Origin: Bacteroidales bacterium
Lineage (GTDB): Bacteria; Bacteroidota; Bacteroidia; Bacteroidales; JAFGUD01
NCBI GenBank assembly: GCA_016938685.1
Contig: JAFGUD010000262.1
Coordinates: 51-64,050, forward strand
Length of the DNA: 64,000 bases
Direction of reading: 5' to 3'
Shown one piece after another: positions 1 through 64,000 of this stretch (within the stretch, counting starts at the first letter, position 1; each line of letters opens with the position of its first letter). The translations under genes were made by a program, and so were the position numbers. Below the pieces are notes generated by a model, which saw only the letters and a list, made by a program, of their open reading frames with translations, had not been told where the DNA came from and did not search any database.

Positions 1-117
1 TTGAAAAGCTCCAAATTTGCTAGTTATTCTTAATCGTAAGAATTATTTGTGAATAATTCGGGTTAAAGGATTTGCTTCTGTGTGTTGCAAAATATTTTTA
101 TTAAAAATTTAATTTTT

Positions 118-125
118 TAGATTTG
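118..125 (+). promoter_or_regulatory. Bacteroidota sigma-A -7 element (TAGATTTG) upstream of fumC
   Basis: Matches the TAnnTTTG consensus and ends 25 nt before the ATG at 151. Confidence 0.55.
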
Positions 126-150
126 TAGGAAATTATTAAAAAATTTCACT

Positions 151-1551
151 ATGGATTTCAGAATTGAGCATGACACTATTGGCGAAGTAAAAGTACCTGC
201 CGATAAATATTGGGCTGCACAAACCCAACGTTCGTTAGAAAATTTTAAAATTGGTGAGCCGGCTTCTATGCCGCTTGAAATAATTAAGGCATTTGGGTAT
301 CTTAAAAAAGCTGCCGCATTAACAAATCTTCAACTTGGAGTATTAACTAAAGAAAAATGTGATCTTATTTCACAAGTTTGCGAAGAAATAATTGAAGGCA
401 AACTGAATGATCAATTTCCATTGGTTGTATGGCAAACAGGTTCGGGTACTCAATCAAACATGAATGTAAATGAGGTTGTTGCGAACAGAGCGCATGTTTT
501 AGCCGGAAATAAATTGGGCGAAGGCAAAACTTTTATTCATCCAAATGATGATGTGAACAAATCTCAATCCTCAAATGATACTTTTCCTACGGCAATGCAC
601 ATTGCAGCATACAAAATGTTAATTGATGTAACAATTCCCGGGATTGAAAAGTTGAAAAATACAATAAAATCAAAATCTGATGAGTTTATGGAGATTGTTA
701 AAATCGGTCGTACTCACTGGATGGACGCAACTCCATTAACTCTTGGACAAGAATTTTCAGGATATGTTTCTCAACTTGACCATGGTTTAAGAGCAATAAA
801 AAATACTTTGGCGCATCTTTCAGAACTTGCACTTGGTGGAACCGCAGTAGGAACCGGATTAAATACTCCAAAAGGATATTCAAAACTGGTTGCAGAAAAA
901 ATTGCAGAACTTACCGGTTTACCATTTATCACAGGAGAAAATAAATTTGAAGGGTTAGCGGCACACGATGCAATTGTTGAGTCACACGGTGCTTTGAAAA
1001 CTATAGCTGCAAGCATTATGAAAATTGCAAATGATATAAGAGTTATTGCATCAGGTCCACGTTGCGGTATTGGCGAAATAATTATTCCGGCTAACGAACC
1101 GGGTTCTTCAATTATGCCAGGAAAAGTAAATCCAACTCAGGTTGAAGCAATAACAATGGTTGCAGCTCAGGTTTTTGGTAATGATGTTGCGATAAATATT
1201 GGTGGTATGAATGGTCATTTTGAATTGAATGTTTTTAAACCAATGATGATTTATAATTTCTTAAATTCTGCTCGTTTATTAGGTGATGCGTGTGTTTCTT
1301 TCAATGATAATTTGGCAATAGGAATAGAACCAAACAAAGAAAGAATTACTCACTTTTTGAACGATTCTTTGATGCTTGTAACAGCTTTGAACACCCATAT
1401 TGGTTACGAAAATGCTGCAAAAATTGCAAAAAAAGCCTACAAAGAAAATACAACATTGAAAAAAGCTGCTATTGAGCTAGGATTTCTTACCTCTGAACAA
1501 TTTGACGAATGGGTAAGACCTGAAAAAATGATTGGAAGTTTAGAAAAATAG
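151..1551 (+). CDS. fumC: Class II fumarate hydratase
   Basis: Fumarate lyase signature [15 protein letters not shown], plus [26 protein letters not shown] and KIGRTH; 466 aa. Confidence 0.98.
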
Positions 1552-1572
1552 TTTCATTTTTTATTAAAATTT

Positions 1573-1609
1573 AAACACCTTAAATACAATTAAGGTGTTT
1601 TTTTATTTT
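1573..1609 (+). terminator. Intrinsic terminator after fumC
   Basis: AAACACCTTAA / TTAAGGTGTTT stem with a 6-nt loop, followed by a T tract. Confidence 0.8.
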
Positions 1610-1742
1610 GCTGATAATCAGAATTTTAGCGTTTGAGGAGAATAAAATATTTTAAAAAAAAATTATTTTTGATTAGTTTTTTTTACATTTGAACCGATAT
1701 TTGTTTTTTTTTAATGAATTGTAACAATTAAAATCATTTTTA

Positions 1743-3776
1743 GTGAAGTTATTTAAAGAAATAAAGTTAAAGAATTTATTTATTTACACATTCTTGATCT
1801 TTTCTTTGTTTTTTGCTGTAATTATTGTTTTTTCAATGATTTACGAAGTGAAAAACAGGCAGATTTTTGACACTCAAACTGAATTTTTTAAAATTAATAA
1901 AAACTTAAATAGCATAAAAAATAATCAGAATGATTTATTCCTACATAAAAGAAATCAATATGTTATAGAATCCGAAGAATTATTTAAATTAAACTCTGAA
2001 ATTAACAGACTTGATGGTTTAATAGATAGTATTATTACTTTGAAAATAATTAAAAAGAATAATTTCACTTCTTCTCTTGCCGAATTCAAATCTGATTTAG
2101 AAAAATATCAGTCACAATGTGATAATATACTGAAAATTAACGAACAACTTTACTCTCCAAATGTAGGAGTAGTTTCTCAACTGGAAATTATTTCTACAAA
2201 ATTAAAAAAGGAAAATAAATATCAAGAGTTAGATTTGATTAAATACCTGAGTGATATTGAATTATATCGAAAACAGCTAATTGAAGGGAGAATTACAAAA
2301 AGAGAATTTGAGAAAAAAGCAACTTTATTGTTCGAGAAAATTGCTTCTACGCAAACTTCTGATTATGAAAAATATTATGTCCTTCTCTTTGAAGATAATA
2401 TAACAAATTATTATAATAATACACAACTAGAATATTCTAAAAGAAAAGAAGTTGGAGATTCATATAATGAAGGTCTATTATTGTTTTTGGATAAACAATA
2501 TAATTTATTGCTAGATAGAATAACAATTATTGAAAATCAAGTAATTGAAATTAGAGGCGATTATTTTAGGAGAAGTTTTATACAGTACATTGTTGTTATA
2601 CTCTTAATAATTGTATTGAACGTTGTGTTGTTTAATTTTCTGTATAGAATATTGTATAAGCCATGGTTCAATTTACAACCGGTATTTGAAGATTTATCAA
2701 TTGGTAAAATTCCTGAAATTGATATTTTAACTACCTTATCAGAATTTAAGATTATTACAACTTCTCTCGATAAATTTGTTGATAATATAAAATCTAAAAA
2801 TAGTTTTATTTTAGAATTATCAAAAAGAAACTATACCGCTGATTTTGTATCAAAAACAGATGATGAATTAGGTGTTTCTTTGTCTAAATTACAAAGCGAA
2901 CTAATTAAAGCAGAAAAAGAATCGGTTCAATACCAAGAAACCGAACAAAATCAAAAATGGACAGCTACTGGAATTGCTAAAATCGGTGCTGTTATGCGTC
3001 AGAACACAGAAGATATTGACGGTTTATCTAAAAATGTTTTGAAGGAAATTATTCAATATGTTGATGCTGTGCAGGGAGCTCTTTATTTATACAATGAAAA
3101 ATTAAAACAGCTTGAGCTTAATTCTTCGTTTTCTTATGGTAAACAAAGGACAAAAAACCATACAATACAGCCGTATGAAGGACTATTAGGTACGATTATT
3201 GTAGAAAAAAGAGATTATTATTATAAAGAAATACCTGAAAATTATTTATTTCTAGAAACCGGACTTGGTTATTCAAAACCCAAAAGTTTATTTGCCTTTC
3301 CTTTATTATTTGAAAATAAAATATATGGTGTTATTGAACTTGCATCAATGAGTGAGTTTAAAGAGTATGAAAGAAATTTTTTGAAAAATCTTGGAGTTGA
3401 AATAGCAATTACAATTTCGTATACTGAAATAAATGTTCAAACAAAAACCCTTCTAGAGCAATCTAAAAAACAAGCAATCGAATTACAATCAAATGAAAAA
3501 CTCTTTAAGAAAAATCAGGATAATTTAAAAAGTTTGCTCAGAATGACAGAGCAAAGATTGAGAGATAGAGAAGAAACCCTAAAGATTAAAGAACAAATAG
3601 TTATGCAGAAAGTTCAGGAATTGCTTGAATTACAGAAAGAATTATCTGAAAAAGAAGAATATATTGAGAATGTCACAAACGAATATGAAAATATAAAATC
3701 TGAACTAGAAAACAAAAACACAGAATTGCGTGAACGTATAGCAGAATTGGATAAACGATTACGAGATAAAAATTAG
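1743..3776 (+). CDS. Membrane-anchored GAF domain sensor protein with a C-terminal coiled coil
   Basis: Two TM segments flank a large periplasmic region, then a HAMP-like linker (DELGVSLSKLQSEL), a GAF region (GALYLYN...EGLLG...FPLLFENKIYGVIELAS) and an E/K/L-rich tail; GTG start. Confidence 0.75.
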   Translation: MKLFKEIKLKNLFIYTFLIFSLFFAVIIVFSMIYEVKNRQIFDTQTEFFKINKNLNSIKNNQNDLFLHKRNQYVIESEELFKLNSEINRLDGLIDSIITLKIIKKNNFTSSLAEFKSDLEKYQSQCDNILKINEQLYSPNVGVVSQLEIISTKLKKENKYQELDLIKYLSDIELYRKQLIEGRITKREFEKKATLLFEKIASTQTSDYEKYYVLLFEDNITNYYNNTQLEYSKRKEVGDSYNEGLLLFLDKQYNLLLDRITIIENQVIEIRGDYFRRSFIQYIVVILLIIVLNVVLFNFLYRILYKPWFNLQPVFEDLSIGKIPEIDILTTLSEFKIITTSLDKFVDNIKSKNSFILELSKRNYTADFVSKTDDELGVSLSKLQSELIKAEKESVQYQETEQNQKWTATGIAKIGAVMRQNTEDIDGLSKNVLKEIIQYVDAVQGALYLYNEKLKQLELNSSFSYGKQRTKNHTIQPYEGLLGTIIVEKRDYYYKEIPENYLFLETGLGYSKPKSLFAFPLLFENKIYGVIELASMSEFKEYERNFLKNLGVEIAITISYTEINVQTKTLLEQSKKQAIELQSNEKLFKKNQDNLKSLLRMTEQRLRDREETLKIKEQIVMQKVQELLELQKELSEKEEYIENVTNEYENIKSELENKNTELRERIAELDKRLRDKN

Positions 3777-3809
3777 AAAATAAAGCAATTATTTTTTATA
3801 CGGGAATTG

Positions 3810-4808
3810 TCAGTGAAGTATTTTAAAAACCATTTCCTTTAGTAATTCTCCCTCAGTCATAGAAACATTATCAACTCCCTTTGATTTTAAATCATATTCT
3901 CGAAGTATAGAAATGATAAATACCAATTTGTTGAGATTATAAGCTTTTGATGCATTTAAGTAATTATCAGCAAAATACGGGTTTACTTTTAATGCTTTAG
4001 CAACGTTCATTTTGCTTTTATCTCGTAATGAATGAACCATTAAAACTTTTGAAAAAAAGCCAAACAAAGAGCTGATAGTCAGCACAAAAGGATTATTTTT
4101 AGGATTTGCAGAAAAATGCTTCACTATTCGGTTTGCTTTAAGTGCATCTCTGCTTATTAGTGCGTTTTGAAGTTCAAAAACATTATAATCTTTGCTTATT
4201 CCGATGTTTTGTTCAATGTCAATAGGTAGTATTTTTGTTCCTGCTTTTAGACTTATTATTAGTTTGTCTAATTCATTTGCGACTTTTCCTATATCAGTTC
4301 CAAGATAGGCAACAAGCATTTTTGTAGCCACAGGATCAATTGTGAAATTTTTTTCGGCAATATATTTTGTAATCCAGTCAGGAATTTGATTCTCGTATAA
4401 CTTCTTGGATTCAAAGACAATGCCGGTTTTTTCTGCTTCTTTGTAGAATTTTTTTCTCTTGTCTAAAGTTTTGTATTTATAGTTTATTACCAGAATTGTT
4501 GATTCTAATGGTCTTTGAGCATAATGAACTAAATTGTCAAATGACTTAATGTTTTGGGCTTCTTTGATGATAACAACCATTCTGTCAGACATCATAGGAA
4601 AACGTCTTGCCGTATTGTCAATTTGAGCAACATTTATGTCTTTGCCATACATAACAATCTGGTTAAAAGCATGTTGCTCGGGAGGCAAAGCATTATGGGA
4701 GATGTAGTCAGTAATTTTGTCGATAAAATAAGATTCATCTCCCATTAAGAAGTAAATTGGTCTGTATTTGCCGGTTTTCAACTCCGACATTATTTGATTA
4801 AAAGTCAT
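3810..4808 (-). CDS. holA: DNA polymerase III subunit delta
   Basis: YRPIYFLMGDESYFID N-terminus, ARRFPMMS, NELDKL, IGISKDYNVFEL; typical Bacteroidota HolA of 332 aa. Confidence 0.93.
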   Translation of the reverse strand: MTFNQIMSELKTGKYRPIYFLMGDESYFIDKITDYISHNALPPEQHAFNQIVMYGKDINVAQIDNTARRFPMMSDRMVVIIKEAQNIKSFDNLVHYAQRPLESTILVINYKYKTLDKRKKFYKEAEKTGIVFESKKLYENQIPDWITKYIAEKNFTIDPVATKMLVAYLGTDIGKVANELDKLIISLKAGTKILPIDIEQNIGISKDYNVFELQNALISRDALKANRIVKHFSANPKNNPFVLTISSLFGFFSKVLMVHSLRDKSKMNVAKALKVNPYFADNYLNASKAYNLNKLVFIISILREYDLKSKGVDNVSMTEGELLKEMVFKILH

Positions 4809-4818
4809 TTTAATAAAT

Positions 4819-4942
4819 TAAGAACTAAGAATTAAGAACTAACAATGCACAAATAACAATTAACAATTAACAATTAACAGCGTGCAAATAACAATGCACA
4901 AATAACAATGCACTTAACTATTAACTATTAATCATTAACTAT
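4819..4942. repeat. Degenerate heptamer tandem tract
   Basis: Units TAAGAAC, TAACAAT, GCACAAA and TAACTAT in 7-bp register; overlaps the HD gene stop codon. Confidence 0.85.
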
Positions 4943-5488
4943 AAGTCTTTCCTTGAATGGTAAAAAAGTCATGAAATCAGCATGATGAACAACATACGCT
5001 TCGGTTGAGCGTTTTACCATATTTCCTTCGCCTGCATGGGCGGCAATAATATGACAAACCTCTGCCGGAACTCCACATTGTTCTGCCAATGAAACACCTG
5101 AAAAAGGATGTCTTACGTATTTGCCGTAATTTCCTTGATAAGATTTACCATTTTCATTTTTTTCATATTCCAATAATTTGCCAACATCAGCTAAAATTGC
5201 TCCTGCTATAAGAACGTCCATATCGACAGGAAGTTCATCTTTGAAAAAATCTTTCATTTTTTCTCCACTTGCTTTTGCAATATGAACAACCGATTGTTTG
5301 TGATCCATAAAACTCACTTTCAAATCGGGTCCTGCTAACAATGTAAAAGGAATAACGAATAAATCGTCAGCGTTTAATTTGCTTTTTGCTAGTGCCAATT
5401 CCCATGTGTCTGCAACTTGTTGGCGCAACTCAGTGTTTTCAATCCACATAAGTTCTGTGCCCCATATTTTTTTTACTCTTTCAGTCAT
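4928..5488 (-). CDS. HD-superfamily phosphohydrolase-like protein
   Basis: H...AGAILADVGK...RH...AAH...HHAD layout of an HD domain, but AD replaces HD. Confidence 0.75.
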   Translation of the reverse strand: MTERVKKIWGTELMWIENTELRQQVADTWELALAKSKLNADDLFVIPFTLLAGPDLKVSFMDHKQSVVHIAKASGEKMKDFFKDELPVDMDVLIAGAILADVGKLLEYEKNENGKSYQGNYGKYVRHPFSGVSLAEQCGVPAEVCHIIAAHAGEGNMVKRSTEAYVVHHADFMTFLPFKERLIVND

Positions 5489-5633
5489 AATCTTTTTTTT
5501 TACAAAAAAAACAATAATCTACAAATGTAAAAATTTTAGTTTAACATATTTCATCATTTTTTAATATTTTTGCGGTCTTTGGTTAAATGTCAATTCTTTT
5601 ATATTTATTTGCACTTTTTAAAGCTTTGGGTTA

Positions 5634-6710
5634 ATGAATTTTTTAGGTTTCAGAAATTGGTTTGATTCTTTATCAAATTGTTCGCATTTGGTAATTGCCG
5701 GTCCTTGTTCTGCTGAATCAGAAGAGCAGGTTTTGGACACAGCCAGACAAATTTCTAAAATAGAACAAGTAAAAGTTTTTCGTGCAGGAGTTTGGAAACC
5801 AAGAACAAGTCCTAATGATTTTGAGGGAGTTGGAGAAATAGCATTAAAATGGTTGAAAAAGGTAAAATCTGAAACAGGTTTACTTACATGCGTTGAAGTT
5901 GCTACCAGCAAACATGTTGAAAAATGTCTTGAAAATGATGTGGATATTTTTTGGGTTGGAGCCAGAACTGTTGCAAATCCATTTTCTGTTCAGTCAATTG
6001 CAGATGTTTTAAAGGGTGTTGACAAGCCTGTTTTAATAAAAAACCCCATAAATCCTGATTTAAAACTTTGGGTTGGGGCAATTGAAAGAATTTATAAAGC
6101 CGGAATAAATAAAATTGCTGCAATTCACAGGGGTTTTTATCCTTTTGAAGACACCAGATTTAGAAATATTCCAAAATGGGAAATTCCAATTGAACTCAAA
6201 ACTTTATTCCCAAATTTGCAAATTATTACTGATCCAAGTCATATTGCAGGGAAAATTGAACTTATAAAAGAAGTTGCTTCGCAGGCATTGTGTATGAATG
6301 TAGACGGCTTAATGATTGAAACTCATAATAATCCAAAAGTTGCTTTGAGTGATGCGTCTCAACAATTAACACCTTTGCAGTTAGATGTTTTATTAAAAGA
6401 ATTAAAATTTAGAAAAGAACAAATTATAAATAAAGAATTACTTTCGGATCTTCAAAATTGGAGATTTCAAATAGATTCTCTTGATTTTCAAATGCTTGAA
6501 TTACTTTCAAAACGAATGGAAATTGTTGAAAAAATGGGCAAATACAAAGAAGAGAGAAATATGAGTGTTTTTCAGCTGGAAAGATGGAAAGAAATTCGAG
6601 CAACAAGAATAAAAGCAGGAGAAGAATTAGGTCTTGATTCCGATTTTGTGAAAAAAATATTGCAAATAATACATAATCAATCAATAATAGCACAATCTAA
6701 AAACAAATAA
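5634..6710 (+). CDS. Bifunctional DAHP synthase (class I beta) / chorismate mutase
   Basis: IAGPCSAES, RAGVWKPRT, WVGART, HRGF, DPSHIAG; C-terminal CM_2 region RFQIDSLD...LLSKRM. Confidence 0.93.
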   Translation: MNFLGFRNWFDSLSNCSHLVIAGPCSAESEEQVLDTARQISKIEQVKVFRAGVWKPRTSPNDFEGVGEIALKWLKKVKSETGLLTCVEVATSKHVEKCLENDVDIFWVGARTVANPFSVQSIADVLKGVDKPVLIKNPINPDLKLWVGAIERIYKAGINKIAAIHRGFYPFEDTRFRNIPKWEIPIELKTLFPNLQIITDPSHIAGKIELIKEVASQALCMNVDGLMIETHNNPKVALSDASQQLTPLQLDVLLKELKFRKEQIINKELLSDLQNWRFQIDSLDFQMLELLSKRMEIVEKMGKYKEERNMSVFQLERWKEIRATRIKAGEELGLDSDFVKKILQIIHNQSIIAQSKNK

Positions 6711-6711
6711 A

Positions 6712-7749
6712 ATGAGACGTTTTTTACTTTTTTTACTACCAGCTACAATATTATTTTTAGCATTTATTGACAAAGATAAGTCTGATGAAAAGAAATCACA
6801 GATATTGGTGCTTTCTTATAATGTTGAAAATTTATTTGATACAATTGATAGTCCGTATTCGCTTGATGAAGAATTTACGTCAATGAGCTACAAAGACTGG
6901 AATACAGAACGTTATTTTAAAAAAATTAATGATTTAGCAACCGTTTTTACATTGGTAGATGATCAAAAATTGCCTGATATTATTTCACTATGTGAAGTTG
7001 AAAATCTTTCTGTTATTGAAGATTTAAAAAATAATCCACAATTAGCTGCAATGAATTATCAAATAGTACATGAAGAAACAACTGACCCACGTGGAATTGA
7101 TGTTGCTTTAATGTACAATCCTGAGGTTTTTAAGTATATATCACATGAGCAGTTACAAATATTTGAAGATGACGGTAAACTTTATAATTCACGCGAAATC
7201 TTATTTGTAAAAGGTATTGTAGGAAAAGACACTTTGTATGTATTTGTTAATCATTGGAAATCCAGATCAGGTGGAGCAGAAAAAACTGAATACAAAAGAA
7301 TTTGGTATGCAAAAGTTTTACGTGAAAAAATAGATTATATATTTAGCTATTTGCCGGATGCAAACATTATTTGTATGGGTGATTTTAACGATACACCTTT
7401 TGATAAAAGCATTAACGAATATCTTAATGCTTCATTAGATTCTGTTTTCGAAAATAAGAATGAATTGTTTAATTTGACTGCTTTTTTAGCAAAAAAAGGC
7501 AAAGGCACATATAGTTATGATACAGAATGGTTTATGTTGGATAATATAATTGTATCACAAAGCATAATGAACAAAAAAAATGGAATTTATGCAGAAAGTT
7601 GTGCAAAAGTTTTAAAGAATGATTTTTTGCAGAAATATAATTCAAAAGCAAATGACACAATACCTTTTAAAACATACGGTGGAAATACCTATTTTGGAGG
7701 AGTAAGTGATCATTTTGCTGTTTATGCTTATTTTACTGTTCGAAAGTAA
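6712..7749 (+). CDS. Secreted endonuclease/exonuclease/phosphatase family protein
   Basis: YNVENLFD, LCEVEN, DPRGIDVAL, NHWKSR, GDFND, SDH motifs; N-terminal signal peptide. Confidence 0.9.
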   Translation: MRRFLLFLLPATILFLAFIDKDKSDEKKSQILVLSYNVENLFDTIDSPYSLDEEFTSMSYKDWNTERYFKKINDLATVFTLVDDQKLPDIISLCEVENLSVIEDLKNNPQLAAMNYQIVHEETTDPRGIDVALMYNPEVFKYISHEQLQIFEDDGKLYNSREILFVKGIVGKDTLYVFVNHWKSRSGGAEKTEYKRIWYAKVLREKIDYIFSYLPDANIICMGDFNDTPFDKSINEYLNASLDSVFENKNELFNLTAFLAKKGKGTYSYDTEWFMLDNIIVSQSIMNKKNGIYAESCAKVLKNDFLQKYNSKANDTIPFKTYGGNTYFGGVSDHFAVYAYFTVRK

Positions 7750-7796
7750 CAATTTGCTTGTTTTATTTTTTTTTTAATTTAGTCCAAAATTTTTGA

Positions 7797-9563
7797 ATGC
7801 ACGCATACGATGTAATATTAGTATACGGAGTGATAATTTTTATAATTGTTTCGTTATATTTTGACCTTATGGGAGCAGGATTCACTTTTCTTTTAGGTGT
7901 GACTGTTCTAGGTGTTTTTGGGATTCTTACACCCAAAGAAATGCTTATAGGTGCTTCAAACGAGCAAATTGCAGTAATTCTTCTCTTGTTGCTTTTAGGT
8001 AATATTTACCGAAAAACAGCTCTTTTAGATTCTTTGTTTGATCGGATTTTTGTTAAAATTTCCTCTCATAAAGCCTTTACAAGTAGGGTTATGTTATTGA
8101 TAGCTCCAATGTCTGCTTTTTTGAATAATACTCCGCTGGTCGCATTGATGATGCCTTATGCTTATGATTGGTCTAAAAAGCATAATCAACCTATTTCTAA
8201 AATATTATTACCTCTTTCTTATGCCGCCATTCTGGGAGGTTGCGCAACCTTGATCGGGACTTCTACTAACTTGATTGTTAATGGAATGGTTATTGAGTCA
8301 GGAAGAGAATCTCTTGGACTGTTTGATTATACTTTGATTGGTGGAACAATGGTAGTGATTGGGTATTTGTATATGAGGTTTATTGGACATCGTTTACTGC
8401 CTTCTAATTACATTACAAGTCAGAATATTACAAAAAACACAAGAAAATATGTTGTAGAAGCTCAGATTTCAATTAATTCACCATTAGTTGGAAAAACAAT
8501 AGAAGAAGCTAAATTACGTAATCTTGATGGTTTGTTTTTATTTCAAATAATTAGAAATGATCAGGAAATAACTGCTGTGCCAAATGATACTATTTTATTG
8601 CAAAATGATATATTGTTATTTGCCGGAGAAACTAGTTCCATTGCTGACCTTTTTGAACAAAAGAAAGGTCTAACTATGCCTTCGGTAGGAATGTTTTCAA
8701 GAAAAAAAGAATTAGATATTGTGGAAATTGTTGTTGCTGATGGTTCATTACTCGTTAATAAAACTTTAAAAAGTTATAATTTTAGGTCTAAATTTGATGC
8801 AACGGTTATTGCAGTTCATCGAAATGGGGAGCAAATTCAAGGTAAATTAGGAGCTGCAAAATTAAAACCCGGGGATACTTTATTATTGTTAACTGGCGTT
8901 AGATTTGGCGAATTAGCTTCAAATTCAAAAGATTTTTATCTCATATCAAAAGTAAAGGAAATTAGAAAACTGACTCCTTTACAGTCCTGGACACTCGTAA
9001 TAGGAACGGTTTCAGCTATTTTTCTTTCTTCAATTAACGTTCTTTCTTTGTTTCTTGCCTTGATTATCCTTATTAGTATCCTTTTAATATTAAATGTCAC
9101 AAATCCTAAAGAACTAGCCAAAAGTATAGATTACGATTTAGCTTTTATAATTGCTATGGCACTTGCTTTGGGTGTTGCTATGCAGAAAACAGGTGTTGCT
9201 GAAATTTTGGGGAATGTTATGATTGAAATTTTCCGACCTTGGGGGAATGTTGGTTTGCTCTCAGGATTGTATATTATTACGGCAATTTTAGCTGCCTTTG
9301 TTACAAATAAGGCGGCTGTAGCATTAATTTTTCCAATTGCAATTAGCATTGCAGGTGATTTAGGGTATAATGCAATACCATTTATATTAACCGTTTCATT
9401 TGCTGCGGCTGCAAATTTTATGACGCCTATTGGTTATCAAACAAACACAATGGTTTATGGTCCGGGAGGTTATAAATTTAGAGATTTTATACGTGTCGGT
9501 ACACCTTTGACTATTATCTACGGAATTGTAACTATTTTCTTTTTATTAAAAATTTACTTTTAG
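7797..9563 (+). CDS. SLC13/CitMHS-like permease with two TrkA-C domains
   Basis: SAFLNNTPLV, LGGCATLIGTSTNLIV, TPIGYQTNTMVYGPGGYKFRDF; central soluble TrkA-C repeats. Confidence 0.9.
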   Translation: MHAYDVILVYGVIIFIIVSLYFDLMGAGFTFLLGVTVLGVFGILTPKEMLIGASNEQIAVILLLLLLGNIYRKTALLDSLFDRIFVKISSHKAFTSRVMLLIAPMSAFLNNTPLVALMMPYAYDWSKKHNQPISKILLPLSYAAILGGCATLIGTSTNLIVNGMVIESGRESLGLFDYTLIGGTMVVIGYLYMRFIGHRLLPSNYITSQNITKNTRKYVVEAQISINSPLVGKTIEEAKLRNLDGLFLFQIIRNDQEITAVPNDTILLQNDILLFAGETSSIADLFEQKKGLTMPSVGMFSRKKELDIVEIVVADGSLLVNKTLKSYNFRSKFDATVIAVHRNGEQIQGKLGAAKLKPGDTLLLLTGVRFGELASNSKDFYLISKVKEIRKLTPLQSWTLVIGTVSAIFLSSINVLSLFLALIILISILLILNVTNPKELAKSIDYDLAFIIAMALALGVAMQKTGVAEILGNVMIEIFRPWGNVGLLSGLYIITAILAAFVTNKAAVALIFPIAISIAGDLGYNAIPFILTVSFAAAANFMTPIGYQTNTMVYGPGGYKFRDFIRVGTPLTIIYGIVTIFFLLKIYF

Positions 9564-9696
9564 AATAAATGGATTGTAAGTTTAACGATTTTTTGTTTTT
9601 AAAAAATGGTGAATTTTGTTTTTTGATGTGAATTTTAATAAGTTTTGTTAGCTTTGCCGACTCAATAATTTAAATACTCTTGAAAAGTAAAGATAA

Positions 9697-11168
9697 GTGC
9701 CTAAGAAAAGTTTTTATACATCGTTGAATATTAGATTAGTTATTCATTTACTAGGATTGATATTTGCAATTGAGGGGCTATTTTTATTATTGCCTTTTAT
9801 TGTCAGTGTAATTTACAAAGAATCAATCAAGACTGAATTTTTTTTATCTTTTCTTATTACTTTTTTATTTGGAGGATTAGTTTATCTCATAACCAAAAAA
9901 AAAGTGAGAAAGGATTTTTCAAGAAGGGAAAGATTTTTGCTTGTTAGTTTTGCTTGGTTGCTTATTTCGTTGTTTGGAGTACTTCCATTTGTATTAACAA
10001 AACAGATGAATTTTACTGATGCGTTTTTTGAAACTGTTTCTGGTTTTACTACTACAGGAGCATCAATTTTAACAGATATTGAGAGTGTGCCAAAAAGTTT
10101 GCTTTTTTGGCGTAGCGAAACTCACTGGATAGGAGGAATGGGAATAATCGTATTGTTTGTTGCTCTTTTCCCTTTTTTGAAAACGAGCAGAATGCAACTT
10201 TTTAATGCCGAAGCATCGGTAGTTGTTGAAAGTAAGGTATTTCCAAAGTTGCTGGATATTTCCAGAAGTATTTGGTTGATTTATGTTGGTCTTACAATAA
10301 TTGAAACAGTAATGTTAATGTTTGGAGGAATGAATTTGTATGATTCCCTCTGTCATACTTTTAGTACTGTTGCAACTGGTGGGTTTTCGACAAAAAATGA
10401 TAGTATTGCAAGTTTTTCTCCTTATATACAGTATGTTATTGTTTTTTTATGATACTTGCCGGAGTGAATTTTACTTTGTATGTACTATTGTTGAAAAGAA
10501 ATTTCTCTAAATTATTCGCAAATGAAGAATTGAAGTATTATCTAGCAATTACATTTGTGGCTACGCTGTTAGTTTTTGCGGTATTATTGATTTCAAAACA
10601 ATATGTGGATGTAGAGTTAGCTTTTAGAGATTCATTATTTCAAACTGTTTCTATTTTGACTACAACCGGTTATGCAACTACAGATTACTTAACGTGGCAT
10701 CATGCGGGATTAGCAATAATTATTTTAACTATGTTTATAGGAGCTTCTTCTGGTTCCACAACCGGAAATATTAAAATAATCAGACATGTTCTGGTTGTTA
10801 AAAATCTTAGAGTATTTATTAAAAGAATGATTCACCCGGATGCAGTGTCTGTTGTTAGATATAATAAAATTATAATACCTCTGGAAACTGCAAATAACGC
10901 TCTTGTTTTTATTCTTGCATATATAGTTATAACTGTTCTGTCGGTTATAATTATTTCATTTACTGGAATTGATTTAGATACAAGTATTGGTGCTGTTGTT
11001 GCGACTATTGGATGTATTGGGCCAGGCATTGGAGATGTAGGACCAACAGGAAATTATGCCGAATTTCATACTTTTGGAAAATATTATCTTACTTTCTTAA
11101 TGTTTTTAGGCCGACTTGAAATTTTTACTGTAATAATACTTTTTACAAGAAGTTTTTGGAAAGGGTAA
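9697..11168 (+). pseudogene. trkH: TrkH potassium uptake protein split by a single-base frameshift (ORFs 9697-10452 and 10449-11168)
   Basis: SGFTTTGAS, WIGGMG, TVATGGFS, TTTGY, GSTTG and GRLE are divided over two ORFs; one extra T in the T7 run at 10442-10448 restores YVIVFFMILAGVNF. Confidence 0.85.
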
Positions 11169-11193
11169 TTTTATCTTATAAAAATTTATATTA

Positions 11194-12189
11194 ATGATTC
11201 AGGATTTTGAAAATAGAATTTTTACCATTTCTTCTAACCAAGAATTTGATCAAATTGCGCTTGAAATATTTGACTTTCAGTATAATAATAATTTGGTTTA
11301 TAAAGAGTATATTGATTATCTAAAAGTAAAACCAACCAAAATTACAAGTATTTTTGATATTCCTTTTCTTCCTATCGAATTTTTTAAAAGCCGAAAAATT
11401 GTTTCTGCTATTGATTTATTACAAGAAAAAACACCTGTTGTTTTTAAAAGTAGTGGAACAACTGGGGCTGATCGTAGCAAGCATTATGTCTATAAATCAG
11501 ATATTTATGAAAAATCATTCTTAAAAGAATTTAAAGATATTTTCGGCTCACCTGAAAATTACACAATTTTGGCTTTATTGCCATCATATGTTCAAACCGG
11601 AGACTCTTCTTTAGTCTATATGGTTAATAAATTGATTCAATTGTCTAATAACGTAGATTCAGGATTTTATCTTGAAAAATCAGAAATAATACTTGATATT
11701 ATTTTAAAAAACAAAGAATTAAATAAGCAAATTATCTTGTTTGGAGTTTCTTACGCTCTTTTAGATTTAGCAGAAAGTAATAAAATTTTATTACCTGAAT
11801 TAATAATAATTGAAACAGGAGGAATGAAGGGAAGGAAAAAAGAAATAATTAGAAATGAATTACATCATATTTTGGGACAAAAATTTGGCACTAAAAATAT
11901 ATACTCAGAATATGGTATGACAGAACTTTTGTCACAAGCTTATATGTTGGAAAATGAATTTTTCAAACCTTCCTCCACAATGAAAGTTTTAATTCGAGAC
12001 ATAAATGATCCTTTTACTTATCTTTCCGACGAAAAAACCGGAGGAATAAATATTATCGACATTGCAAATCTCTATTCTTGCTCGTTTATTGAGACAAAAG
12101 ACCTCGGATTGTTAAAAAATAATAAATTTAAGGTCTTAGGACGATTTGATAACGCAGATATTAGAGGTTGTAATTTACTGACTGTTTAG
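11194..12189 (+). CDS. LuxE-like acyl-protein synthetase / acyl transferase
   Basis: IPFLPIEFFK, FKSSGTTG, ETGGMKGR, SEYGMTELLSQAY, LGR...RGC motifs. Confidence 0.88.
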   Translation: MIQDFENRIFTISSNQEFDQIALEIFDFQYNNNLVYKEYIDYLKVKPTKITSIFDIPFLPIEFFKSRKIVSAIDLLQEKTPVVFKSSGTTGADRSKHYVYKSDIYEKSFLKEFKDIFGSPENYTILALLPSYVQTGDSSLVYMVNKLIQLSNNVDSGFYLEKSEIILDIILKNKELNKQIILFGVSYALLDLAESNKILLPELIIIETGGMKGRKKEIIRNELHHILGQKFGTKNIYSEYGMTELLSQAYMLENEFFKPSSTMKVLIRDINDPFTYLSDEKTGGINIIDIANLYSCSFIETKDLGLLKNNKFKVLGRFDNADIRGCNLLTV

Positions 12190-12227
12190 TAGTTAATATA
12201 ATATGTTGAAAAATATTTATTAAAAAA

Positions 12228-12259
12228 TTTGGTTCTCTCCTTATTCATATTTAATTTTG
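12228..12259 (+). promoter_or_regulatory. Bacteroidota sigma-A promoter of the first SusC locus
   Basis: TTTG (12228-12231), a 20-nt spacer and TAATTTTG (12252-12259): full -33/-7 consensus. Confidence 0.7.
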
Positions 12260-12312
12260 AAGTTGTTTTGGAGTGAAAACTCTATATTTATTAACATTTA
12301 AAATTCAGTTTT

Positions 12313-15300
12313 ATGAGAAAGATTATGTTGTTTTTTGCATTCTTTGGAATATTAGGAATGCAACTTTTTGCTCAGAAAACTATTACAGGTACCGTAGTTG
12401 GTGCAGACGATGGCGTTGGCATCTCTGGCGTTACTGTATTAGTTGATGGGACAAACATTGGAACTGTTACAGATCTTGACGGAAAGTACGTTTTGAATAA
12501 TGTGCCTGACGATGCAACTTCTTTAAAGTTCTCTCTTTTTGGAATGTTACCTAAAGAATTACCAATCACAGGTAGTGTTATTGACTGTGCAATGGAAATT
12601 GACGCTGTAGCGTTGGGTGATGTTGTGATTACTGCTCTTGGAGTATCTAAAGAGAAAAAAGCTCTAGGTTATTCTGTCCAGGATTTGAACAGTGACGAAT
12701 TTAGCGCAGTAAGAGATCCTAACATTGTTAATTCATTGTCAGGTAAAATTGCCGGTGTTCAAATTACAAGTTCATCAGGTGGTGTTGGTTCTTCTTCAAG
12801 AATTGTACTTCGCGGTGCTGCTTCAATTACCGGTAATAACGAACCTCTTTTTATTGTTGATGGTGTACCTATCAATAATACAAATTATGGTGATGCAACT
12901 TATGGTGGAGGTACTGACCAGCCTTCGGGTTCTGCTGATATTAACCCTGATGATATTGAATCAATTTCAGTATTGAAAGGTGCAAATGCAGCGGCTCTTT
13001 ATGGCTCTCGTGCAGCTAACGGTGTTATCATTATTAAAACTAAAACAGGAAAAAAAGCTCAAGGCTTAGGTGTTTCTGTAAACTCTAGTACTACTTTTGA
13101 AACTCCACTTATTCTTCCTACTTTCCAAAATTCTTATGGTCAAGGTGCAAGTCATACTTTCTTTGAGTGGATTGATGGACAAAATGGTTCCGGTGGTGTT
13201 GATGAAAGTTGGGGTATGCCTCTAAACATTGGTTTAGAAGCTGTTCAATTTTCTTCAAACGGTGAATACCCGGAAGAATGGGTTGCTTATCCTAATAATA
13301 TCAAAGATTTTTATGATCTAGGTATTACTACTAATAACAATATTTCTTTTGCAAATGGTGGTGAAAAATCTTCTTTTAGATTATCATATACCAATATGCA
13401 ACAAAAAGGTATGGTTCCGAATACTTCTCTTCAAAGAAACACTTTTAATGGAACTGCATCTGTTGATTTAACTTCTAAATTGTATGCAAACTTCTCTGCT
13501 AACTATATTATTACTAATAGTGATAATTTACCAACAGGTGGTTACAACAATGAAAACCCTGTTCAACAAATGATTTGGTCAGGTAGACAAGTTGATTTCG
13601 AAAAATTAAGAGATTATGAAAATCTTCCTCTTTGTGCTGAAGGAACAGCTGCTGCTGGTACTCCATTGAACTGGAATACTGTTTTCCAAAACAATCCTTA
13701 CTGGGTACAACATACCAATTTTAACAAATTGTCAAAAAACAGAGTTATTGGAAATATAAATGTTGGATACAAATTTACTGATTGGTTAACTTTACAATTA
13801 TCTTCAGGTACTGATTATTGGACATCTATTACTACTAATCAAAAAGCTCATGGTTCTAACGAATATCCTTTCGGACTATTCAGAGAAGTATCTAGAACTT
13901 GGTACGAAAATAATTCAAGCTTTTTGGTAATGATTAATAGAGACATCAATACTGACTTGAATGTTTCTTTATCTCTTGGAGGAAACACAATGTATCAGTC
14001 TTATAGCAGAATGTTTGCTGAAGCTAGTCAACTAGAATTAGAAGGTGTTTATAATCTTTCTAATGTTAAATCAGGTGTGAGCCCTACTCTTACTAACTAC
14101 TTTGAAAAAAGAAAAATTAACAGTTTGTATTTCAGTGGTCAGGTAGCTTTCAAAAAATATGTTTATTTTGAATTCAGTGGTAGAAATGACTGGTCAAGTG
14201 TTCTTCCAATAGAAAACAATTCTTTCTTCTATCCGGCAGCATCTCTTAGTCTTGTTGTTACAGAAATGTTAGGAATGGAATCAGATGTGCTTACTTTTGC
14301 CAAAGTAAGAGGTAGTTGGGCACAAGTAGGGGGCGATGGAGCTTTGAATCCTTACTCTCTTACACAAACTTTTGCTTTTAGAGATGACTCATGGGGTAAT
14401 GTTCTACTTCCATACAATGGAAACACATTAAATAATCCTAATTTAGTTTCTGAAACTACTAATTCTCTTGAGTTTGGTCTTGACATGAGAATGTTTAAAG
14501 GACGTGTTACTCTTGATTTAACTTATTATAACTCTAAATCAAAAGACTTATTGGTACCTGTTGAAGTTTCTGCTTCTACCGGTTATTTATTCGCTTGGGA
14601 TAATATTGGCGAAATGGCTAATAGTGGTGTTGAAGTATTATTAGGTTTAGACATTATTAAAAATGACAACTTTGTATGGAATACAACAGTAAACTTTGCA
14701 AAAGCTAAAAATGAAGTTGTTTCTTTAGGTGGATTAGAATCATTAGACCTAGGTGGACAATGGAATATGACACTTCAAGCACGTGAAGGTTATCCTTACG
14801 GAGTAATCTTTGGCCCTGCTTTCCTTAGAAGTCCTGACGGAGATGTAATTTACAAAAATGGAATACCTGTAATTGATGAAACATATCAGATATTAGGTGA
14901 TATTCAACCTGATTGGACTGGTGGTATCAATAATAGAATTTCTTTTAAAGGTTTAACTTTAAGTTTCTTAGTTGATGCTAAAATGGGTGGTGAAATTCAC
15001 TCAATGACTACTACCTGGGGACGTTATGCAGGTGTTTTAAACGAAACATTAGAAGGTCGTGAAACTGGTGTTATTGGTATTGGTGTTATAGACAACGGTG
15101 ACGGAACATACAGAACAAATGACGTTATTACATCAACTGAAGAATATAACAAAACTGCATATTCAAATAATGTTGTTGAAAGTTCAGTATTTGATGCTTC
15201 TTATATCAAATTCAGACAATTAACTTTTGGTTATACTTTTGCTAAAATTGGAAATCTTCCTATTAAAGATCTTTCTTTTAGTGTTGTAGGTAGAAATTTA

Positions 15301-15435
15301 GCTATGATATACTCTAAAATACCTCATATTGATCCTGAAACTGCTTTTAGTAGTCTTAACGGACAACAAGGTCAAGAATTTGGTCAATTGCCATCTACCA
15401 GAAGTATTGGTTTTAATATTAATTTTAAATTTTAA
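12313..15435 (+). CDS. SusC/RagA family TonB-dependent transporter
   Basis: Signal peptide, CarboxypepD_reg-like N-terminus, plug signature NPDDIESISVLKGANAAALYGSRAANGVIIIKTK, C-terminal Phe. Confidence 0.96.
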   Translation: MRKIMLFFAFFGILGMQLFAQKTITGTVVGADDGVGISGVTVLVDGTNIGTVTDLDGKYVLNNVPDDATSLKFSLFGMLPKELPITGSVIDCAMEIDAVALGDVVITALGVSKEKKALGYSVQDLNSDEFSAVRDPNIVNSLSGKIAGVQITSSSGGVGSSSRIVLRGAASITGNNEPLFIVDGVPINNTNYGDATYGGGTDQPSGSADINPDDIESISVLKGANAAALYGSRAANGVIIIKTKTGKKAQGLGVSVNSSTTFETPLILPTFQNSYGQGASHTFFEWIDGQNGSGGVDESWGMPLNIGLEAVQFSSNGEYPEEWVAYPNNIKDFYDLGITTNNNISFANGGEKSSFRLSYTNMQQKGMVPNTSLQRNTFNGTASVDLTSKLYANFSANYIITNSDNLPTGGYNNENPVQQMIWSGRQVDFEKLRDYENLPLCAEGTAAAGTPLNWNTVFQNNPYWVQHTNFNKLSKNRVIGNINVGYKFTDWLTLQLSSGTDYWTSITTNQKAHGSNEYPFGLFREVSRTWYENNSSFLVMINRDINTDLNVSLSLGGNTMYQSYSRMFAEASQLELEGVYNLSNVKSGVSPTLTNYFEKRKINSLYFSGQVAFKKYVYFEFSGRNDWSSVLPIENNSFFYPAASLSLVVTEMLGMESDVLTFAKVRGSWAQVGGDGALNPYSLTQTFAFRDDSWGNVLLPYNGNTLNNPNLVSETTNSLEFGLDMRMFKGRVTLDLTYYNSKSKDLLVPVEVSASTGYLFAWDNIGEMANSGVEVLLGLDIIKNDNFVWNTTVNFAKAKNEVVSLGGLESLDLGGQWNMTLQAREGYPYGVIFGPAFLRSPDGDVIYKNGIPVIDETYQILGDIQPDWTGGINNRISFKGLTLSFLVDAKMGGEIHSMTTTWGRYAGVLNETLEGRETGVIGIGVIDNGDGTYRTNDVITSTEEYNKTAYSNNVVESSVFDASYIKFRQLTFGYTFAKIGNLPIKDLSFSVVGRNLAMIYSKIPHIDPETAFSSLNGQQGQEFGQLPSTRSIGFNINFKF

Positions 15436-15441
15436 TTAATT

Positions 15442-16866
15442 ATGAAAAGAATAAAAATTTTAACAATTATAGCTTCATTCTTAATGCTGTTTGTTGTAAG
15501 TTGCGACAAAGGCTTTGAAGATATAAATAAAGACCCGAATAACCCTACTGAAATAGAGTCCGGTTTACTTTTGGCAGATATGATTCGAAACTCTCAAAAT
15601 ACGCTTTATAGTACTTTTGTTGGAGGTGATTATGGTTCATGCTGGTCTCAACAATGGGGCAAAGTAAATTATAATGATGAAGAAAAATACAAACCAAGAG
15701 GTAGTATTATTTCAATGATATGGGATAACATGTATGAAGATGTAGCTTCTGATGCTAGTGTAATGTACAAACTTGCTGTAGTTGAAGAAAACAAAAATAT
15801 GCAAGGAGTTGCTCTTGTGATGAAAGCATTTGCAATATTAGTTCTTACTGATATTTATGGTGATATTCCTTATACCGAGGCATTAAATACTGATGAAGGT
15901 ATTTTAGCTCCTGCTTATGATGAACAATCAGTAGTTTATGATAGTGTTTTAGTATTATTAGACAGAGCAAATGATTTGTTTTCAGAGGATGGTGGTGTAA
16001 TTAATGCTGGTTCTGACTTAATTTATCAAGGAGATTGGACTGCTTGGCAGAAATTTGCAAATAGTTTAAAATTCCGTGCTTTGATGAGAATGTCCGGACA
16101 GGTTGATGTTTCTACACAATTGCAAGACATTGTTGATAACAGAGCCGTTTTTACTTCTAATAGTGATGAAGCAAAACTTATTTTCCTTTCTTCTGATCCT
16201 AATGCAAATCCAATTTACGAATCTATCGTTTTTGGAACAAGAGAAGAGTATAAAGTTACAGACATTTTAGTTGCTACTCTTGCAGATAATGATGATCCTC
16301 GTTTAGAAGTTTATGTTCAACCAAACGCTGATGGTGAATACAGAGGAAAACCTGCTGGAATGAACAATTTACCTAACGAAGAGTATAACTATGAGAATGT
16401 TTCGGCAATTGGTGAATTATATTTATTACCTGAAGCTCCCGGATATATGATGTCTTATTCTGAATTACAATTTTTAATGGCAGAAGCTGTTGTTAAGGGA
16501 TACATTACAGGTACAGCACAAGATTATTATGCAGAAGGAATAGCTGCATCTATGAGTGCTAATGGAGTAACTGATTATTCTATGATGTCTGGTTTGTTAT
16601 TATCTGCTAATACAAATAATGCTTTAGAGCAAATTGGAGTTCAAAATTGGTTAGGTTTATATTGTCAAGGAATGGAAGCTTGGGCAGAACAAAGAAGAAC
16701 CGGATATCCTGTTCTTACTCCTGCTATTGACGGTGCTGTTGATGAAATACCTTCTAGACTTATTTATCCGGCGTCTGAACAATCACTTAATGCAGCTAAT
16801 TACCAAGAGGCAGTAAGTAGACAAGGTGCAGACTTATTAACAACTAAAATTTGGTGGAACAAATAA
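15442..16866 (+). CDS. SusD/RagB family lipoprotein
   Basis: Lipobox VVSC, INKDPNNP, LTDIYGDIPY, WQKFANSLKFR, EAWAEQRRTGYP; directly after SusC. Confidence 0.95.
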   Translation: MKRIKILTIIASFLMLFVVSCDKGFEDINKDPNNPTEIESGLLLADMIRNSQNTLYSTFVGGDYGSCWSQQWGKVNYNDEEKYKPRGSIISMIWDNMYEDVASDASVMYKLAVVEENKNMQGVALVMKAFAILVLTDIYGDIPYTEALNTDEGILAPAYDEQSVVYDSVLVLLDRANDLFSEDGGVINAGSDLIYQGDWTAWQKFANSLKFRALMRMSGQVDVSTQLQDIVDNRAVFTSNSDEAKLIFLSSDPNANPIYESIVFGTREEYKVTDILVATLADNDDPRLEVYVQPNADGEYRGKPAGMNNLPNEEYNYENVSAIGELYLLPEAPGYMMSYSELQFLMAEAVVKGYITGTAQDYYAEGIAASMSANGVTDYSMMSGLLLSANTNNALEQIGVQNWLGLYCQGMEAWAEQRRTGYPVLTPAIDGAVDEIPSRLIYPASEQSLNAANYQEAVSRQGADLLTTKIWWNK

Positions 16867-16877
16867 AAAAGAAAATT

Positions 16878-17807
16878 ATGAAACTAAATAAAATAAGTTT
16901 TTTTGTAATCTCCCTTATATTAATTTTTGGAGCTTGCACAAAACCGGATAATCATATGCCAATTCAAGATACTGGTGTATTAATATCTGTTGATGAAAGT
17001 AGTGGTAAATTTTTAGGATTACCACAAGATGGAGGATTTGTACCTCTGGATGTTGCACTTGATTATATGGTGTATGTTCCTAATGGTATTGAAAACGACA
17101 TAGCTAGTTATACTATTATTAAACGTTATGTGACTTATGAAGTAACTGATAGTGCTACTATTCCTGTATACTCAGATTGGGCAGACATTACTACAGTAAC
17201 TGAGCTTCCTTATGAGTTTTCATATACAACTGAAGCTAATTTTTATGAAGGTTTAACTGTAACTTCTGCAGATTTACAAGTTGGAGATTATTTTGAATTT
17301 AGTGTTAGAGTTACAAAAACTGACGGTTCTGAATATTACCCTAATGCAGACGGAGTTATTAAAATTACTGTAAATTGTTTGTCTGATTTGGCTGGTGTAT
17401 ATGTATTAGATGGTTTATATACTCGTACAAGTAGCGGTATTACTAATCAACCATACCATAATGATGCTGAAGTTATTTATGAACTTGCTCCAGGTGAATA
17501 TATGACATCTACAAGTGGTCATTGGGCACCTGGTGATTTAGCTCCAGGTAATGACGGATTTGTTTTCTTGGATGTTTGTGGAGTAATAACTATCGAGGAA
17601 CAATATTTAGGAGATTATTGGGCAAATGTTCTTGCTGGTTCTGGTACTGTTGATGCAGCTACAGGTGATCTTCATTTTGAATACACTGTCTGTTTTGGTG
17701 GTGACTGTAGAGAATATGTTGCTGATTACGTAAAAACTGATGCTGGTGCTTTTGCAAAAAGCAAAGTTGAAGCAACTGAAAATATTGATCCAAACAATTT
17801 TAAATAA
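16878..17807 (+). CDS. Acidic lipoprotein of the SusCD locus, function unknown
   Basis: Probable start at ATG 16878 (MKLNK), lipobox FGAC, beta-rich D/E-rich sequence. Confidence 0.75.
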   Translation: MKLNKISFFVISLILIFGACTKPDNHMPIQDTGVLISVDESSGKFLGLPQDGGFVPLDVALDYMVYVPNGIENDIASYTIIKRYVTYEVTDSATIPVYSDWADITTVTELPYEFSYTTEANFYEGLTVTSADLQVGDYFEFSVRVTKTDGSEYYPNADGVIKITVNCLSDLAGVYVLDGLYTRTSSGITNQPYHNDAEVIYELAPGEYMTSTSGHWAPGDLAPGNDGFVFLDVCGVITIEEQYLGDYWANVLAGSGTVDAATGDLHFEYTVCFGGDCREYVADYVKTDAGAFAKSKVEATENIDPNNFK

Positions 17808-17823
17808 AGAAAAATAAAATAAT

Positions 17824-19161
17824 ATGAAAATAAATAAAATATTATCGGTATTTTTTATACTCTTGGTTGTTTTGGCTGGGTGTAAAAAAGATGATTATAC
17901 CGGACATTCGCAGTTAGTACCTACTAATCCAACTATTACTGTTGATTTGGGTACTATTGCACCTATGATTGATGGTGTAGATCAGACTCATACTATTACT
18001 TTGAATATGGACGTTGCGCAAGTTGTTGATGTTGCTGTTCATGTATTAGTTTTAGAAGGTACAGCAACTGAAGGTGAAGATTTTTCTGTTCCTTCAGTTA
18101 TAACTATCCCAGCAGGGAAAACAACAGCTTCATTTAATGTTACTGTTTTGGCAGATGAAATAAATGAAGAAACTGAAACTTTTAAAATTCAGATTGGTGA
18201 TGAAAGAACAGCTAATGCTACTTTAACTCCTGTTGAAGCTAATTTTACTATTCAAAACTTTTCTGATGCTGATTTAAAAGTAGGATTAAGCTGGGAACCT
18301 GCATTTGATGTATATAGCCCTACTGGCGATATCTATGATGCTACTGATTTAGCTGATCTAATTCTTACTATTTATGATGTTGCCGGCGACTCAATCTATG
18401 ATCAAGTTGATGGTGGATCATTTGAAGAAGTTGTATTATCTGATACTATGCCTGATGGAACTTACCAAGTAATGGTATCATTCTGGAGCGCAATGGATCC
18501 TGGAACTGATGTTGACTTAAATCTTTTTGTTGATTTCTACCAAATTGGTGTTTTCTCAGAAACAGATGAATTTCCAGCATTTTTCTCACTTTACACTTCA
18601 CAAGTTTGTTCAGAAGCTTATGTAATGATTGAAATTGAAAAAGCAGGTTCAACTTGGACTTCTGTTGATTATGTTGATCCAAATGCTGAGTTTTTAGGCG
18701 CTTATGGAGGTACTGATGGTGCTGATCCTGATTACTTATATGATTCAGAAATAGTTACTTCGGTATGTGGAACTAGTTTATTGATTACCGGTATTAATTT
18801 TGGTTGGATGCAAGATTTCTGGGGTGAAGAGATTATAGCTTCTACTCCTGTTATTATTACCTTAAATGGTGATAATACTATCACAATAGACGACCAATAT
18901 TATATCACAACTGAATATAGTGGAGCTCCTTACGATTATGACATTAGAGATGTTGTTGGTACTTGGGCTGATGGTGGCGTTTTACATATTGAATATGACA
19001 TGTATAATACAACTGATGATTATAGTGTTGGTACTTGGTGTTTTGATAATGGTTATAGTGATTATACTTATTTTATTGCTGAAGTTACTTTGGGAGCCAA
19101 AGCTAGTAATAAAAACGTTGTTAGTCCTAAATCAGAGATTAGAAGATTAAAAAATAAATAG
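17824..19161 (+). CDS. Surface lipoprotein with a Calx-beta-like domain
   Basis: Lipobox LAGC followed by KKDD; GTATEGEDF...TIPAG...DEINEETETF is Calx-beta-like. Confidence 0.75.
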   Translation: MKINKILSVFFILLVVLAGCKKDDYTGHSQLVPTNPTITVDLGTIAPMIDGVDQTHTITLNMDVAQVVDVAVHVLVLEGTATEGEDFSVPSVITIPAGKTTASFNVTVLADEINEETETFKIQIGDERTANATLTPVEANFTIQNFSDADLKVGLSWEPAFDVYSPTGDIYDATDLADLILTIYDVAGDSIYDQVDGGSFEEVVLSDTMPDGTYQVMVSFWSAMDPGTDVDLNLFVDFYQIGVFSETDEFPAFFSLYTSQVCSEAYVMIEIEKAGSTWTSVDYVDPNAEFLGAYGGTDGADPDYLYDSEIVTSVCGTSLLITGINFGWMQDFWGEEIIASTPVIITLNGDNTITIDDQYYITTEYSGAPYDYDIRDVVGTWADGGVLHIEYDMYNTTDDYSVGTWCFDNGYSDYTYFIAEVTLGAKASNKNVVSPKSEIRRLKNK

Positions 19162-19180
19162 TATTTATAATAAAATTAAG

Positions 19181-19212
19181 AAAGGTTGTCAAATTTGACA
19201 ACCTTTTTTTTT
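19181..19212 (+). terminator. Intrinsic terminator of the first SusCD operon
   Basis: Perfect 26-bp palindrome AAAGGTTGTCAAATTTGACAACCTTT running into a T tract. Confidence 0.85.
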
Positions 19213-19335
19213 GATTAAAAATGTTAAATACAATTTGTAAAATGCAACTTTACTCAAAAAACTTTATCTAAATATTTAGTATTAGTATTTATAGTGAAAA
19301 TACAATATTTTAGATAAAACAAAAATGTTAAATTT

Positions 19336-19368
19336 TTTGTTTTATTAGTTTAAATATCCTTAAATTTG
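19336..19368 (+). promoter_or_regulatory. Bacteroidota sigma-A promoter of the second SusC locus
   Basis: TTTG (19336-19339), a 21-nt spacer and TAAATTTG (19361-19368). Confidence 0.65.
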
Positions 19369-19421
19369 TAGGAAATTTTGAGTTACTAAAAATATCTTAT
19401 ATTAATCAAAACTAATTATTT

Positions 19422-22400
19422 ATGAAAAAATTAACTTTTTTACTTTTCTTAATTGGCTTTTTTAGTTTCAGTATGTTTTCACAAACTACTGTGATTGGAA
19501 AAGTCATGGATGAAAATGGAGAGGGAATTCCAGGTGCAATTGTAAAGGTGAAAAGTGTGAATGTAGCTACAATGACAGATTTTGGCGGTTCATACTCAAT
19601 TACAGTTCCAGAAGGAGGAAAAACCCTTGTTTATTCCTTTACTGGAAGAGAAACTGTAGAGAAAGAAATATCAGGGACAGAGATGGATATTAATTTATTC
19701 TCTGCTGATAAACAGATTACAGAGGTTAAAATTATTGGTATGGGTATCAAAAGAGATGAAAAAAAGATTGGATATGCCGTATCGACAGTTGATGGTGATG
19801 ATGTTGTAAAAAGCAGAACAAGTAGTGCAATGAATGCTTTACAAGGTAAGATACCCGGAGTTAATATCACTACTGCGTCAGGTGCTCCTGGTGCTTCAAC
19901 AAGAGTAATTTTTAGAGGTTTTTCAACTTTATATGGTAGTAATCAACCGTTATATATAATTGATGGAATACCTGTAAATAATGGAGCTTCTGGGAGTATT
20001 TCTCTTAATGGAGGTACAGATTTTGGTAATCAAGCTAATGATGTTAATCCAAATGATATCGAAAGTATCTCATTCTTAAAAGGTTCTGCAGCAACTGCTA
20101 TTTATGGAAATAGAGCGGCAAATGGTGTTGTAATTATTACAACAAAAAGTGGAGATGGAGCAATAAAAGGTATGGAAATTACTATAAATTCTTCTGCTCA
20201 ATTTTCTACTCCTCTTAGATTGCCTCAATTCCAAAATTTATACGGACAAGGAATTTTTGGAAACTGGGATTTATTCGAGAATACTAGTTATGGACCAAAA
20301 TATGACAATAAACTACATTACTGGGGGCATGTGGTTGATGGAGAACGTTTAATTAAACCATATAGTGCATTACCAAACAATGTTGCTGATTTCTTTGAAG
20401 TTGGAAAATTTTTCCAAAATTCGGTTTCAATTTCTGGAGGAAGTAAATCAACTAGTTATAGATTTTCCTTTTCTAATGTATTGAGTGATGGAATTATGCC
20501 ATATAATCAAGATTGGTATAATAGAAATACAGCTTCATTTCACGGTGCTACAAAATTGTCAAATAAAATATCAAGTGAGGCATCGGTTACTTATGTAAAT
20601 AAAAAGAACCGCTTTGTTCCAACGGGTCAGGGAGGACAATCAGTTTGGAATAATGTTTTGCAACAACCAAGAGATATTCCTATTATAGAGCTTGCCAATA
20701 TTGAAGATAAATTTTTTAATAATGATAATTATTATAGCCCTTATACCACAAATCCTTATTGGCCTCTTTTAGAAAATGGAAACAATAATAACGAGGATCG
20801 TGTTTATGGAATGGTTTCTTTAACTTACGATGTTTCTCCAAATTTAAAAATCATGTGTAGACTTGGAGAGGACGTATCTAATAGACAACTTAAAGAGTGG
20901 CGTGCTTACAAAATAAATTCAATTGATGGTAGAAATTTTGATGTAGATAATGAGGAAGGTTTTGTGTCAACATACACACAAATGAGAAATCAGTTAAATT
21001 CGGATCTACTTGCTACTTATTCAAACAATTTTGGTCATTTTAGTTTAAATGCTCTTGTAGGACACAATCTAAATCAACAATTATATCAGAGTGTTTATCA
21101 AGGTGCTGTTGGTATCAGTGTTCCTAATTTCTATCATATTTCAAATACTTATGGAACTCCTTCTGTTTCAGAATATTCTTCTATTTATAGATTAGTTGGT
21201 GTATATGGAAACGTTGAACTTAGTTACATGTCTTGGTTAACCCTTGCCGTTAGTGCTCGTAATGACTGGTCTTCGACATTACCTCATGAAAATAATAGTT
21301 TCTTTTATCCTGGTGTAAGTTTAGGTTGGGTATTTACTGATGCCTTTAATAAATTTGAGGATTGGAAGAAAGTATTTAGTTATGGAAAAATTAGAGTTAG
21401 CTATGGCCAAACTGGAAATGATGCCGGCGTATATAGTGTGTATCCTTATCTATATCAGCCTGGTCGCTTCCCTTTGCCTAGTAATGTTAATGCATTTTCC
21501 GAAGGAAACAGTAAAGGTAATGACGATTTGAGACCGGAATTAACATCCGAGTTTGAAGTTGGTACTGATCTGCGTTTTATTAATGGAAAATATAGAATAG
21601 ATTTTACTTATTATGATAAAACAATTAAAGATTTAATTTTTAATGTTGAAAAAGCTTCTTCAACTGGTTATACATACCAAACAACTAATTTAGGATCTAT
21701 TAGAAATCATGGAGTAGAACTTTTGGTTAGTAGTAATTTTGTAGAAAGAGAAAACCTAAACATAACTTTTACTGTAAACTTTTCAATTAATCGTTCTGAG
21801 GTGGTTGAATTAGGTGCTGGCATGGAAAGTTATGATATATTTGGATTACTAGGAGGTACAGAACATTATTTCAGGGTTTATCCAAGATCTATCGACGCTA
21901 CTACAGGAGAAACTATTAGTGGAAGCCCTATTGGGGTTTTTGAAATATCTGCACCAGAAATTTATACTGATGATAATGGAGAAGAACATGTTGTTGTTAA
22001 TCCACAGGGTGTTCCTAAATTAGCTACTTCTGGTTATGATACTTGGGGTAAATCAGAGTACGATTTTATGTCAGGATTTATTTTAGATATGAGAATATTC
22101 AAAATAATAAATGTAAGTGCAACAGTTGATTGGAGACAAGGTGGTTGGATGCATTCTAGAACCGCTGGTATGGTATATTTTACAGGAACAACTCCTGCTA
22201 CGCTATATAATGATAGACAACCATTTGTAGTTCCGAATTCTGTAATTCAAGTTGATACTGACGATGATGGAAATCCTGTATATGTTGAAAATACGGTTCC
22301 TGTTCTATATGATGTATTGGGCGGTTCCGCTAATTCTTATTGGGATTTAGGAGGCACTCTTCTTGGTGGACATGAATTAGTTTCTAAAACATTTGTGAAA

Positions 22401-22637
22401 CTTAGAGATGTTTCTATTTCTGTTAATGTTCCAAATAAATGGTTACAAAAATCTCCGTTTGGTATGGTAAGCGTAGGATTTGTAGGTAATAATTTATTGT
22501 TATGGACTCCTGCTACAAATAATTTTATTGATCCTGAGTTAACAACATACGGTAACGATTTGTATGCTGAATTCGGAGAGTTTGGTGCTACTCCTTCTGT
22601 TAGAACTCTCGGGTTTAGTTTAACAGTTAAATTTTAA
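19422..22637 (+). CDS. SusC/RagA family TonB-dependent transporter
   Basis: [34 protein letters not shown] plug signature, [9 protein letters not shown], C-terminal VKF. Confidence 0.96.
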   Translation: [1071 protein letters not shown]

Positions 22638-22709
22638 TCATTAAATGAAAATTATTTCAAATTCTGTAAGTAATTATTTGTTTACACAGTATTTTATAAA
22701 ATAATAAAT

Positions 22710-24257
22710 ATGAAAAAATTAATAATTTTAATATTTGTAACAGCTGTCATCTTTTCAGTTAGTTGCAAAAAGTTTTTAGATGTAAATCATGATCCTAATA
22801 ATCTGGAACCAGAATATGTTTCTGTAGACTTGGTATTTCCAGCTGCTGTGGAAAATTCTGCCAGTATTATAGGTAGTTATGGATTGATGGTTGGTGAAAT
22901 ATGGTCGCAACACTGGACGTCTGATGCTAACGCTCCTCAGTACCAATCTGAGGATAGTTATCAGGTTACTGCTGGTGATTACAATTATGATATTGGTTTA
23001 TGGTCCAGTTTATATGCAGGTGCATTGAAAGACTATGAATTTATCAGAGAAAAATGTTTAGTTGATAGCAATTGGACTTATTATCTTATGGCTACTACAA
23101 TGCAGTGTTATACTTTTCAGTTGTTAGCTGATTTCTTTGATCAAATACCTGTTACAGAAGCTTTAAAAGGTGTAGATAATCCTATTTATAACTCTGGACA
23201 AGAGGTTTATGATATATTGAATGAAAGATTAAACTTTGCATTAGCTCAAAATCTTGACGCAGCTACTTGCTTAGTTCCTGGTAAAGATGATTTAGTTTTT
23301 CAGGGAGAAATGGGTAATTGGATTGCTTTTGCTAATACTCTAAAATTAAAAATGTTTTTGAGACAGGTTTATGTTTCTGGAAATCATGCTGTTGATAGTA
23401 TTTCTGCTTTAGTTAATAGTGGCGTTGATTTTATTACAATTGATGCTACTTTTACTGATTTTGTTGATGAATCAGGTAGGGACAACTATATGTACGCAAT
23501 GGAATTTAGAGGTGGAAATATGAATATGAGAGCTAGTAAAACATTGCTAGATTTCTTAGTTGAAAAAGGTGATAATAGATATGAATATATCTTCAAGCCG
23601 GCTAACAGTGCTGGCGATTATAACGGTATGTATCAAGGAGATTACAGAAACGAATATTCTTATGTAGGTGACGATAGCCCTGATTTATCAAGTCCAAGAA
23701 TTATTTCTTCAATGCCTATGTATTTTATGTCGGCATCTGAAAGTTATTTCTTACAAGCAGAAGCTGCTTTGAGAATAGGCAGTGGAATGGATTCAATGTA
23801 TTATACATTAGGTATTTTAGCTGATATTAACAGATTGGAAAGTACATTTATGCCGACAGATGCTAACCTAGATAATATTGATGTTGATACAATATTAAAT
23901 TTTTATGCACAATATGATATTTCAGCTAGTTTTGAAAGTAAACTGGAGAAAATTATTGTTCAAAAATGGGTTGCTTTAGCTAATATAGGTGGTTTTGAAA
24001 CATTTTTTGAGCATAATAGAACAGGATATCCAAGAGAAAGTTCTTTAAGTCCTTCGGAAAGTAATTTTGCTACTGACTATGTAAAAGGAAGCTGGATTGT
24101 TTCACTTACTGGGGTACTTTCTCCTCCTGTTCGATATCCAAAAAGACTTATTTATACTAGTAATGAGCAGAGTAAAAATATTAACACACCAGCAGTAGAA
24201 CCACTTAATAGTCCTATTTGGTGGGATCAAAAGGAGTATCCTTATGTTTATGAATAG
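22710..24257 (+). CDS. SusD/RagB family lipoprotein
   Basis: Lipobox SVSC, LDVNHDPNN, WIAFANTLKLK, QKWVAL, RTGYP. Confidence 0.94.
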   Translation: MKKLIILIFVTAVIFSVSCKKFLDVNHDPNNLEPEYVSVDLVFPAAVENSASIIGSYGLMVGEIWSQHWTSDANAPQYQSEDSYQVTAGDYNYDIGLWSSLYAGALKDYEFIREKCLVDSNWTYYLMATTMQCYTFQLLADFFDQIPVTEALKGVDNPIYNSGQEVYDILNERLNFALAQNLDAATCLVPGKDDLVFQGEMGNWIAFANTLKLKMFLRQVYVSGNHAVDSISALVNSGVDFITIDATFTDFVDESGRDNYMYAMEFRGGNMNMRASKTLLDFLVEKGDNRYEYIFKPANSAGDYNGMYQGDYRNEYSYVGDDSPDLSSPRIISSMPMYFMSASESYFLQAEAALRIGSGMDSMYYTLGILADINRLESTFMPTDANLDNIDVDTILNFYAQYDISASFESKLEKIIVQKWVALANIGGFETFFEHNRTGYPRESSLSPSESNFATDYVKGSWIVSLTGVLSPPVRYPKRLIYTSNEQSKNINTPAVEPLNSPIWWDQKEYPYVYE

Positions 24258-24279
24258 TAAAATTTTAAAAAATAAAAAT

Positions 24280-24954
24280 ATGAGTAAAATTACATATATA
24301 ATATTAGTCTTTATATTAGTTGGTTTAAATAGTTGTAATTTGTTTTATGATATTGATACAACTAATGTTTCTGTTGTCTCAACAAAACCTGTTATTCAAG
24401 TATTAGGAGATGAAATACAAAGTATTAAAGTTGGGGGGACTTATCAAGAGGAAGGATGTATTGTTTCTGTGACAGCTGACTCTACAGATTATCCGTATGA
24501 ATATATTGGTGCCCCTGATGTTAATACAGCTGGTTTTTATATTGTAACCTATACTGCTGTTAATGGTTTTGGTTGGAAATCAAGAGCATTTAGATCTATT
24601 TTAGTTCATGAAGGTAATAGTGGATATTCAGATGATATTGCTGGTAATTACGAGTCGGGTATAATCGAAGATTTAAAAAAACGTTCTTCAATATCAAAGT
24701 ATGACGTTGACGGCTTTTGGTATATTTCTGATGGCTATGGGCAATTAGGTACGAAACTCCCCATTATTTTTGCTGATAAGGGAGATGGTATTAATTATGG
24801 CATTGTACCAAATGATATTCCTGATTTTGGATTGGTTACAGGAACCGCTGTTCGAAATAGTCTAATGAATAGTTTTACATTTAGTCTACGGATCGAAATG
24901 TTGGATGGTAGTGTCTTAAATCAAAGTTTTATTTGGAAATTGAAATTAAATTAA
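24280..24954 (+). CDS. DUF5011/Ig-like lipoprotein (BT2262-like)
   Basis: Probable start at ATG 24280, lipobox LNSC, PVIQVLG...GGTYQEEG...DVNTAGFYIVTYTAVN pattern. Confidence 0.75.
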   Translation: MSKITYIILVFILVGLNSCNLFYDIDTTNVSVVSTKPVIQVLGDEIQSIKVGGTYQEEGCIVSVTADSTDYPYEYIGAPDVNTAGFYIVTYTAVNGFGWKSRAFRSILVHEGNSGYSDDIAGNYESGIIEDLKKRSSISKYDVDGFWYISDGYGQLGTKLPIIFADKGDGINYGIVPNDIPDFGLVTGTAVRNSLMNSFTFSLRIEMLDGSVLNQSFIWKLKLN

Positions 24955-24964
24955 AAATAATATT

Positions 24965-25540
24965 ATGAAATTATTTTATAAGCTTTTTGTAGCAACAATA
25001 GTTGTATTGACTTTTCAGTCTTGTGATTTTTATAGAGATTGGAATGAGTATGTCGACTATTCGGAAGCATATCCCATTTGTGGTGAGTATATGGTAAGAG
25101 ATTTCGAAAGCAATGATGATTTGCTTGCAGACGATCCTTACAATGATTGGTATCATATTTATATTTATAATAAATCATATAACCCTACACACGATTCTAT
25201 ATGGATTGATAATAGAACCGGACATCCAGTAACAGGACCGACGTATAACTTTAAGTATAAAATAAAATGTAAAGCAGATACTATTGCTTTAAGTTTTGAT
25301 ACAGATATGGCTGGTGATATTATTGGATATAATGTTAATCCTTTAGATACATGTGTTCATGTGACTATTGCTAATAGCAAAATATGGGACGTTTCTGATG
25401 ATATTTCCGACCCTACGCCGGATAGTATTTACTTTGAATTTACATATTATAATAAAGCTGGGACTAACCTAGGAACTTTCATTACAACCGGACATAGAAA
25501 AACTGGCTGGGAAGAAATTCAAAATGACGATAATATGTAA
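24965..25540 (+). CDS. Lipid-binding-domain-like lipoprotein (BT2261-like)
   Basis: Lipobox FQSC, GEY, IYN...SIWID, PDSIYF, GHRKTGW pattern; fourth gene of the SusC-SusD-Ig locus. Confidence 0.7.
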   Translation: MKLFYKLFVATIVVLTFQSCDFYRDWNEYVDYSEAYPICGEYMVRDFESNDDLLADDPYNDWYHIYIYNKSYNPTHDSIWIDNRTGHPVTGPTYNFKYKIKCKADTIALSFDTDMAGDIIGYNVNPLDTCVHVTIANSKIWDVSDDISDPTPDSIYFEFTYYNKAGTNLGTFITTGHRKTGWEEIQNDDNM

Positions 25541-25548
25541 TTAATTCT

Positions 25549-25628
25549 TAGACTATGATCTAAATTGTTCTAATTTTAGGTGCTTTTTAAATCTAAAACC
25601 AAGTAGATTATAGTTTATTATTTTTTTT
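25549..25628 (+). terminator. Long imperfect stem-loop with T tract after the second SusCD operon
   Basis: TAGACTATGATCTA pairs with TAGATTATAGTTTA (G-U allowed), with an inner TTTTAGG/TCTAAAA stem and then T8. Confidence 0.45.
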
Positions 25629-25674
25629 AACAATAATTTTATTGTATTTAATTTGTAAATTTAAAATTTTAATT

Positions 25675-27519
25675 ATGAAAAAAATTTTATTATCACTAAT
25701 TGCATTGTTTTTTGCAATTTCAGTGTTTGGACAAGGTGATGTGATTGAAAAAAATTACATTTATACTAAAGCTACTCCTAAGGTAGCTCCAACAAAAGTA
25801 AAAGTAGAAAAGTTAGTTATGGGTAAAAATTATGATCTTATTGGACAGACTAATTATGACCTTCAAACTAATGCATCTTCTGCTCAACGTTTGGTTTGTT
25901 ATCCAGATGGTAAAATGTCTGCTGTTTGGATTCAATATCAAGGATCTAGCGTTCTTACTGCTCCTGATAGAGGAACTGGTTATGCGCATTATGATGGTAC
26001 AGAATGGGTTTTTGATGAAACTAGTGGAAATCAAAGATTAGAAGGTACTCAAAGAGCAGGTTGGGGTACTCTTATGACAAATGGTACTGAAGAAATGAAT
26101 ATCAGCCATATTTCATCTAGCAATGGTTTATTTTGTATGAGCCAAACTGTTGGTTCTGCCGGTTCATCTTGGTCTCGTTCTGATATTACCAGCGGTACAG
26201 AACCAATGTTGTGGCCTTGTACTGCATCATCAGGCGACAATTATTATGCAATTGCTGTTGATGATTATACTGCAAATTCTTCAGACATAGAAGGTTTACA
26301 TTTTTATCGTTCTCCTGATGCTGGTGCAAATTGGTCTTATGAAGGTATTCTTCCTGAATTTTCAACTCATTTTGCACATGCCGGTGGGGACAATTATTCT
26401 ATAGATGCCAGAGATGATATTGTTGCTATTGTTTATATGGGAGCATATAATGATGCTATCTTATGGAAGTCAACTGATAATGGTGATAATTGGGATATTA
26501 CAGTTATTGGCGATATGCCTGATGATGGATATAATAATTTTGGAGCAATATATGATCATAATAGTAATTCGGTTGCTGATACTATTATTTCAACTGATGG
26601 TTCATGTGATGTTGTTATTGATTCAGATGGTTTAGTACATGTTGTTTTCTCTAAGGGAGGACATATTGACAATGAAAGTACTGGAGAAGGTGACGCAGGG
26701 TTTTATTTTTATTTATTATCAGATTGGGTTGTTTATTGGAATGAAAGTTACGGAGAAGCAACTTGGAATGAAAGTTTATTTGATGGTGACAGACTAGAAA
26801 TGGCGTTTAATAATCTAGATACAATTGGATACAGTTTTGACTTAGATGGTAATGACACTATTTGGAATTTTGCTGCATTCGCTCCTAATGGAACTTCAAT
26901 TTCATCATTAAGTAGTATTGCTTCAAGTGACGATGGTTATATATTTGTTGCTTTTCAAACTGTAATGGATGGAGACAATTATGTTAATCCTAATGCGACT
27001 CCTGAACCTGAATCATTTAGGGGAGTTTTTATTTTAACAAGAACTCCTGAGGGAGAATGGCTTGATCCATTTTTAGTGTCTGATAATTCAGGAGAGTGGG
27101 TTTTTCCAAATCTAGCTAAAAATATAGTTGATGGCAAGGTGAGATTAATTACTCAGTATGACAATGAGCCTGGAACTTATATGGACACAAGAAATGACCC
27201 AGAACCAGATCCTATTACTGATAATTATATTATTTACATTGAAATTCCAGTTACTACTTTAACAGGTGTTAAAGAAATTTCTGCAAACCAATTAAACATT
27301 AATGTTTATCCTAATCCTGCTACTGATTTTGTTACTGTTGAAAATGTAGAAGGTGCTACAATATCTGTATACAATACTTTAGGTTCTCTTGTTGAAACTA
27401 TTGTTGCAGATGGTAATACAACTACTATTGATATGGCTAACTACGCAGCTGGAACTTATATTTTAAAAGTTGCTTCTGAAAGTGGAGTTGGCTCTGCTAA
27501 AATTGTTAAAATCAAATAA
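25675..27519 (+). CDS. T9SS type A-sorted protein with Asp-box (BNR) repeats
   Basis: Start at ATG 25675 with signal peptide; YRSPDAGANW and WKSTDNGDNW Asp boxes; C-terminal VYPNPA...GTYILK...KIVK. Confidence 0.9.
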   Translation: MKKILLSLIALFFAISVFGQGDVIEKNYIYTKATPKVAPTKVKVEKLVMGKNYDLIGQTNYDLQTNASSAQRLVCYPDGKMSAVWIQYQGSSVLTAPDRGTGYAHYDGTEWVFDETSGNQRLEGTQRAGWGTLMTNGTEEMNISHISSSNGLFCMSQTVGSAGSSWSRSDITSGTEPMLWPCTASSGDNYYAIAVDDYTANSSDIEGLHFYRSPDAGANWSYEGILPEFSTHFAHAGGDNYSIDARDDIVAIVYMGAYNDAILWKSTDNGDNWDITVIGDMPDDGYNNFGAIYDHNSNSVADTIISTDGSCDVVIDSDGLVHVVFSKGGHIDNESTGEGDAGFYFYLLSDWVVYWNESYGEATWNESLFDGDRLEMAFNNLDTIGYSFDLDGNDTIWNFAAFAPNGTSISSLSSIASSDDGYIFVAFQTVMDGDNYVNPNATPEPESFRGVFILTRTPEGEWLDPFLVSDNSGEWVFPNLAKNIVDGKVRLITQYDNEPGTYMDTRNDPEPDPITDNYIIYIEIPVTTLTGVKEISANQLNINVYPNPATDFVTVENVEGATISVYNTLGSLVETIVADGNTTTIDMANYAAGTYILKVASESGVGSAKIVKIK

Positions 27520-27540
27520 TTTTTAACTTATTTATACTTT

Positions 27541-27577
27541 AAAAAGCTTATTCTATACTTAGGATAAGCTTTTTTTT
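27541..27577 (+). terminator. Intrinsic terminator
   Basis: AAAAAGCTTATTCTA / TAGGATAAGCTTTTT stem and T tract. Confidence 0.8.
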
Positions 27578-27602
27578 ATCTTTGCATAAATTTATTTTAA
27601 AG

Positions 27603-28877
27603 ATGATTAATATTGATAGAAGTTTTCCTCCCAATTTTGAGGTTGTGAAAAATATAAAAATTCCTGAAATTGAAGTAGAAGTTCTCGAAAATGGAGTACC
27701 GGTTTATTTTGTGAAAACAAATAATACCGAAATTTCTGAAGTGATTTTTAATTTTGATGCAGGTATTTGGAATCAACCCAATTTACTTGTTGCCTCAATG
27801 ACGCGTAGTTTAATTTCCGAAGGTACTACTTTTCATAGTTCCAAAGAAATTGCTGATATTTTTGATTTTTACGGGGCACATTTTAATACTTCTTCCGGAA
27901 TGCATGCTTCTTCTGCAAAGTTGATGACTTTAAATAAATATTTACCGCAACTAATGGAGTTGGTTGCTGAAATTTTTAAACATGCTACTTTCCCTAAAAA
28001 AGAATTTAAAATTGCTAAGAAGAAAAATAAACAACAATTAATAATTGACCTTGAGGAAGAAGATGTAATAGCTAGAAATGAAATTGAAAAAGCTATGTTT
28101 GGCGAAAATTACCCTTATGGATGGTCTGCTACTCCTGACGATTACGATTTGTTGAATAGAGATGTTCTGTTAGATTTTTTTACAAAAAACTACGTTGCCG
28201 ATAACCTTAAAATAATAGTTGCTTCTAATAAAAAACAACAAATAATTGAGCTTTTAAATAAATATTTTCTCGATTTTAGAAAAGGGATTATTGAACCTGA
28301 TTTCTCTCATTATAAACAACAAATAGGAAATAAATATCAATTATTTGAGCGTGAAGATGCTTTGCAAAGTGCAGTTAGGGTAGGGTGGAAGATGTTTGAA
28401 CGGAAAAATCCGGATAATTTAGACATGACTATCTTGGAAACACTGCTAGGAGGCTATTTTGGTTCTCGTCTAATGCAAAATATCAGACAAAAGAAAGGTT
28501 ATACATATTCTATTTATACTGCTCTTATTTTATACAAATATGATGGGTCTCTTCAAATTGTTTCAGAAGTGAAAAAAGAAAATAAACATCATGTTGTTGA
28601 GGAAATAAAAAATGAAGTTCTAAGACTACAAAATGAGTTAGTTGGCGACGAAGAGTTGATAAATTTGCAAAATTATATGATGGGAACTTTGTTGCAAGGA
28701 TTAGATGGAAATTTTACTTTTGCCCGAACTTTACATTCATTTTTAGTATATGACCTTGGCTTTGATTATATTCAAAGATATGCTAAAAGGGTGCAGGAAA
28801 TGACCCCTGAGCGACTACAGGAATTAGCAAAAAAATATCTTAATTTAGATGAAATGTATACTGTAATAGTTGGATAA
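27603..28877 (+). CDS. M16 family peptidase-like protein, probably a non-catalytic subunit
   Basis: LENGVPV, LISEGT, LGGYFGSRLMQNIRQKKGYTY; no HXXEH motif; probable start at ATG 27603. Confidence 0.88.
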   Translation: MINIDRSFPPNFEVVKNIKIPEIEVEVLENGVPVYFVKTNNTEISEVIFNFDAGIWNQPNLLVASMTRSLISEGTTFHSSKEIADIFDFYGAHFNTSSGMHASSAKLMTLNKYLPQLMELVAEIFKHATFPKKEFKIAKKKNKQQLIIDLEEEDVIARNEIEKAMFGENYPYGWSATPDDYDLLNRDVLLDFFTKNYVADNLKIIVASNKKQQIIELLNKYFLDFRKGIIEPDFSHYKQQIGNKYQLFEREDALQSAVRVGWKMFERKNPDNLDMTILETLLGGYFGSRLMQNIRQKKGYTYSIYTALILYKYDGSLQIVSEVKKENKHHVVEEIKNEVLRLQNELVGDEELINLQNYMMGTLLQGLDGNFTFARTLHSFLVYDLGFDYIQRYAKRVQEMTPERLQELAKKYLNLDEMYTVIVG

Positions 28878-28879
28878 TT

Positions 28880-29302
28880 ATGGCTTTTAAAAGATTTTTA
28901 TTTTTATTGGATGGATTTCTTCTAGGTATTGGTGGTTTTCATGTTTTTGCAAAAACTTTACAATGGACTGAAAATTTTAAAGAAACTCAAATTGTGTTTT
29001 TAGCTATTATTGGTCTTTTATTGGGTTTTGTTAAATTTAGATTTGTTTTTTTGAAATTTAATAGAAGAAATATCCTTCGTATTTTAAGTAAAAATAATAT
29101 TAAAGTCTGGCAATGCTTCACAATAAGAGATTTTATTGTAATAATTCTTATGATTTTGCTTGGTATTAGTTTGAGAATGGTTTTCAAATTACCTTATATA
29201 GCTCTCATTCCTATTTATTTCGGAATTTCTGTTGGGCTTGGATTGTCATTTTTTCAATATTTATTTGCAGCTATACAACCTGCAAAGTATAGTAAAACGT
29301 AG
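28880..29302 (+). CDS. Hypothetical four-TM membrane protein
   Basis: 140-aa ORF starting 2 nt after the upstream stop, with four hydrophobic segments. Confidence 0.7.
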   Translation: MAFKRFLFLLDGFLLGIGGFHVFAKTLQWTENFKETQIVFLAIIGLLLGFVKFRFVFLKFNRRNILRILSKNNIKVWQCFTIRDFIVIILMILLGISLRMVFKLPYIALIPIYFGISVGLGLSFFQYLFAAIQPAKYSKT

Positions 29303-29409
29303 TCAAATTATCTTTTTTATTTAATTTTTTTGTGTATTTTAGCAAAGCAATACTAAATGTTTTTTTGTGTATTGCTTTATGCTTTAAAATTTGATTTTAA
29401 TTATAATTT

Positions 29410-31077
29410 ATGGATAATTTTGTGAAAGTAACTTGTTTAAATAATCGTTTATCAAAGGATTATAAATTAGGTACTTCTTTGGCTGAAATAGCAAAGGATA
29501 TGGGGGTAGAAACCAAATACCCAATCTTGGGAGCTCGTATTAATAATAAACTTTCGGAGTTGTCTTATTTGGTTTATAACCCAAAATTTATTGAATTTAT
29601 TGATATTTCAAATATAGATGGTTATAGAATGTATCAACGTTCTTTATCTTTTGTTCTTATGAAAGCAACAAGGGATACTTTTCCTGATGCTCAACTTAAA
29701 ATTGAACATTCTATTTCTAAAGGATTTTATTGTGTTCTGGAAAAAGAAACAAAATTATTGCCCGAAGATGTTTTGAAAATTGCTGAAAGAATGCGACAAA
29801 TAGTTAAAAGTGACTTACCTTTTAAACGAAATCAAATTCCTACAGAAGATGCAATTGAAAAGTTTCGAGAATTTAATCTGCTCGAAAAAGTTAAACTTTT
29901 TGAAACTAGACCAACTTTGTTTACTTCGGTTTATAGCCTTGATAATCAGATAGATTATTTTCATGGTTTTCTTGTTCCCTCAACCGGATATTTGAAAATT
30001 TTTGATTTAATTCCTTATTATGATGGGATGTTATTGCGCTTTCCGTCACCAAATAATCCGGAAGAACTTGGAGAGGTTATCGAACAACAAAAACTTTTCG
30101 AAATTTTTCAGGAATTTAAAGATTGGAGCGAAATACTTGGAGTTTCTACAATTGGAAGCATAAACGAAGCTGTTCAAAATGGCAGAGCAAGTGAACTTAT
30201 TAAAGTTTCAGAAGCACTGAATGAGAAAAAAGTTGCGCTTATTGCTGACGAAATTTGCGAAAGGAAAGATGTTAAACTTGTTCTTATTGCCGGTCCTTCG
30301 TCGTCAGGTAAAACTACTTTTTCTAAGCGATTAGCTATACAATTAAAGGTTCTTGGTATTAATTCATTGCCTGTTTCCATTGATAATTTTTTTGTAAATA
30401 GAGAAGATACTCCAAAAGACGAAAATGGTGAATATGATTATGAATCTTTATATGCGCTAGATTTAGATGTGTTTAACACAACAATGAATAATCTTATTGA
30501 AGGCAAACCAACAGTTATTCCGGGTTTTGATTTCCATTCCGGTCAAAGAGTATTTAAAAACACAGAGTCTGTTATTTTGCCTGAAAAATCAGTACTCATT
30601 GTAGAAGGAATTCATGGTTTAAATCCAAAATTATCTGAACATATTGATTCTAAATTAATATTTAAAGTATACGTTTCAGCTTTAACTCAACTTGGAATTG
30701 ATTGGCATAATAGAATTCCATCAACTGATAATAGATTAATTCGTAGGTTAGTTCGAGATTTTCAGTACCGAGGTTATAGTCCTGTAGATACTCTTAAAAG
30801 ATGGCCAAGTGTTAGAAGTGGCGAGGATAAAAATATTTTCCCTTTCCAGGAGGAAGCAAATGTTATGTTTAATTCAGCATTGCTGTACGAACTTGGAATT
30901 TTGAAAAAATATGCTGAACCTTTGCTTAAAAAAGTACCTGAAAATGTACCTGAGTTTTCTGAAGCTAAACGTTTACTGAAATTTTTGTCTTATTTTGTTG
31001 ACATCGAAGAAGATGAAGAAATTCCTCCTACTTCAATTTTACGTGAATTTTTACATGGAAGTTCGTTTCATTATTAA
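29410..31077 (+). CDS. Nucleoside (uridine) kinase with a ThrRS-like N-terminal region
   Basis: TGS/ThrRS-like N-terminus (EHSISKGFY), P-loop AGPSSSGKTT, IVEGIHGLN, RRLVRD, IFPFQE. Confidence 0.9.
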   Translation: MDNFVKVTCLNNRLSKDYKLGTSLAEIAKDMGVETKYPILGARINNKLSELSYLVYNPKFIEFIDISNIDGYRMYQRSLSFVLMKATRDTFPDAQLKIEHSISKGFYCVLEKETKLLPEDVLKIAERMRQIVKSDLPFKRNQIPTEDAIEKFREFNLLEKVKLFETRPTLFTSVYSLDNQIDYFHGFLVPSTGYLKIFDLIPYYDGMLLRFPSPNNPEELGEVIEQQKLFEIFQEFKDWSEILGVSTIGSINEAVQNGRASELIKVSEALNEKKVALIADEICERKDVKLVLIAGPSSSGKTTFSKRLAIQLKVLGINSLPVSIDNFFVNREDTPKDENGEYDYESLYALDLDVFNTTMNNLIEGKPTVIPGFDFHSGQRVFKNTESVILPEKSVLIVEGIHGLNPKLSEHIDSKLIFKVYVSALTQLGIDWHNRIPSTDNRLIRRLVRDFQYRGYSPVDTLKRWPSVRSGEDKNIFPFQEEANVMFNSALLYELGILKKYAEPLLKKVPENVPEFSEAKRLLKFLSYFVDIEEDEEIPPTSILREFLHGSSFHY

Positions 31078-31133
31078 TCTGATTTATCTTTTATTCTTCA
31101 ACTTTTAACTTTATAACCTTAAACTTATACAAA

Positions 31134-32030
31134 ATGACAGTCTTAGAAATAAAAAATCTCACAAAACGATACGGTAATATTCTTGCTGTTGATGATTTAA
31201 GTTTAAGTATAGAATCCGGTTCTGTTTTTGGAATACTTGGTCCAAATGGAAGTGGTAAATCTACTACTTTATCTGTGGTTTTGGGAATCGTTAATGCAAC
31301 ATCAGGAACTTTCAGTTGGTTTGGAAAACCAGATGGTGAATTTGTAAATAGACGTATTGGAGCCATCATAGAACAACCTAATTTTTATCCGTATTTAACT
31401 GCTATTCAGAATCTTAGAATAGTTGCCGAGATTAGAGACATGAACGGTGATATTGATGAAGAAATGAGAAGGGTGCTTGAAATTGTCGATTTATTGGAAC
31501 GTAAAGATCATAATTTTTCTACTTTTTCTTATGGAATGAAAACACGTCTTGCATTAGCTGCTTCATTGCTTGGAAATCCGGATATTTTAGTGCTTGATGA
31601 GCCAACAAATGGACTAGATCCCGAAGGTATTGCTTTTGTAAGAAATGTGATTCTGGACGAAGCAAAAAAAGGTAAGACTATCATTATTGCAAGTCATATT
31701 CTTGATGAAATAGAAAAAGTTTGTACTGATGTTTTAATCTTAAAAAATGGGAAGTTATTAGCTTGTGGTAAGGTTTCTGAGGTTTTGCAAAGTGATGCGA
31801 AAGTCTATATAAAATCGGATGATAATAAAAAATTACACGAAATATTAGTGCGAAATGAAATTATTGAAAGTGCTGATTTTGAAGAAGAAACTATGATTGT
31901 CAGGCTGAAAAAAGATGTAGATGTTCGCAAAATAAGTGAATTAGCAATGGACAATAGAATAGTTATTACAAATTTAGAACTCAAAAAGAAATCTTTGGAA
32001 GACGAGTTTTTAGAATTAGTAAAAAAATAG
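31134..32030 (+). CDS. ABC transporter ATP-binding protein (ABC-2 exporter type)
   Basis: GPNGSGKST, FSYGMK signature, LVLDEPTNGLD, SH motif. Confidence 0.93.
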   Translation: MTVLEIKNLTKRYGNILAVDDLSLSIESGSVFGILGPNGSGKSTTLSVVLGIVNATSGTFSWFGKPDGEFVNRRIGAIIEQPNFYPYLTAIQNLRIVAEIRDMNGDIDEEMRRVLEIVDLLERKDHNFSTFSYGMKTRLALAASLLGNPDILVLDEPTNGLDPEGIAFVRNVILDEAKKGKTIIIASHILDEIEKVCTDVLILKNGKLLACGKVSEVLQSDAKVYIKSDDNKKLHEILVRNEIIESADFEEETMIVRLKKDVDVRKISELAMDNRIVITNLELKKKSLEDEFLELVKK

Positions 32031-32411
32031 TTATTCTTCAAAATATTTATCTAAATCTCTGCGGTCTTTTTTAGTTGGTCTGCCGGGTTTGTCTCTTTGA
32101 ATCTGTTTTGTTTGAAATTCGTAGTACATTTTCAATTTAAACAAATCTTCTTCTGTTGTAATTTCTTTAATGTATTCTTCTACAACTTTTGCGCCTACTC
32201 TTTTTTCTAAAAGCTGCTCAACTTTATAAACTCTGTATGTAACAGGCGTTTTAACAGAAATTTCATCGCCGACAACAACACTTCTTGATTGTTTTGCCAC
32301 AGTTTTGTTGACTAAAACAGAACCTTTAATACATGCAGCAGTAGCATCAGGACGTTTTTTAAATAGCCTAACTGCCCATAAAAATTTATCCAATCTAACT
32401 TTCTCTATCAT
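32031..32411 (-). CDS. hslR: S4-domain RNA-binding protein (Hsp15)
   Basis: RLDKFLWAVRLFK N-terminus and GRPTKKDRR C-terminus. Confidence 0.9.
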   Translation of the reverse strand: MIEKVRLDKFLWAVRLFKKRPDATAACIKGSVLVNKTVAKQSRSVVVGDEISVKTPVTYRVYKVEQLLEKRVGAKVVEEYIKEITTEEDLFKLKMYYEFQTKQIQRDKPGRPTKKDRRDLDKYFEE

Positions 32412-32971
32412 TTTATATTGTAAAAGTTCATTGTTCTTTCAATTCCGGTTGTAACAAATGAATTGATTGCATCAAAAATATGTTTTTTCCGGCTTTCTAT
32501 TTCTTTTCTTTCGTCTGCTGACCATTCTCCTAATACATAATCTATTTGCTCTCCCGGTCCAAATTCTTTGCCGATACCGAATCTTAACCTATTGAAATTT
32601 GAGTGCCCCAAAATTTCGGAAATATTTTTCAGACCATTATGTCCTCCATCACTTCCTTTTGTTCTAATTCTGACTTTCCCCAAGGGAATATTAATATCAT
32701 CAGTTAGAATTAAAACATTTTCTATTGGAATTTTTTCATTCTGCATCCAATATCTTAGAGCTTTTCCACTCAAATTCATATAGGTAGAAGGCTTTAAAAA
32801 AAAAACTTGTCTTCCTTTTATCTTTTTTTGTGCAATATCTCCGTATCGTTTGGTCTCAAAAATAATATTGGACGCTTCTACGTAGGCGTCCAATATTGTA
32901 AATCCGATATTGTGGCGGGTATTAGTGTACTCTGTTCCAATATTACCCAAACCAACTATCAAATATTTCAT
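32408..32971 (-). CDS. pth: Peptidyl-tRNA hydrolase
   Basis: LIVGLGN, TRHNIGF, KPSTYMNLSG, GGHNGLK, RLRFGIG. Confidence 0.97.
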   Translation of the reverse strand: MKYLIVGLGNIGTEYTNTRHNIGFTILDAYVEASNIIFETKRYGDIAQKKIKGRQVFFLKPSTYMNLSGKALRYWMQNEKIPIENVLILTDDINIPLGKVRIRTKGSDGGHNGLKNISEILGHSNFNRLRFGIGKEFGPGEQIDYVLGEWSADERKEIESRKKHIFDAINSFVTTGIERTMNFYNIK

Positions 32972-33069
32972 CTGTTTATTATTTTATTATTTAATATGTA
33001 CAGATGGAACTCCCATGATAATCATTTCTATGTGAGTAATAAAAAGTATCATGGTTGTTTCATAAAATA

Positions 33070-33684
33070 CTATTCTTCTGTTTTTTCTTCTGTTGTTTCG
33101 TCTTCTTCGTCAGATTCTGAATCAGCTTTACTCATTGCAGCACGAGTTAATTTAACCATAGCTACTACGTCACTTGCAGGCTCTAAGATTTCAATGTTTT
33201 CGTGTTTCATTTCTTTAATTTGCAAAGACTTACCAATAGTTAGGTTTGTTACATCTATTTCTAGTTGATCAGGAATGTTTTCCAAAGAAGCTTTTATATT
33301 GATATAATGTTTCATTTGGTATAGGTGTCCCCCAGCTTGTACTCCTTTTGCAAAACCAGTAAGAGTAACAGGTATAAACATTTTGACAGGTTTGTCTTCG
33401 CTAACTCTTAAAAAATCAACATGAAGGGTGTTATCTTTAACAGGGTGAAATTGAGCGTCTTTCTTGATGCAAGTATAAACTTCACCTTCTACATCTAAGT
33501 TAATAATATATACTTTGTTTGTGAAAATTACGTTTTTTAATTCTTTAACAGAAATAGCAAAAAGTACATTTTCTTTTTCGTTGCCGTATAAAACTCCGGG
33601 AACTAAGCCTTCTTTGCGAAGTATTTTGTTGTGTTTTTTGCCGGTTTCTACTCTTTTAGTTGCTTTTAAAGTAATTGTTTTCAT
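33070..33684 (-). CDS. rplY: 50S ribosomal protein bL25 / general stress protein Ctc
   Basis: LRKEGLVPGVLYG, QFHPV, HVDF, GVQAGG, acidic tail; lies upstream of pth. Confidence 0.95.
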   Translation of the reverse strand: MKTITLKATKRVETGKKHNKILRKEGLVPGVLYGNEKENVLFAISVKELKNVIFTNKVYIINLDVEGEVYTCIKKDAQFHPVKDNTLHVDFLRVSEDKPVKMFIPVTLTGFAKGVQAGGHLYQMKHYINIKASLENIPDQLEIDVTNLTIGKSLQIKEMKHENIEILEPASDVVAMVKLTRAAMSKADSESDEEDETTEEKTEE

Positions 33685-33698
33685 TTTAATAGATTTTT

Positions 33699-33742
33699 GT
33701 GCTACTCAAATCTGAAACATCTGTTTTAGATTCCCATCACAC
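33699..33742 (-). promoter_or_regulatory. Candidate rplY leader hairpin with a 5S rRNA loop E-like internal loop
   Basis: GUGU-GAUGGGA-AUCUAAAAA-type stem reading GUGU GAUGGGA AUCUAAAACAGAUGUUUCAGAU UUGAGUA GCAC, ending 14 nt before the AUG. Confidence 0.6.
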
Positions 33743-33760
33743 GTTAAACAAAATTGCGTG

Positions 33761-33768
33761 CAAAAATA
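33761..33768 (-). promoter_or_regulatory. Sigma-A -7 element (TATTTTTG) for rplY
   Basis: CAAAAATA on the plus strand is TAnnTTTG on the minus strand, just upstream of the leader hairpin. Confidence 0.6.
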
Positions 33769-33924
33769 GTAACTTTTATTTTAATTGCAATCATTTTGCT
33801 GTTTTTTATTTGTCAAAAAAGAACGTAATATTACTAAAGTTTTTGCACCTTTGGGAAAACAAATTATTATTGATAATTTTGAACAAGATTTTTGCAGTTA
33901 ATTGTGTAAATAATTTTATCTGAA

Positions 33925-35169
33925 ATGAAAAAACAAAAATTTCCATTATATCTTCAAATACTATTGGCGCTTATTTTAGGCGTATTATTTGGAATTTTTT
34001 TACCTGAAAAAGTGGAATATGTAAGTTGGATGGGTGAGATTTTCATGCGTGCCTTGAAAATGATAATTATACCGCTCATTTTAACTTCTATTATTTCCGG
34101 TGTGGCAAATATTGGTGGAACAGACAATCTAGGGAGACTTGGACTTAGAACTATCGGATACTATATGCTTACTAGTCTTTTGGCTATTGTTACAGGATTG
34201 TTTTTTGTTAATATTTTTAAACCTGGTGTTGGTTTTGATCTGAAATCTACCGAACCTATTCAGGATATTGCAGTTTCTGATAATCCGTTTATGGATACAC
34301 TGATGAATATTGTTCCAACTAATATTTTCCAGGCATTTAATGAAAGTAATATGCTTTCAATTATATTTTTTGCATTGCTTTTCGGTTTTTTTATTACTAC
34401 TATCAGAAAAGATTACAGCAAACTTTTGGTGGATTTTTTTAACGCTTCGTTTGAAGCTATGATGAAGCTTACTCAGTTTATTATTAAATTTACTCCTTTT
34501 GGTATTTTTGGAATTATTGCAAAAGTTGTTTCAGAGCAGGATAATTTAGGCGAATTAGCCGGAAGATTAGGAATTTACATGTTAGTTGTACTTGCCGGAT
34601 TGTTTTTTCATGCTTTTATTACTTTGCCTACACTTGTTCGTACTATTGGAAGGGTTAATCCTATCAAACATTTTAGATTAATGGTTTCTACGTTGTTAAC
34701 TGCCTTTTCAACTTCATCTTCAGGTGCAACTCTTTCTTTAACAATGGATACTGTTAAAAACAAAGTTGGAGTTTCAAATAAAATTGCAAGTTTTACTTTG
34801 CCTCTTGGTGCTACAATAAATATGGATGGAACTGCGCTTTATGAGTTGGTTGTGGCAATGTTTATTGCTCAGGCTTATGGAATAGAATTAACAATAACTC
34901 AGCAATTTATTGCTGTTTTTACAGCATTGCTCGCTTCTATTGGTGCGGCAGGAATTCCAATGGCTGGACTTGTTATGATTTCTGTTATCCTCTCTACGTT
35001 AGGATTACCGTTGGAAGGCTTAGGGTTGGTTATTGCCGTTGATAGAATTTTAGATATGTTCAGAACCGCTGTAAATGTATGGAGCGACAGTTGTGCTGCT
35101 GTTATTATTGCTAAAAAAGAAGGAGAAACTCTTTTGATTGAAAATGAGAAAACATTGAACAAAGTTTAA
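33925..35169 (+). CDS. Dicarboxylate/amino acid:cation symporter (DAACS, GltP-like)
   Basis: RALKMIIIPL, AFSTSSSGATL, PLGATINMDGTALY, DRILDMFRTAVNV. Confidence 0.95.
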   Translation: MKKQKFPLYLQILLALILGVLFGIFLPEKVEYVSWMGEIFMRALKMIIIPLILTSIISGVANIGGTDNLGRLGLRTIGYYMLTSLLAIVTGLFFVNIFKPGVGFDLKSTEPIQDIAVSDNPFMDTLMNIVPTNIFQAFNESNMLSIIFFALLFGFFITTIRKDYSKLLVDFFNASFEAMMKLTQFIIKFTPFGIFGIIAKVVSEQDNLGELAGRLGIYMLVVLAGLFFHAFITLPTLVRTIGRVNPIKHFRLMVSTLLTAFSTSSSGATLSLTMDTVKNKVGVSNKIASFTLPLGATINMDGTALYELVVAMFIAQAYGIELTITQQFIAVFTALLASIGAAGIPMAGLVMISVILSTLGLPLEGLGLVIAVDRILDMFRTAVNVWSDSCAAVIIAKKEGETLLIENEKTLNKV

Positions 35170-35316
35170 AAATGTACTTGTTAGAACGTTCAGGTTGTGT
35201 TGATATCTAAATATTTCATTGATAATACGATTTTCAAACTCCAAGAATACTTCAAAAATATGAATTTTAAGTATCAATTACTTATTTTAGAGCTTTAACT
35301 TTTTTATATTATCCTG

Positions 35317-35400
35317 TTTGTCACTCCGACGAAAGGAGGAGTCTGAACGGAGATAGATTTTTACGAGTAAGAGACTCCTCTTTTTTCAGAGTAATACAAA
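35317..35400. repeat. REP-like imperfect palindromic element
   Basis: TTTGTCACTCCGACGAAAGGAGGAGTCT ... AGACTCCTCTTTTTTCAGAGTAATACAAA; GC-rich arms in an AT-rich gap between convergent genes. Confidence 0.6.
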
Positions 35401-35560
35401 GTTTGTTGTTGAAAAATAAGATAAACAAAAATCTGTCAAGTAATTAGTATCGTCACATTCTTTAAGTTGCTAACTATTCTCAGACCATATAATTACATTA
35501 TTGTTCGCAAAAAAGCAATAGTGATTTAAGTTTAAATATTCAAAATTTAAGAAGGATGTG

Positions 35561-37810
35561 TTACAATTTAAAGCCTAAAATTAAAACATCATCAAGTTGT
35601 CTGAATTTTTTCAGAGGTGAGTTTCGCCAGTTTTCAAAAATGTTTTCATATAAAAAGCGTTGCTCTTGCATAGGTAGTTGGTGATTTTCCCAAAATAGCT
35701 CTCTCAGTTGTTTTGGACTGAATTTTCGTCCATCTGGGCCACCAAATTGATCTTGGTATCCGTCTGAAAACATATATATTCTATCACCTTTTTTGTATTC
35801 TATTTCTTTGTTTGAAAAGTCGGATTCTTTTTTTATAAAATGATAACCAACAGGCATTCTGTCAGCGGCGATTATAGAAAGTTCATTATCTCTGATTAGC
35901 AACATCGGATTATAAGCTCCGGCAAAATTAATTTTATTGTTTTCAAAGTCAATAATTGTTAAAGCCATGTCCATTCCTTCTTGTGGTCCATCTTCCATTC
36001 CGTGTCCAAGCGAAGTAACAACCATTTCGCGCATTCTGTTCAAAATATCGGCGGCTGTTAGTTTTTCCGGTTTGTTTCTATATTCTTGATTTACAATCTG
36101 ATTTAGAAATGATATCCCCAGCATGCTCATAAATGCTCCCGGAACTCCATGTCCTGTGCAGTCTGCGGCTGTAATTACCAGTTTATTACCAATTTTTGAT
36201 GCCCAAAAATAATCTCCCGAAACAATATCTCGAGGTTTGTATAAAATAAAATAATCTTCAAGGTTTTTTTCTAAGAAAGCAAACGGTGTAAGCAAGGCTC
36301 GTTGTATCCTCTGAGCATAGTTTATACTTGATGTAATTTCTTTGTTTTGTTTTTCTACAAATTCTTTTTGTCTTTCAATTTCGTCTCTTTGAGCTTCTAT
36401 TTCTTCGTTGCTTTGGTTTAGTTGTGTGTTTTTTAAGCTAATTTGAGCGTTTTTATCTTCAAGTAGTTTGTTCGTCTTTTGTTTTTGTCTATAACTCCTG
36501 AATATCAAAAAAGCAACAATTATCATCATAATAAAACCAACCAAAAAGAATAACGAAACCAGCTTTTGTCTTTTAATTTGAGCGTCTTGAATAGCATCTT
36601 TCTTCTGTTGTTCCAGTTCTTGCATTTTTTGTTTTTTGTCAAATTCATATTGCATAGATAGCTGGGTCATTTCTTTTGTTTTGCTGTCGTTATATAGAGA
36701 ATCTTTTAGTTTGCTGTGTTCGTGATAGAAGTCAAACGCTAATTTATATCTGCCTGTGTTGTAGTATAAATCTGCTAAATTTGCTAGAATTGTCTCGGTT
36801 ACCTGTTCTGTGTGTAAGTTGTTAGATAATTCTAGAGCTTCTTTTAAATATTTCTCAGCATTTTTGTAATCATTAATTAAAAGATAGTAACTCCCCATTT
36901 TTGATAATGAATTAACAATGCCAAAAGAATTGTTATCTTCTATTCTTAGTTCCATACTTTTGTTAAGATAGAAATATGCACTGTCGTATTTTTCTTCATC
37001 TAAAAAACAAGAACCAATAGTTTCGTACGCAGTAGCTTCTAGTCTTATTATTCCAATTTCTGAACTGACATTTATACATTTTCTTGAATAAAAAACTGCA
37101 CTATCTCTAAGAATTATGCTATTTAGAGTGTCTTTTTCTACTGATAGTTTTTTTGAAGAAAGAAAGTAGTAAACGCTACTTATATATAAATATGTTGATG
37201 CTATATTGTATTTGTCATCAACTTCAATAAATATTTCTAATGCTCTATTGAAATACACAAAAGAAGAATCTTCATTGTTTTGCATAGATGAAAATAAAAG
37301 ACCTATTGCGCTGTATGTTTTTGCTTTGCCTAACGTGTCTCCAATTTCAACTCTAAGTTTTAGGCTTTCAAGATAAAGAGAGAGTGATGTTTCCCAGTTT
37401 CCTATTTGGCTATGTACGTTGCCTAAATTTCGATATGCAATTGCTTCGCCTTTTTTGTTTTTTGCTTTTTGGTAATTTTCAAGACTTTTTTCGTATAAAT
37501 CTAATGCTTCTTGGTATGCTGCGTTGTAGTAATAATATGCCGCCAAATTCTTTTGTGCTGTTGCTACTCCTGTCCAGTATTCAAGTTTTGTGGCTAATTC
37601 TATACTTTTATCTGCACAAAAAACAGAGTTTGTTGAGTCAAAATAACTTATTTGCCAAATTAAATCGTTGTAAGCTATTACTTTATTAGTGTCGTTTGGT
37701 AGTTTGTTTATGCTGTCTACCATAAATTTTATTTCTTCGTCAGTTTGCGAAAAAACACTTGAAGAAAAAAGGCCAAGAAGTATTATTGTGAGGAAAAATA
37801 TGTGTTTCAA
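35561..37810 (-). CDS. TPR-repeat membrane sensor with SpoIIE/PP2C phosphatase domain
   Basis: Signal peptide, TPR repeats, one TM, coiled coil, SINYAQRIQ, PRDIVSGDY, ADCTGHGVPGA, SDGYQDQFGG, LDD. Confidence 0.9.
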   Translation of the reverse strand: MKHIFFLTIILLGLFSSSVFSQTDEEIKFMVDSINKLPNDTNKVIAYNDLIWQISYFDSTNSVFCADKSIELATKLEYWTGVATAQKNLAAYYYYNAAYQEALDLYEKSLENYQKAKNKKGEAIAYRNLGNVHSQIGNWETSLSLYLESLKLRVEIGDTLGKAKTYSAIGLLFSSMQNNEDSSFVYFNRALEIFIEVDDKYNIASTYLYISSVYYFLSSKKLSVEKDTLNSIILRDSAVFYSRKCINVSSEIGIIRLEATAYETIGSCFLDEEKYDSAYFYLNKSMELRIEDNNSFGIVNSLSKMGSYYLLINDYKNAEKYLKEALELSNNLHTEQVTETILANLADLYYNTGRYKLAFDFYHEHSKLKDSLYNDSKTKEMTQLSMQYEFDKKQKMQELEQQKKDAIQDAQIKRQKLVSLFFLVGFIMMIIVAFLIFRSYRQKQKTNKLLEDKNAQISLKNTQLNQSNEEIEAQRDEIERQKEFVEKQNKEITSSINYAQRIQRALLTPFAFLEKNLEDYFILYKPRDIVSGDYFWASKIGNKLVITAADCTGHGVPGAFMSMLGISFLNQIVNQEYRNKPEKLTAADILNRMREMVVTSLGHGMEDGPQEGMDMALTIIDFENNKINFAGAYNPMLLIRDNELSIIAADRMPVGYHFIKKESDFSNKEIEYKKGDRIYMFSDGYQDQFGGPDGRKFSPKQLRELFWENHQLPMQEQRFLYENIFENWRNSPLKKFRQLDDVLILGFKL

Positions 37811-37876
37811 AATCGTTATTTTTAGGTAAGCAAAATAATACTAAAAATTCTTTTTTTGCAAAAAAAATATAGTTGC

Positions 37877-37924
37877 TTGGTATTGTGAATTTTGTGTGTC
37901 AGATTGATATTGGTATTGTGAATT
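37877..37924. repeat. 15-bp direct repeat TTGGTATTGTGAATT (two copies)
   Basis: Exact copies at 37877-37891 and 37910-37924. Confidence 0.7.
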
Positions 37925-38263
37925 ATTTTTAGGAAATTCAAGAAAAAAAGTGGTTACTTGGTTTGGTTATGAACTAATATTTTAGTTTTAAGCTCTGTTT
38001 AGTTGATGCTTGACTTCTTTTAATATTGTTATATTTGTGTTTGGCTGAAAATTTAAGTTTAAAATTTTTAGAATAATTGATTTTAATAGGGCCGCAAAAA
38101 ATCAATATGTGCATTAAGTGTTTGATATTATGGGTTATAGGAATTGTGATAGAAGAAGAAAGAGTTGTGTGAAGTTTTTTGTCCATTGATTCTTTCGTCT
38201 TTTTAACAAAAAAAATTATATTTGTGCGAATTTATTTTTATTAACTTTAATTTTTATATTAAA

Positions 38264-38509
38264 ATGGTTCTTTACGTTGGTAATATGTTTTTTGGTCTTA
38301 CAGAAGACCAGTTAAAAGAAGTTTTTGAATCTTATGGACATGTAGATTCAGTTAAAATAGTAAGAGATCGAGAAACCGGCAGAAGTCGTGGATTTGGTTT
38401 TGTTGAAATGAGCAATGATGATGAAGCTCAACTTGCATTGAACGAACTAAATGGCAAAGAAGTTGGTGGCCGAAACATAATTGTTAACCATGCTACAAAG
38501 CAAGACTAA
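38264..38509 (+). CDS. RRM-domain RNA-binding protein
   Basis: RNP2 LYVGNM and RNP1 RGFGFVEM; probable start at ATG 38264. Confidence 0.93.
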   Translation: MVLYVGNMFFGLTEDQLKEVFESYGHVDSVKIVRDRETGRSRGFGFVEMSNDDEAQLALNELNGKEVGGRNIIVNHATKQD

Positions 38510-38536
38510 TTGATTTTTTTGTTTATTGAGCAAAAT

Positions 38537-38576
38537 AAACTTTGTGTCGGCTTTTTGTCGGGCAAAGTTTTTTTTT
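38537..38576 (+). terminator. Probable intrinsic terminator after the RRM gene
   Basis: AAACTTTG...CAAAGTTT stem with G-U pairs, followed by a T tract. Confidence 0.5.
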
Positions 38577-38585
38577 ATTTTATTT

Positions 38586-39260
38586 ATGAAAATTTTTGAT
38601 TTTGAAATAGAAAAAATAATTAAGTCCAAACGAAAAACTATTTCGCTTGCTGTTTTGCCGAACGGAAAATTGGAGTTAAAAACTCCTAATAAAATTTCCG
38701 AAAAACAAATCGAAGAGATTATTTTAAGGCATCAAAGATGGATAGTAAAGCGTCAGCAAAATTTGTTGGAAAATATGTATACGCCTAAAACATTTTACGA
38801 GGGTGAAAAATTACTTCTTCTTGGAAATGAATATTCTTTGAAATTTGTAAAAGGTTTGAAATTGCCTGAAATCAGAGATAATTTTATTATTATAGATAAT
38901 GAAAAGCATGATAATTTACATGATTTTTTTACTTTTTGGTATCGTGAATTTGCTTTCAAAATTTTTAAAGAGCGAATAGATGGATATTCAAAAATCATGA
39001 ATTTACAATATGATTCGCTTAAAATTTCAAATGCTAAAACTCGTTGGGGTTCTTGTAGTAGTAAAAAAAATATTAATCTGTCATGGCGTTTAATTATGGC
39101 TCCAATGAAAATAGTGGATTACGTTATTATCCATGAGTTGGCACATTTAAAAGAACTTAATCATTCTCCAAAATTTTGGGCAGTTGTAGAAGGAGCAATG
39201 CCAGATTACAAAATTTACCGTAGTTGGCTTAAAAAAAATGGTCATACTCTTAGTTTTTAA
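38586..39260 (+). CDS. YgjP/DUF45 (M48/SprT-like) zinc metallohydrolase
   Basis: KTRWGSCS, YVIIHELAHLKELNHSPKFW; probable start at ATG 38586. Confidence 0.92.
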   Translation: MKIFDFEIEKIIKSKRKTISLAVLPNGKLELKTPNKISEKQIEEIILRHQRWIVKRQQNLLENMYTPKTFYEGEKLLLLGNEYSLKFVKGLKLPEIRDNFIIIDNEKHDNLHDFFTFWYREFAFKIFKERIDGYSKIMNLQYDSLKISNAKTRWGSCSSKKNINLSWRLIMAPMKIVDYVIIHELAHLKELNHSPKFWAVVEGAMPDYKIYRSWLKKNGHTLSF

Positions 39261-39358
39261 TTTCAGTTTTCCAGTCTTTCAGTCCTCAGTCTTTCAAGAA
39301 TCAGGTTTTCATCATTCTATTATTTAATCATTCTATCATTCAATAATTCTATTATTCT
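39261..39358. repeat. Degenerate octamer tandem tract in two blocks
   Basis: TTTCAGTC-type units from 39261, then six ATCATTCT-type units at 39311-39358. Confidence 0.75.
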
Positions 39359-39466
39359 TTATTTTTCCCTGTCTTCCGCTGTCACTTTTTATTTAATTTC
39401 TAATCTAATGTATGTTTATTGAAAAAAAACGATTTAATTTACAATTCAAAACTAATTTATAAGTGT

Positions 39467-41875
39467 ATGAAAATCAAATTGTTAATTGTTTTTGTGTTGC
39501 TTGTTTCTGTTTTAAGGGCACAAAATGTTACCGTTAGTGGTTATATTGCTGATTCTGAATCCGGCGAAAGGTTAATTGGAGCTAATGTTTTTGATGCTAA
39601 TAATACTAAGTACGGAACAGCCAGCAATAGTTATGGATTTTACAGTTTAACTGTACCTGCAGGAAAATATAAGTTAACTGCAACTTATTTTGGTTATGGA
39701 GGCTGGCAAGAGGAATTAAATATTACAAAGGATACTTTGATTAACATTGACATTTCAACAGATGTTAAAATTGAAGAAGTTATAATTCAGGCTCAACACA
39801 ATCAAGTAGAAAGTTCTCAGATGGGACGAATTGACGTTCCAATGGCAACAATTAAGGTGCTTCCGGTAATTTTCGGTGAAGTTGATGTGCTTAAAGCTTT
39901 ACAACTCTTACCTGGTGTTCAGGGCGGAACAGAAGGTACAAGTGGTTTGTATATTAGAGGAGGTAGTTCTGATCAGAATTTAATCTTGCTAGATGGTGTT
40001 CCGGTTTACAACGCAAATCACCTTTTTGGTTTCTTTTCTGTGTTTAACGCTGACGCAATTAGTAATGTTACTCTTTATAAAGGTGGTTTCCCTGCAAGAT
40101 ATGGAGGTAGACTATCTTCTGTGATTGACATTAATCTGAAAGAAGGAAACATGAAAGAATTTCACGGGGTAGTTTCTGTTGGAATTATAGCATCAAAATT
40201 TATGGTTGAAGGTCCCATAAAAAAAGATAAAACTTCGTTTATGGTTGCCGGAAGACGTACTTATATAGACGTTTTAGCAGCACCTTTTATCAAAACATAT
40301 TCTTTGTTTGAAGAGGGCATGAATATGGGTGCAGGATATTATTTTTACGATTATAATGCAAAAATAAATCATATTCTTTCTGATAAAGACAGAATATTCT
40401 TTAGCTTGTATGGAGGAAAAGATAAGGCTTATGCTAATATTAAACAGGAATATGAATCAAATAAATCCGAATCGAACATGAAACTTGGTTGGGGAAATAT
40501 TATTTCTGCTCTTAGATGGAATCACATGTATAATTCAAAATTATTTGGAAATACAACGCTTACATACAGCAGATTTAATTTCTTTACCGATATTTCAATG
40601 GCTGACGAATGGTATGATGAAGATAATACAAAACATGAATCTGAGTACGGAGTTGCTTATGACCAAGGAATTGATGATATATCTCTGAAAGTGGATTTTG
40701 ATTACGCCTTAAATAATAACAATAAAATAAAATTCGGAGCAGAAGGGACTTATCATATTTTTACCCCTGGTATAACAAATTTATTTCTCAAAAACGATTA
40801 TTTTGAGATTGATTCTACTATGAGTTATAATAGGATTTATACCAGAGAATTTGCTCTATACTTTGAAGACGATATTAGAATAGGAAATAAACTTAAGGTA
40901 AATTTAGGAACAAGATTTTCTGCTTTTCATGTTCGAGATACGTTATTTTATTCACCAGAGCCAAGGATTTCTGCACGTTTTATTATCATGGATGGTTGGT
41001 CAGTTAAGGCTTCGTTTGTGATGATGAAACAATATCTTCATTTTCTTACAAGTAATACTCTTGGGATGCCAACAGATATGTGGTATCCGGCAACCGATAA
41101 AATTATTCCCGAAAAATCATATCAATATGCAGTAGGAACATCAATTGCTGTAACTGATAAAGTTTCTTTGGTTATTGAAGGTTTTTACAAAGAAATGACT
41201 AATTTACTTGAATTGAAAGAAGGGAAATCTGCTTTTGGAGATTTTGGTTTTGGTGAGGATAAAGGTGATACATGGGAAGACAAAGTATTACAAGGAAATG
41301 GTTGGTCGTATGGAGCTGAATTTTTGCTTAAAAAAGATGTAGGAAAACTTACTGGTTGGATTGGTTATACTTATGCAAAAGCTGACAGATTATTTGCAGG
41401 AGATGGTAATACAACCGGAGCAGAACAAATTTCAAACGGAGAGGTATTTCCTTTTGCTTACGACAGACGACATAATTTGAGTATTGTTGCTAATTATAAC
41501 TTTAATGATAATTGGGGGTTGTCCCTAACCTGGGTATATGGTTCCGGTAATCCTACAACTATATCTCAATTGCAATATATTCCTATCAATCAGGTTAATC
41601 CTGAATATGGTAGTTATTACGGAAGAATTAATTATTATGGAAGCCGAAATAATTATCGTTTGCCTTCGGTTCATCGTTTAGATGCAGGATTAAATTGGAC
41701 AAAAGAAGTAAGAATTGGAACAAGAACATGGAGCTTGGGTGTTTATAATGCTTATAATCACATAAATCCGTTTTTCTATCAATTAGAAAGTAATTATGAG
41801 ACCGGAGACAAATATTTAAGAGTTTATAGTATTTTCCCAATTATGCCTTCTTTGAGTTATAAAATTGAATTTTAG
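39467..41875 (+). CDS. TonB-dependent receptor
   Basis: Probable start at ATG 39467; GEVDVLKALQLLPGV, IRGGSSDQNLILLDG, KGGFPARYGGRLSS, HRLD, C-terminal F. Confidence 0.93.
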   Translation: MKIKLLIVFVLLVSVLRAQNVTVSGYIADSESGERLIGANVFDANNTKYGTASNSYGFYSLTVPAGKYKLTATYFGYGGWQEELNITKDTLINIDISTDVKIEEVIIQAQHNQVESSQMGRIDVPMATIKVLPVIFGEVDVLKALQLLPGVQGGTEGTSGLYIRGGSSDQNLILLDGVPVYNANHLFGFFSVFNADAISNVTLYKGGFPARYGGRLSSVIDINLKEGNMKEFHGVVSVGIIASKFMVEGPIKKDKTSFMVAGRRTYIDVLAAPFIKTYSLFEEGMNMGAGYYFYDYNAKINHILSDKDRIFFSLYGGKDKAYANIKQEYESNKSESNMKLGWGNIISALRWNHMYNSKLFGNTTLTYSRFNFFTDISMADEWYDEDNTKHESEYGVAYDQGIDDISLKVDFDYALNNNNKIKFGAEGTYHIFTPGITNLFLKNDYFEIDSTMSYNRIYTREFALYFEDDIRIGNKLKVNLGTRFSAFHVRDTLFYSPEPRISARFIIMDGWSVKASFVMMKQYLHFLTSNTLGMPTDMWYPATDKIIPEKSYQYAVGTSIAVTDKVSLVIEGFYKEMTNLLELKEGKSAFGDFGFGEDKGDTWEDKVLQGNGWSYGAEFLLKKDVGKLTGWIGYTYAKADRLFAGDGNTTGAEQISNGEVFPFAYDRRHNLSIVANYNFNDNWGLSLTWVYGSGNPTTISQLQYIPINQVNPEYGSYYGRINYYGSRNNYRLPSVHRLDAGLNWTKEVRIGTRTWSLGVYNAYNHINPFFYQLESNYETGDKYLRVYSIFPIMPSLSYKIEF

Positions 41876-41896
41876 TAAGATATTAAATTTTAAATT

Positions 41897-42856
41897 ATGA
41901 ATAAATACATATTTTCAACAGTAATTTTGTTTCTAATTCTAGTTATAACAAGCTGTTACAGAGATATTACTCTTGATGTTGATGACTCGGAACAAAAAAT
42001 TGTTTTGCAAGGTATCTTTTTTAGCGATAGTCTTATTATGATACATGTTTCCAAATCTGTTAATATTAATTATAATGATAATCAGGAAATGCCTGTTATT
42101 ACTGACGCAAAGGTCTCTTTGTACAAAGATGGCGAATTTGTTGAGGTAATGTTACATAAGTCAAAAGGTTTGTATAAATCAACTGTTTTGGCAGAAGCTG
42201 GTCATAGTTACGAAGTTATTGTAGAAACGAATAATAAAGTTGTAAAAGGAACAGTTGATATGCCTGAAATCGCTCAAATTGATGGTATCAAGTATATCGG
42301 GAAAGATCAAAATCAATGGATGGATGTAATTGAACTTTCTTTTTCTGATCAACTAAATATAGATGATTATTATCTATTTGATGGTTATACTTATTATAAA
42401 AGTTATTATTATAATGATACAGGATGGTACGACAGTGTTGATGTGTACAAGGATGATTGGGTAACTATATATTTGCCGGAAGGAATGACAAATGGAACGA
42501 TTAATTATTTATATTTTTACCCTTATGTTACAGATGGAATAGGTTTTACTGATAACCTTATAGGAAATGGCGAAGTTCATCAGCAACTTAATGTAAGTGC
42601 ATACTCTTGGGATGAATTTTATCCTCAGGATTCATTTACCGTTTACTTCAATTTATTGCATGTTAACGAAGATGTCTACCGATTTTTTGTAAGTAATGAT
42701 AATTATGAAAATAGTTTGTATAATCCTTTTGTTGAACCTGTAAATGTTTATTCTAACATAGAAGGTGGGATTGGAATTTTTGCTGCTTTTTCATTGTCTC
42801 TGGATTCTGTCAAACTGCCAATAACAGATTATTATTGGGAAGATAAGAAACATTAG
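41897..42856 (+). CDS. DUF4249-like lipoprotein, partner of the TonB receptor
   Basis: Lipobox ITSC; C-terminal NPFVEPVNVYSNIEGGIGIFAA. Confidence 0.82.
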   Translation: MNKYIFSTVILFLILVITSCYRDITLDVDDSEQKIVLQGIFFSDSLIMIHVSKSVNINYNDNQEMPVITDAKVSLYKDGEFVEVMLHKSKGLYKSTVLAEAGHSYEVIVETNNKVVKGTVDMPEIAQIDGIKYIGKDQNQWMDVIELSFSDQLNIDDYYLFDGYTYYKSYYYNDTGWYDSVDVYKDDWVTIYLPEGMTNGTINYLYFYPYVTDGIGFTDNLIGNGEVHQQLNVSAYSWDEFYPQDSFTVYFNLLHVNEDVYRFFVSNDNYENSLYNPFVEPVNVYSNIEGGIGIFAAFSLSLDSVKLPITDYYWEDKKH

Positions 42857-42882
42857 ATTTAGGCTTTTTTGAAAAATAAAAG

Positions 42883-42931
42883 AAAAAATCTAATCAAGAA
42901 GGTTGTTATTCCTTATTGATTAGATTTTTTT
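42883..42931. terminator. Bidirectional terminator between convergent genes
   Basis: AAAAAATCTAATCAA ... TTGATTAGATTTTTT 15-bp arms with an inner AAGG/CCTT pairing. Confidence 0.75.
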
Positions 42932-42969
42932 ATTTAATATCTATTGGGTTGTATTGATTTAGGTGTTTT

Positions 42970-43434
42970 TTAGAAAGCGTTTGCCGTATTTGTGAATAAT
43001 TCTCCTGAAAAGAAAGAAAATAATGTTAAGTAATTTTTCTGATTAACATCTACAATCAGTTTATCTTTATTAAATACGTATAAGTCAGTACAAATATTAC
43101 CGTTTACATCATAAGATGAATATTCATAGAGTATTAAACCGCATCTGTAAGAAATTGCTTTCATAAATACTGTTTCTCCTGTGTATTCGTTGTTTACTAT
43201 TTCCGGTAATCTTGTGTACACTTGGTCGTCTTTTTTATATTCTAAAACGTCTGCTTTTTCGTAAGTTGTTTTTTCTCCGTTTCTAATTCCGTTTAAGAAG
43301 CAAAATACTCCAAAATTTAGATTTTCATAAAAAACTGTGCCTTCTTTTGTTGTTACATACTCATTTGCTGTTTTTTGAGCAAATATTACTGATGTTGAAA
43401 AAACGATTGCTGCGATAATGATTAGTTGTTTCAT
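42970..43434 (-). CDS. Hypothetical secreted protein
   Basis: Signal peptide MKQLIIIAAIVFSTSVIFA-Q; AGGAGG 8 nt upstream of the ATG. Confidence 0.75.
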   Translation of the reverse strand: MKQLIIIAAIVFSTSVIFAQKTANEYVTTKEGTVFYENLNFGVFCFLNGIRNGEKTTYEKADVLEYKKDDQVYTRLPEIVNNEYTGETVFMKAISYRCGLILYEYSSYDVNGNICTDLYVFNKDKLIVDVNQKNYLTLFSFFSGELFTNTANAF

Positions 43435-43576
43435 GGTATAGCCCTCCTAAAATTTAAGTTAAAAAATTGATTATTTTAAACAGTTTAATGACGTTATTTA
43501 AGTGTGCACACAATTTAATAACACTAGTTGATATCATTTTTATAAATATGAATTAAAAATGAATTTCTATACTTAT

Positions 43577-43602
43577 GACGGAGAGATACAATAAAGGTTA
43601 CA
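43577..43602 (-). promoter_or_regulatory. ECF sigma-type promoter TGTAAC-N16-CGTC
   Basis: Minus strand reads TGTAAC ctttattgtatctctc CGTCAT, the canonical AAC/CGT ECF geometry. Confidence 0.6.
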
Positions 43603-43683
43603 AAAAAAATAAAAAAAAGTTGCTTGTATTTGTAAGTTGTTTGTTTTTAAGAGGTTAGTTGCTTGTGGTTTGAGAAAAAATAT

Positions 43684-46629
43684 TTATTCTTCGATCAAAT
43701 TCGAAGTTCTTATTAAATGTTTTTCAGTAATTTTAAAGCCAAAAATTAAAATATCATCGGTTTGTTTGTTTGTTGTTTGCCATTGATTTAATCTTTCTTC
43801 TAAAATTGTTTTCTGTTCTTCTAGCTGGTAATGACTAATTTCTACAAGTAATTCTTTAAATCTTTTTGTTGAAAATTTTTGTCGTTTGGAATTGCCTAGT
43901 TGAGAATGATAACCATCTGTGTAAAAATAAATTGTATCGTTTTTTTCTAATTCAACAAAATGATTCGTAAAAGGAGATTCTATTCTATATATGGCTATTG
44001 GCATATTATTTCCTTTTATTTCAATAAGTTTATTTTTCCGTAAAATTACTAATGGACTGTTTGCGCCTGCAAAATTTAGTGTATTATCTTCCAAATTATA
44101 CGCTATAAAAGTAATATCCATTCCGTCAAGCTGATCATATTTTCCGCCGGTTTGTTGTAAAGTGGATTTTACATTATTTCTTAAGTCTTCAAGCACTTCG
44201 GCAGCGTTATTAATATCTGCTTTTCTAATAATTTCATTCAAAATTGAAATACCCAACATACTCATCATTGCTCCCGGAACCCCATGTCCTGTACAATCTC
44301 CTACTGCAAGTAAAATTTTATTTTTTATTTTTTTTGCAAAATAGAAATCCCCGCTTACAATATCTTTGGGTCTGAATAGTAAAAAATTATCAGGGAAAAG
44401 CTGATTAAGCATTTCATTTGTTGGCATCAAAGCGGTTTGGATTTTTTTAGCGTAATTTATACTCGCTGTAATTTTTTTATTTGCAAGTTTTGTTTCTAGC
44501 TCGCTTTGTTTTAGTTTATCTATGTCTGTAAAAACTCCAACAATTTGTTCAACTTTACCTTTTGCATTTCTAATTCCTTTGACAGATAGTTTTCCCCAAA
44601 TTTTAGTTCCATCTTTTTTAATGTATTGATTTTCAGAAGAAATAATATTTACTTCACCAGCTATAAAACTTCGGAAGTCTAATTGTCTAATATCGTTCTT
44701 GTTTGCCAAAAAACTCAGGTAATGTAATTTTAACATTTCATCTGCTGTAAATCCTAGAATTTCGCACAATGAATTATTTACATAAGTAAAATACCCCCTC
44801 TTATCAAGCATTCCGATTCCTTCATTTGCTGTTTCCAGGATAGCAGAAAGTTCTTGTTCTTTGCTGTTTATTTTTTTGTAAATGTTTGCATTATCAAAAG
44901 CTATTGAAGCAAATAAAGCAATATTTTCAACCGATTTTAAATCGAAATCTGTAAATGCGTCTTTCTCTTTATTTTGAATGGTTAAAACACCTATTTTTTT
45001 CTCTTTTACTTTTAATGGAATGTATATAAGAGACTGATAATATTCGATGTTTGAATAAAAAACAAATTCAGGTAAATATTTGCTGTATTCAGTAGAATAA
45101 TCTGAAATGAAAATATTTTCGCTGTTTTTAAAACAAATAACGGAAAGACTTTTATTTTCAGTTATTAAATCTGAACCTGTTCGTATTACTCCAACAGAGT
45201 CTATACCAATAAATTGCAGATTGTTGTTGTCTGAACTGTATAGACCTATTGCCAAATTATCAATTTGAATAAAACTGTTTATCTTCTGATTTATTACTGT
45301 TAAAATTGATTCTATTTGAAGATTTGCTGTAATATCAAGTCCTATTTCATTAAGTTGAGTAATTGTCTTCAGGTTACTTTCAAGGTTAATATTTTCTTTT
45401 TCTACTTGTAATATATGAGAAACAAGTGCTATTAGTTGAAAAATAATAAAAATTGCAACAGAATATGAACTAATATAAAAAGAAAAATTAATAAGTCCAT
45501 TGGCTATTAAAACATCTAATAATGAAGAGATAAGTACAAAAATAAATCCAACTAAAATATATTTGGCCGAATGATGGTTTTTATAAATGGCTTTAATAAT
45601 GAGAAAAAAAGCATAAAAAATACTTAAAACAAATACAATTTGAAATGGAACAAGCAATTTAGAGGAAAAATAACATGATGTTACTATTATAATTATAAAA
45701 TACAATAAAATAAAAGAAATCAAAAAATAGTCGATTGTTTTTACACTTACTTTAGGATAAAGGAATTTTATGAAATAAAAAAAGGCAAACATTAGTCCTG
45801 TAAGACTTATATATTCAAGTTTTAGAGTTAAGACATAAGGCAAATTTTGAAAGAAATGTTCAAGAATTAAGGTATTCGTTAATGCTGTTCGGAGTAATAT
45901 GAAAAAACTGAAAATAGCAAAAAATAAAGATGCGTAGTCATTTTTACGGAAAATAGATAAAATTAAGCTAAATACTGTAATAAGAAACAAAATTCCTATC
46001 AGAAAAATATCTGAAAAAAGCAAAGTCTCAAAATGTTTGTCTATTTGTTTTTCGTTGCCAATTTGAATTGGGTACCAAAGTCCTCCATCTCTGAAAACAT
46101 AGTTGGAAACATGGAAAATAAGTTCGTTTACATTTGTGTCTAATTGTAAATGAATTATGTTATTTTCTCTTTTTGGGGAAAAATTTTTCGATGTTTCTGT
46201 TGGATTACCACATTTTAAAACTGATTTGTCATTTTGAAATAGTTCAAAAGCTGTTCCTTGATAAGGAATATAAAGCGAAATTTCTTTTAACGAAGTATTA
46301 GTTTTTAATTTTAAGCGATATGTTGCATAACCATAAGCCGGAAGATTTTTACCTTTTATTTTCAAATTGTTCCAAACATCTGGAATAGAAACTATTGTAA
46401 CAAGTTTTGCTTCGGAATTATGAAAATCTGTATATGTGTAAAAATTATTCCAGTAAAATTCAAATTCTCCTGTAATTTCAACAATTCCGTCTTTTTCAAT
46501 ATTCCACGACGACAAATCTAAAACCCCTTTTTTGGCTGTTTTCTCATTTTCATGACTACAAGAAGCAAATACTGTTAGTAGTATAAGTAAAACTATGAAG
46601 TTTATTATTTGCTTACCATTCCAAACCAT
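43684..46629 (-). CDS. 7TM-DISM-like / GAF / PAS / SpoIIE phosphatase
   Basis: Extracellular GEFEFYW...GYATYRL domain, about seven TM helices, GAF (IPLKVKEKKIGVLTIQ), PAS (YVNNSLCEILGF), PP2C (GDCTGHG, TDG, TDD). Confidence 0.88.
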   Translation of the reverse strand: MVWNGKQIINFIVLLILLTVFASCSHENEKTAKKGVLDLSSWNIEKDGIVEITGEFEFYWNNFYTYTDFHNSEAKLVTIVSIPDVWNNLKIKGKNLPAYGYATYRLKLKTNTSLKEISLYIPYQGTAFELFQNDKSVLKCGNPTETSKNFSPKRENNIIHLQLDTNVNELIFHVSNYVFRDGGLWYPIQIGNEKQIDKHFETLLFSDIFLIGILFLITVFSLILSIFRKNDYASLFFAIFSFFILLRTALTNTLILEHFFQNLPYVLTLKLEYISLTGLMFAFFYFIKFLYPKVSVKTIDYFLISFILLYFIIIIVTSCYFSSKLLVPFQIVFVLSIFYAFFLIIKAIYKNHHSAKYILVGFIFVLISSLLDVLIANGLINFSFYISSYSVAIFIIFQLIALVSHILQVEKENINLESNLKTITQLNEIGLDITANLQIESILTVINQKINSFIQIDNLAIGLYSSDNNNLQFIGIDSVGVIRTGSDLITENKSLSVICFKNSENIFISDYSTEYSKYLPEFVFYSNIEYYQSLIYIPLKVKEKKIGVLTIQNKEKDAFTDFDLKSVENIALFASIAFDNANIYKKINSKEQELSAILETANEGIGMLDKRGYFTYVNNSLCEILGFTADEMLKLHYLSFLANKNDIRQLDFRSFIAGEVNIISSENQYIKKDGTKIWGKLSVKGIRNAKGKVEQIVGVFTDIDKLKQSELETKLANKKITASINYAKKIQTALMPTNEMLNQLFPDNFLLFRPKDIVSGDFYFAKKIKNKILLAVGDCTGHGVPGAMMSMLGISILNEIIRKADINNAAEVLEDLRNNVKSTLQQTGGKYDQLDGMDITFIAYNLEDNTLNFAGANSPLVILRKNKLIEIKGNNMPIAIYRIESPFTNHFVELEKNDTIYFYTDGYHSQLGNSKRQKFSTKRFKELLVEISHYQLEEQKTILEERLNQWQTTNKQTDDILIFGFKITEKHLIRTSNLIEE

Positions 46630-46808
46630 CTTTTTACGCTTAGTTAAAGCTTAATTTTAGTTTTAAAACAAATTTTATCTCTTTTCAAAGTTATCAAAAA
46701 ATTGACTAGTGCCAAAGTTAGTTTATTTTGAAAATTTAGGATTCCCGTTTTGTCAGTAGCAAAAATGGTGCAAATCATTAATGATGTGAGCTTAAATGAA
46801 TAAAATTT

Positions 46809-46850
46809 ACTTCCAACTTCCGCCTTCCAACTCCCAACTCCAAGCTATAA
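46809..46850. repeat. Degenerate heptamer tract after the mazG stop
   Basis: ACTTCCA ACTTCCG CCTTCCA ACTCCCA ACTCCAA GCTATAA. Confidence 0.75.
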
Positions 46851-46853
46851 AAC

Positions 46854-47627
46854 TCACTCTAATTCTTTTGCTTTATTCCAAAAAACGTCCATTTCTTCAA
46901 CAGTCATTTTTTTTAAGTCCATACCTTTTTTCATGGTATTGTCTTCAAGGTAACTAAATCTTTTAATGAATTTTCGGTTAGTTCTTTCCAGTGCATCTTC
47001 GGGGTGTACTCCGTGTAATCTGGCGGCATTAATTACAGCAAAAAGTAAATCGCCAAATTCTGCTTCAATTTTATCCTGATCATTTTTAGCAATTTCGTGT
47101 TTGAGTTCTTTTAGCTCTTCGTCAACTTTATCCCAAACTTGTTCTTTTTCGTCCCAATCAAATCCTACACCGCGAACTTTGTCCTGAATTCGATAAGCTT
47201 TTACACAAGCCGGCAAAGTTTTTGGAATTCCTGAAAGAACAGACTTGTTGCCATCTTTTTCGGTAAGTTTTAATTGTTCCCAGTTTTCTTCAACTTCTGT
47301 TGCGTTTTGAACTTCTACCTTGCCAAAAACATGTGGATGTCTGTAAACAAGTTTTTGGTTCAATGAATCTATTACGTCTTTGATAGTAAAGGCGTTAGCT
47401 TCCTGACCAAGTTTAGCGTAAAACACAATATGTAGTAAAATATCGCCAAGTTCTTTTTTTATGGCGTTCATATCTTTTTCGTAAATTGCTTCGGTAAGTT
47501 CGTAAACTTCTTCAGTTGTTAAGTTCCTTAAACTTTCAAAAGTTTGTTTTTTATCCCATGGACATTTAATTCGCAATTCGTCCATAATCTGCAATAATTC
47601 ATCGAATGACTTCAAAGCTTCTTTCAT
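46854..47627 (-). CDS. mazG: Nucleoside triphosphate pyrophosphohydrolase MazG
   Basis: CPWDKKQT, EEVYEL, ELGDILL, RHPHVFG and a second domain EFGDLLF; probable start at ATG 47627. Confidence 0.96.
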   Translation of the reverse strand: MKEALKSFDELLQIMDELRIKCPWDKKQTFESLRNLTTEEVYELTEAIYEKDMNAIKKELGDILLHIVFYAKLGQEANAFTIKDVIDSLNQKLVYRHPHVFGKVEVQNATEVEENWEQLKLTEKDGNKSVLSGIPKTLPACVKAYRIQDKVRGVGFDWDEKEQVWDKVDEELKELKHEIAKNDQDKIEAEFGDLLFAVINAARLHGVHPEDALERTNRKFIKRFSYLEDNTMKKGMDLKKMTVEEMDVFWNKAKELE

Positions 47628-47722
47628 AATTTGTTTTTTTTCGTGGAATGTTCTAATTTTGACATTTAATAGGCATATTTTTTGCAAAGATAATATTACC
47701 TTAAAAATAAAAAATTTCAAAT

Positions 47723-48592
47723 ATGTACAAAAAATATATTTTTGCTATTCTGACTGTAATTGTTGCTATTTTCGGATGTAAAGATGATGCGGAGGATAAT
47801 TCAAATATTTCCAGCCAATTGGATACAAGTGATGTTTTCGAATCAATAAAAAAAGTTTATTATTCGCTTCCGTCTCCTATGGAAATTGCTTCGATTGCAA
47901 AGAAATACTCAGGTGTTTTTAGTGCAGAAGTTATGAATCCAACTTCTAATGTAATAGAATACACCACAACTGATGCACAGGCAATTAATCTGGGTGTTTA
48001 TGCTGCTGATTTGGCTTTTGTAAGTCTGTACGACCAAAAACAATATTCTGCTGCTATTTTTAAATGTTTAATTGATTTAGCCGATGAAATTGATATTCTT
48101 GAAGGAATAAATGACACTTTAGTTCGGAAAGTTGAAGAAAATATTGAAAATCCTAATGAAATCAAAGATATTATTGCAGACGCATTTTTTAAATCTGATG
48201 CTTATCTAAAGGAAAGTGGTCGGGAAAAAATAGCAACTCTTATTATGGCTGGAGCTTGGGTAGAGAGTTTTTATCTTATGTCCGATATGGCTGTTAAGAC
48301 CGATGATACTACACATATTTATCAATTGATTGTTGACCAACGTTTGGTTTTGGATAATGTTATTATGACTTTGAATATTCAAAATATTGATTCGGAAATT
48401 ATCGACCCGTTAAAAGACATTAATGAAAATCTAAATAACTGTGTGACAATAGAAAAGACAGAAGTTTTAGACCCATATACAGATGAAATGAGAACTAAAA
48501 CTATAGTTAAATACAACTATTCTTCAAAGAAAATTGAAGAAATCTACGGAAAAATTAGTATTATTAGAAAAAATTTTATCTCTTTGCACTAG
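47723..48592 (+). CDS. Uncharacterised helical lipoprotein
   Basis: Lipobox IFGC-KDD; LPSPMEI, AINLGVYAADL and GAWVESFY blocks. Confidence 0.8.
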   Translation: MYKKYIFAILTVIVAIFGCKDDAEDNSNISSQLDTSDVFESIKKVYYSLPSPMEIASIAKKYSGVFSAEVMNPTSNVIEYTTTDAQAINLGVYAADLAFVSLYDQKQYSAAIFKCLIDLADEIDILEGINDTLVRKVEENIENPNEIKDIIADAFFKSDAYLKESGREKIATLIMAGAWVESFYLMSDMAVKTDDTTHIYQLIVDQRLVLDNVIMTLNIQNIDSEIIDPLKDINENLNNCVTIEKTEVLDPYTDEMRTKTIVKYNYSSKKIEEIYGKISIIRKNFISLH

Positions 48593-48605
48593 AAGCTGAT
48601 TAACT

Positions 48606-49091
48606 ATGAGAAATAAAGCATTTTTACCCCTCATATTATTTTTATTTTTACCGTTTTTAATAAAAGCGCAATGTAAAGAATACATTAAATCTATTGCAGC
48701 TGATGTTTTAGATCCTTATGTGTTAGACGGTAATTTTTTTGCACCTGTTATTTATGAAGGTGAAGAAATTAGTCTTACCAGAACTTTTTTAGCTGGTCAA
48801 AAATATAAAATTGCTGTTGTGGGAATGGATTTCTTTGAAAAAGAAATTACTATTAAAGATCAAGACGGTTTTATTGTTTTTAAAAACTATAGAATTAAAA
48901 GAAAAGAATCCGATCAGTATTTTACTGATTACGAGGGTTATCAGGTCGATTGTATGTCCTCTACTTATTGGGAATTTCAACTGGAACAAAGTCAGAACCT
49001 GACTATTACTGTAAAATTAGATCAGAAAGCTAAAAGAAAAAAAGATAGACTTAGAGGTTGTTTGGGCATTGTTGTTGGGTTTTATGAATAA
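48606..49091 (+). CDS. Uncharacterised secreted protein
   Basis: Signal peptide ending KA-QC, beta-rich, ends GCLGIVVGFYE; 13 nt after the upstream gene. Confidence 0.78.
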   Translation: MRNKAFLPLILFLFLPFLIKAQCKEYIKSIAADVLDPYVLDGNFFAPVIYEGEEISLTRTFLAGQKYKIAVVGMDFFEKEITIKDQDGFIVFKNYRIKRKESDQYFTDYEGYQVDCMSSTYWEFQLEQSQNLTITVKLDQKAKRKKDRLRGCLGIVVGFYE

Positions 49092-49127
49092 TTTTATAAG
49101 TATAGTTTCTTCCTAAATTAGTGCATT

Positions 49128-49568
49128 ATGTTGGTTTTTAAAGATGGTAAAATTGTACACGAGGTGCAAATTCGTGTTACTTATAAAGATACAGATAAAA
49201 TGGGGTATTCTTATTATGGAAATTACCCCACTTATTTTGAAATTGCAAGAACAGAATTTCTTCGTGAGCTTGGTTTAAGTTATAAAAAACTTGAAGATGA
49301 TGGATTTTTGCTTCCTATTGCTAATATGAGTATTAAGTATTTGAAGCCGGCAAAATATGATGACTTGCTGACGGTTAGAACTTCATACAAAAAATTACAT
49401 TCAGTAAAAGTTGAGTTTGAGTACGAAATTTTTAATCAAAATGGAGAAATTCTGAATCAGGCTAGTACTTTGTTAGTTTTTGTAGATGTTAATTCCAGAA
49501 AACCTATCAGAGCTCCGGAATATTATATGAATGCTATGTCTAGATTTTTTGAACAAAATAAAAATTAA
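49128..49568 (+). CDS. Acyl-CoA thioesterase (YbgC/FadM hotdog family)
   Basis: RVTYKDTDKMG..YYGNY..YFEIARTE and YLKPAKYDD. Confidence 0.92.
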   Translation: MLVFKDGKIVHEVQIRVTYKDTDKMGYSYYGNYPTYFEIARTEFLRELGLSYKKLEDDGFLLPIANMSIKYLKPAKYDDLLTVRTSYKKLHSVKVEFEYEIFNQNGEILNQASTLLVFVDVNSRKPIRAPEYYMNAMSRFFEQNKN

Positions 49569-49573
49569 CTGAA

Positions 49574-50974
49574 GTGAAAGGGGTAGTTGTTAAATTCTTC
49601 ATTTTTATTGCTTTTAGCAGTTTGTTGTTTTCTTGTGGAGATGATATTCCAAATACAAATGTCAATAATAATACTCAGAATTTGATTGACAGTTTGCCAA
49701 ACCACAGACCAATTGACCAATACGCAAAGTTTATTTCAGGCTTTTCTGCTGAAGATTTTTCCGACTTTCAGCAAAAAGATATTTACAAAAGTTATTCAAA
49801 TTCTAACGAAACAAATTGGAATTATTTCTCTGTTAATCAGTTACTTGTTATCATGAACTGGGCTGAGAAAAATGCTGTTTCTTCTGCTGATGACACATCT
49901 ACTGTTTTTTATCCTTTTGCCGGTCCTGATTTTACATTTGCTTATGCATTTTACCCTTATGCTAAAAATTATATTCTTATTGGTCTTGAAAATATTGGTG
50001 AAATTCCTGATTTGAAACAATATTCGGATCTTGAAATAGCAGAATTGTTAAATTCTATGACAGATGCTTTGGTAGAGTTTTATACGCAAGGTTATTTCAG
50101 CACGTTAAATATGAAATATAATTTCAGAAAAAATAATGTGAATGGAGTTGTTCATCCTTTGTTGTATTTTGTGTATCGTACTAATAATCAGATGATTGAT
50201 TTTGAATATTTTGTTCTTGATGAATTTGGCCAACCCCAAAAAGTTGACAAATTAGAGTCTTTGGACAAAAGAATAAAAGGGTTGAAAATTTCAATGACAG
50301 GAAAATTTGGTAATAAAGATTTATATTACTTGCAAGTAGATTTGTCCGACGAAAATTTTGATGATTATCCGGAACTTATTGCTTTTGTTAGTAGTTTTGG
50401 AAATAAAAATACGTTTCTTAAATCTGCTTCATATTTGCTTCAAGATAATAAACTGTTAAAATTCAGAGATTTGTTAATTTCTCAGTCTTCAAAAATTATT
50501 CAAGATGACTCCGGTTTTGGATATAATTTTTTAAAATCCCATAATTTTGATGTAAAAGTATTTGGTAATTATTCCCGTACTTTGAATCTTTTTCAGGATT
50601 TTTGGCAACCGGATTTAAAAGCTGAATTTGACAATCAAAATGCAAAAAAATTACCTTTTCGTTTTGGTTACAATGTTCCTTTTGATGAAACAGCTATAAT
50701 TTTTGCGCAATCTCAAACCTCAGAACAGCTTCAATATCCAATTTACAAAGTACAATTCAGAATGTCATGGGAAAAACTTCCGGTTGACAGCTTTCCGAAT
50801 AATTTCAAAGAAATTGATTACTACTTTGACGAAGGTTATTACAAATACACGTTAGGTAGCTTTCAAACAGAAGATGAATGTCGAGAAATGCTTGATTTTG
50901 TCAGAAAAAATGGCTACCAAGATGCCTTTATAGTAGAATTTAAAAAAGAAAGCAGAAGAACTATTAATAATTGA
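49574..50974 (+). CDS. Uncharacterised lipoprotein with a C-terminal SPOR-like domain
   Basis: GTG start, lipobox LFSC; FYPFAGPDF, KSASYLL, QDDSG, LPFRFGY blocks; YKVQF...YKYTLGSF...GYQDAFIV tail. Confidence 0.72.
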   Translation: MKGVVVKFFIFIAFSSLLFSCGDDIPNTNVNNNTQNLIDSLPNHRPIDQYAKFISGFSAEDFSDFQQKDIYKSYSNSNETNWNYFSVNQLLVIMNWAEKNAVSSADDTSTVFYPFAGPDFTFAYAFYPYAKNYILIGLENIGEIPDLKQYSDLEIAELLNSMTDALVEFYTQGYFSTLNMKYNFRKNNVNGVVHPLLYFVYRTNNQMIDFEYFVLDEFGQPQKVDKLESLDKRIKGLKISMTGKFGNKDLYYLQVDLSDENFDDYPELIAFVSSFGNKNTFLKSASYLLQDNKLLKFRDLLISQSSKIIQDDSGFGYNFLKSHNFDVKVFGNYSRTLNLFQDFWQPDLKAEFDNQNAKKLPFRFGYNVPFDETAIIFAQSQTSEQLQYPIYKVQFRMSWEKLPVDSFPNNFKEIDYYFDEGYYKYTLGSFQTEDECREMLDFVRKNGYQDAFIVEFKKESRRTINN

Positions 50975-51127
50975 TAATTAATAATTGATAGTTAATAATT
51001 GATAGTTAATAATTGATAATTAATAGTTCAAGGTTCTTGTTTCTTAGCTTTTGACTCTTAGTTTTTCACTCTTATTTTTTAACTCTTATTTCTTATTTCT
51101 TAATTTTTATTTCTTAGTTCTTAATTT
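50967..51127. repeat. Tract of 23 heptamer units between convergent stop codons
   Basis: An ATAATTG/ATAGTTA block followed by a TTATTTC/TTAGTTC block in unbroken 7-bp register. Confidence 0.9.
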
Positions 51128-51128
51128 T

Positions 51129-54100
51129 TTAAAGTTCTCTCACAAGTGCGCCCCATTCTTTGTCTATTTTGAAATTATGTTTCAGGTAATAATTACCGAA
51201 CAGAAAATGAGCTTTTATCATTTTAAAACCTTTGGCTTTCATTCTGTTGAAAAAATCTTCAAGCATATTAGAACCTATTCCGCGACTATGAAGAGCAGAA
51301 GTAACTGCCATTCCGTCGATTAAGGCAATATTATTTTCAAGCTCTTTGTAACACAAACCGGCAATTACTTGCTCGCGTTGATTTACAACCACAAAATGTT
51401 TGTCCATTTGAGAAATTTCTTTTGGATAGTTTTCTTTGAAAAATAATTTGTAAACTTCTCCAACTTCGCTGGCATCAATCGGTTCACGCATTGTGTATTC
51501 TGCTCCTTTTTTATCTGAAATTTTCGAATAAACAACAAGATGTTCGCTTTTCTTTTCACCAACTTTTTTGAAATCAATGAATTTTCTGTCTTTTAAATCA
51601 GGAAATACAAGTTTATTAAAAATAACTTTATCTTCTTCGGTTGTCAATTCTGCCTGCAAATCTGAGAGTTCTGTTAATTGAATTGCCAGAGTTTCAGGTT
51701 CTTCGTACATTTTGTTCAAAACATTATCAAACAAGTTTTTTACATTGTCATTAGAATTGTTGAAGTAAGTTTCACGATAAAATTTATACCTGACTATCTC
51801 TGTGTATTGATTTAGTTTATATAGTTCGAATAATTCATCAATAGTATGAATTTTTGCAAAAGTACTTGCTTTCGCATTTCTTTTGTTCCAGTCAAGATAA
51901 CGGTCAACTGCATTAAATAAAGCTAGCGGTAAATAATGTTGATCTTTAGACACATTAATGTATTTAATTGCCTGATCTTTAAGCTCAATACAGCATTGAG
52001 TAGGGGACTCGCAACATTCAATTTCTTTGATAAATCCGGATAGAATGGAAATTGTTTCTGTTTTTCCAACTGCTTCTACAAGTGCATGAAACATCCAGGT
52101 GTTTTTCAAAAAACGTTTAAGGGCAGGGTAGTGGGCAACTGTTTTTTCATAAAAATTGACATTTATTGCTGAAATTATGTCTTTTATAGTTCCAACTTTT
52201 TTGTGAGCTGAAAGTGATAAAATTCTAACATTATCAGAAAAATCAATTTCAGGAACAACAACGTTTTCAGGTGCCACAAATCCCGGTAATACTTCCCGAT
52301 ACGAATTATTCCATGCTTTAAAAAATGCACTTATTGAACGAATAAATATTTTTCGCCAGAAATTTTTGTCTTCTATATAGCCTATTTGTTGAATCTCAGC
52401 CATAGAACGAATTTTATCCCATGCCGAAAGTTGACTTATATATCGGGTAGTGAAAATTTGTTCATCGGGCATTACATAACCAAATTGTGCAACCGAAGGA
52501 CTATCAAATGGATAACCGGAAAGTGCAATGTGCATGTGAATTGTGTCAATTCGGCTTTCGTTTGGTAATTTTGGGTCAATAGAAATGTGTATATCAAAGT
52601 GCTTGCCACACAATGTGTTGATACTCATTCTAAAATGTTTAGATGAGCGGTAATTTTTCAATCTGGAAATTCTAATACAGCCGGGAGATAATGTTTTATA
52701 ATCAAATTCAAAATCATCATAAGCCATAAAAACTGATAATTTTAGGAAATGATTTTTCTTTAATTTTGATTTTAAAGTGGTTTGAAATTTTTCTGAAATT
52801 CCTTCATCGAAAATAAAATAGTTATTCCAATTTTTCTCGCTAATGTTTTTTGTATTTTTGGAAACGTAATTTTCAAATTCATAGTGTAATTTTTTAAAAA
52901 ATTCTTTCGCTTTTTCTGAAAGATAAGGTTCTTTTTTGAATAGTTTCCAACTTGCGAATTCTGCTCGTAAAGCTTTGTAATAGTGAGGATTAGTTTTTCC
53001 GAAATTTAAGAGCAATTCAAATATTTTTTCAAATTGATCTCTGGTTAAATCATTTGCCGGCCATTGTAAACCCAATCGATATGCGTGCATTCTTCGCCTA
53101 AAAGCTTGCAATTGTCTGAAATCAATATTCGATTGTGCTATTTTTTTAATAGAAGCTTCATTTAAAAATGTTTTGCCGGAATTAATAAACGAAGGTAAAA
53201 TTTTTGAATAATCCGGATCGGGAGCCATTGAAATTAGAATTTGATAAGCAAAAACTCTTATTTTTTCTGATGGATGACAAGCTAAACTCTCTAATCTTCT
53301 TTTAATTATGTCAACTTTGTTTTTATCATAAGACGAAAACATGTTTTCTAATTGGTTTAGATTCTGAACAGAAGATTTTGTGTCTGAGTGAAGAATGATT
53401 GATAGTAAGTTATTTAAAAATATAAGTTCCGGGTCATTAATTCCTTTTACCTGATGAAAAGCGGATAATGTATAGAGTTTCCGTTTTTCCGGAATACAAA
53501 TTTGAGAAGTGAAATTTTTGAGTGGCAAATCGTAGTTGGTTTTAACTGGCGCAAAACTAGTAAGTTGCGGATTGGCAATCCATAATTTTGGTTGATGAAC
53601 AATTCTTCCAATGTCTATTTTTTTATCTGAAACACAATAAGATAAATCGCCAACAACAAAATAATTTTCACGCTGACATTTAGCAACTCTAAGTTTCATA
53701 TTTGTGACATTGTTAACTAATTCTTTGTTAACTAACTCGATATCAGTTTCTAAAATTCCCCAATCTCTGATAAGCCATCTTGGAATAATAATTTTGTAAT
53801 CTTCAACCTCAAAACTTATATGATCAGCTTTATAAAGCGTTTTTATCAGTTCTGAGAAGTTTTTTTCAATATTTTTTCTTTTGTATGAACCTTTTGCAGT
53901 TACTTCTTCTAAGTCTTCCGAAAAATCTCTGTCAATTACGGCAAAATTAATTACTCTTTCGTAAGGAGCTAAATCTGCATTTGCTGCAATTACAATCTGT
54001 CGGAAATATTCATGTTTATTTTTTTCGTCAGTTATAGCAGAAAAAACGGGATCTGTTTTGTCGGGAACAATCAATAAAACATTATATGGCAAACCATCAC

Positions 54101-55700
54101 CTACAAGAAATGTTCTTTTTATTCCCGGAACGCCGTCAAATTTTGATTCGGCACTACGTGGAGAAACCGTTTGTCCTTTATTGTTTTTGTAAATGTCTTT
54201 TAATCTGTCGATTATCTCATGATGTCCATCTTCTGAAATGGTAAAAATATCGCCTGTCGAAAGCCAATACTCTTCGTCTTCAGGATAAGGAATAATATCA
54301 TTGGGTCCTGAGTCTTCAAGATATTTTGCAAGATAATGGCTACAAATTTCAAGTTCTTGGTTATCGTTTAATCTAGTACACATTCCGGGCAAAGGCACGC
54401 CAACTGAGCCTTCCTGATAATTAAAAGAATCGGTCATTGTTATTCCGCCAGTTGCTTCTGTCATTCCAAATCCGCTGTTTAGTGAAATGCCGAATTTGTG
54501 GAAGAATTTGAACACTTTTGGGTCAAGATAGCCGGCTGCTGACAAGCCCCAGTGAAGTCTTGTTCCAACAACGCTTTTTATTATTTTTAAAACGTGTTCA
54601 TCAGATTCGGTTCCGTTTAGACTGTTTGTTACGGTTTCGTAAAATTGTAACCATCTGACAGGTACGCTAATAAATCCGGTTGGGTTAACTTCGGGGAAAA
54701 TTTTAGATAAAGAAGAAATTGAGGGAGTATCAGACATAACATAAGTGCCGCCCCAGAAAATAGTTCCGGTTAATTCTAAAAATCTTCCAAATGTGTGAAA
54801 AAGAGGTAGATAGCATACAAAAACTTCGTCTTTGCCCACTTGAGGTAATGCAGCAGCTCTACAAAATCTTTTGCTAACTATATTGTAAATTGAAAATGAA
54901 ACTCCTTTTGGCAAACCTGTACTTCCTGATGTGAACATTGTGGTTGCAACTTGGTTTAAAGGTTTTATTTCTCTTTGAGATAATATTTTATCAGATTCTG
55001 GTTTAGTAATTTTTTTACATTCTTTGCCTAAAAAATAATCTACTTCCTCAAAACCTGAAAGCTTTTCATCTGTTGCAATTATTTCAATTTCTTTACCGGA
55101 TTTTTTCATAGCTTCTATTGCAAGTTTTAACCTGTCATGATTATCAGTTATTACAAAATCAAAGTCAATTAAATTGAATATATATGCTAAATTTTCGGCG
55201 TTAAAATGAACATTAAGCGGAGTGTCAAAAATATCAAACATTAAACATGCAAGGTCAACAGAAGCTGCTTCAATACTGTTGTCCATAAAAATAAGCACTT
55301 TTGGGTTATTTGGCTTAATTTTATAAATAAAAGACGCTATTTCTCGCGCATGAGCATAAACTTGTTCATAAGTCCATTTACGGTAATTATTGTTTGTCTT
55401 TTCAAGGAACAAAGTTTTTTGAGGATGTTCAATTAGTCTTTGTTCGTATAAATTATGGAAATTAAATTCTATTTTTCTTATAACATCAAGAACTATTTTC
55501 ACCCAATTATTTCTGTTTTCGTCAGTTTCAAGTGCTGTTAAAAATTCACTTCTGCGACTATAATTTAGAAAATCGTAGAGTAATTTTTTATCAGATTTAT
55601 TCTCATTCAATAATTTTTCAGCATCAGCTAATATTTGCAGAGTATTTGTATTGTCGAAAATATTTTTTTCGAATAATTCTTTTATGTTTTCTATTGTCAT
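51129..55700 (-). CDS. Multidomain AMP-binding (acyl-CoA synthetase-like) protein with a C-terminal GNAT domain
   Basis: FTSGSTGLPKG, YLPLFH, GFGMTE, STGD, DRLKD ANL motifs; C-terminal AVTSALHSRGIG...YYLKHNF GNAT motifs; 1523 aa. Confidence 0.85.
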   Translation of the reverse strand: MTIENIKELFEKNIFDNTNTLQILADAEKLLNENKSDKKLLYDFLNYSRRSEFLTALETDENRNNWVKIVLDVIRKIEFNFHNLYEQRLIEHPQKTLFLEKTNNNYRKWTYEQVYAHAREIASFIYKIKPNNPKVLIFMDNSIEAASVDLACLMFDIFDTPLNVHFNAENLAYIFNLIDFDFVITDNHDRLKLAIEAMKKSGKEIEIIATDEKLSGFEEVDYFLGKECKKITKPESDKILSQREIKPLNQVATTMFTSGSTGLPKGVSFSIYNIVSKRFCRAAALPQVGKDEVFVCYLPLFHTFGRFLELTGTIFWGGTYVMSDTPSISSLSKIFPEVNPTGFISVPVRWLQFYETVTNSLNGTESDEHVLKIIKSVVGTRLHWGLSAAGYLDPKVFKFFHKFGISLNSGFGMTEATGGITMTDSFNYQEGSVGVPLPGMCTRLNDNQELEICSHYLAKYLEDSGPNDIIPYPEDEEYWLSTGDIFTISEDGHHEIIDRLKDIYKNNKGQTVSPRSAESKFDGVPGIKRTFLVGDGLPYNVLLIVPDKTDPVFSAITDEKNKHEYFRQIVIAANADLAPYERVINFAVIDRDFSEDLEEVTAKGSYKRKNIEKNFSELIKTLYKADHISFEVEDYKIIIPRWLIRDWGILETDIELVNKELVNNVTNMKLRVAKCQRENYFVVGDLSYCVSDKKIDIGRIVHQPKLWIANPQLTSFAPVKTNYDLPLKNFTSQICIPEKRKLYTLSAFHQVKGINDPELIFLNNLLSIILHSDTKSSVQNLNQLENMFSSYDKNKVDIIKRRLESLACHPSEKIRVFAYQILISMAPDPDYSKILPSFINSGKTFLNEASIKKIAQSNIDFRQLQAFRRRMHAYRLGLQWPANDLTRDQFEKIFELLLNFGKTNPHYYKALRAEFASWKLFKKEPYLSEKAKEFFKKLHYEFENYVSKNTKNISEKNWNNYFIFDEGISEKFQTTLKSKLKKNHFLKLSVFMAYDDFEFDYKTLSPGCIRISRLKNYRSSKHFRMSINTLCGKHFDIHISIDPKLPNESRIDTIHMHIALSGYPFDSPSVAQFGYVMPDEQIFTTRYISQLSAWDKIRSMAEIQQIGYIEDKNFWRKIFIRSISAFFKAWNNSYREVLPGFVAPENVVVPEIDFSDNVRILSLSAHKKVGTIKDIISAINVNFYEKTVAHYPALKRFLKNTWMFHALVEAVGKTETISILSGFIKEIECCESPTQCCIELKDQAIKYINVSKDQHYLPLALFNAVDRYLDWNKRNAKASTFAKIHTIDELFELYKLNQYTEIVRYKFYRETYFNNSNDNVKNLFDNVLNKMYEEPETLAIQLTELSDLQAELTTEEDKVIFNKLVFPDLKDRKFIDFKKVGEKKSEHLVVYSKISDKKGAEYTMREPIDASEVGEVYKLFFKENYPKEISQMDKHFVVVNQREQVIAGLCYKELENNIALIDGMAVTSALHSRGIGSNMLEDFFNRMKAKGFKMIKAHFLFGNYYLKHNFKIDKEWGALVREL

Positions 55701-55973
55701 ATTTTACAGTTTAGTAAATAATGAATGCTTTTCGATGTTTTATAATGTAATATTTATAATATCAACTGTCCGGATTCTTTTTTTTATTACAAACAAAAAT
55801 AACTCAATTTTTACATAATTCAAAAAATGAAAATGAGTGTTTGATTTAATGAATTGTTGTATAAATTATCAGATTATTAGCAGATGACTGGGCTAATTTA
55901 TTTATTTACAAGGTATTAAATGTGATTTTTTTCTTTGTATTGAGGAACGTTTTTTGGCTTTTTAATCGAAAAT

Positions 55974-58241
55974 TTATGATTTGACAGTATTTTGATTGAA
56001 TTTGTTCTTGATTTCAGCCAGAATTTTGTCAATATATTCTAGACCCCAATTCCAGCGTTCGTATCGTATTCTTGCTTTTTCCAGGTAAAATTGAGCTTCT
56101 TTATACTTTTGAAATTTATATTTTACGATTCCGGTATGATAACTTGCAATTGTTGTCATCAAATGATCGCATTCGTCGTCGAAAAACATGTACGATTTTG
56201 TTAGTATTTCTTCTGCTTTATCTAGAAATAAACCGCTACTGTGATTTAGAGCTGCAATACCGATATTTAAAAAAGTAAATTCGTCATCAATGTTATCCTC
56301 GTGAATTTCGGCTAATTGGTAAATTTCATAGGCTTTGTCGTAATCACCACTTTGGATATATTTTTCAATCAAATCGTCTTCTTCCTTTGTAAATTCCCTG
56401 TCGGTGTGTGGAACATCTTTTTTTGAAAAATATTTTTCTGCATTTTTATAGTCGTAATGAAGAGTATAACACATTGCAGTTCTCAATTTTAATTTTGGCA
56501 ACAAATCGGATTTTTCGCTTTCAAAATAGTCGGTTATTTCGGCTAGTTTGTGAATTATTTTTGATGCTTCCCATCTTGATTGGCTATATGTAGCATGCCA
56601 AATATTGTAGTAGGCTTCGTATTTAATTATTTCGGTATCGTGATTTTTTTGGTCTGTTTTTGAAATAAATGCCAAGGCATTTTCAGCATGTGCAAGTGTT
56701 TCGTTATCAGCCCAAAGTTTTGCGCTTTCTTCGGCCATACGAATTTCTTCTTTTGCCGCAATTATAAGGTTATTGTAAGTTTCTTCGGGGTTTGTTTTAT
56801 CAATATCAATATTTATTAGTCTGGTTTTTCCGTCGATTAAACCTTGTGCAATTTGCATGTGAGTATTGAATTTTTTATAAATCTCAGAATTGTCTTGCAG
56901 TTTTTCTTTCCAGATTGATTTAATTGTTGCTGCAATATGTTTGTGTAATCTGCGCCGTTTTGTGTTGTCGATATTATCATATACATAATGAAAAACCAGT
57001 TTTTGCGAAAAGCTGTAAATGTCTAGCATTAAATCATCAAAAAACAAACCTTCTTCTTCTGTCAAAAGTCCGTGATTTTTGTTCAGGTTTTCCAGATAAT
57101 CTAACAATTCAAATTCATCGATTTTTAAAATTGATTCAATTTCCTGTATAACAAAACTTTTTCCGCTGATTGATGCATAAGATAAAATCTTTTGTAATTG
57201 TTCATCAAGTCGTTCAATTTTTTCCTGAATGACAGCATTTACAGATATTGGCAGATTTGAAATGTCAGTATGATTGAGTTCAAAAACATCATTTTTAATC
57301 ACAATGTTTTTGTTTTGAATAAGTGTTTCGGAAATTCCGTTTAAAAACAAAGGATTGCCGTTTGTTATTTCGTAGATTTGTTCGAAAAAAGTTGACTTGA
57401 AATTGTTTTTATGGAAAATTGTATTTAAAAATAAAGTTGTTTCATCTTTTGATAAATCATTGACAGCTATTTCTGTAAGCCAATTGTGTGTATTGTCAAT
57501 ATGACTTTCTGATTTTGTATAATTGCGTAGTTCGTTGAGTTTGTCGGCAAAAGGATGCCTTATATTTACTATTTCGCCCAATTCATTAGTTTTTTGTCGT
57601 CCAATTTTAATTTCATCGGGTCTATAACTTGCAATTAGCAATATTTTGAAAGGATTTTTACGTATTTGTTTGCTTAGATGAAAAATAAAATTTAGAGTAG
57701 CGCTGTCTGCCCATTGAATATCGTCAAAAAAAACGATAACAGTTTTGTTCTGGGCAACACGTCTTAATTCGTTTTCAAATATTTCGTAAACTTGTTCTAA
57801 TCCTTCTATTTTTGAAATAGGTTGATCTTTGAATGTTTTTTTATATGACTGAATAGTTTCAATTCCCACTGAAGCATAACCGCCAACAATAGGTATCAGA
57901 CTAATCCATTTTGTACCGGATTCGGAGAAAAAACTTTTGAGTTTTTGGCGTCTCTCTTCTCTGTTTGTTTTTTTGTCTTTTTGTGAAGAGTCAACATTTA
58001 GTTGAATGATTATATCTTTAATAGGAGCGTAAGGATTTAGGTTTTCTTTGTCGTTACATTCTGTGAATGCTGCAATATTTACCTCATTATCAGTGGATTG
58101 CAAAAAATTATGCACAAGAGCTGTTTTCCCGTTACCTGAATTTCCGCTTATTAAAACAAGGTTGCCGGAGTTGTTATTTGCAGTATCAAGACATTTTCTA
58201 AGTATGTCGAGTTCCTTTTGTCTTCCAATAAATTTTGTCAT
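55974..58241 (-). CDS. STAND-like (AAA_16) ATPase with C-terminal TPR-like repeats
   Basis: FIGRQKEL, Walker A GNSGNGKT, Walker B VFFDDIQWAD, SYR sensor, TNGNPLFL, helical-repeat C-terminus. Confidence 0.82.
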   Translation of the reverse strand: MTKFIGRQKELDILRKCLDTANNNSGNLVLISGNSGNGKTALVHNFLQSTDNEVNIAAFTECNDKENLNPYAPIKDIIIQLNVDSSQKDKKTNREERRQKLKSFFSESGTKWISLIPIVGGYASVGIETIQSYKKTFKDQPISKIEGLEQVYEIFENELRRVAQNKTVIVFFDDIQWADSATLNFIFHLSKQIRKNPFKILLIASYRPDEIKIGRQKTNELGEIVNIRHPFADKLNELRNYTKSESHIDNTHNWLTEIAVNDLSKDETTLFLNTIFHKNNFKSTFFEQIYEITNGNPLFLNGISETLIQNKNIVIKNDVFELNHTDISNLPISVNAVIQEKIERLDEQLQKILSYASISGKSFVIQEIESILKIDEFELLDYLENLNKNHGLLTEEEGLFFDDLMLDIYSFSQKLVFHYVYDNIDNTKRRRLHKHIAATIKSIWKEKLQDNSEIYKKFNTHMQIAQGLIDGKTRLINIDIDKTNPEETYNNLIIAAKEEIRMAEESAKLWADNETLAHAENALAFISKTDQKNHDTEIIKYEAYYNIWHATYSQSRWEASKIIHKLAEITDYFESEKSDLLPKLKLRTAMCYTLHYDYKNAEKYFSKKDVPHTDREFTKEEDDLIEKYIQSGDYDKAYEIYQLAEIHEDNIDDEFTFLNIGIAALNHSSGLFLDKAEEILTKSYMFFDDECDHLMTTIASYHTGIVKYKFQKYKEAQFYLEKARIRYERWNWGLEYIDKILAEIKNKFNQNTVKS

Positions 58242-59116
58242 ACTTTATCGATAATTTTTTCTTGTTCTCTTTTTATATATTCCAAAAGTTTTGTTGGTTC
58301 TTTATCTGTTATTTTTCGAACTGTGTCAGAAAAATTATTTTCATTTTTCCCAAATCTAGGTAAATAATGCAACATAATCATAACAAATATCATCATTGGT
58401 TTTATTCCGTATTTTTTCTTTTGAATGAAGAATTTTAAGAGATTTGGGCTTTCATATTTTATCTTGAAACCTAATGTTCTTGTCAATAAATCAGCTACAT
58501 AGTTAAAATCTTCAAACTCACTTCCTGTTATTTCATAGGCATTGTTTTTATAATTTTCAAAGTCTTGGATTATTTTAGCTCCAACTAATTCTATATCTTT
58601 AGTATCTACCCAGTTAAATTTTAATTTTCCGGAAGGTATAAATATTTTCTTTTCTTCTTTTATTTCTTTTAATAAAGTAGTGGTTAGATTTTGCATAAAA
58701 TAGCTTGGGCGAAGAAAAACATAATCAAATTTATAATTTAATATTGCTTTTTCTATTTTATAATGAGGAATATTTTTTTGATTTTCTACACCTTGAATCG
58801 ACAAAAATATTATTTTAGATACTTGTTTTTTTTGCATCATGTCAAACAAAGTTAAAAAGTATTTATTCACATTAGCTATGTTTGGTGGACGTAGAACAAA
58901 AATAATATCAATATTTTCTAAAGCTTTTTCAAAAGTATTTTTGTTTTCAAAATCAAAATTTCTGTATGATAATTCGTTGTATTTTGATAATATTTTTTTA
59001 GATTTTTCAATATTTCTTACTCCTGCTATTATTTCATGGTTGTTTTTTATAGAAAATAAGCTATCAATAGTATCTATTCCAACGTTACCTGTAGCTCCTG
59101 TTATTAGTATTTTCAT
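58238..59116 (-). CDS. NmrA family NAD(P)-binding protein
   Basis: ILITGATGNVG, PHYKIE, LRPSYFMQNL, VDTKDI, YEITG. Confidence 0.88.
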   Translation of the reverse strand: MKILITGATGNVGIDTIDSLFSIKNNHEIIAGVRNIEKSKKILSKYNELSYRNFDFENKNTFEKALENIDIIFVLRPPNIANVNKYFLTLFDMMQKKQVSKIIFLSIQGVENQKNIPHYKIEKAILNYKFDYVFLRPSYFMQNLTTTLLKEIKEEKKIFIPSGKLKFNWVDTKDIELVGAKIIQDFENYKNNAYEITGSEFEDFNYVADLLTRTLGFKIKYESPNLLKFFIQKKKYGIKPMMIFVMIMLHYLPRFGKNENNFSDTVRKITDKEPTKLLEYIKREQEKIIDKV

Positions 59117-59191
59117 GTGTTGTAGAATAATATTGATTTTTATTTTGTATAACTTTGAATCCTTTGAAATGTCTTATTTTTATATTATTTT

Positions 59192-59227
59192 AAAAAGCCA
59201 TGCTAAAACAATGTTCAGCATGACTTT
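59192..59227 (-). terminator. Intrinsic terminator after the WG-repeat gene
   Basis: Minus strand AAAGTCATGCTGAACA / TGTTTTAGCATGGCTTTTT. Confidence 0.6.
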
Positions 59228-59244
59228 CTTTTTTTTAAAATATT

Positions 59245-59799
59245 TTACTCAACTTTTTTGCCTTCTTTGTCAATATAAAACCAGGTTTCGCTGTTCCAGA
59301 TAGTGTATTCGTCCATTTGTTCATTTGTGCAGTCAAATGTTACTTCTGCAACGCCGTCTTCAAAAGGATAAGCACACATAAATTGTGGCTCTATAACTAT
59401 TTCTCCTGTCGCCGCGCTTGCAAAACCGATTTTGCCGTCTTTTACAATTCTGAAAAGTCCTTCTGAAACAAAATCAGGTCCATTCTCAATCCAAAAAACA
59501 TCGTACAAAACATTTTCATCACGGTCAATTGCATAACAATGGGCATCTTCGTCCATAACTATTGCATAAGTTTCAAATTTATCGGTGTAGCAATAAAAAT
59601 ATTTTCCGGTAGGAATTACAACTTTTCCGTCAGGTGTAGCATAACCACAAGGATTACTTATATAATCTTCATCTCCGTCAAAAATTTTAACTAGATACTC
59701 GACTTTTTTTTCTTTATCTTTTTCTTTGGTTTGACTGTTTCCGCAAGAAACCAAAAAGGAAAAAACAATTGCAATTAAAAATGTTAGTTTAAATTTCAT
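59245..59799 (-). CDS. WG-repeat (WG_beta_rep/KWG-like) lipoprotein
   Basis: Lipobox LVSC; VSEGLFRIVKDGKIGF, GEIVIEPQF..AYPFEDGVAEV, YIDKEG. Confidence 0.85.
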   Translation of the reverse strand: MKFKLTFLIAIVFSFLVSCGNSQTKEKDKEKKVEYLVKIFDGDEDYISNPCGYATPDGKVVIPTGKYFYCYTDKFETYAIVMDEDAHCYAIDRDENVLYDVFWIENGPDFVSEGLFRIVKDGKIGFASAATGEIVIEPQFMCAYPFEDGVAEVTFDCTNEQMDEYTIWNSETWFYIDKEGKKVE

Positions 59800-59831
59800 G
59801 TTTTAAATTTTGAGTTAAGATACAAAGATAT

Positions 59832-59862
59832 AAAAAAACGCCATTTTTAAAATGGCGTTTTT
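59832..59862 (-). terminator. Intrinsic terminator of the T9SS cargo gene
   Basis: AAAAACGCCATTTT / AAAATGGCGTTTTT arms; A7 on the plus strand gives the U tract on the minus strand. Confidence 0.8.
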
Positions 59863-59880
59863 GCAATTGTTAAGGATTTC

Positions 59881-62811
59881 TTAAATTTTAATTATTTGTT
59901 TAATTATTGAATTATTATTTATTTCAATTTTTATTAAATAAATGCCTGAATTTAAAGAACTTATGTCTATTTGCGAATTGTTCTGGACGTTTTGTTCAAT
60001 TAAAACTTTGCCATCTAAACTTAATATCAAAATTTTTGAATTTTCTTGAACGTTTTGTAACGTAACAAAATCTTTTGCCGGATTTGGGTAAATTACAACA
60101 TTAGAATTTGTTTCATCAATTTCTAAATGATTTAAAACAACATTAACAGTTTGATTATCACTAGCAACAATAACGTCATTTGTGTATGTTTCATAATCCG
60201 AGAGAGTTACAGTAAATGAATATGTGTCGTTTGTAAGATTAATAAGCGCGTTGCCTGCAGCATTTGTTGTTAAATCAACACTATTTATTGAAATGTTTGC
60301 TTCTTCAAGTGGGTCTGTTCCATCGGTAACATTAAAAGTAATTAGATATTCGTTAGCCCAAACATCATTAAGAGTTAATGTTTCATTCGTTAAAATAAAC
60401 GAGCGATTATCGCCACCGGACCATTCGCCACCTTCCCAGCCTGAATTCATAAAATATTTGTATTCGTAGCTGTCTTCATAAAGATTTAAAGCAAGTGAAT
60501 AAATTCCGTCAGTATCTTCGTCAGTTAAAACAAGAGTTGAATCAAGTCCTGGCTCTACCCAAGTTTTAAAAGATCCACTAATATAAACAGTGTCATTCAT
60601 TGGATCAAAATCACCAACAGCTATTTGATTATTCAAATCTACGTTAAAAATTGTAGCGTATTTTTTGAAATCAACGGAGAAATTATCAACATCAAAAAAG
60701 AAATCACCGGCAGCCCAAGTAGCAAGAATTTTAATCATAATATCTTCATTTTCGTATTCAGCCAGGTCAATACTGATTTTTGCAAAATCCAAAGAAGTAA
60801 TATGATTAGATGAATTTATTGTGTAAATAGGTTCTTCCCATGTATTTCCTCCATCAATAGAAATAATAATTTCAATTTTATCGTCGCCTAATACGGTTGG
60901 AGTTGTTGGATATGAAGTGTAATCAACAATTCTGTAATCAAAAGTAAGTTCTGTTGCTGTTGTGATTCCGGTTAAAGGCATTGTTATAATGTTGCCTGTA
61001 GGTGTACTTGACCAAAGATCAATACATAATCCGGTAGATTCATCAACTCCATGTTCATCAACTGTTAGGAAGCTGTTTCCTTGCCAATCATCAGGAAGAG
61101 AGAAAGATAAGCCTTCAAAATCTTCAAAATAAGGAATAGTAACAGTTGGGTCAACAATAGTTGTGAAACTCCATTCAGGGCATAAACTTATATCAAGTTC
61201 TCCGGTTGCATTTGAAGGTTGAATTTTCCAGAAATAAGTTGTTTCATAGTCAAAAAGGTCAACAGGAGTGTATGCTGATGTTACAATATCACCATTAACA
61301 ATATTATAATTTCCGGTTTCGGATCCTAAGTATAATTTGTATGAAGTAGGTATTCCGCCTGTACTTCCGGCTTGCCATTCTAAATTTGCATCAAGTTCAA
61401 TATCAGTCGCCATATCAGCAGGAGAAACAACTTCTGCAGCTCCGGGAGCTTCTACAAAAATAACAGGTCCCATAATATTATCAACGTAAATATTTTTATA
61501 AGATAAGCCGCTACCAGAAAAAGCCAAATAATAATTATCAGCAGTAACTGTGCTTAAATCAACCGAATATAGTGTCCAGTCATAAGGAAGAGTTGCAATT
61601 TCAGAACCAGTAACATCATTCCAGGTTATTTTATCGGTAGAATACTGGATTTTTAACGAAGGTTCGTCAGAAAAAGCGGAAGTTTTAGCAAAGAAAGTTA
61701 AATTTTCAGTTCCTGTTAGTGACACTTTAGGAGTAATAAGTCGCAAATCGGTATAAGTTGTTCCGGGTCCTGATAAATAAGCAGAATAGGAATCATCAGC
61801 TCCGGTAAAAGTAGCTTTGTACCAGTTTCCTTCCATAGACCAACCTTCGGGTAAAAAATTACCGTCAAAAGTTTCAATAAGCGAGCCTGCTGGGAATGCA
61901 ACACCAGAAAGAGCTATTTCGTGAGTTTCTTTTGTAATATCATCAATTATTTGCAGAGTTGCAGATTTTGAACCGCCTGTTTGAGGGTCAAAAGTTACAT
62001 TAATAGTATATTCATCGCCCTGATTTAGAGCAATATCTGCAGGTATATCTGCTAAAATAAAATCAGCAGCATCGGTTCCGGTAATCGTAACTTGTGAACT
62101 TAAAATATTTATTGTCCCAATACCTGCATTGCTAATAACAAAATCTTGGTTTGGAGCAGGATCTCCAATTATTAAAGAACCAAAATCAAAATTACTAAAA
62201 TCAATTGTAAATACAGGAATAGTTGGTGTGTAAAATACTTGAACATTGTCAACAAAAATATCATTGTCGGCGTTTGAAGTGGTTGATTCACAGTAAAATC
62301 CTATTTTAATATTGCCCGAATAACCTGTGAGTGGAATAGAAATGTGATCTCCTGTACTAGAAATAACTTCAGTCGATGTCCACAGTTGTAAAATATTATC
62401 TGATGACCAGGTTGCTCCGTTATCGGTTGAAATAACAACAGCAAATTTATCGTCAACGCCTAATGATGTGGAATTTGTTCCATTCCAGTTAGTTAACGCC
62501 AAATCAAAATCCAAAGTGTAGGTTTCAGAGGCACTTAGATTTAAAGAAGGAGTAAACATCCAATCGTTGACAGATATTCCGTAAATGTTAACTTTTGCGG
62601 ATTTTCCGTTAGCTACAATGTTTGCGAAATCATCAAGAATCCAAGAGCTGGAAGTTCCTGTAATTGTAGAACTAACATTTAAAATACCTTTGGCAGCAGT
62701 CCAGTTAGTTGGAGGATAAGTGTTAAAAGTTTCATCAACAAGATAAGATTGCGCAAAAGTTGTTTGCATAATTAGTGCAAATAGTGCAAAAAAAAGTAAT
62801 TTTTTTCTCAT
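59881..62811 (-). CDS. T9SS type A-sorted modular surface protein
   Basis: Signal peptide; three cleaved-adhesin/choice-of-anchor-J-like modules (DW/LITP...VDN), an ASH-like Ig domain, an FN3-like domain, a CBM20/48-like module (YISGSF..W...YEYKY) and C-terminal IYPNPA...GIYLIK. Confidence 0.88.
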   Translation of the reverse strand: MRKKLLFFALFALIMQTTFAQSYLVDETFNTYPPTNWTAAKGILNVSSTITGTSSSWILDDFANIVANGKSAKVNIYGISVNDWMFTPSLNLSASETYTLDFDLALTNWNGTNSTSLGVDDKFAVVISTDNGATWSSDNILQLWTSTEVISSTGDHISIPLTGYSGNIKIGFYCESTTSNADNDIFVDNVQVFYTPTIPVFTIDFSNFDFGSLIIGDPAPNQDFVISNAGIGTINILSSQVTITGTDAADFILADIPADIALNQGDEYTINVTFDPQTGGSKSATLQIIDDITKETHEIALSGVAFPAGSLIETFDGNFLPEGWSMEGNWYKATFTGADDSYSAYLSGPGTTYTDLRLITPKVSLTGTENLTFFAKTSAFSDEPSLKIQYSTDKITWNDVTGSEIATLPYDWTLYSVDLSTVTADNYYLAFSGSGLSYKNIYVDNIMGPVIFVEAPGAAEVVSPADMATDIELDANLEWQAGSTGGIPTSYKLYLGSETGNYNIVNGDIVTSAYTPVDLFDYETTYFWKIQPSNATGELDISLCPEWSFTTIVDPTVTIPYFEDFEGLSFSLPDDWQGNSFLTVDEHGVDESTGLCIDLWSSTPTGNIITMPLTGITTATELTFDYRIVDYTSYPTTPTVLGDDKIEIIISIDGGNTWEEPIYTINSSNHITSLDFAKISIDLAEYENEDIMIKILATWAAGDFFFDVDNFSVDFKKYATIFNVDLNNQIAVGDFDPMNDTVYISGSFKTWVEPGLDSTLVLTDEDTDGIYSLALNLYEDSYEYKYFMNSGWEGGEWSGGDNRSFILTNETLTLNDVWANEYLITFNVTDGTDPLEEANISINSVDLTTNAAGNALINLTNDTYSFTVTLSDYETYTNDVIVASDNQTVNVVLNHLEIDETNSNVVIYPNPAKDFVTLQNVQENSKILILSLDGKVLIEQNVQNNSQIDISSLNSGIYLIKIEINNNSIIKQIIKI

Positions 62812-62902
62812 GAATATTAGTTTTTTTGTTTAAAATAATAAGTGAATTTTTATTGTACAAAATTCCAATATTTTAAGTTTTAAAACTATCGTGTAAACAA
62901 TG

Positions 62903-62930
62903 AAAAAAAAAAATCATGGAATACCATGAT
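62903..62930 (-). promoter_or_regulatory. Palindrome ATCATGG-AATA-CCATGAT: terminator of the regulator gene and/or operator
   Basis: 7-4-7 inverted repeat next to an A tract, between the regulator stop and the T9SS gene start. Confidence 0.5.
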
Positions 62931-62938
62931 GTTGAAAT

Positions 62939-63583
62939 TTATTCAATAAAGCCTAATTGCATTGATTTTCGGATAAGACCTGCAAGGTTTTTTACTTCAA
63001 ATTTCTTGAAAAGATTGCTACGATATGTTTCTATGGTTGGAACGCTTATAAACAATATTTCCGAAATTTCTTTGCTGGTTTTTTCATCCGCTAAAAGCTC
63101 TAAAACCTGCTGTTCTCTTTTTGAAAGTTTTATCAACTTATTATCAGAGGGAATATTTATTAAGTCGTTGAAAATTAGTTCTTTGATTTGGTTTGAATAA
63201 TATTTTTCATTGTTTAAAACACATTCTAAGGCAAGTATTATTTCATCTGTTTGTTGTCCTTTTAGAATTATTGCGTTTACATCAATTTTTACGAGAGGCT
63301 TGATTATCTGAATGTCTTCAAACTGAGAAAGAATTACAATTTTTATGTTAGGATATTTTTTTTTGCAAATTTTTGAAAATTCTAATCCGTTCATTTCTGG
63401 CATTGAAATATCAGTTATTACAATTTCAATATTTTTGGACATGAGAATATTTAATGCTTCAAGAGCAGAAGTGCATGTTGTTATTGAACCAGTTTTGAGG
63501 TTACTTTTTGATATTACGCTCTTAATTCCTTCAAGCAAAACCGGATGATCGTCAATTATTAGTATTTCGTTAATAGTGTTCAA
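62939..63583 (-). CDS. NarL/FixJ family response regulator
   Basis: IIDDHP, TDISMPEMNG, ILK; LuxR HTH LSKREQQVL...EISEILFISVPTIETYR; TTG start. Confidence 0.94.
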   Translation of the reverse strand: MNTINEILIIDDHPVLLEGIKSVISKSNLKTGSITTCTSALEALNILMSKNIEIVITDISMPEMNGLEFSKICKKKYPNIKIVILSQFEDIQIIKPLVKIDVNAIILKGQQTDEIILALECVLNNEKYYSNQIKELIFNDLINIPSDNKLIKLSKREQQVLELLADEKTSKEISEILFISVPTIETYRSNLFKKFEVKNLAGLIRKSMQLGFIE

Positions 63584-63585
63584 TT

Positions 63586-63999
63586 TTATATGTTATAATA
63601 AGGAAATATTAAAATAATAGTAGTTCCGTGATTTATTTTACTTTCAATTTTTAATTTTCCATTTAGATATTTAGCCCTTTTAGAAATGTTTTCAAGTCCT
63701 ATTCCTGTTTTTTTATTTACAACATCAAAACCTACTCCGTCATCGTTGTATAATAATCGTATTTCGTTTTCGGTATTTATCAGTTGCAATTCAATTTCCT
63801 GACAATTAGCGTGTTTTATTGCGTTAGTAATGAGTTCTTGAGTTATTCTATATAAGGTTTTCTGAATTTCTTCGTGATCTTTAATATTGCGCCAAAATAA
63901 CGAAAAATCATCAAAAAAGTGAATATTAATATTGCTAATTTGGGTTAAAGAAATAATTAGTGCATTTATTTTCTGTTGTAGTGTAACTTCAGTAAAAAC
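63586..63999 (-). CDS. Sensor histidine kinase, C-terminal HATPase part (runs off the window end)
   Basis: The frame is open to the window edge: YRITQELITNAIKHA (N box), DDGVGF (G1), GIGLENI (G2), GT. Confidence 0.9.
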   Translation of the reverse strand, partial: VFTEVTLQQKINALIISLTQISNINIHFFDDFSLFWRNIKDHEEIQKTLYRITQELITNAIKHANCQEIELQLINTENEIRLLYNDDGVGFDVVNKKTGIGLENISKRAKYLNGKLKIESKINHGTTIILIFPYYNI

Positions 64000-64000
64000 G

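Follow-up and report, generated by a model that had tools for sequence, protein, structure and literature searches.

The hairpin that precedes rplY, the gene of ribosomal protein bL25, in a Bacteroidales genome raises the question of whether this protein controls its own synthesis by binding an mRNA copy of its rRNA site. The window is the whole 64,000-nt stretch of DNA analyzed, in which the hairpin lies 14 nt upstream of the rplY start codon. In the preliminary description of this DNA, free bL25 was proposed to bind the hairpin by mimicry of loop E of 5S rRNA and to repress rplY together with the genes behind it. Conservation, covariation, likeness to 5S rRNA, a promoter-type box upstream of the hairpin, and the lack of an Rfam match all support this reading. 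The probability that the element is a cis-acting rplY leader through which bL25 represses its own translation by rRNA mimicry is put at roughly 0.7 on these comparative grounds. The features of the locus, in the direction of transcription, are as follows.

33761..33768, minus strand: predicted -7 promoter box TATTTTTG, a match to the TAnnTTTG-type consensus
33699..33742, minus strand: leader hairpin, made up of an outer stem, a loop-E-like internal loop, an inner stem, and a tetraloop
33739..33742, minus strand: 5' strand of the outer stem, GUGU, with 33699-33702 as its partner
33734..33738, minus strand: 5' strand of the internal loop, GAUGG, copying the 5' side of loop E in 5S rRNA
33723..33733, minus strand: 5' strand of the inner stem, 11 nt
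33719..33722, minus strand: tetraloop AGAU, variable among relatives
33708..33718, minus strand: 3' strand of the inner stem, complementary with one A.C mismatch
33703..33707, minus strand: 3' strand of the internal loop, GAGUA, copying the 3' side of loop E in 5S rRNA
33699..33702, minus strand: 3' strand of the outer stem, GCAC
33685..33698, minus strand: A/U-rich 14-nt spacer AAAAAUCUAUUAAA from hairpin to AUG, the presumed ribosome landing region, with no Shine-Dalgarno sequence
33070..33684, minus strand: rplY, encoding a two-domain bL25/Ctc of 204 aa (Pfam Ribosomal_L25p, 6.5e-25; Ribosomal_TL5_C, 3.4e-19)
32408..32971, minus strand: pth, encoding peptidyl-tRNA hydrolase, possibly cotranscribed (Pfam Pept_tRNA_hydro, 4.9e-63)
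32031..32411, minus strand: gene of an S4-domain protein (hslR in the preliminary description), overlapping the pth stop codon (Pfam S4, 1e-07)

The coordinates and letters of the hairpin proved to be those of the preliminary description, as did its placement between the -7 box and the rplY AUG. The symmetric 7x7 internal loop described there had to be revised to a noncanonical block of 5x5 in the window, since oppositions 6 and 7 (G.U and A-U) are standard pairs that extend the inner helix. Folded as a single sequence with RNAfold, the hairpin is unexceptional (-12.2 kcal/mol; z = -1.5; 15 of 200 shuffles equal or better), and the case against a chance origin therefore rests on comparative data. 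Covariance model R1, built from 22 relatives, found its sole match in the window at 33696-33745 (55.8 bits; E of 2e-10 for the 64-kb window) and a single match in the whole 4.75-Mb assembly. The 3' side of the hairpin is not followed by a T-run, and the minus strand of the window showed no terminator-like site, which argues that the hairpin is not an intrinsic terminator.

The best solved relatives of the rplY product are bL25 chains of ribosome structures, 9i5t_Y (4.7e-47) and 7jil_V (1.1e-35). The gene order behind rplY is widely shared: pth follows on the rplY strand in 105 of 109 loci, and the S4-domain gene was seen in 69 of the 109, the flanks of these loci being short. With such an arrangement, pth and the S4-domain gene could be subject to polar or coupled effects. 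The 98-nt rplY-pth spacer of the window contains an inverted repeat, CCATGATA ... TTATCATGG, at 33010-33052 on the minus strand, with no T-run after it, which could be a processing or termination signal of some type.

The TATTTTTG box is separated from the start of the hairpin by 18 nt on the minus strand of the window. TAnnTTTG at -7 is given as the consensus of sigma-ABfr in the cited account (PMC7366714). The hairpin core was recovered by regular expression in 101 of 110 related loci, and a box of the TAnnTTTG form lies 6 to 80 nt (median, 28) upstream of it in 91 of these 101 leaders, so the hairpin should be transcribed. From the promoter box alone, we infer that transcription would start upstream of the hairpin. 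A sigma-70 promoter scan of the minus strand, a scan that does not cover Bacteroidota promoters, returned nothing. The spacing on the other side is tight: the hairpin ends 2 to 29 nt (median, 14) before the AUG, with a gap of just 2 to 6 nt in 25 of the 101 leaders and of 2 to 4 nt in many Prevotella-type loci. At the predicted start region, just past the -7 box, TTTGCACCGCTTTTT is shared by many rplY promoters of Bacteroidaceae and Prevotella (L040-L118), and its counterpart in the window is TTTGCACGCAATTTTG (33750-33764, minus strand). These stretches may represent a conserved initial transcribed sequence.

No 5S rRNA gene was found in the 555 contigs of the window's own assembly, and the 5S rRNAs of relatives were therefore used for comparison with the leader. 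In those of three genomes of the same order, the 5' side reads CCGAUGGUAC and the 3' side GGGAGAGUAGG, which gives GAUGGUA opposite GAGAGUA. The same two strands form loop E in the Escherichia coli fragment crystallized with L25 (PDB 1DFU), as listed in Table 1 of the source (PMC1920249). Of the seven oppositions of this set (G.A, A.U, U.G, G.A, G.G, U.A, and A.G), the window keeps the first five; the identity asserted from the E. coli loop is thus borne out against all three same-order 5S rRNAs. Judged by its letters, the window loop is a partial copy of 5S loop E. What the leader copies is the part of loop E proximal to helix V, and with respect to the closed hairpin end its strands run 5' to 3' as they do in 5S rRNA. 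The sequences of 5S helices IV and V are not reproduced in the leader, and models R1 and R2 gave no score to 5S rRNA loci. The oppositions found in 90 distinct leaders are given below under E. coli residue numbers, which we take to be 72-78 and 98-104 for loop E.

G72.A104: G.A in 76 leaders, A.A in 14
A73.U103: A.U in 90
U74.G102: U.G in 90
G75.A101: G.A in 88, G.G in 2
G76.G100: G.G in 68, G.A in 15, G.U in 3, A.U in 3, U.U in 1
U77.A99: U.A in 13, C.A in 24 (the Bacteroidaceae and Prevotella type), otherwise mostly a standard pair
A78.G98: a standard pair in 88, A.C in 1, a gap in 1; A.G never kept

Read by strand, the 5' side of the loop in the same 90 leaders is R (G in 76, A in 14), A (90), U (90), G (90), and G (86), and the 3' side begins with G in 68, A in 15, or U in 7, followed by A in 88 and by GUA in every leader. 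The A.U and U.G oppositions never swap to other standard pairs while the adjoining helices covary, which points to a constraint beyond base pairing. This invariance indicates a putative shape-specific protein site, of which it would be expected, and beside the covarying helices it may be taken as indirect support for a non-Watson-Crick geometry like that of loop E, which includes cross-strand purine stacks and bound Mg2+.

The conservation of the leader was examined among orthologs. rplY was located in 39 of 41 related genomes, and the 160 nt upstream were inspected in the 30 loci returned. In 23 of the 30, the upstream region contains G-Y-G-Y, R-AUGG, a stem of varying sequence, R-AGUA (AGGUA in one), and R-C-R-C, followed by the AUG; the pattern is absent from the other seven (L011, L019, L020, L021, L025, L027, and L030). 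When 22 leaders were aligned with MAFFT (alignment A2) and scored against the two-helix structure, 92.7% of 219 cells were standard pairs, versus 24 to 52% with the 3' partner slid by 1 to 3 columns. Both sides were changed in 35 cells, with such changes in five of the six inner-stem pairs, and none of 500 shuffles reached the observed pairing percentage or covariation score. A larger alignment of 92 leaders, 90 of them distinct (A3), was fitted to the model and by construction leans towards the structure; for the 90, it gave 94.8% pairing and 86 cells changed on both sides, with 0 of 500 shuffles as good. The slid-partner controls of the two alignments together ranged from 23 to 58% paired.

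The two helices differ in what is conserved. The first six pairs of the inner stem covary, and the segment within them ranges from 2 to 82 nt among relatives. The outer helix is paired at 97.7% in the 22 sequences and at 99.4% in the 90 distinct ones, where U-A is replaced by C-G in four, and its letters, GUGU/RCAC-A, are nearly invariant beyond what pairing requires, for which mimicry offers no explanation. Inner-stem insertions of 82 and 71 nt occur in L123 (G144) and L095, both of which retain the two loop strands and the outer stem and score 42.7 and 23.5 bits, respectively, with R1. Across the 22 and the 90 leaders, GAUGG/GAGUA is kept with covarying flanking stems, which is the pattern that the preliminary description had named as support for its proposal.

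To establish the distribution of the element, R1 was run over 151 Bacteroidales genomes, approximately one per family, with a cutoff of E <= 0.01 and strict filters. A match was obtained in 71 genomes, exactly one in each; rplY was located in 147 of the 151. In total, 70 of the 71 matches are on the rplY contig and strand, 3 to 93 nt before the rplY start, with 64 of them at 3 to 32 nt. For the six at 85 to 93 nt, the rplY protein match starts only at profile position 38-39, and in one of these (G029) the true rplY start is 14 nt past the R1 match. The 71st match (G094) is at a contig end that overlaps the N-interrupted rplY upstream region of the same genome, and all 71 matches are thus rplY leaders. 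Because the large search used strict filters, the upstream regions of 75 of the 76 no-match genomes were searched again with the filters off, the 76th lying past a contig end. This yielded 11 further leaders on the rplY strand, for a total of 82 in 147 genomes. One match on the wrong strand, with an E of 0.21 (L142), was not counted. Among 80 further loci, the leader-bearing genera include Prevotella, Bacteroides, Phocaeicola, Dysgonomonas, Paludibacter, Saccharicrinis, Porphyromonas, and Tannerella, with others.

No leader was found in 64 order-level representatives (loci L119-L193), the filters-off search included, which indicates that the element is dispensable. In 52 of these 64, the bL25 protein has a different N terminus, of the M..VS.SGS type, and 47 have no TAnnTTTG box within 120 nt. 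Many have rplY behind a gene that we call prs-like, a label that comes from no family match, with a short spacer, as in other orders of the class. From these gene neighborhoods, the leader may have arisen together with rplY's own promoter. A different neighborhood is seen in L125 (G086:C71:3565-3703), where a bL25-like gene with the unusual N terminus MKHQKIKVSL follows directly downstream of the 5S rRNA 3' end and a hairpin with a T-run; the contig ends there.

Outside Bacteroidales, model R2 with strict filters matched no genome in two samples, one at class level (147 genomes) and one at phylum level (146). When the regions upstream of rplY were inspected at 28 loci from other orders of the class, one clear relative (L198, in G159) was found and the other 27 showed nothing, so the element is essentially a Bacteroidales one, present in about half of the sampled families. 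The L198 hairpin has GAUGG/GAGUA and a long inner stem and lies about 20 to 90 nt upstream of rplY; its outer stem is GUU/AAC in place of GUGU/RCAC, and it scores 13.9 bits with R2 in local mode. Either it is distantly related, or the same mimic has arisen independently. An R2 match of 17.8 bits in L214 falls inside a prs-like ORF and is missing the 3' loop strand, and it was judged to be due to chance.

With the hairpin close to the AUG, no terminator, and no use of Shine-Dalgarno pairing, autogenous translational repression is the best-supported model. In the proposed sequence of events, bL25 in excess of free 5S rRNA would bind the loop E mimic in its own mRNA, the protein-locked hairpin near the AUG would deny the 30S subunit access to the A/U-rich start region, and translation of rplY would fall. 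By the size of the 30S footprint, a protein-stabilized hairpin so near the AUG would fall inside the 30S binding region. Exclusion of the subunit would be expected because the hairpin ends within 29 nt of the AUG in each of the 101 leaders and because the group initiates without Shine-Dalgarno pairing, which members of the phylum are stated not to use in the cited passages of two papers (PMC10931766 and PMC7797042). The steps that we infer from sequence are transcription through the hairpin, binding of bL25, repression, and any downstream effect on pth and the S4-domain gene. The E. coli rplY 5' untranslated region (UTR) hairpin serves as a precedent for self-repression by bL25. Should bL25 need the loop E positions next to helix IV or the helix sequences on either side, its affinity for the mimic may be low or nil.

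When large subunits stall or split, the peptidyl-tRNA that they retain is acted on by Pth and by Hsp15-like S4 proteins. It is conceivable, if distinctly unlikely, that the loop E mimic gauges free bL25, and hence the supply of 5S rRNA and the assembly of large subunits, and so sets the level of the whole rplY-pth-S4 string, which would couple assembly to rescue.

Among the alternatives to autogenous repression by bL25, a conserved rplY mRNA structure in which bL25 has no part has a small but real chance of being correct. The hairpin would then serve, for example, as a 5' stabilizer against RNases, as a place of processing, or as a target of another protein or a small RNA, and its likeness to loop E would reflect a recurrent, self-stabilizing RNA motif. 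Internal loops of the loop E type do recur in other RNAs, only 5 or 6 of the 7 loop E oppositions are kept, and the near-invariant outer stem, which 5S mimicry leaves unexplained, would suit a function of this kind. A generic stabilizer or protein site should be expected before other genes as well, but there is one element per genome and it stands solely before rplY; moreover, the letters under conservation match those of the bL25 site on 5S rRNA exactly.

It is also conceivable, if quite improbable, that bL25 does bind the leader, with transcription or mRNA decay rather than initiation as its point of action, through Rho-dependent or other premature termination or through turnover, and thereby controls the rplY-pth-S4 string. 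A single control point for the whole string would make sense given the frequency with which pth follows rplY on the same strand and, in the window, the absence of a terminator-like site between the two. Against this, the element is followed by neither a T-run nor a second, alternative hairpin, and the tight spacing to the AUG is predicted by occlusion of the start site and needless for a transcriptional device.

Chance resemblance or a relic without present function, such as a decayed 5S fragment, could account for the weak single-sequence folding z-score and would find an echo in the rplY-like gene directly after a 5S gene in L125, but it is a very remote prospect, contradicted by covariation and one-per-genome placement; 82 family representatives keep the element, both of its stems show compensatory changes, its loop letters are invariant, and its inner helix and loop are unlike 5S helix IV or loop D.

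If autogenous repression by bL25 through the loop E mimic is correct, the leader would be the first operator for bL25 of the two-domain form, which is widespread. It would also stand out as an unusually clear example of rRNA mimicry, its conserved letters being those of the L25 binding site for which a structure has been solved. In the accounts cited here, bL25 autoregulation has so far been confined to enterobacteria, which have a short protein and an operator unlike 5S rRNA. The leader bears in addition on translational repression in a phylum that initiates without Shine-Dalgarno pairing. Since it is present in genetically tractable gut genera (Bacteroides, Prevotella, and Dysgonomonas), the proposal is directly testable. 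For practical use, the element would provide annotation libraries with a small, specific RNA family.

Ribosomal-protein leaders that imitate rRNA are a familiar class, with examples for L1, L10, L20, S8, and S15. Two features by which leaders of ribosomal proteins are recognized were found here, namely, a covarying conserved secondary structure and a 5' UTR position before a ribosomal-protein gene, the latter between the TAnnTTTG box and the rplY AUG with a start predicted from the box. The preliminary description allowed that the leader might already be in Rfam. No Rfam 15 match was obtained for the whole window at the gathering threshold, and for 33550-33950 at E <= 10 there was only noise, the best being SQ2397 with an E of 0.81, far under its cutoff. 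In full-text literature searches, no account of an L25 leader from Bacteroidota was found. In Table 1 of the ribosomal leader survey of Eckert and Weinberg (2020), Bacteroidia have leaders for L13 and S4, and the L25 leader is listed just for enterobacteria (PMC7247131). The rplY leader comes from the same class as the Bacteroidia L13 and S4 leaders and resembles them in having a conserved 5' UTR structure whose presumed ligand is the encoded protein, and it differs from them in gene and in structure as these are presented in that survey; for the Bacteroidia S4 motif, the relevant part of the survey gives no likeness to rRNA (PMC7247131).

The comparison with the enterobacterial L25 leader is the closest in gene. 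E. coli bL25 is described as repressing its own translation through a 5' UTR hairpin in competition with the 30S subunit (PMC4408793 and PMC10931766), and, going by the first of these, the two leaders share an rplY 5' UTR hairpin just upstream of the ribosome binding region. The enterobacterial hairpin "does not resemble" loop E in the wording of Aseev, Bylinkina, and Boni (2015; PMC4408793). According to the relevant passages of a 2024 review, its operator relies on a weak GAGA Shine-Dalgarno sequence, and the features of rplY autoregulation were found only in species with a short one-domain bL25 (PMC10931766). In contrast, the Bacteroidales protein has two domains, there is no Shine-Dalgarno sequence, and the loop copies loop E. 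By the features that define the enterobacterial leader, the window differs both in the missing Rfam match and in the spacer AAAAAUCUAUUAAA, which is without GAGA.

Compared with loop E of 5S rRNA itself (RF00001), the site of bL25, the leader has an identical GAUGG/GAGUA in a symmetric loop between two flanking helices in the same orientation. Unlike loop E, it keeps 5 (window) or 6 (Bacteroidaceae and Prevotella) of the 7 noncanonical oppositions, the rest being standard pairs on the side corresponding to helix IV, and its flanking helices are of other sequence. On this sequence comparison, the candidate rplY leader of Bacteroidales represents a new family of ribosomal leaders that has no structural relation to the L25 leader of enterobacteria and is built on the familiar principle of rRNA mimicry.
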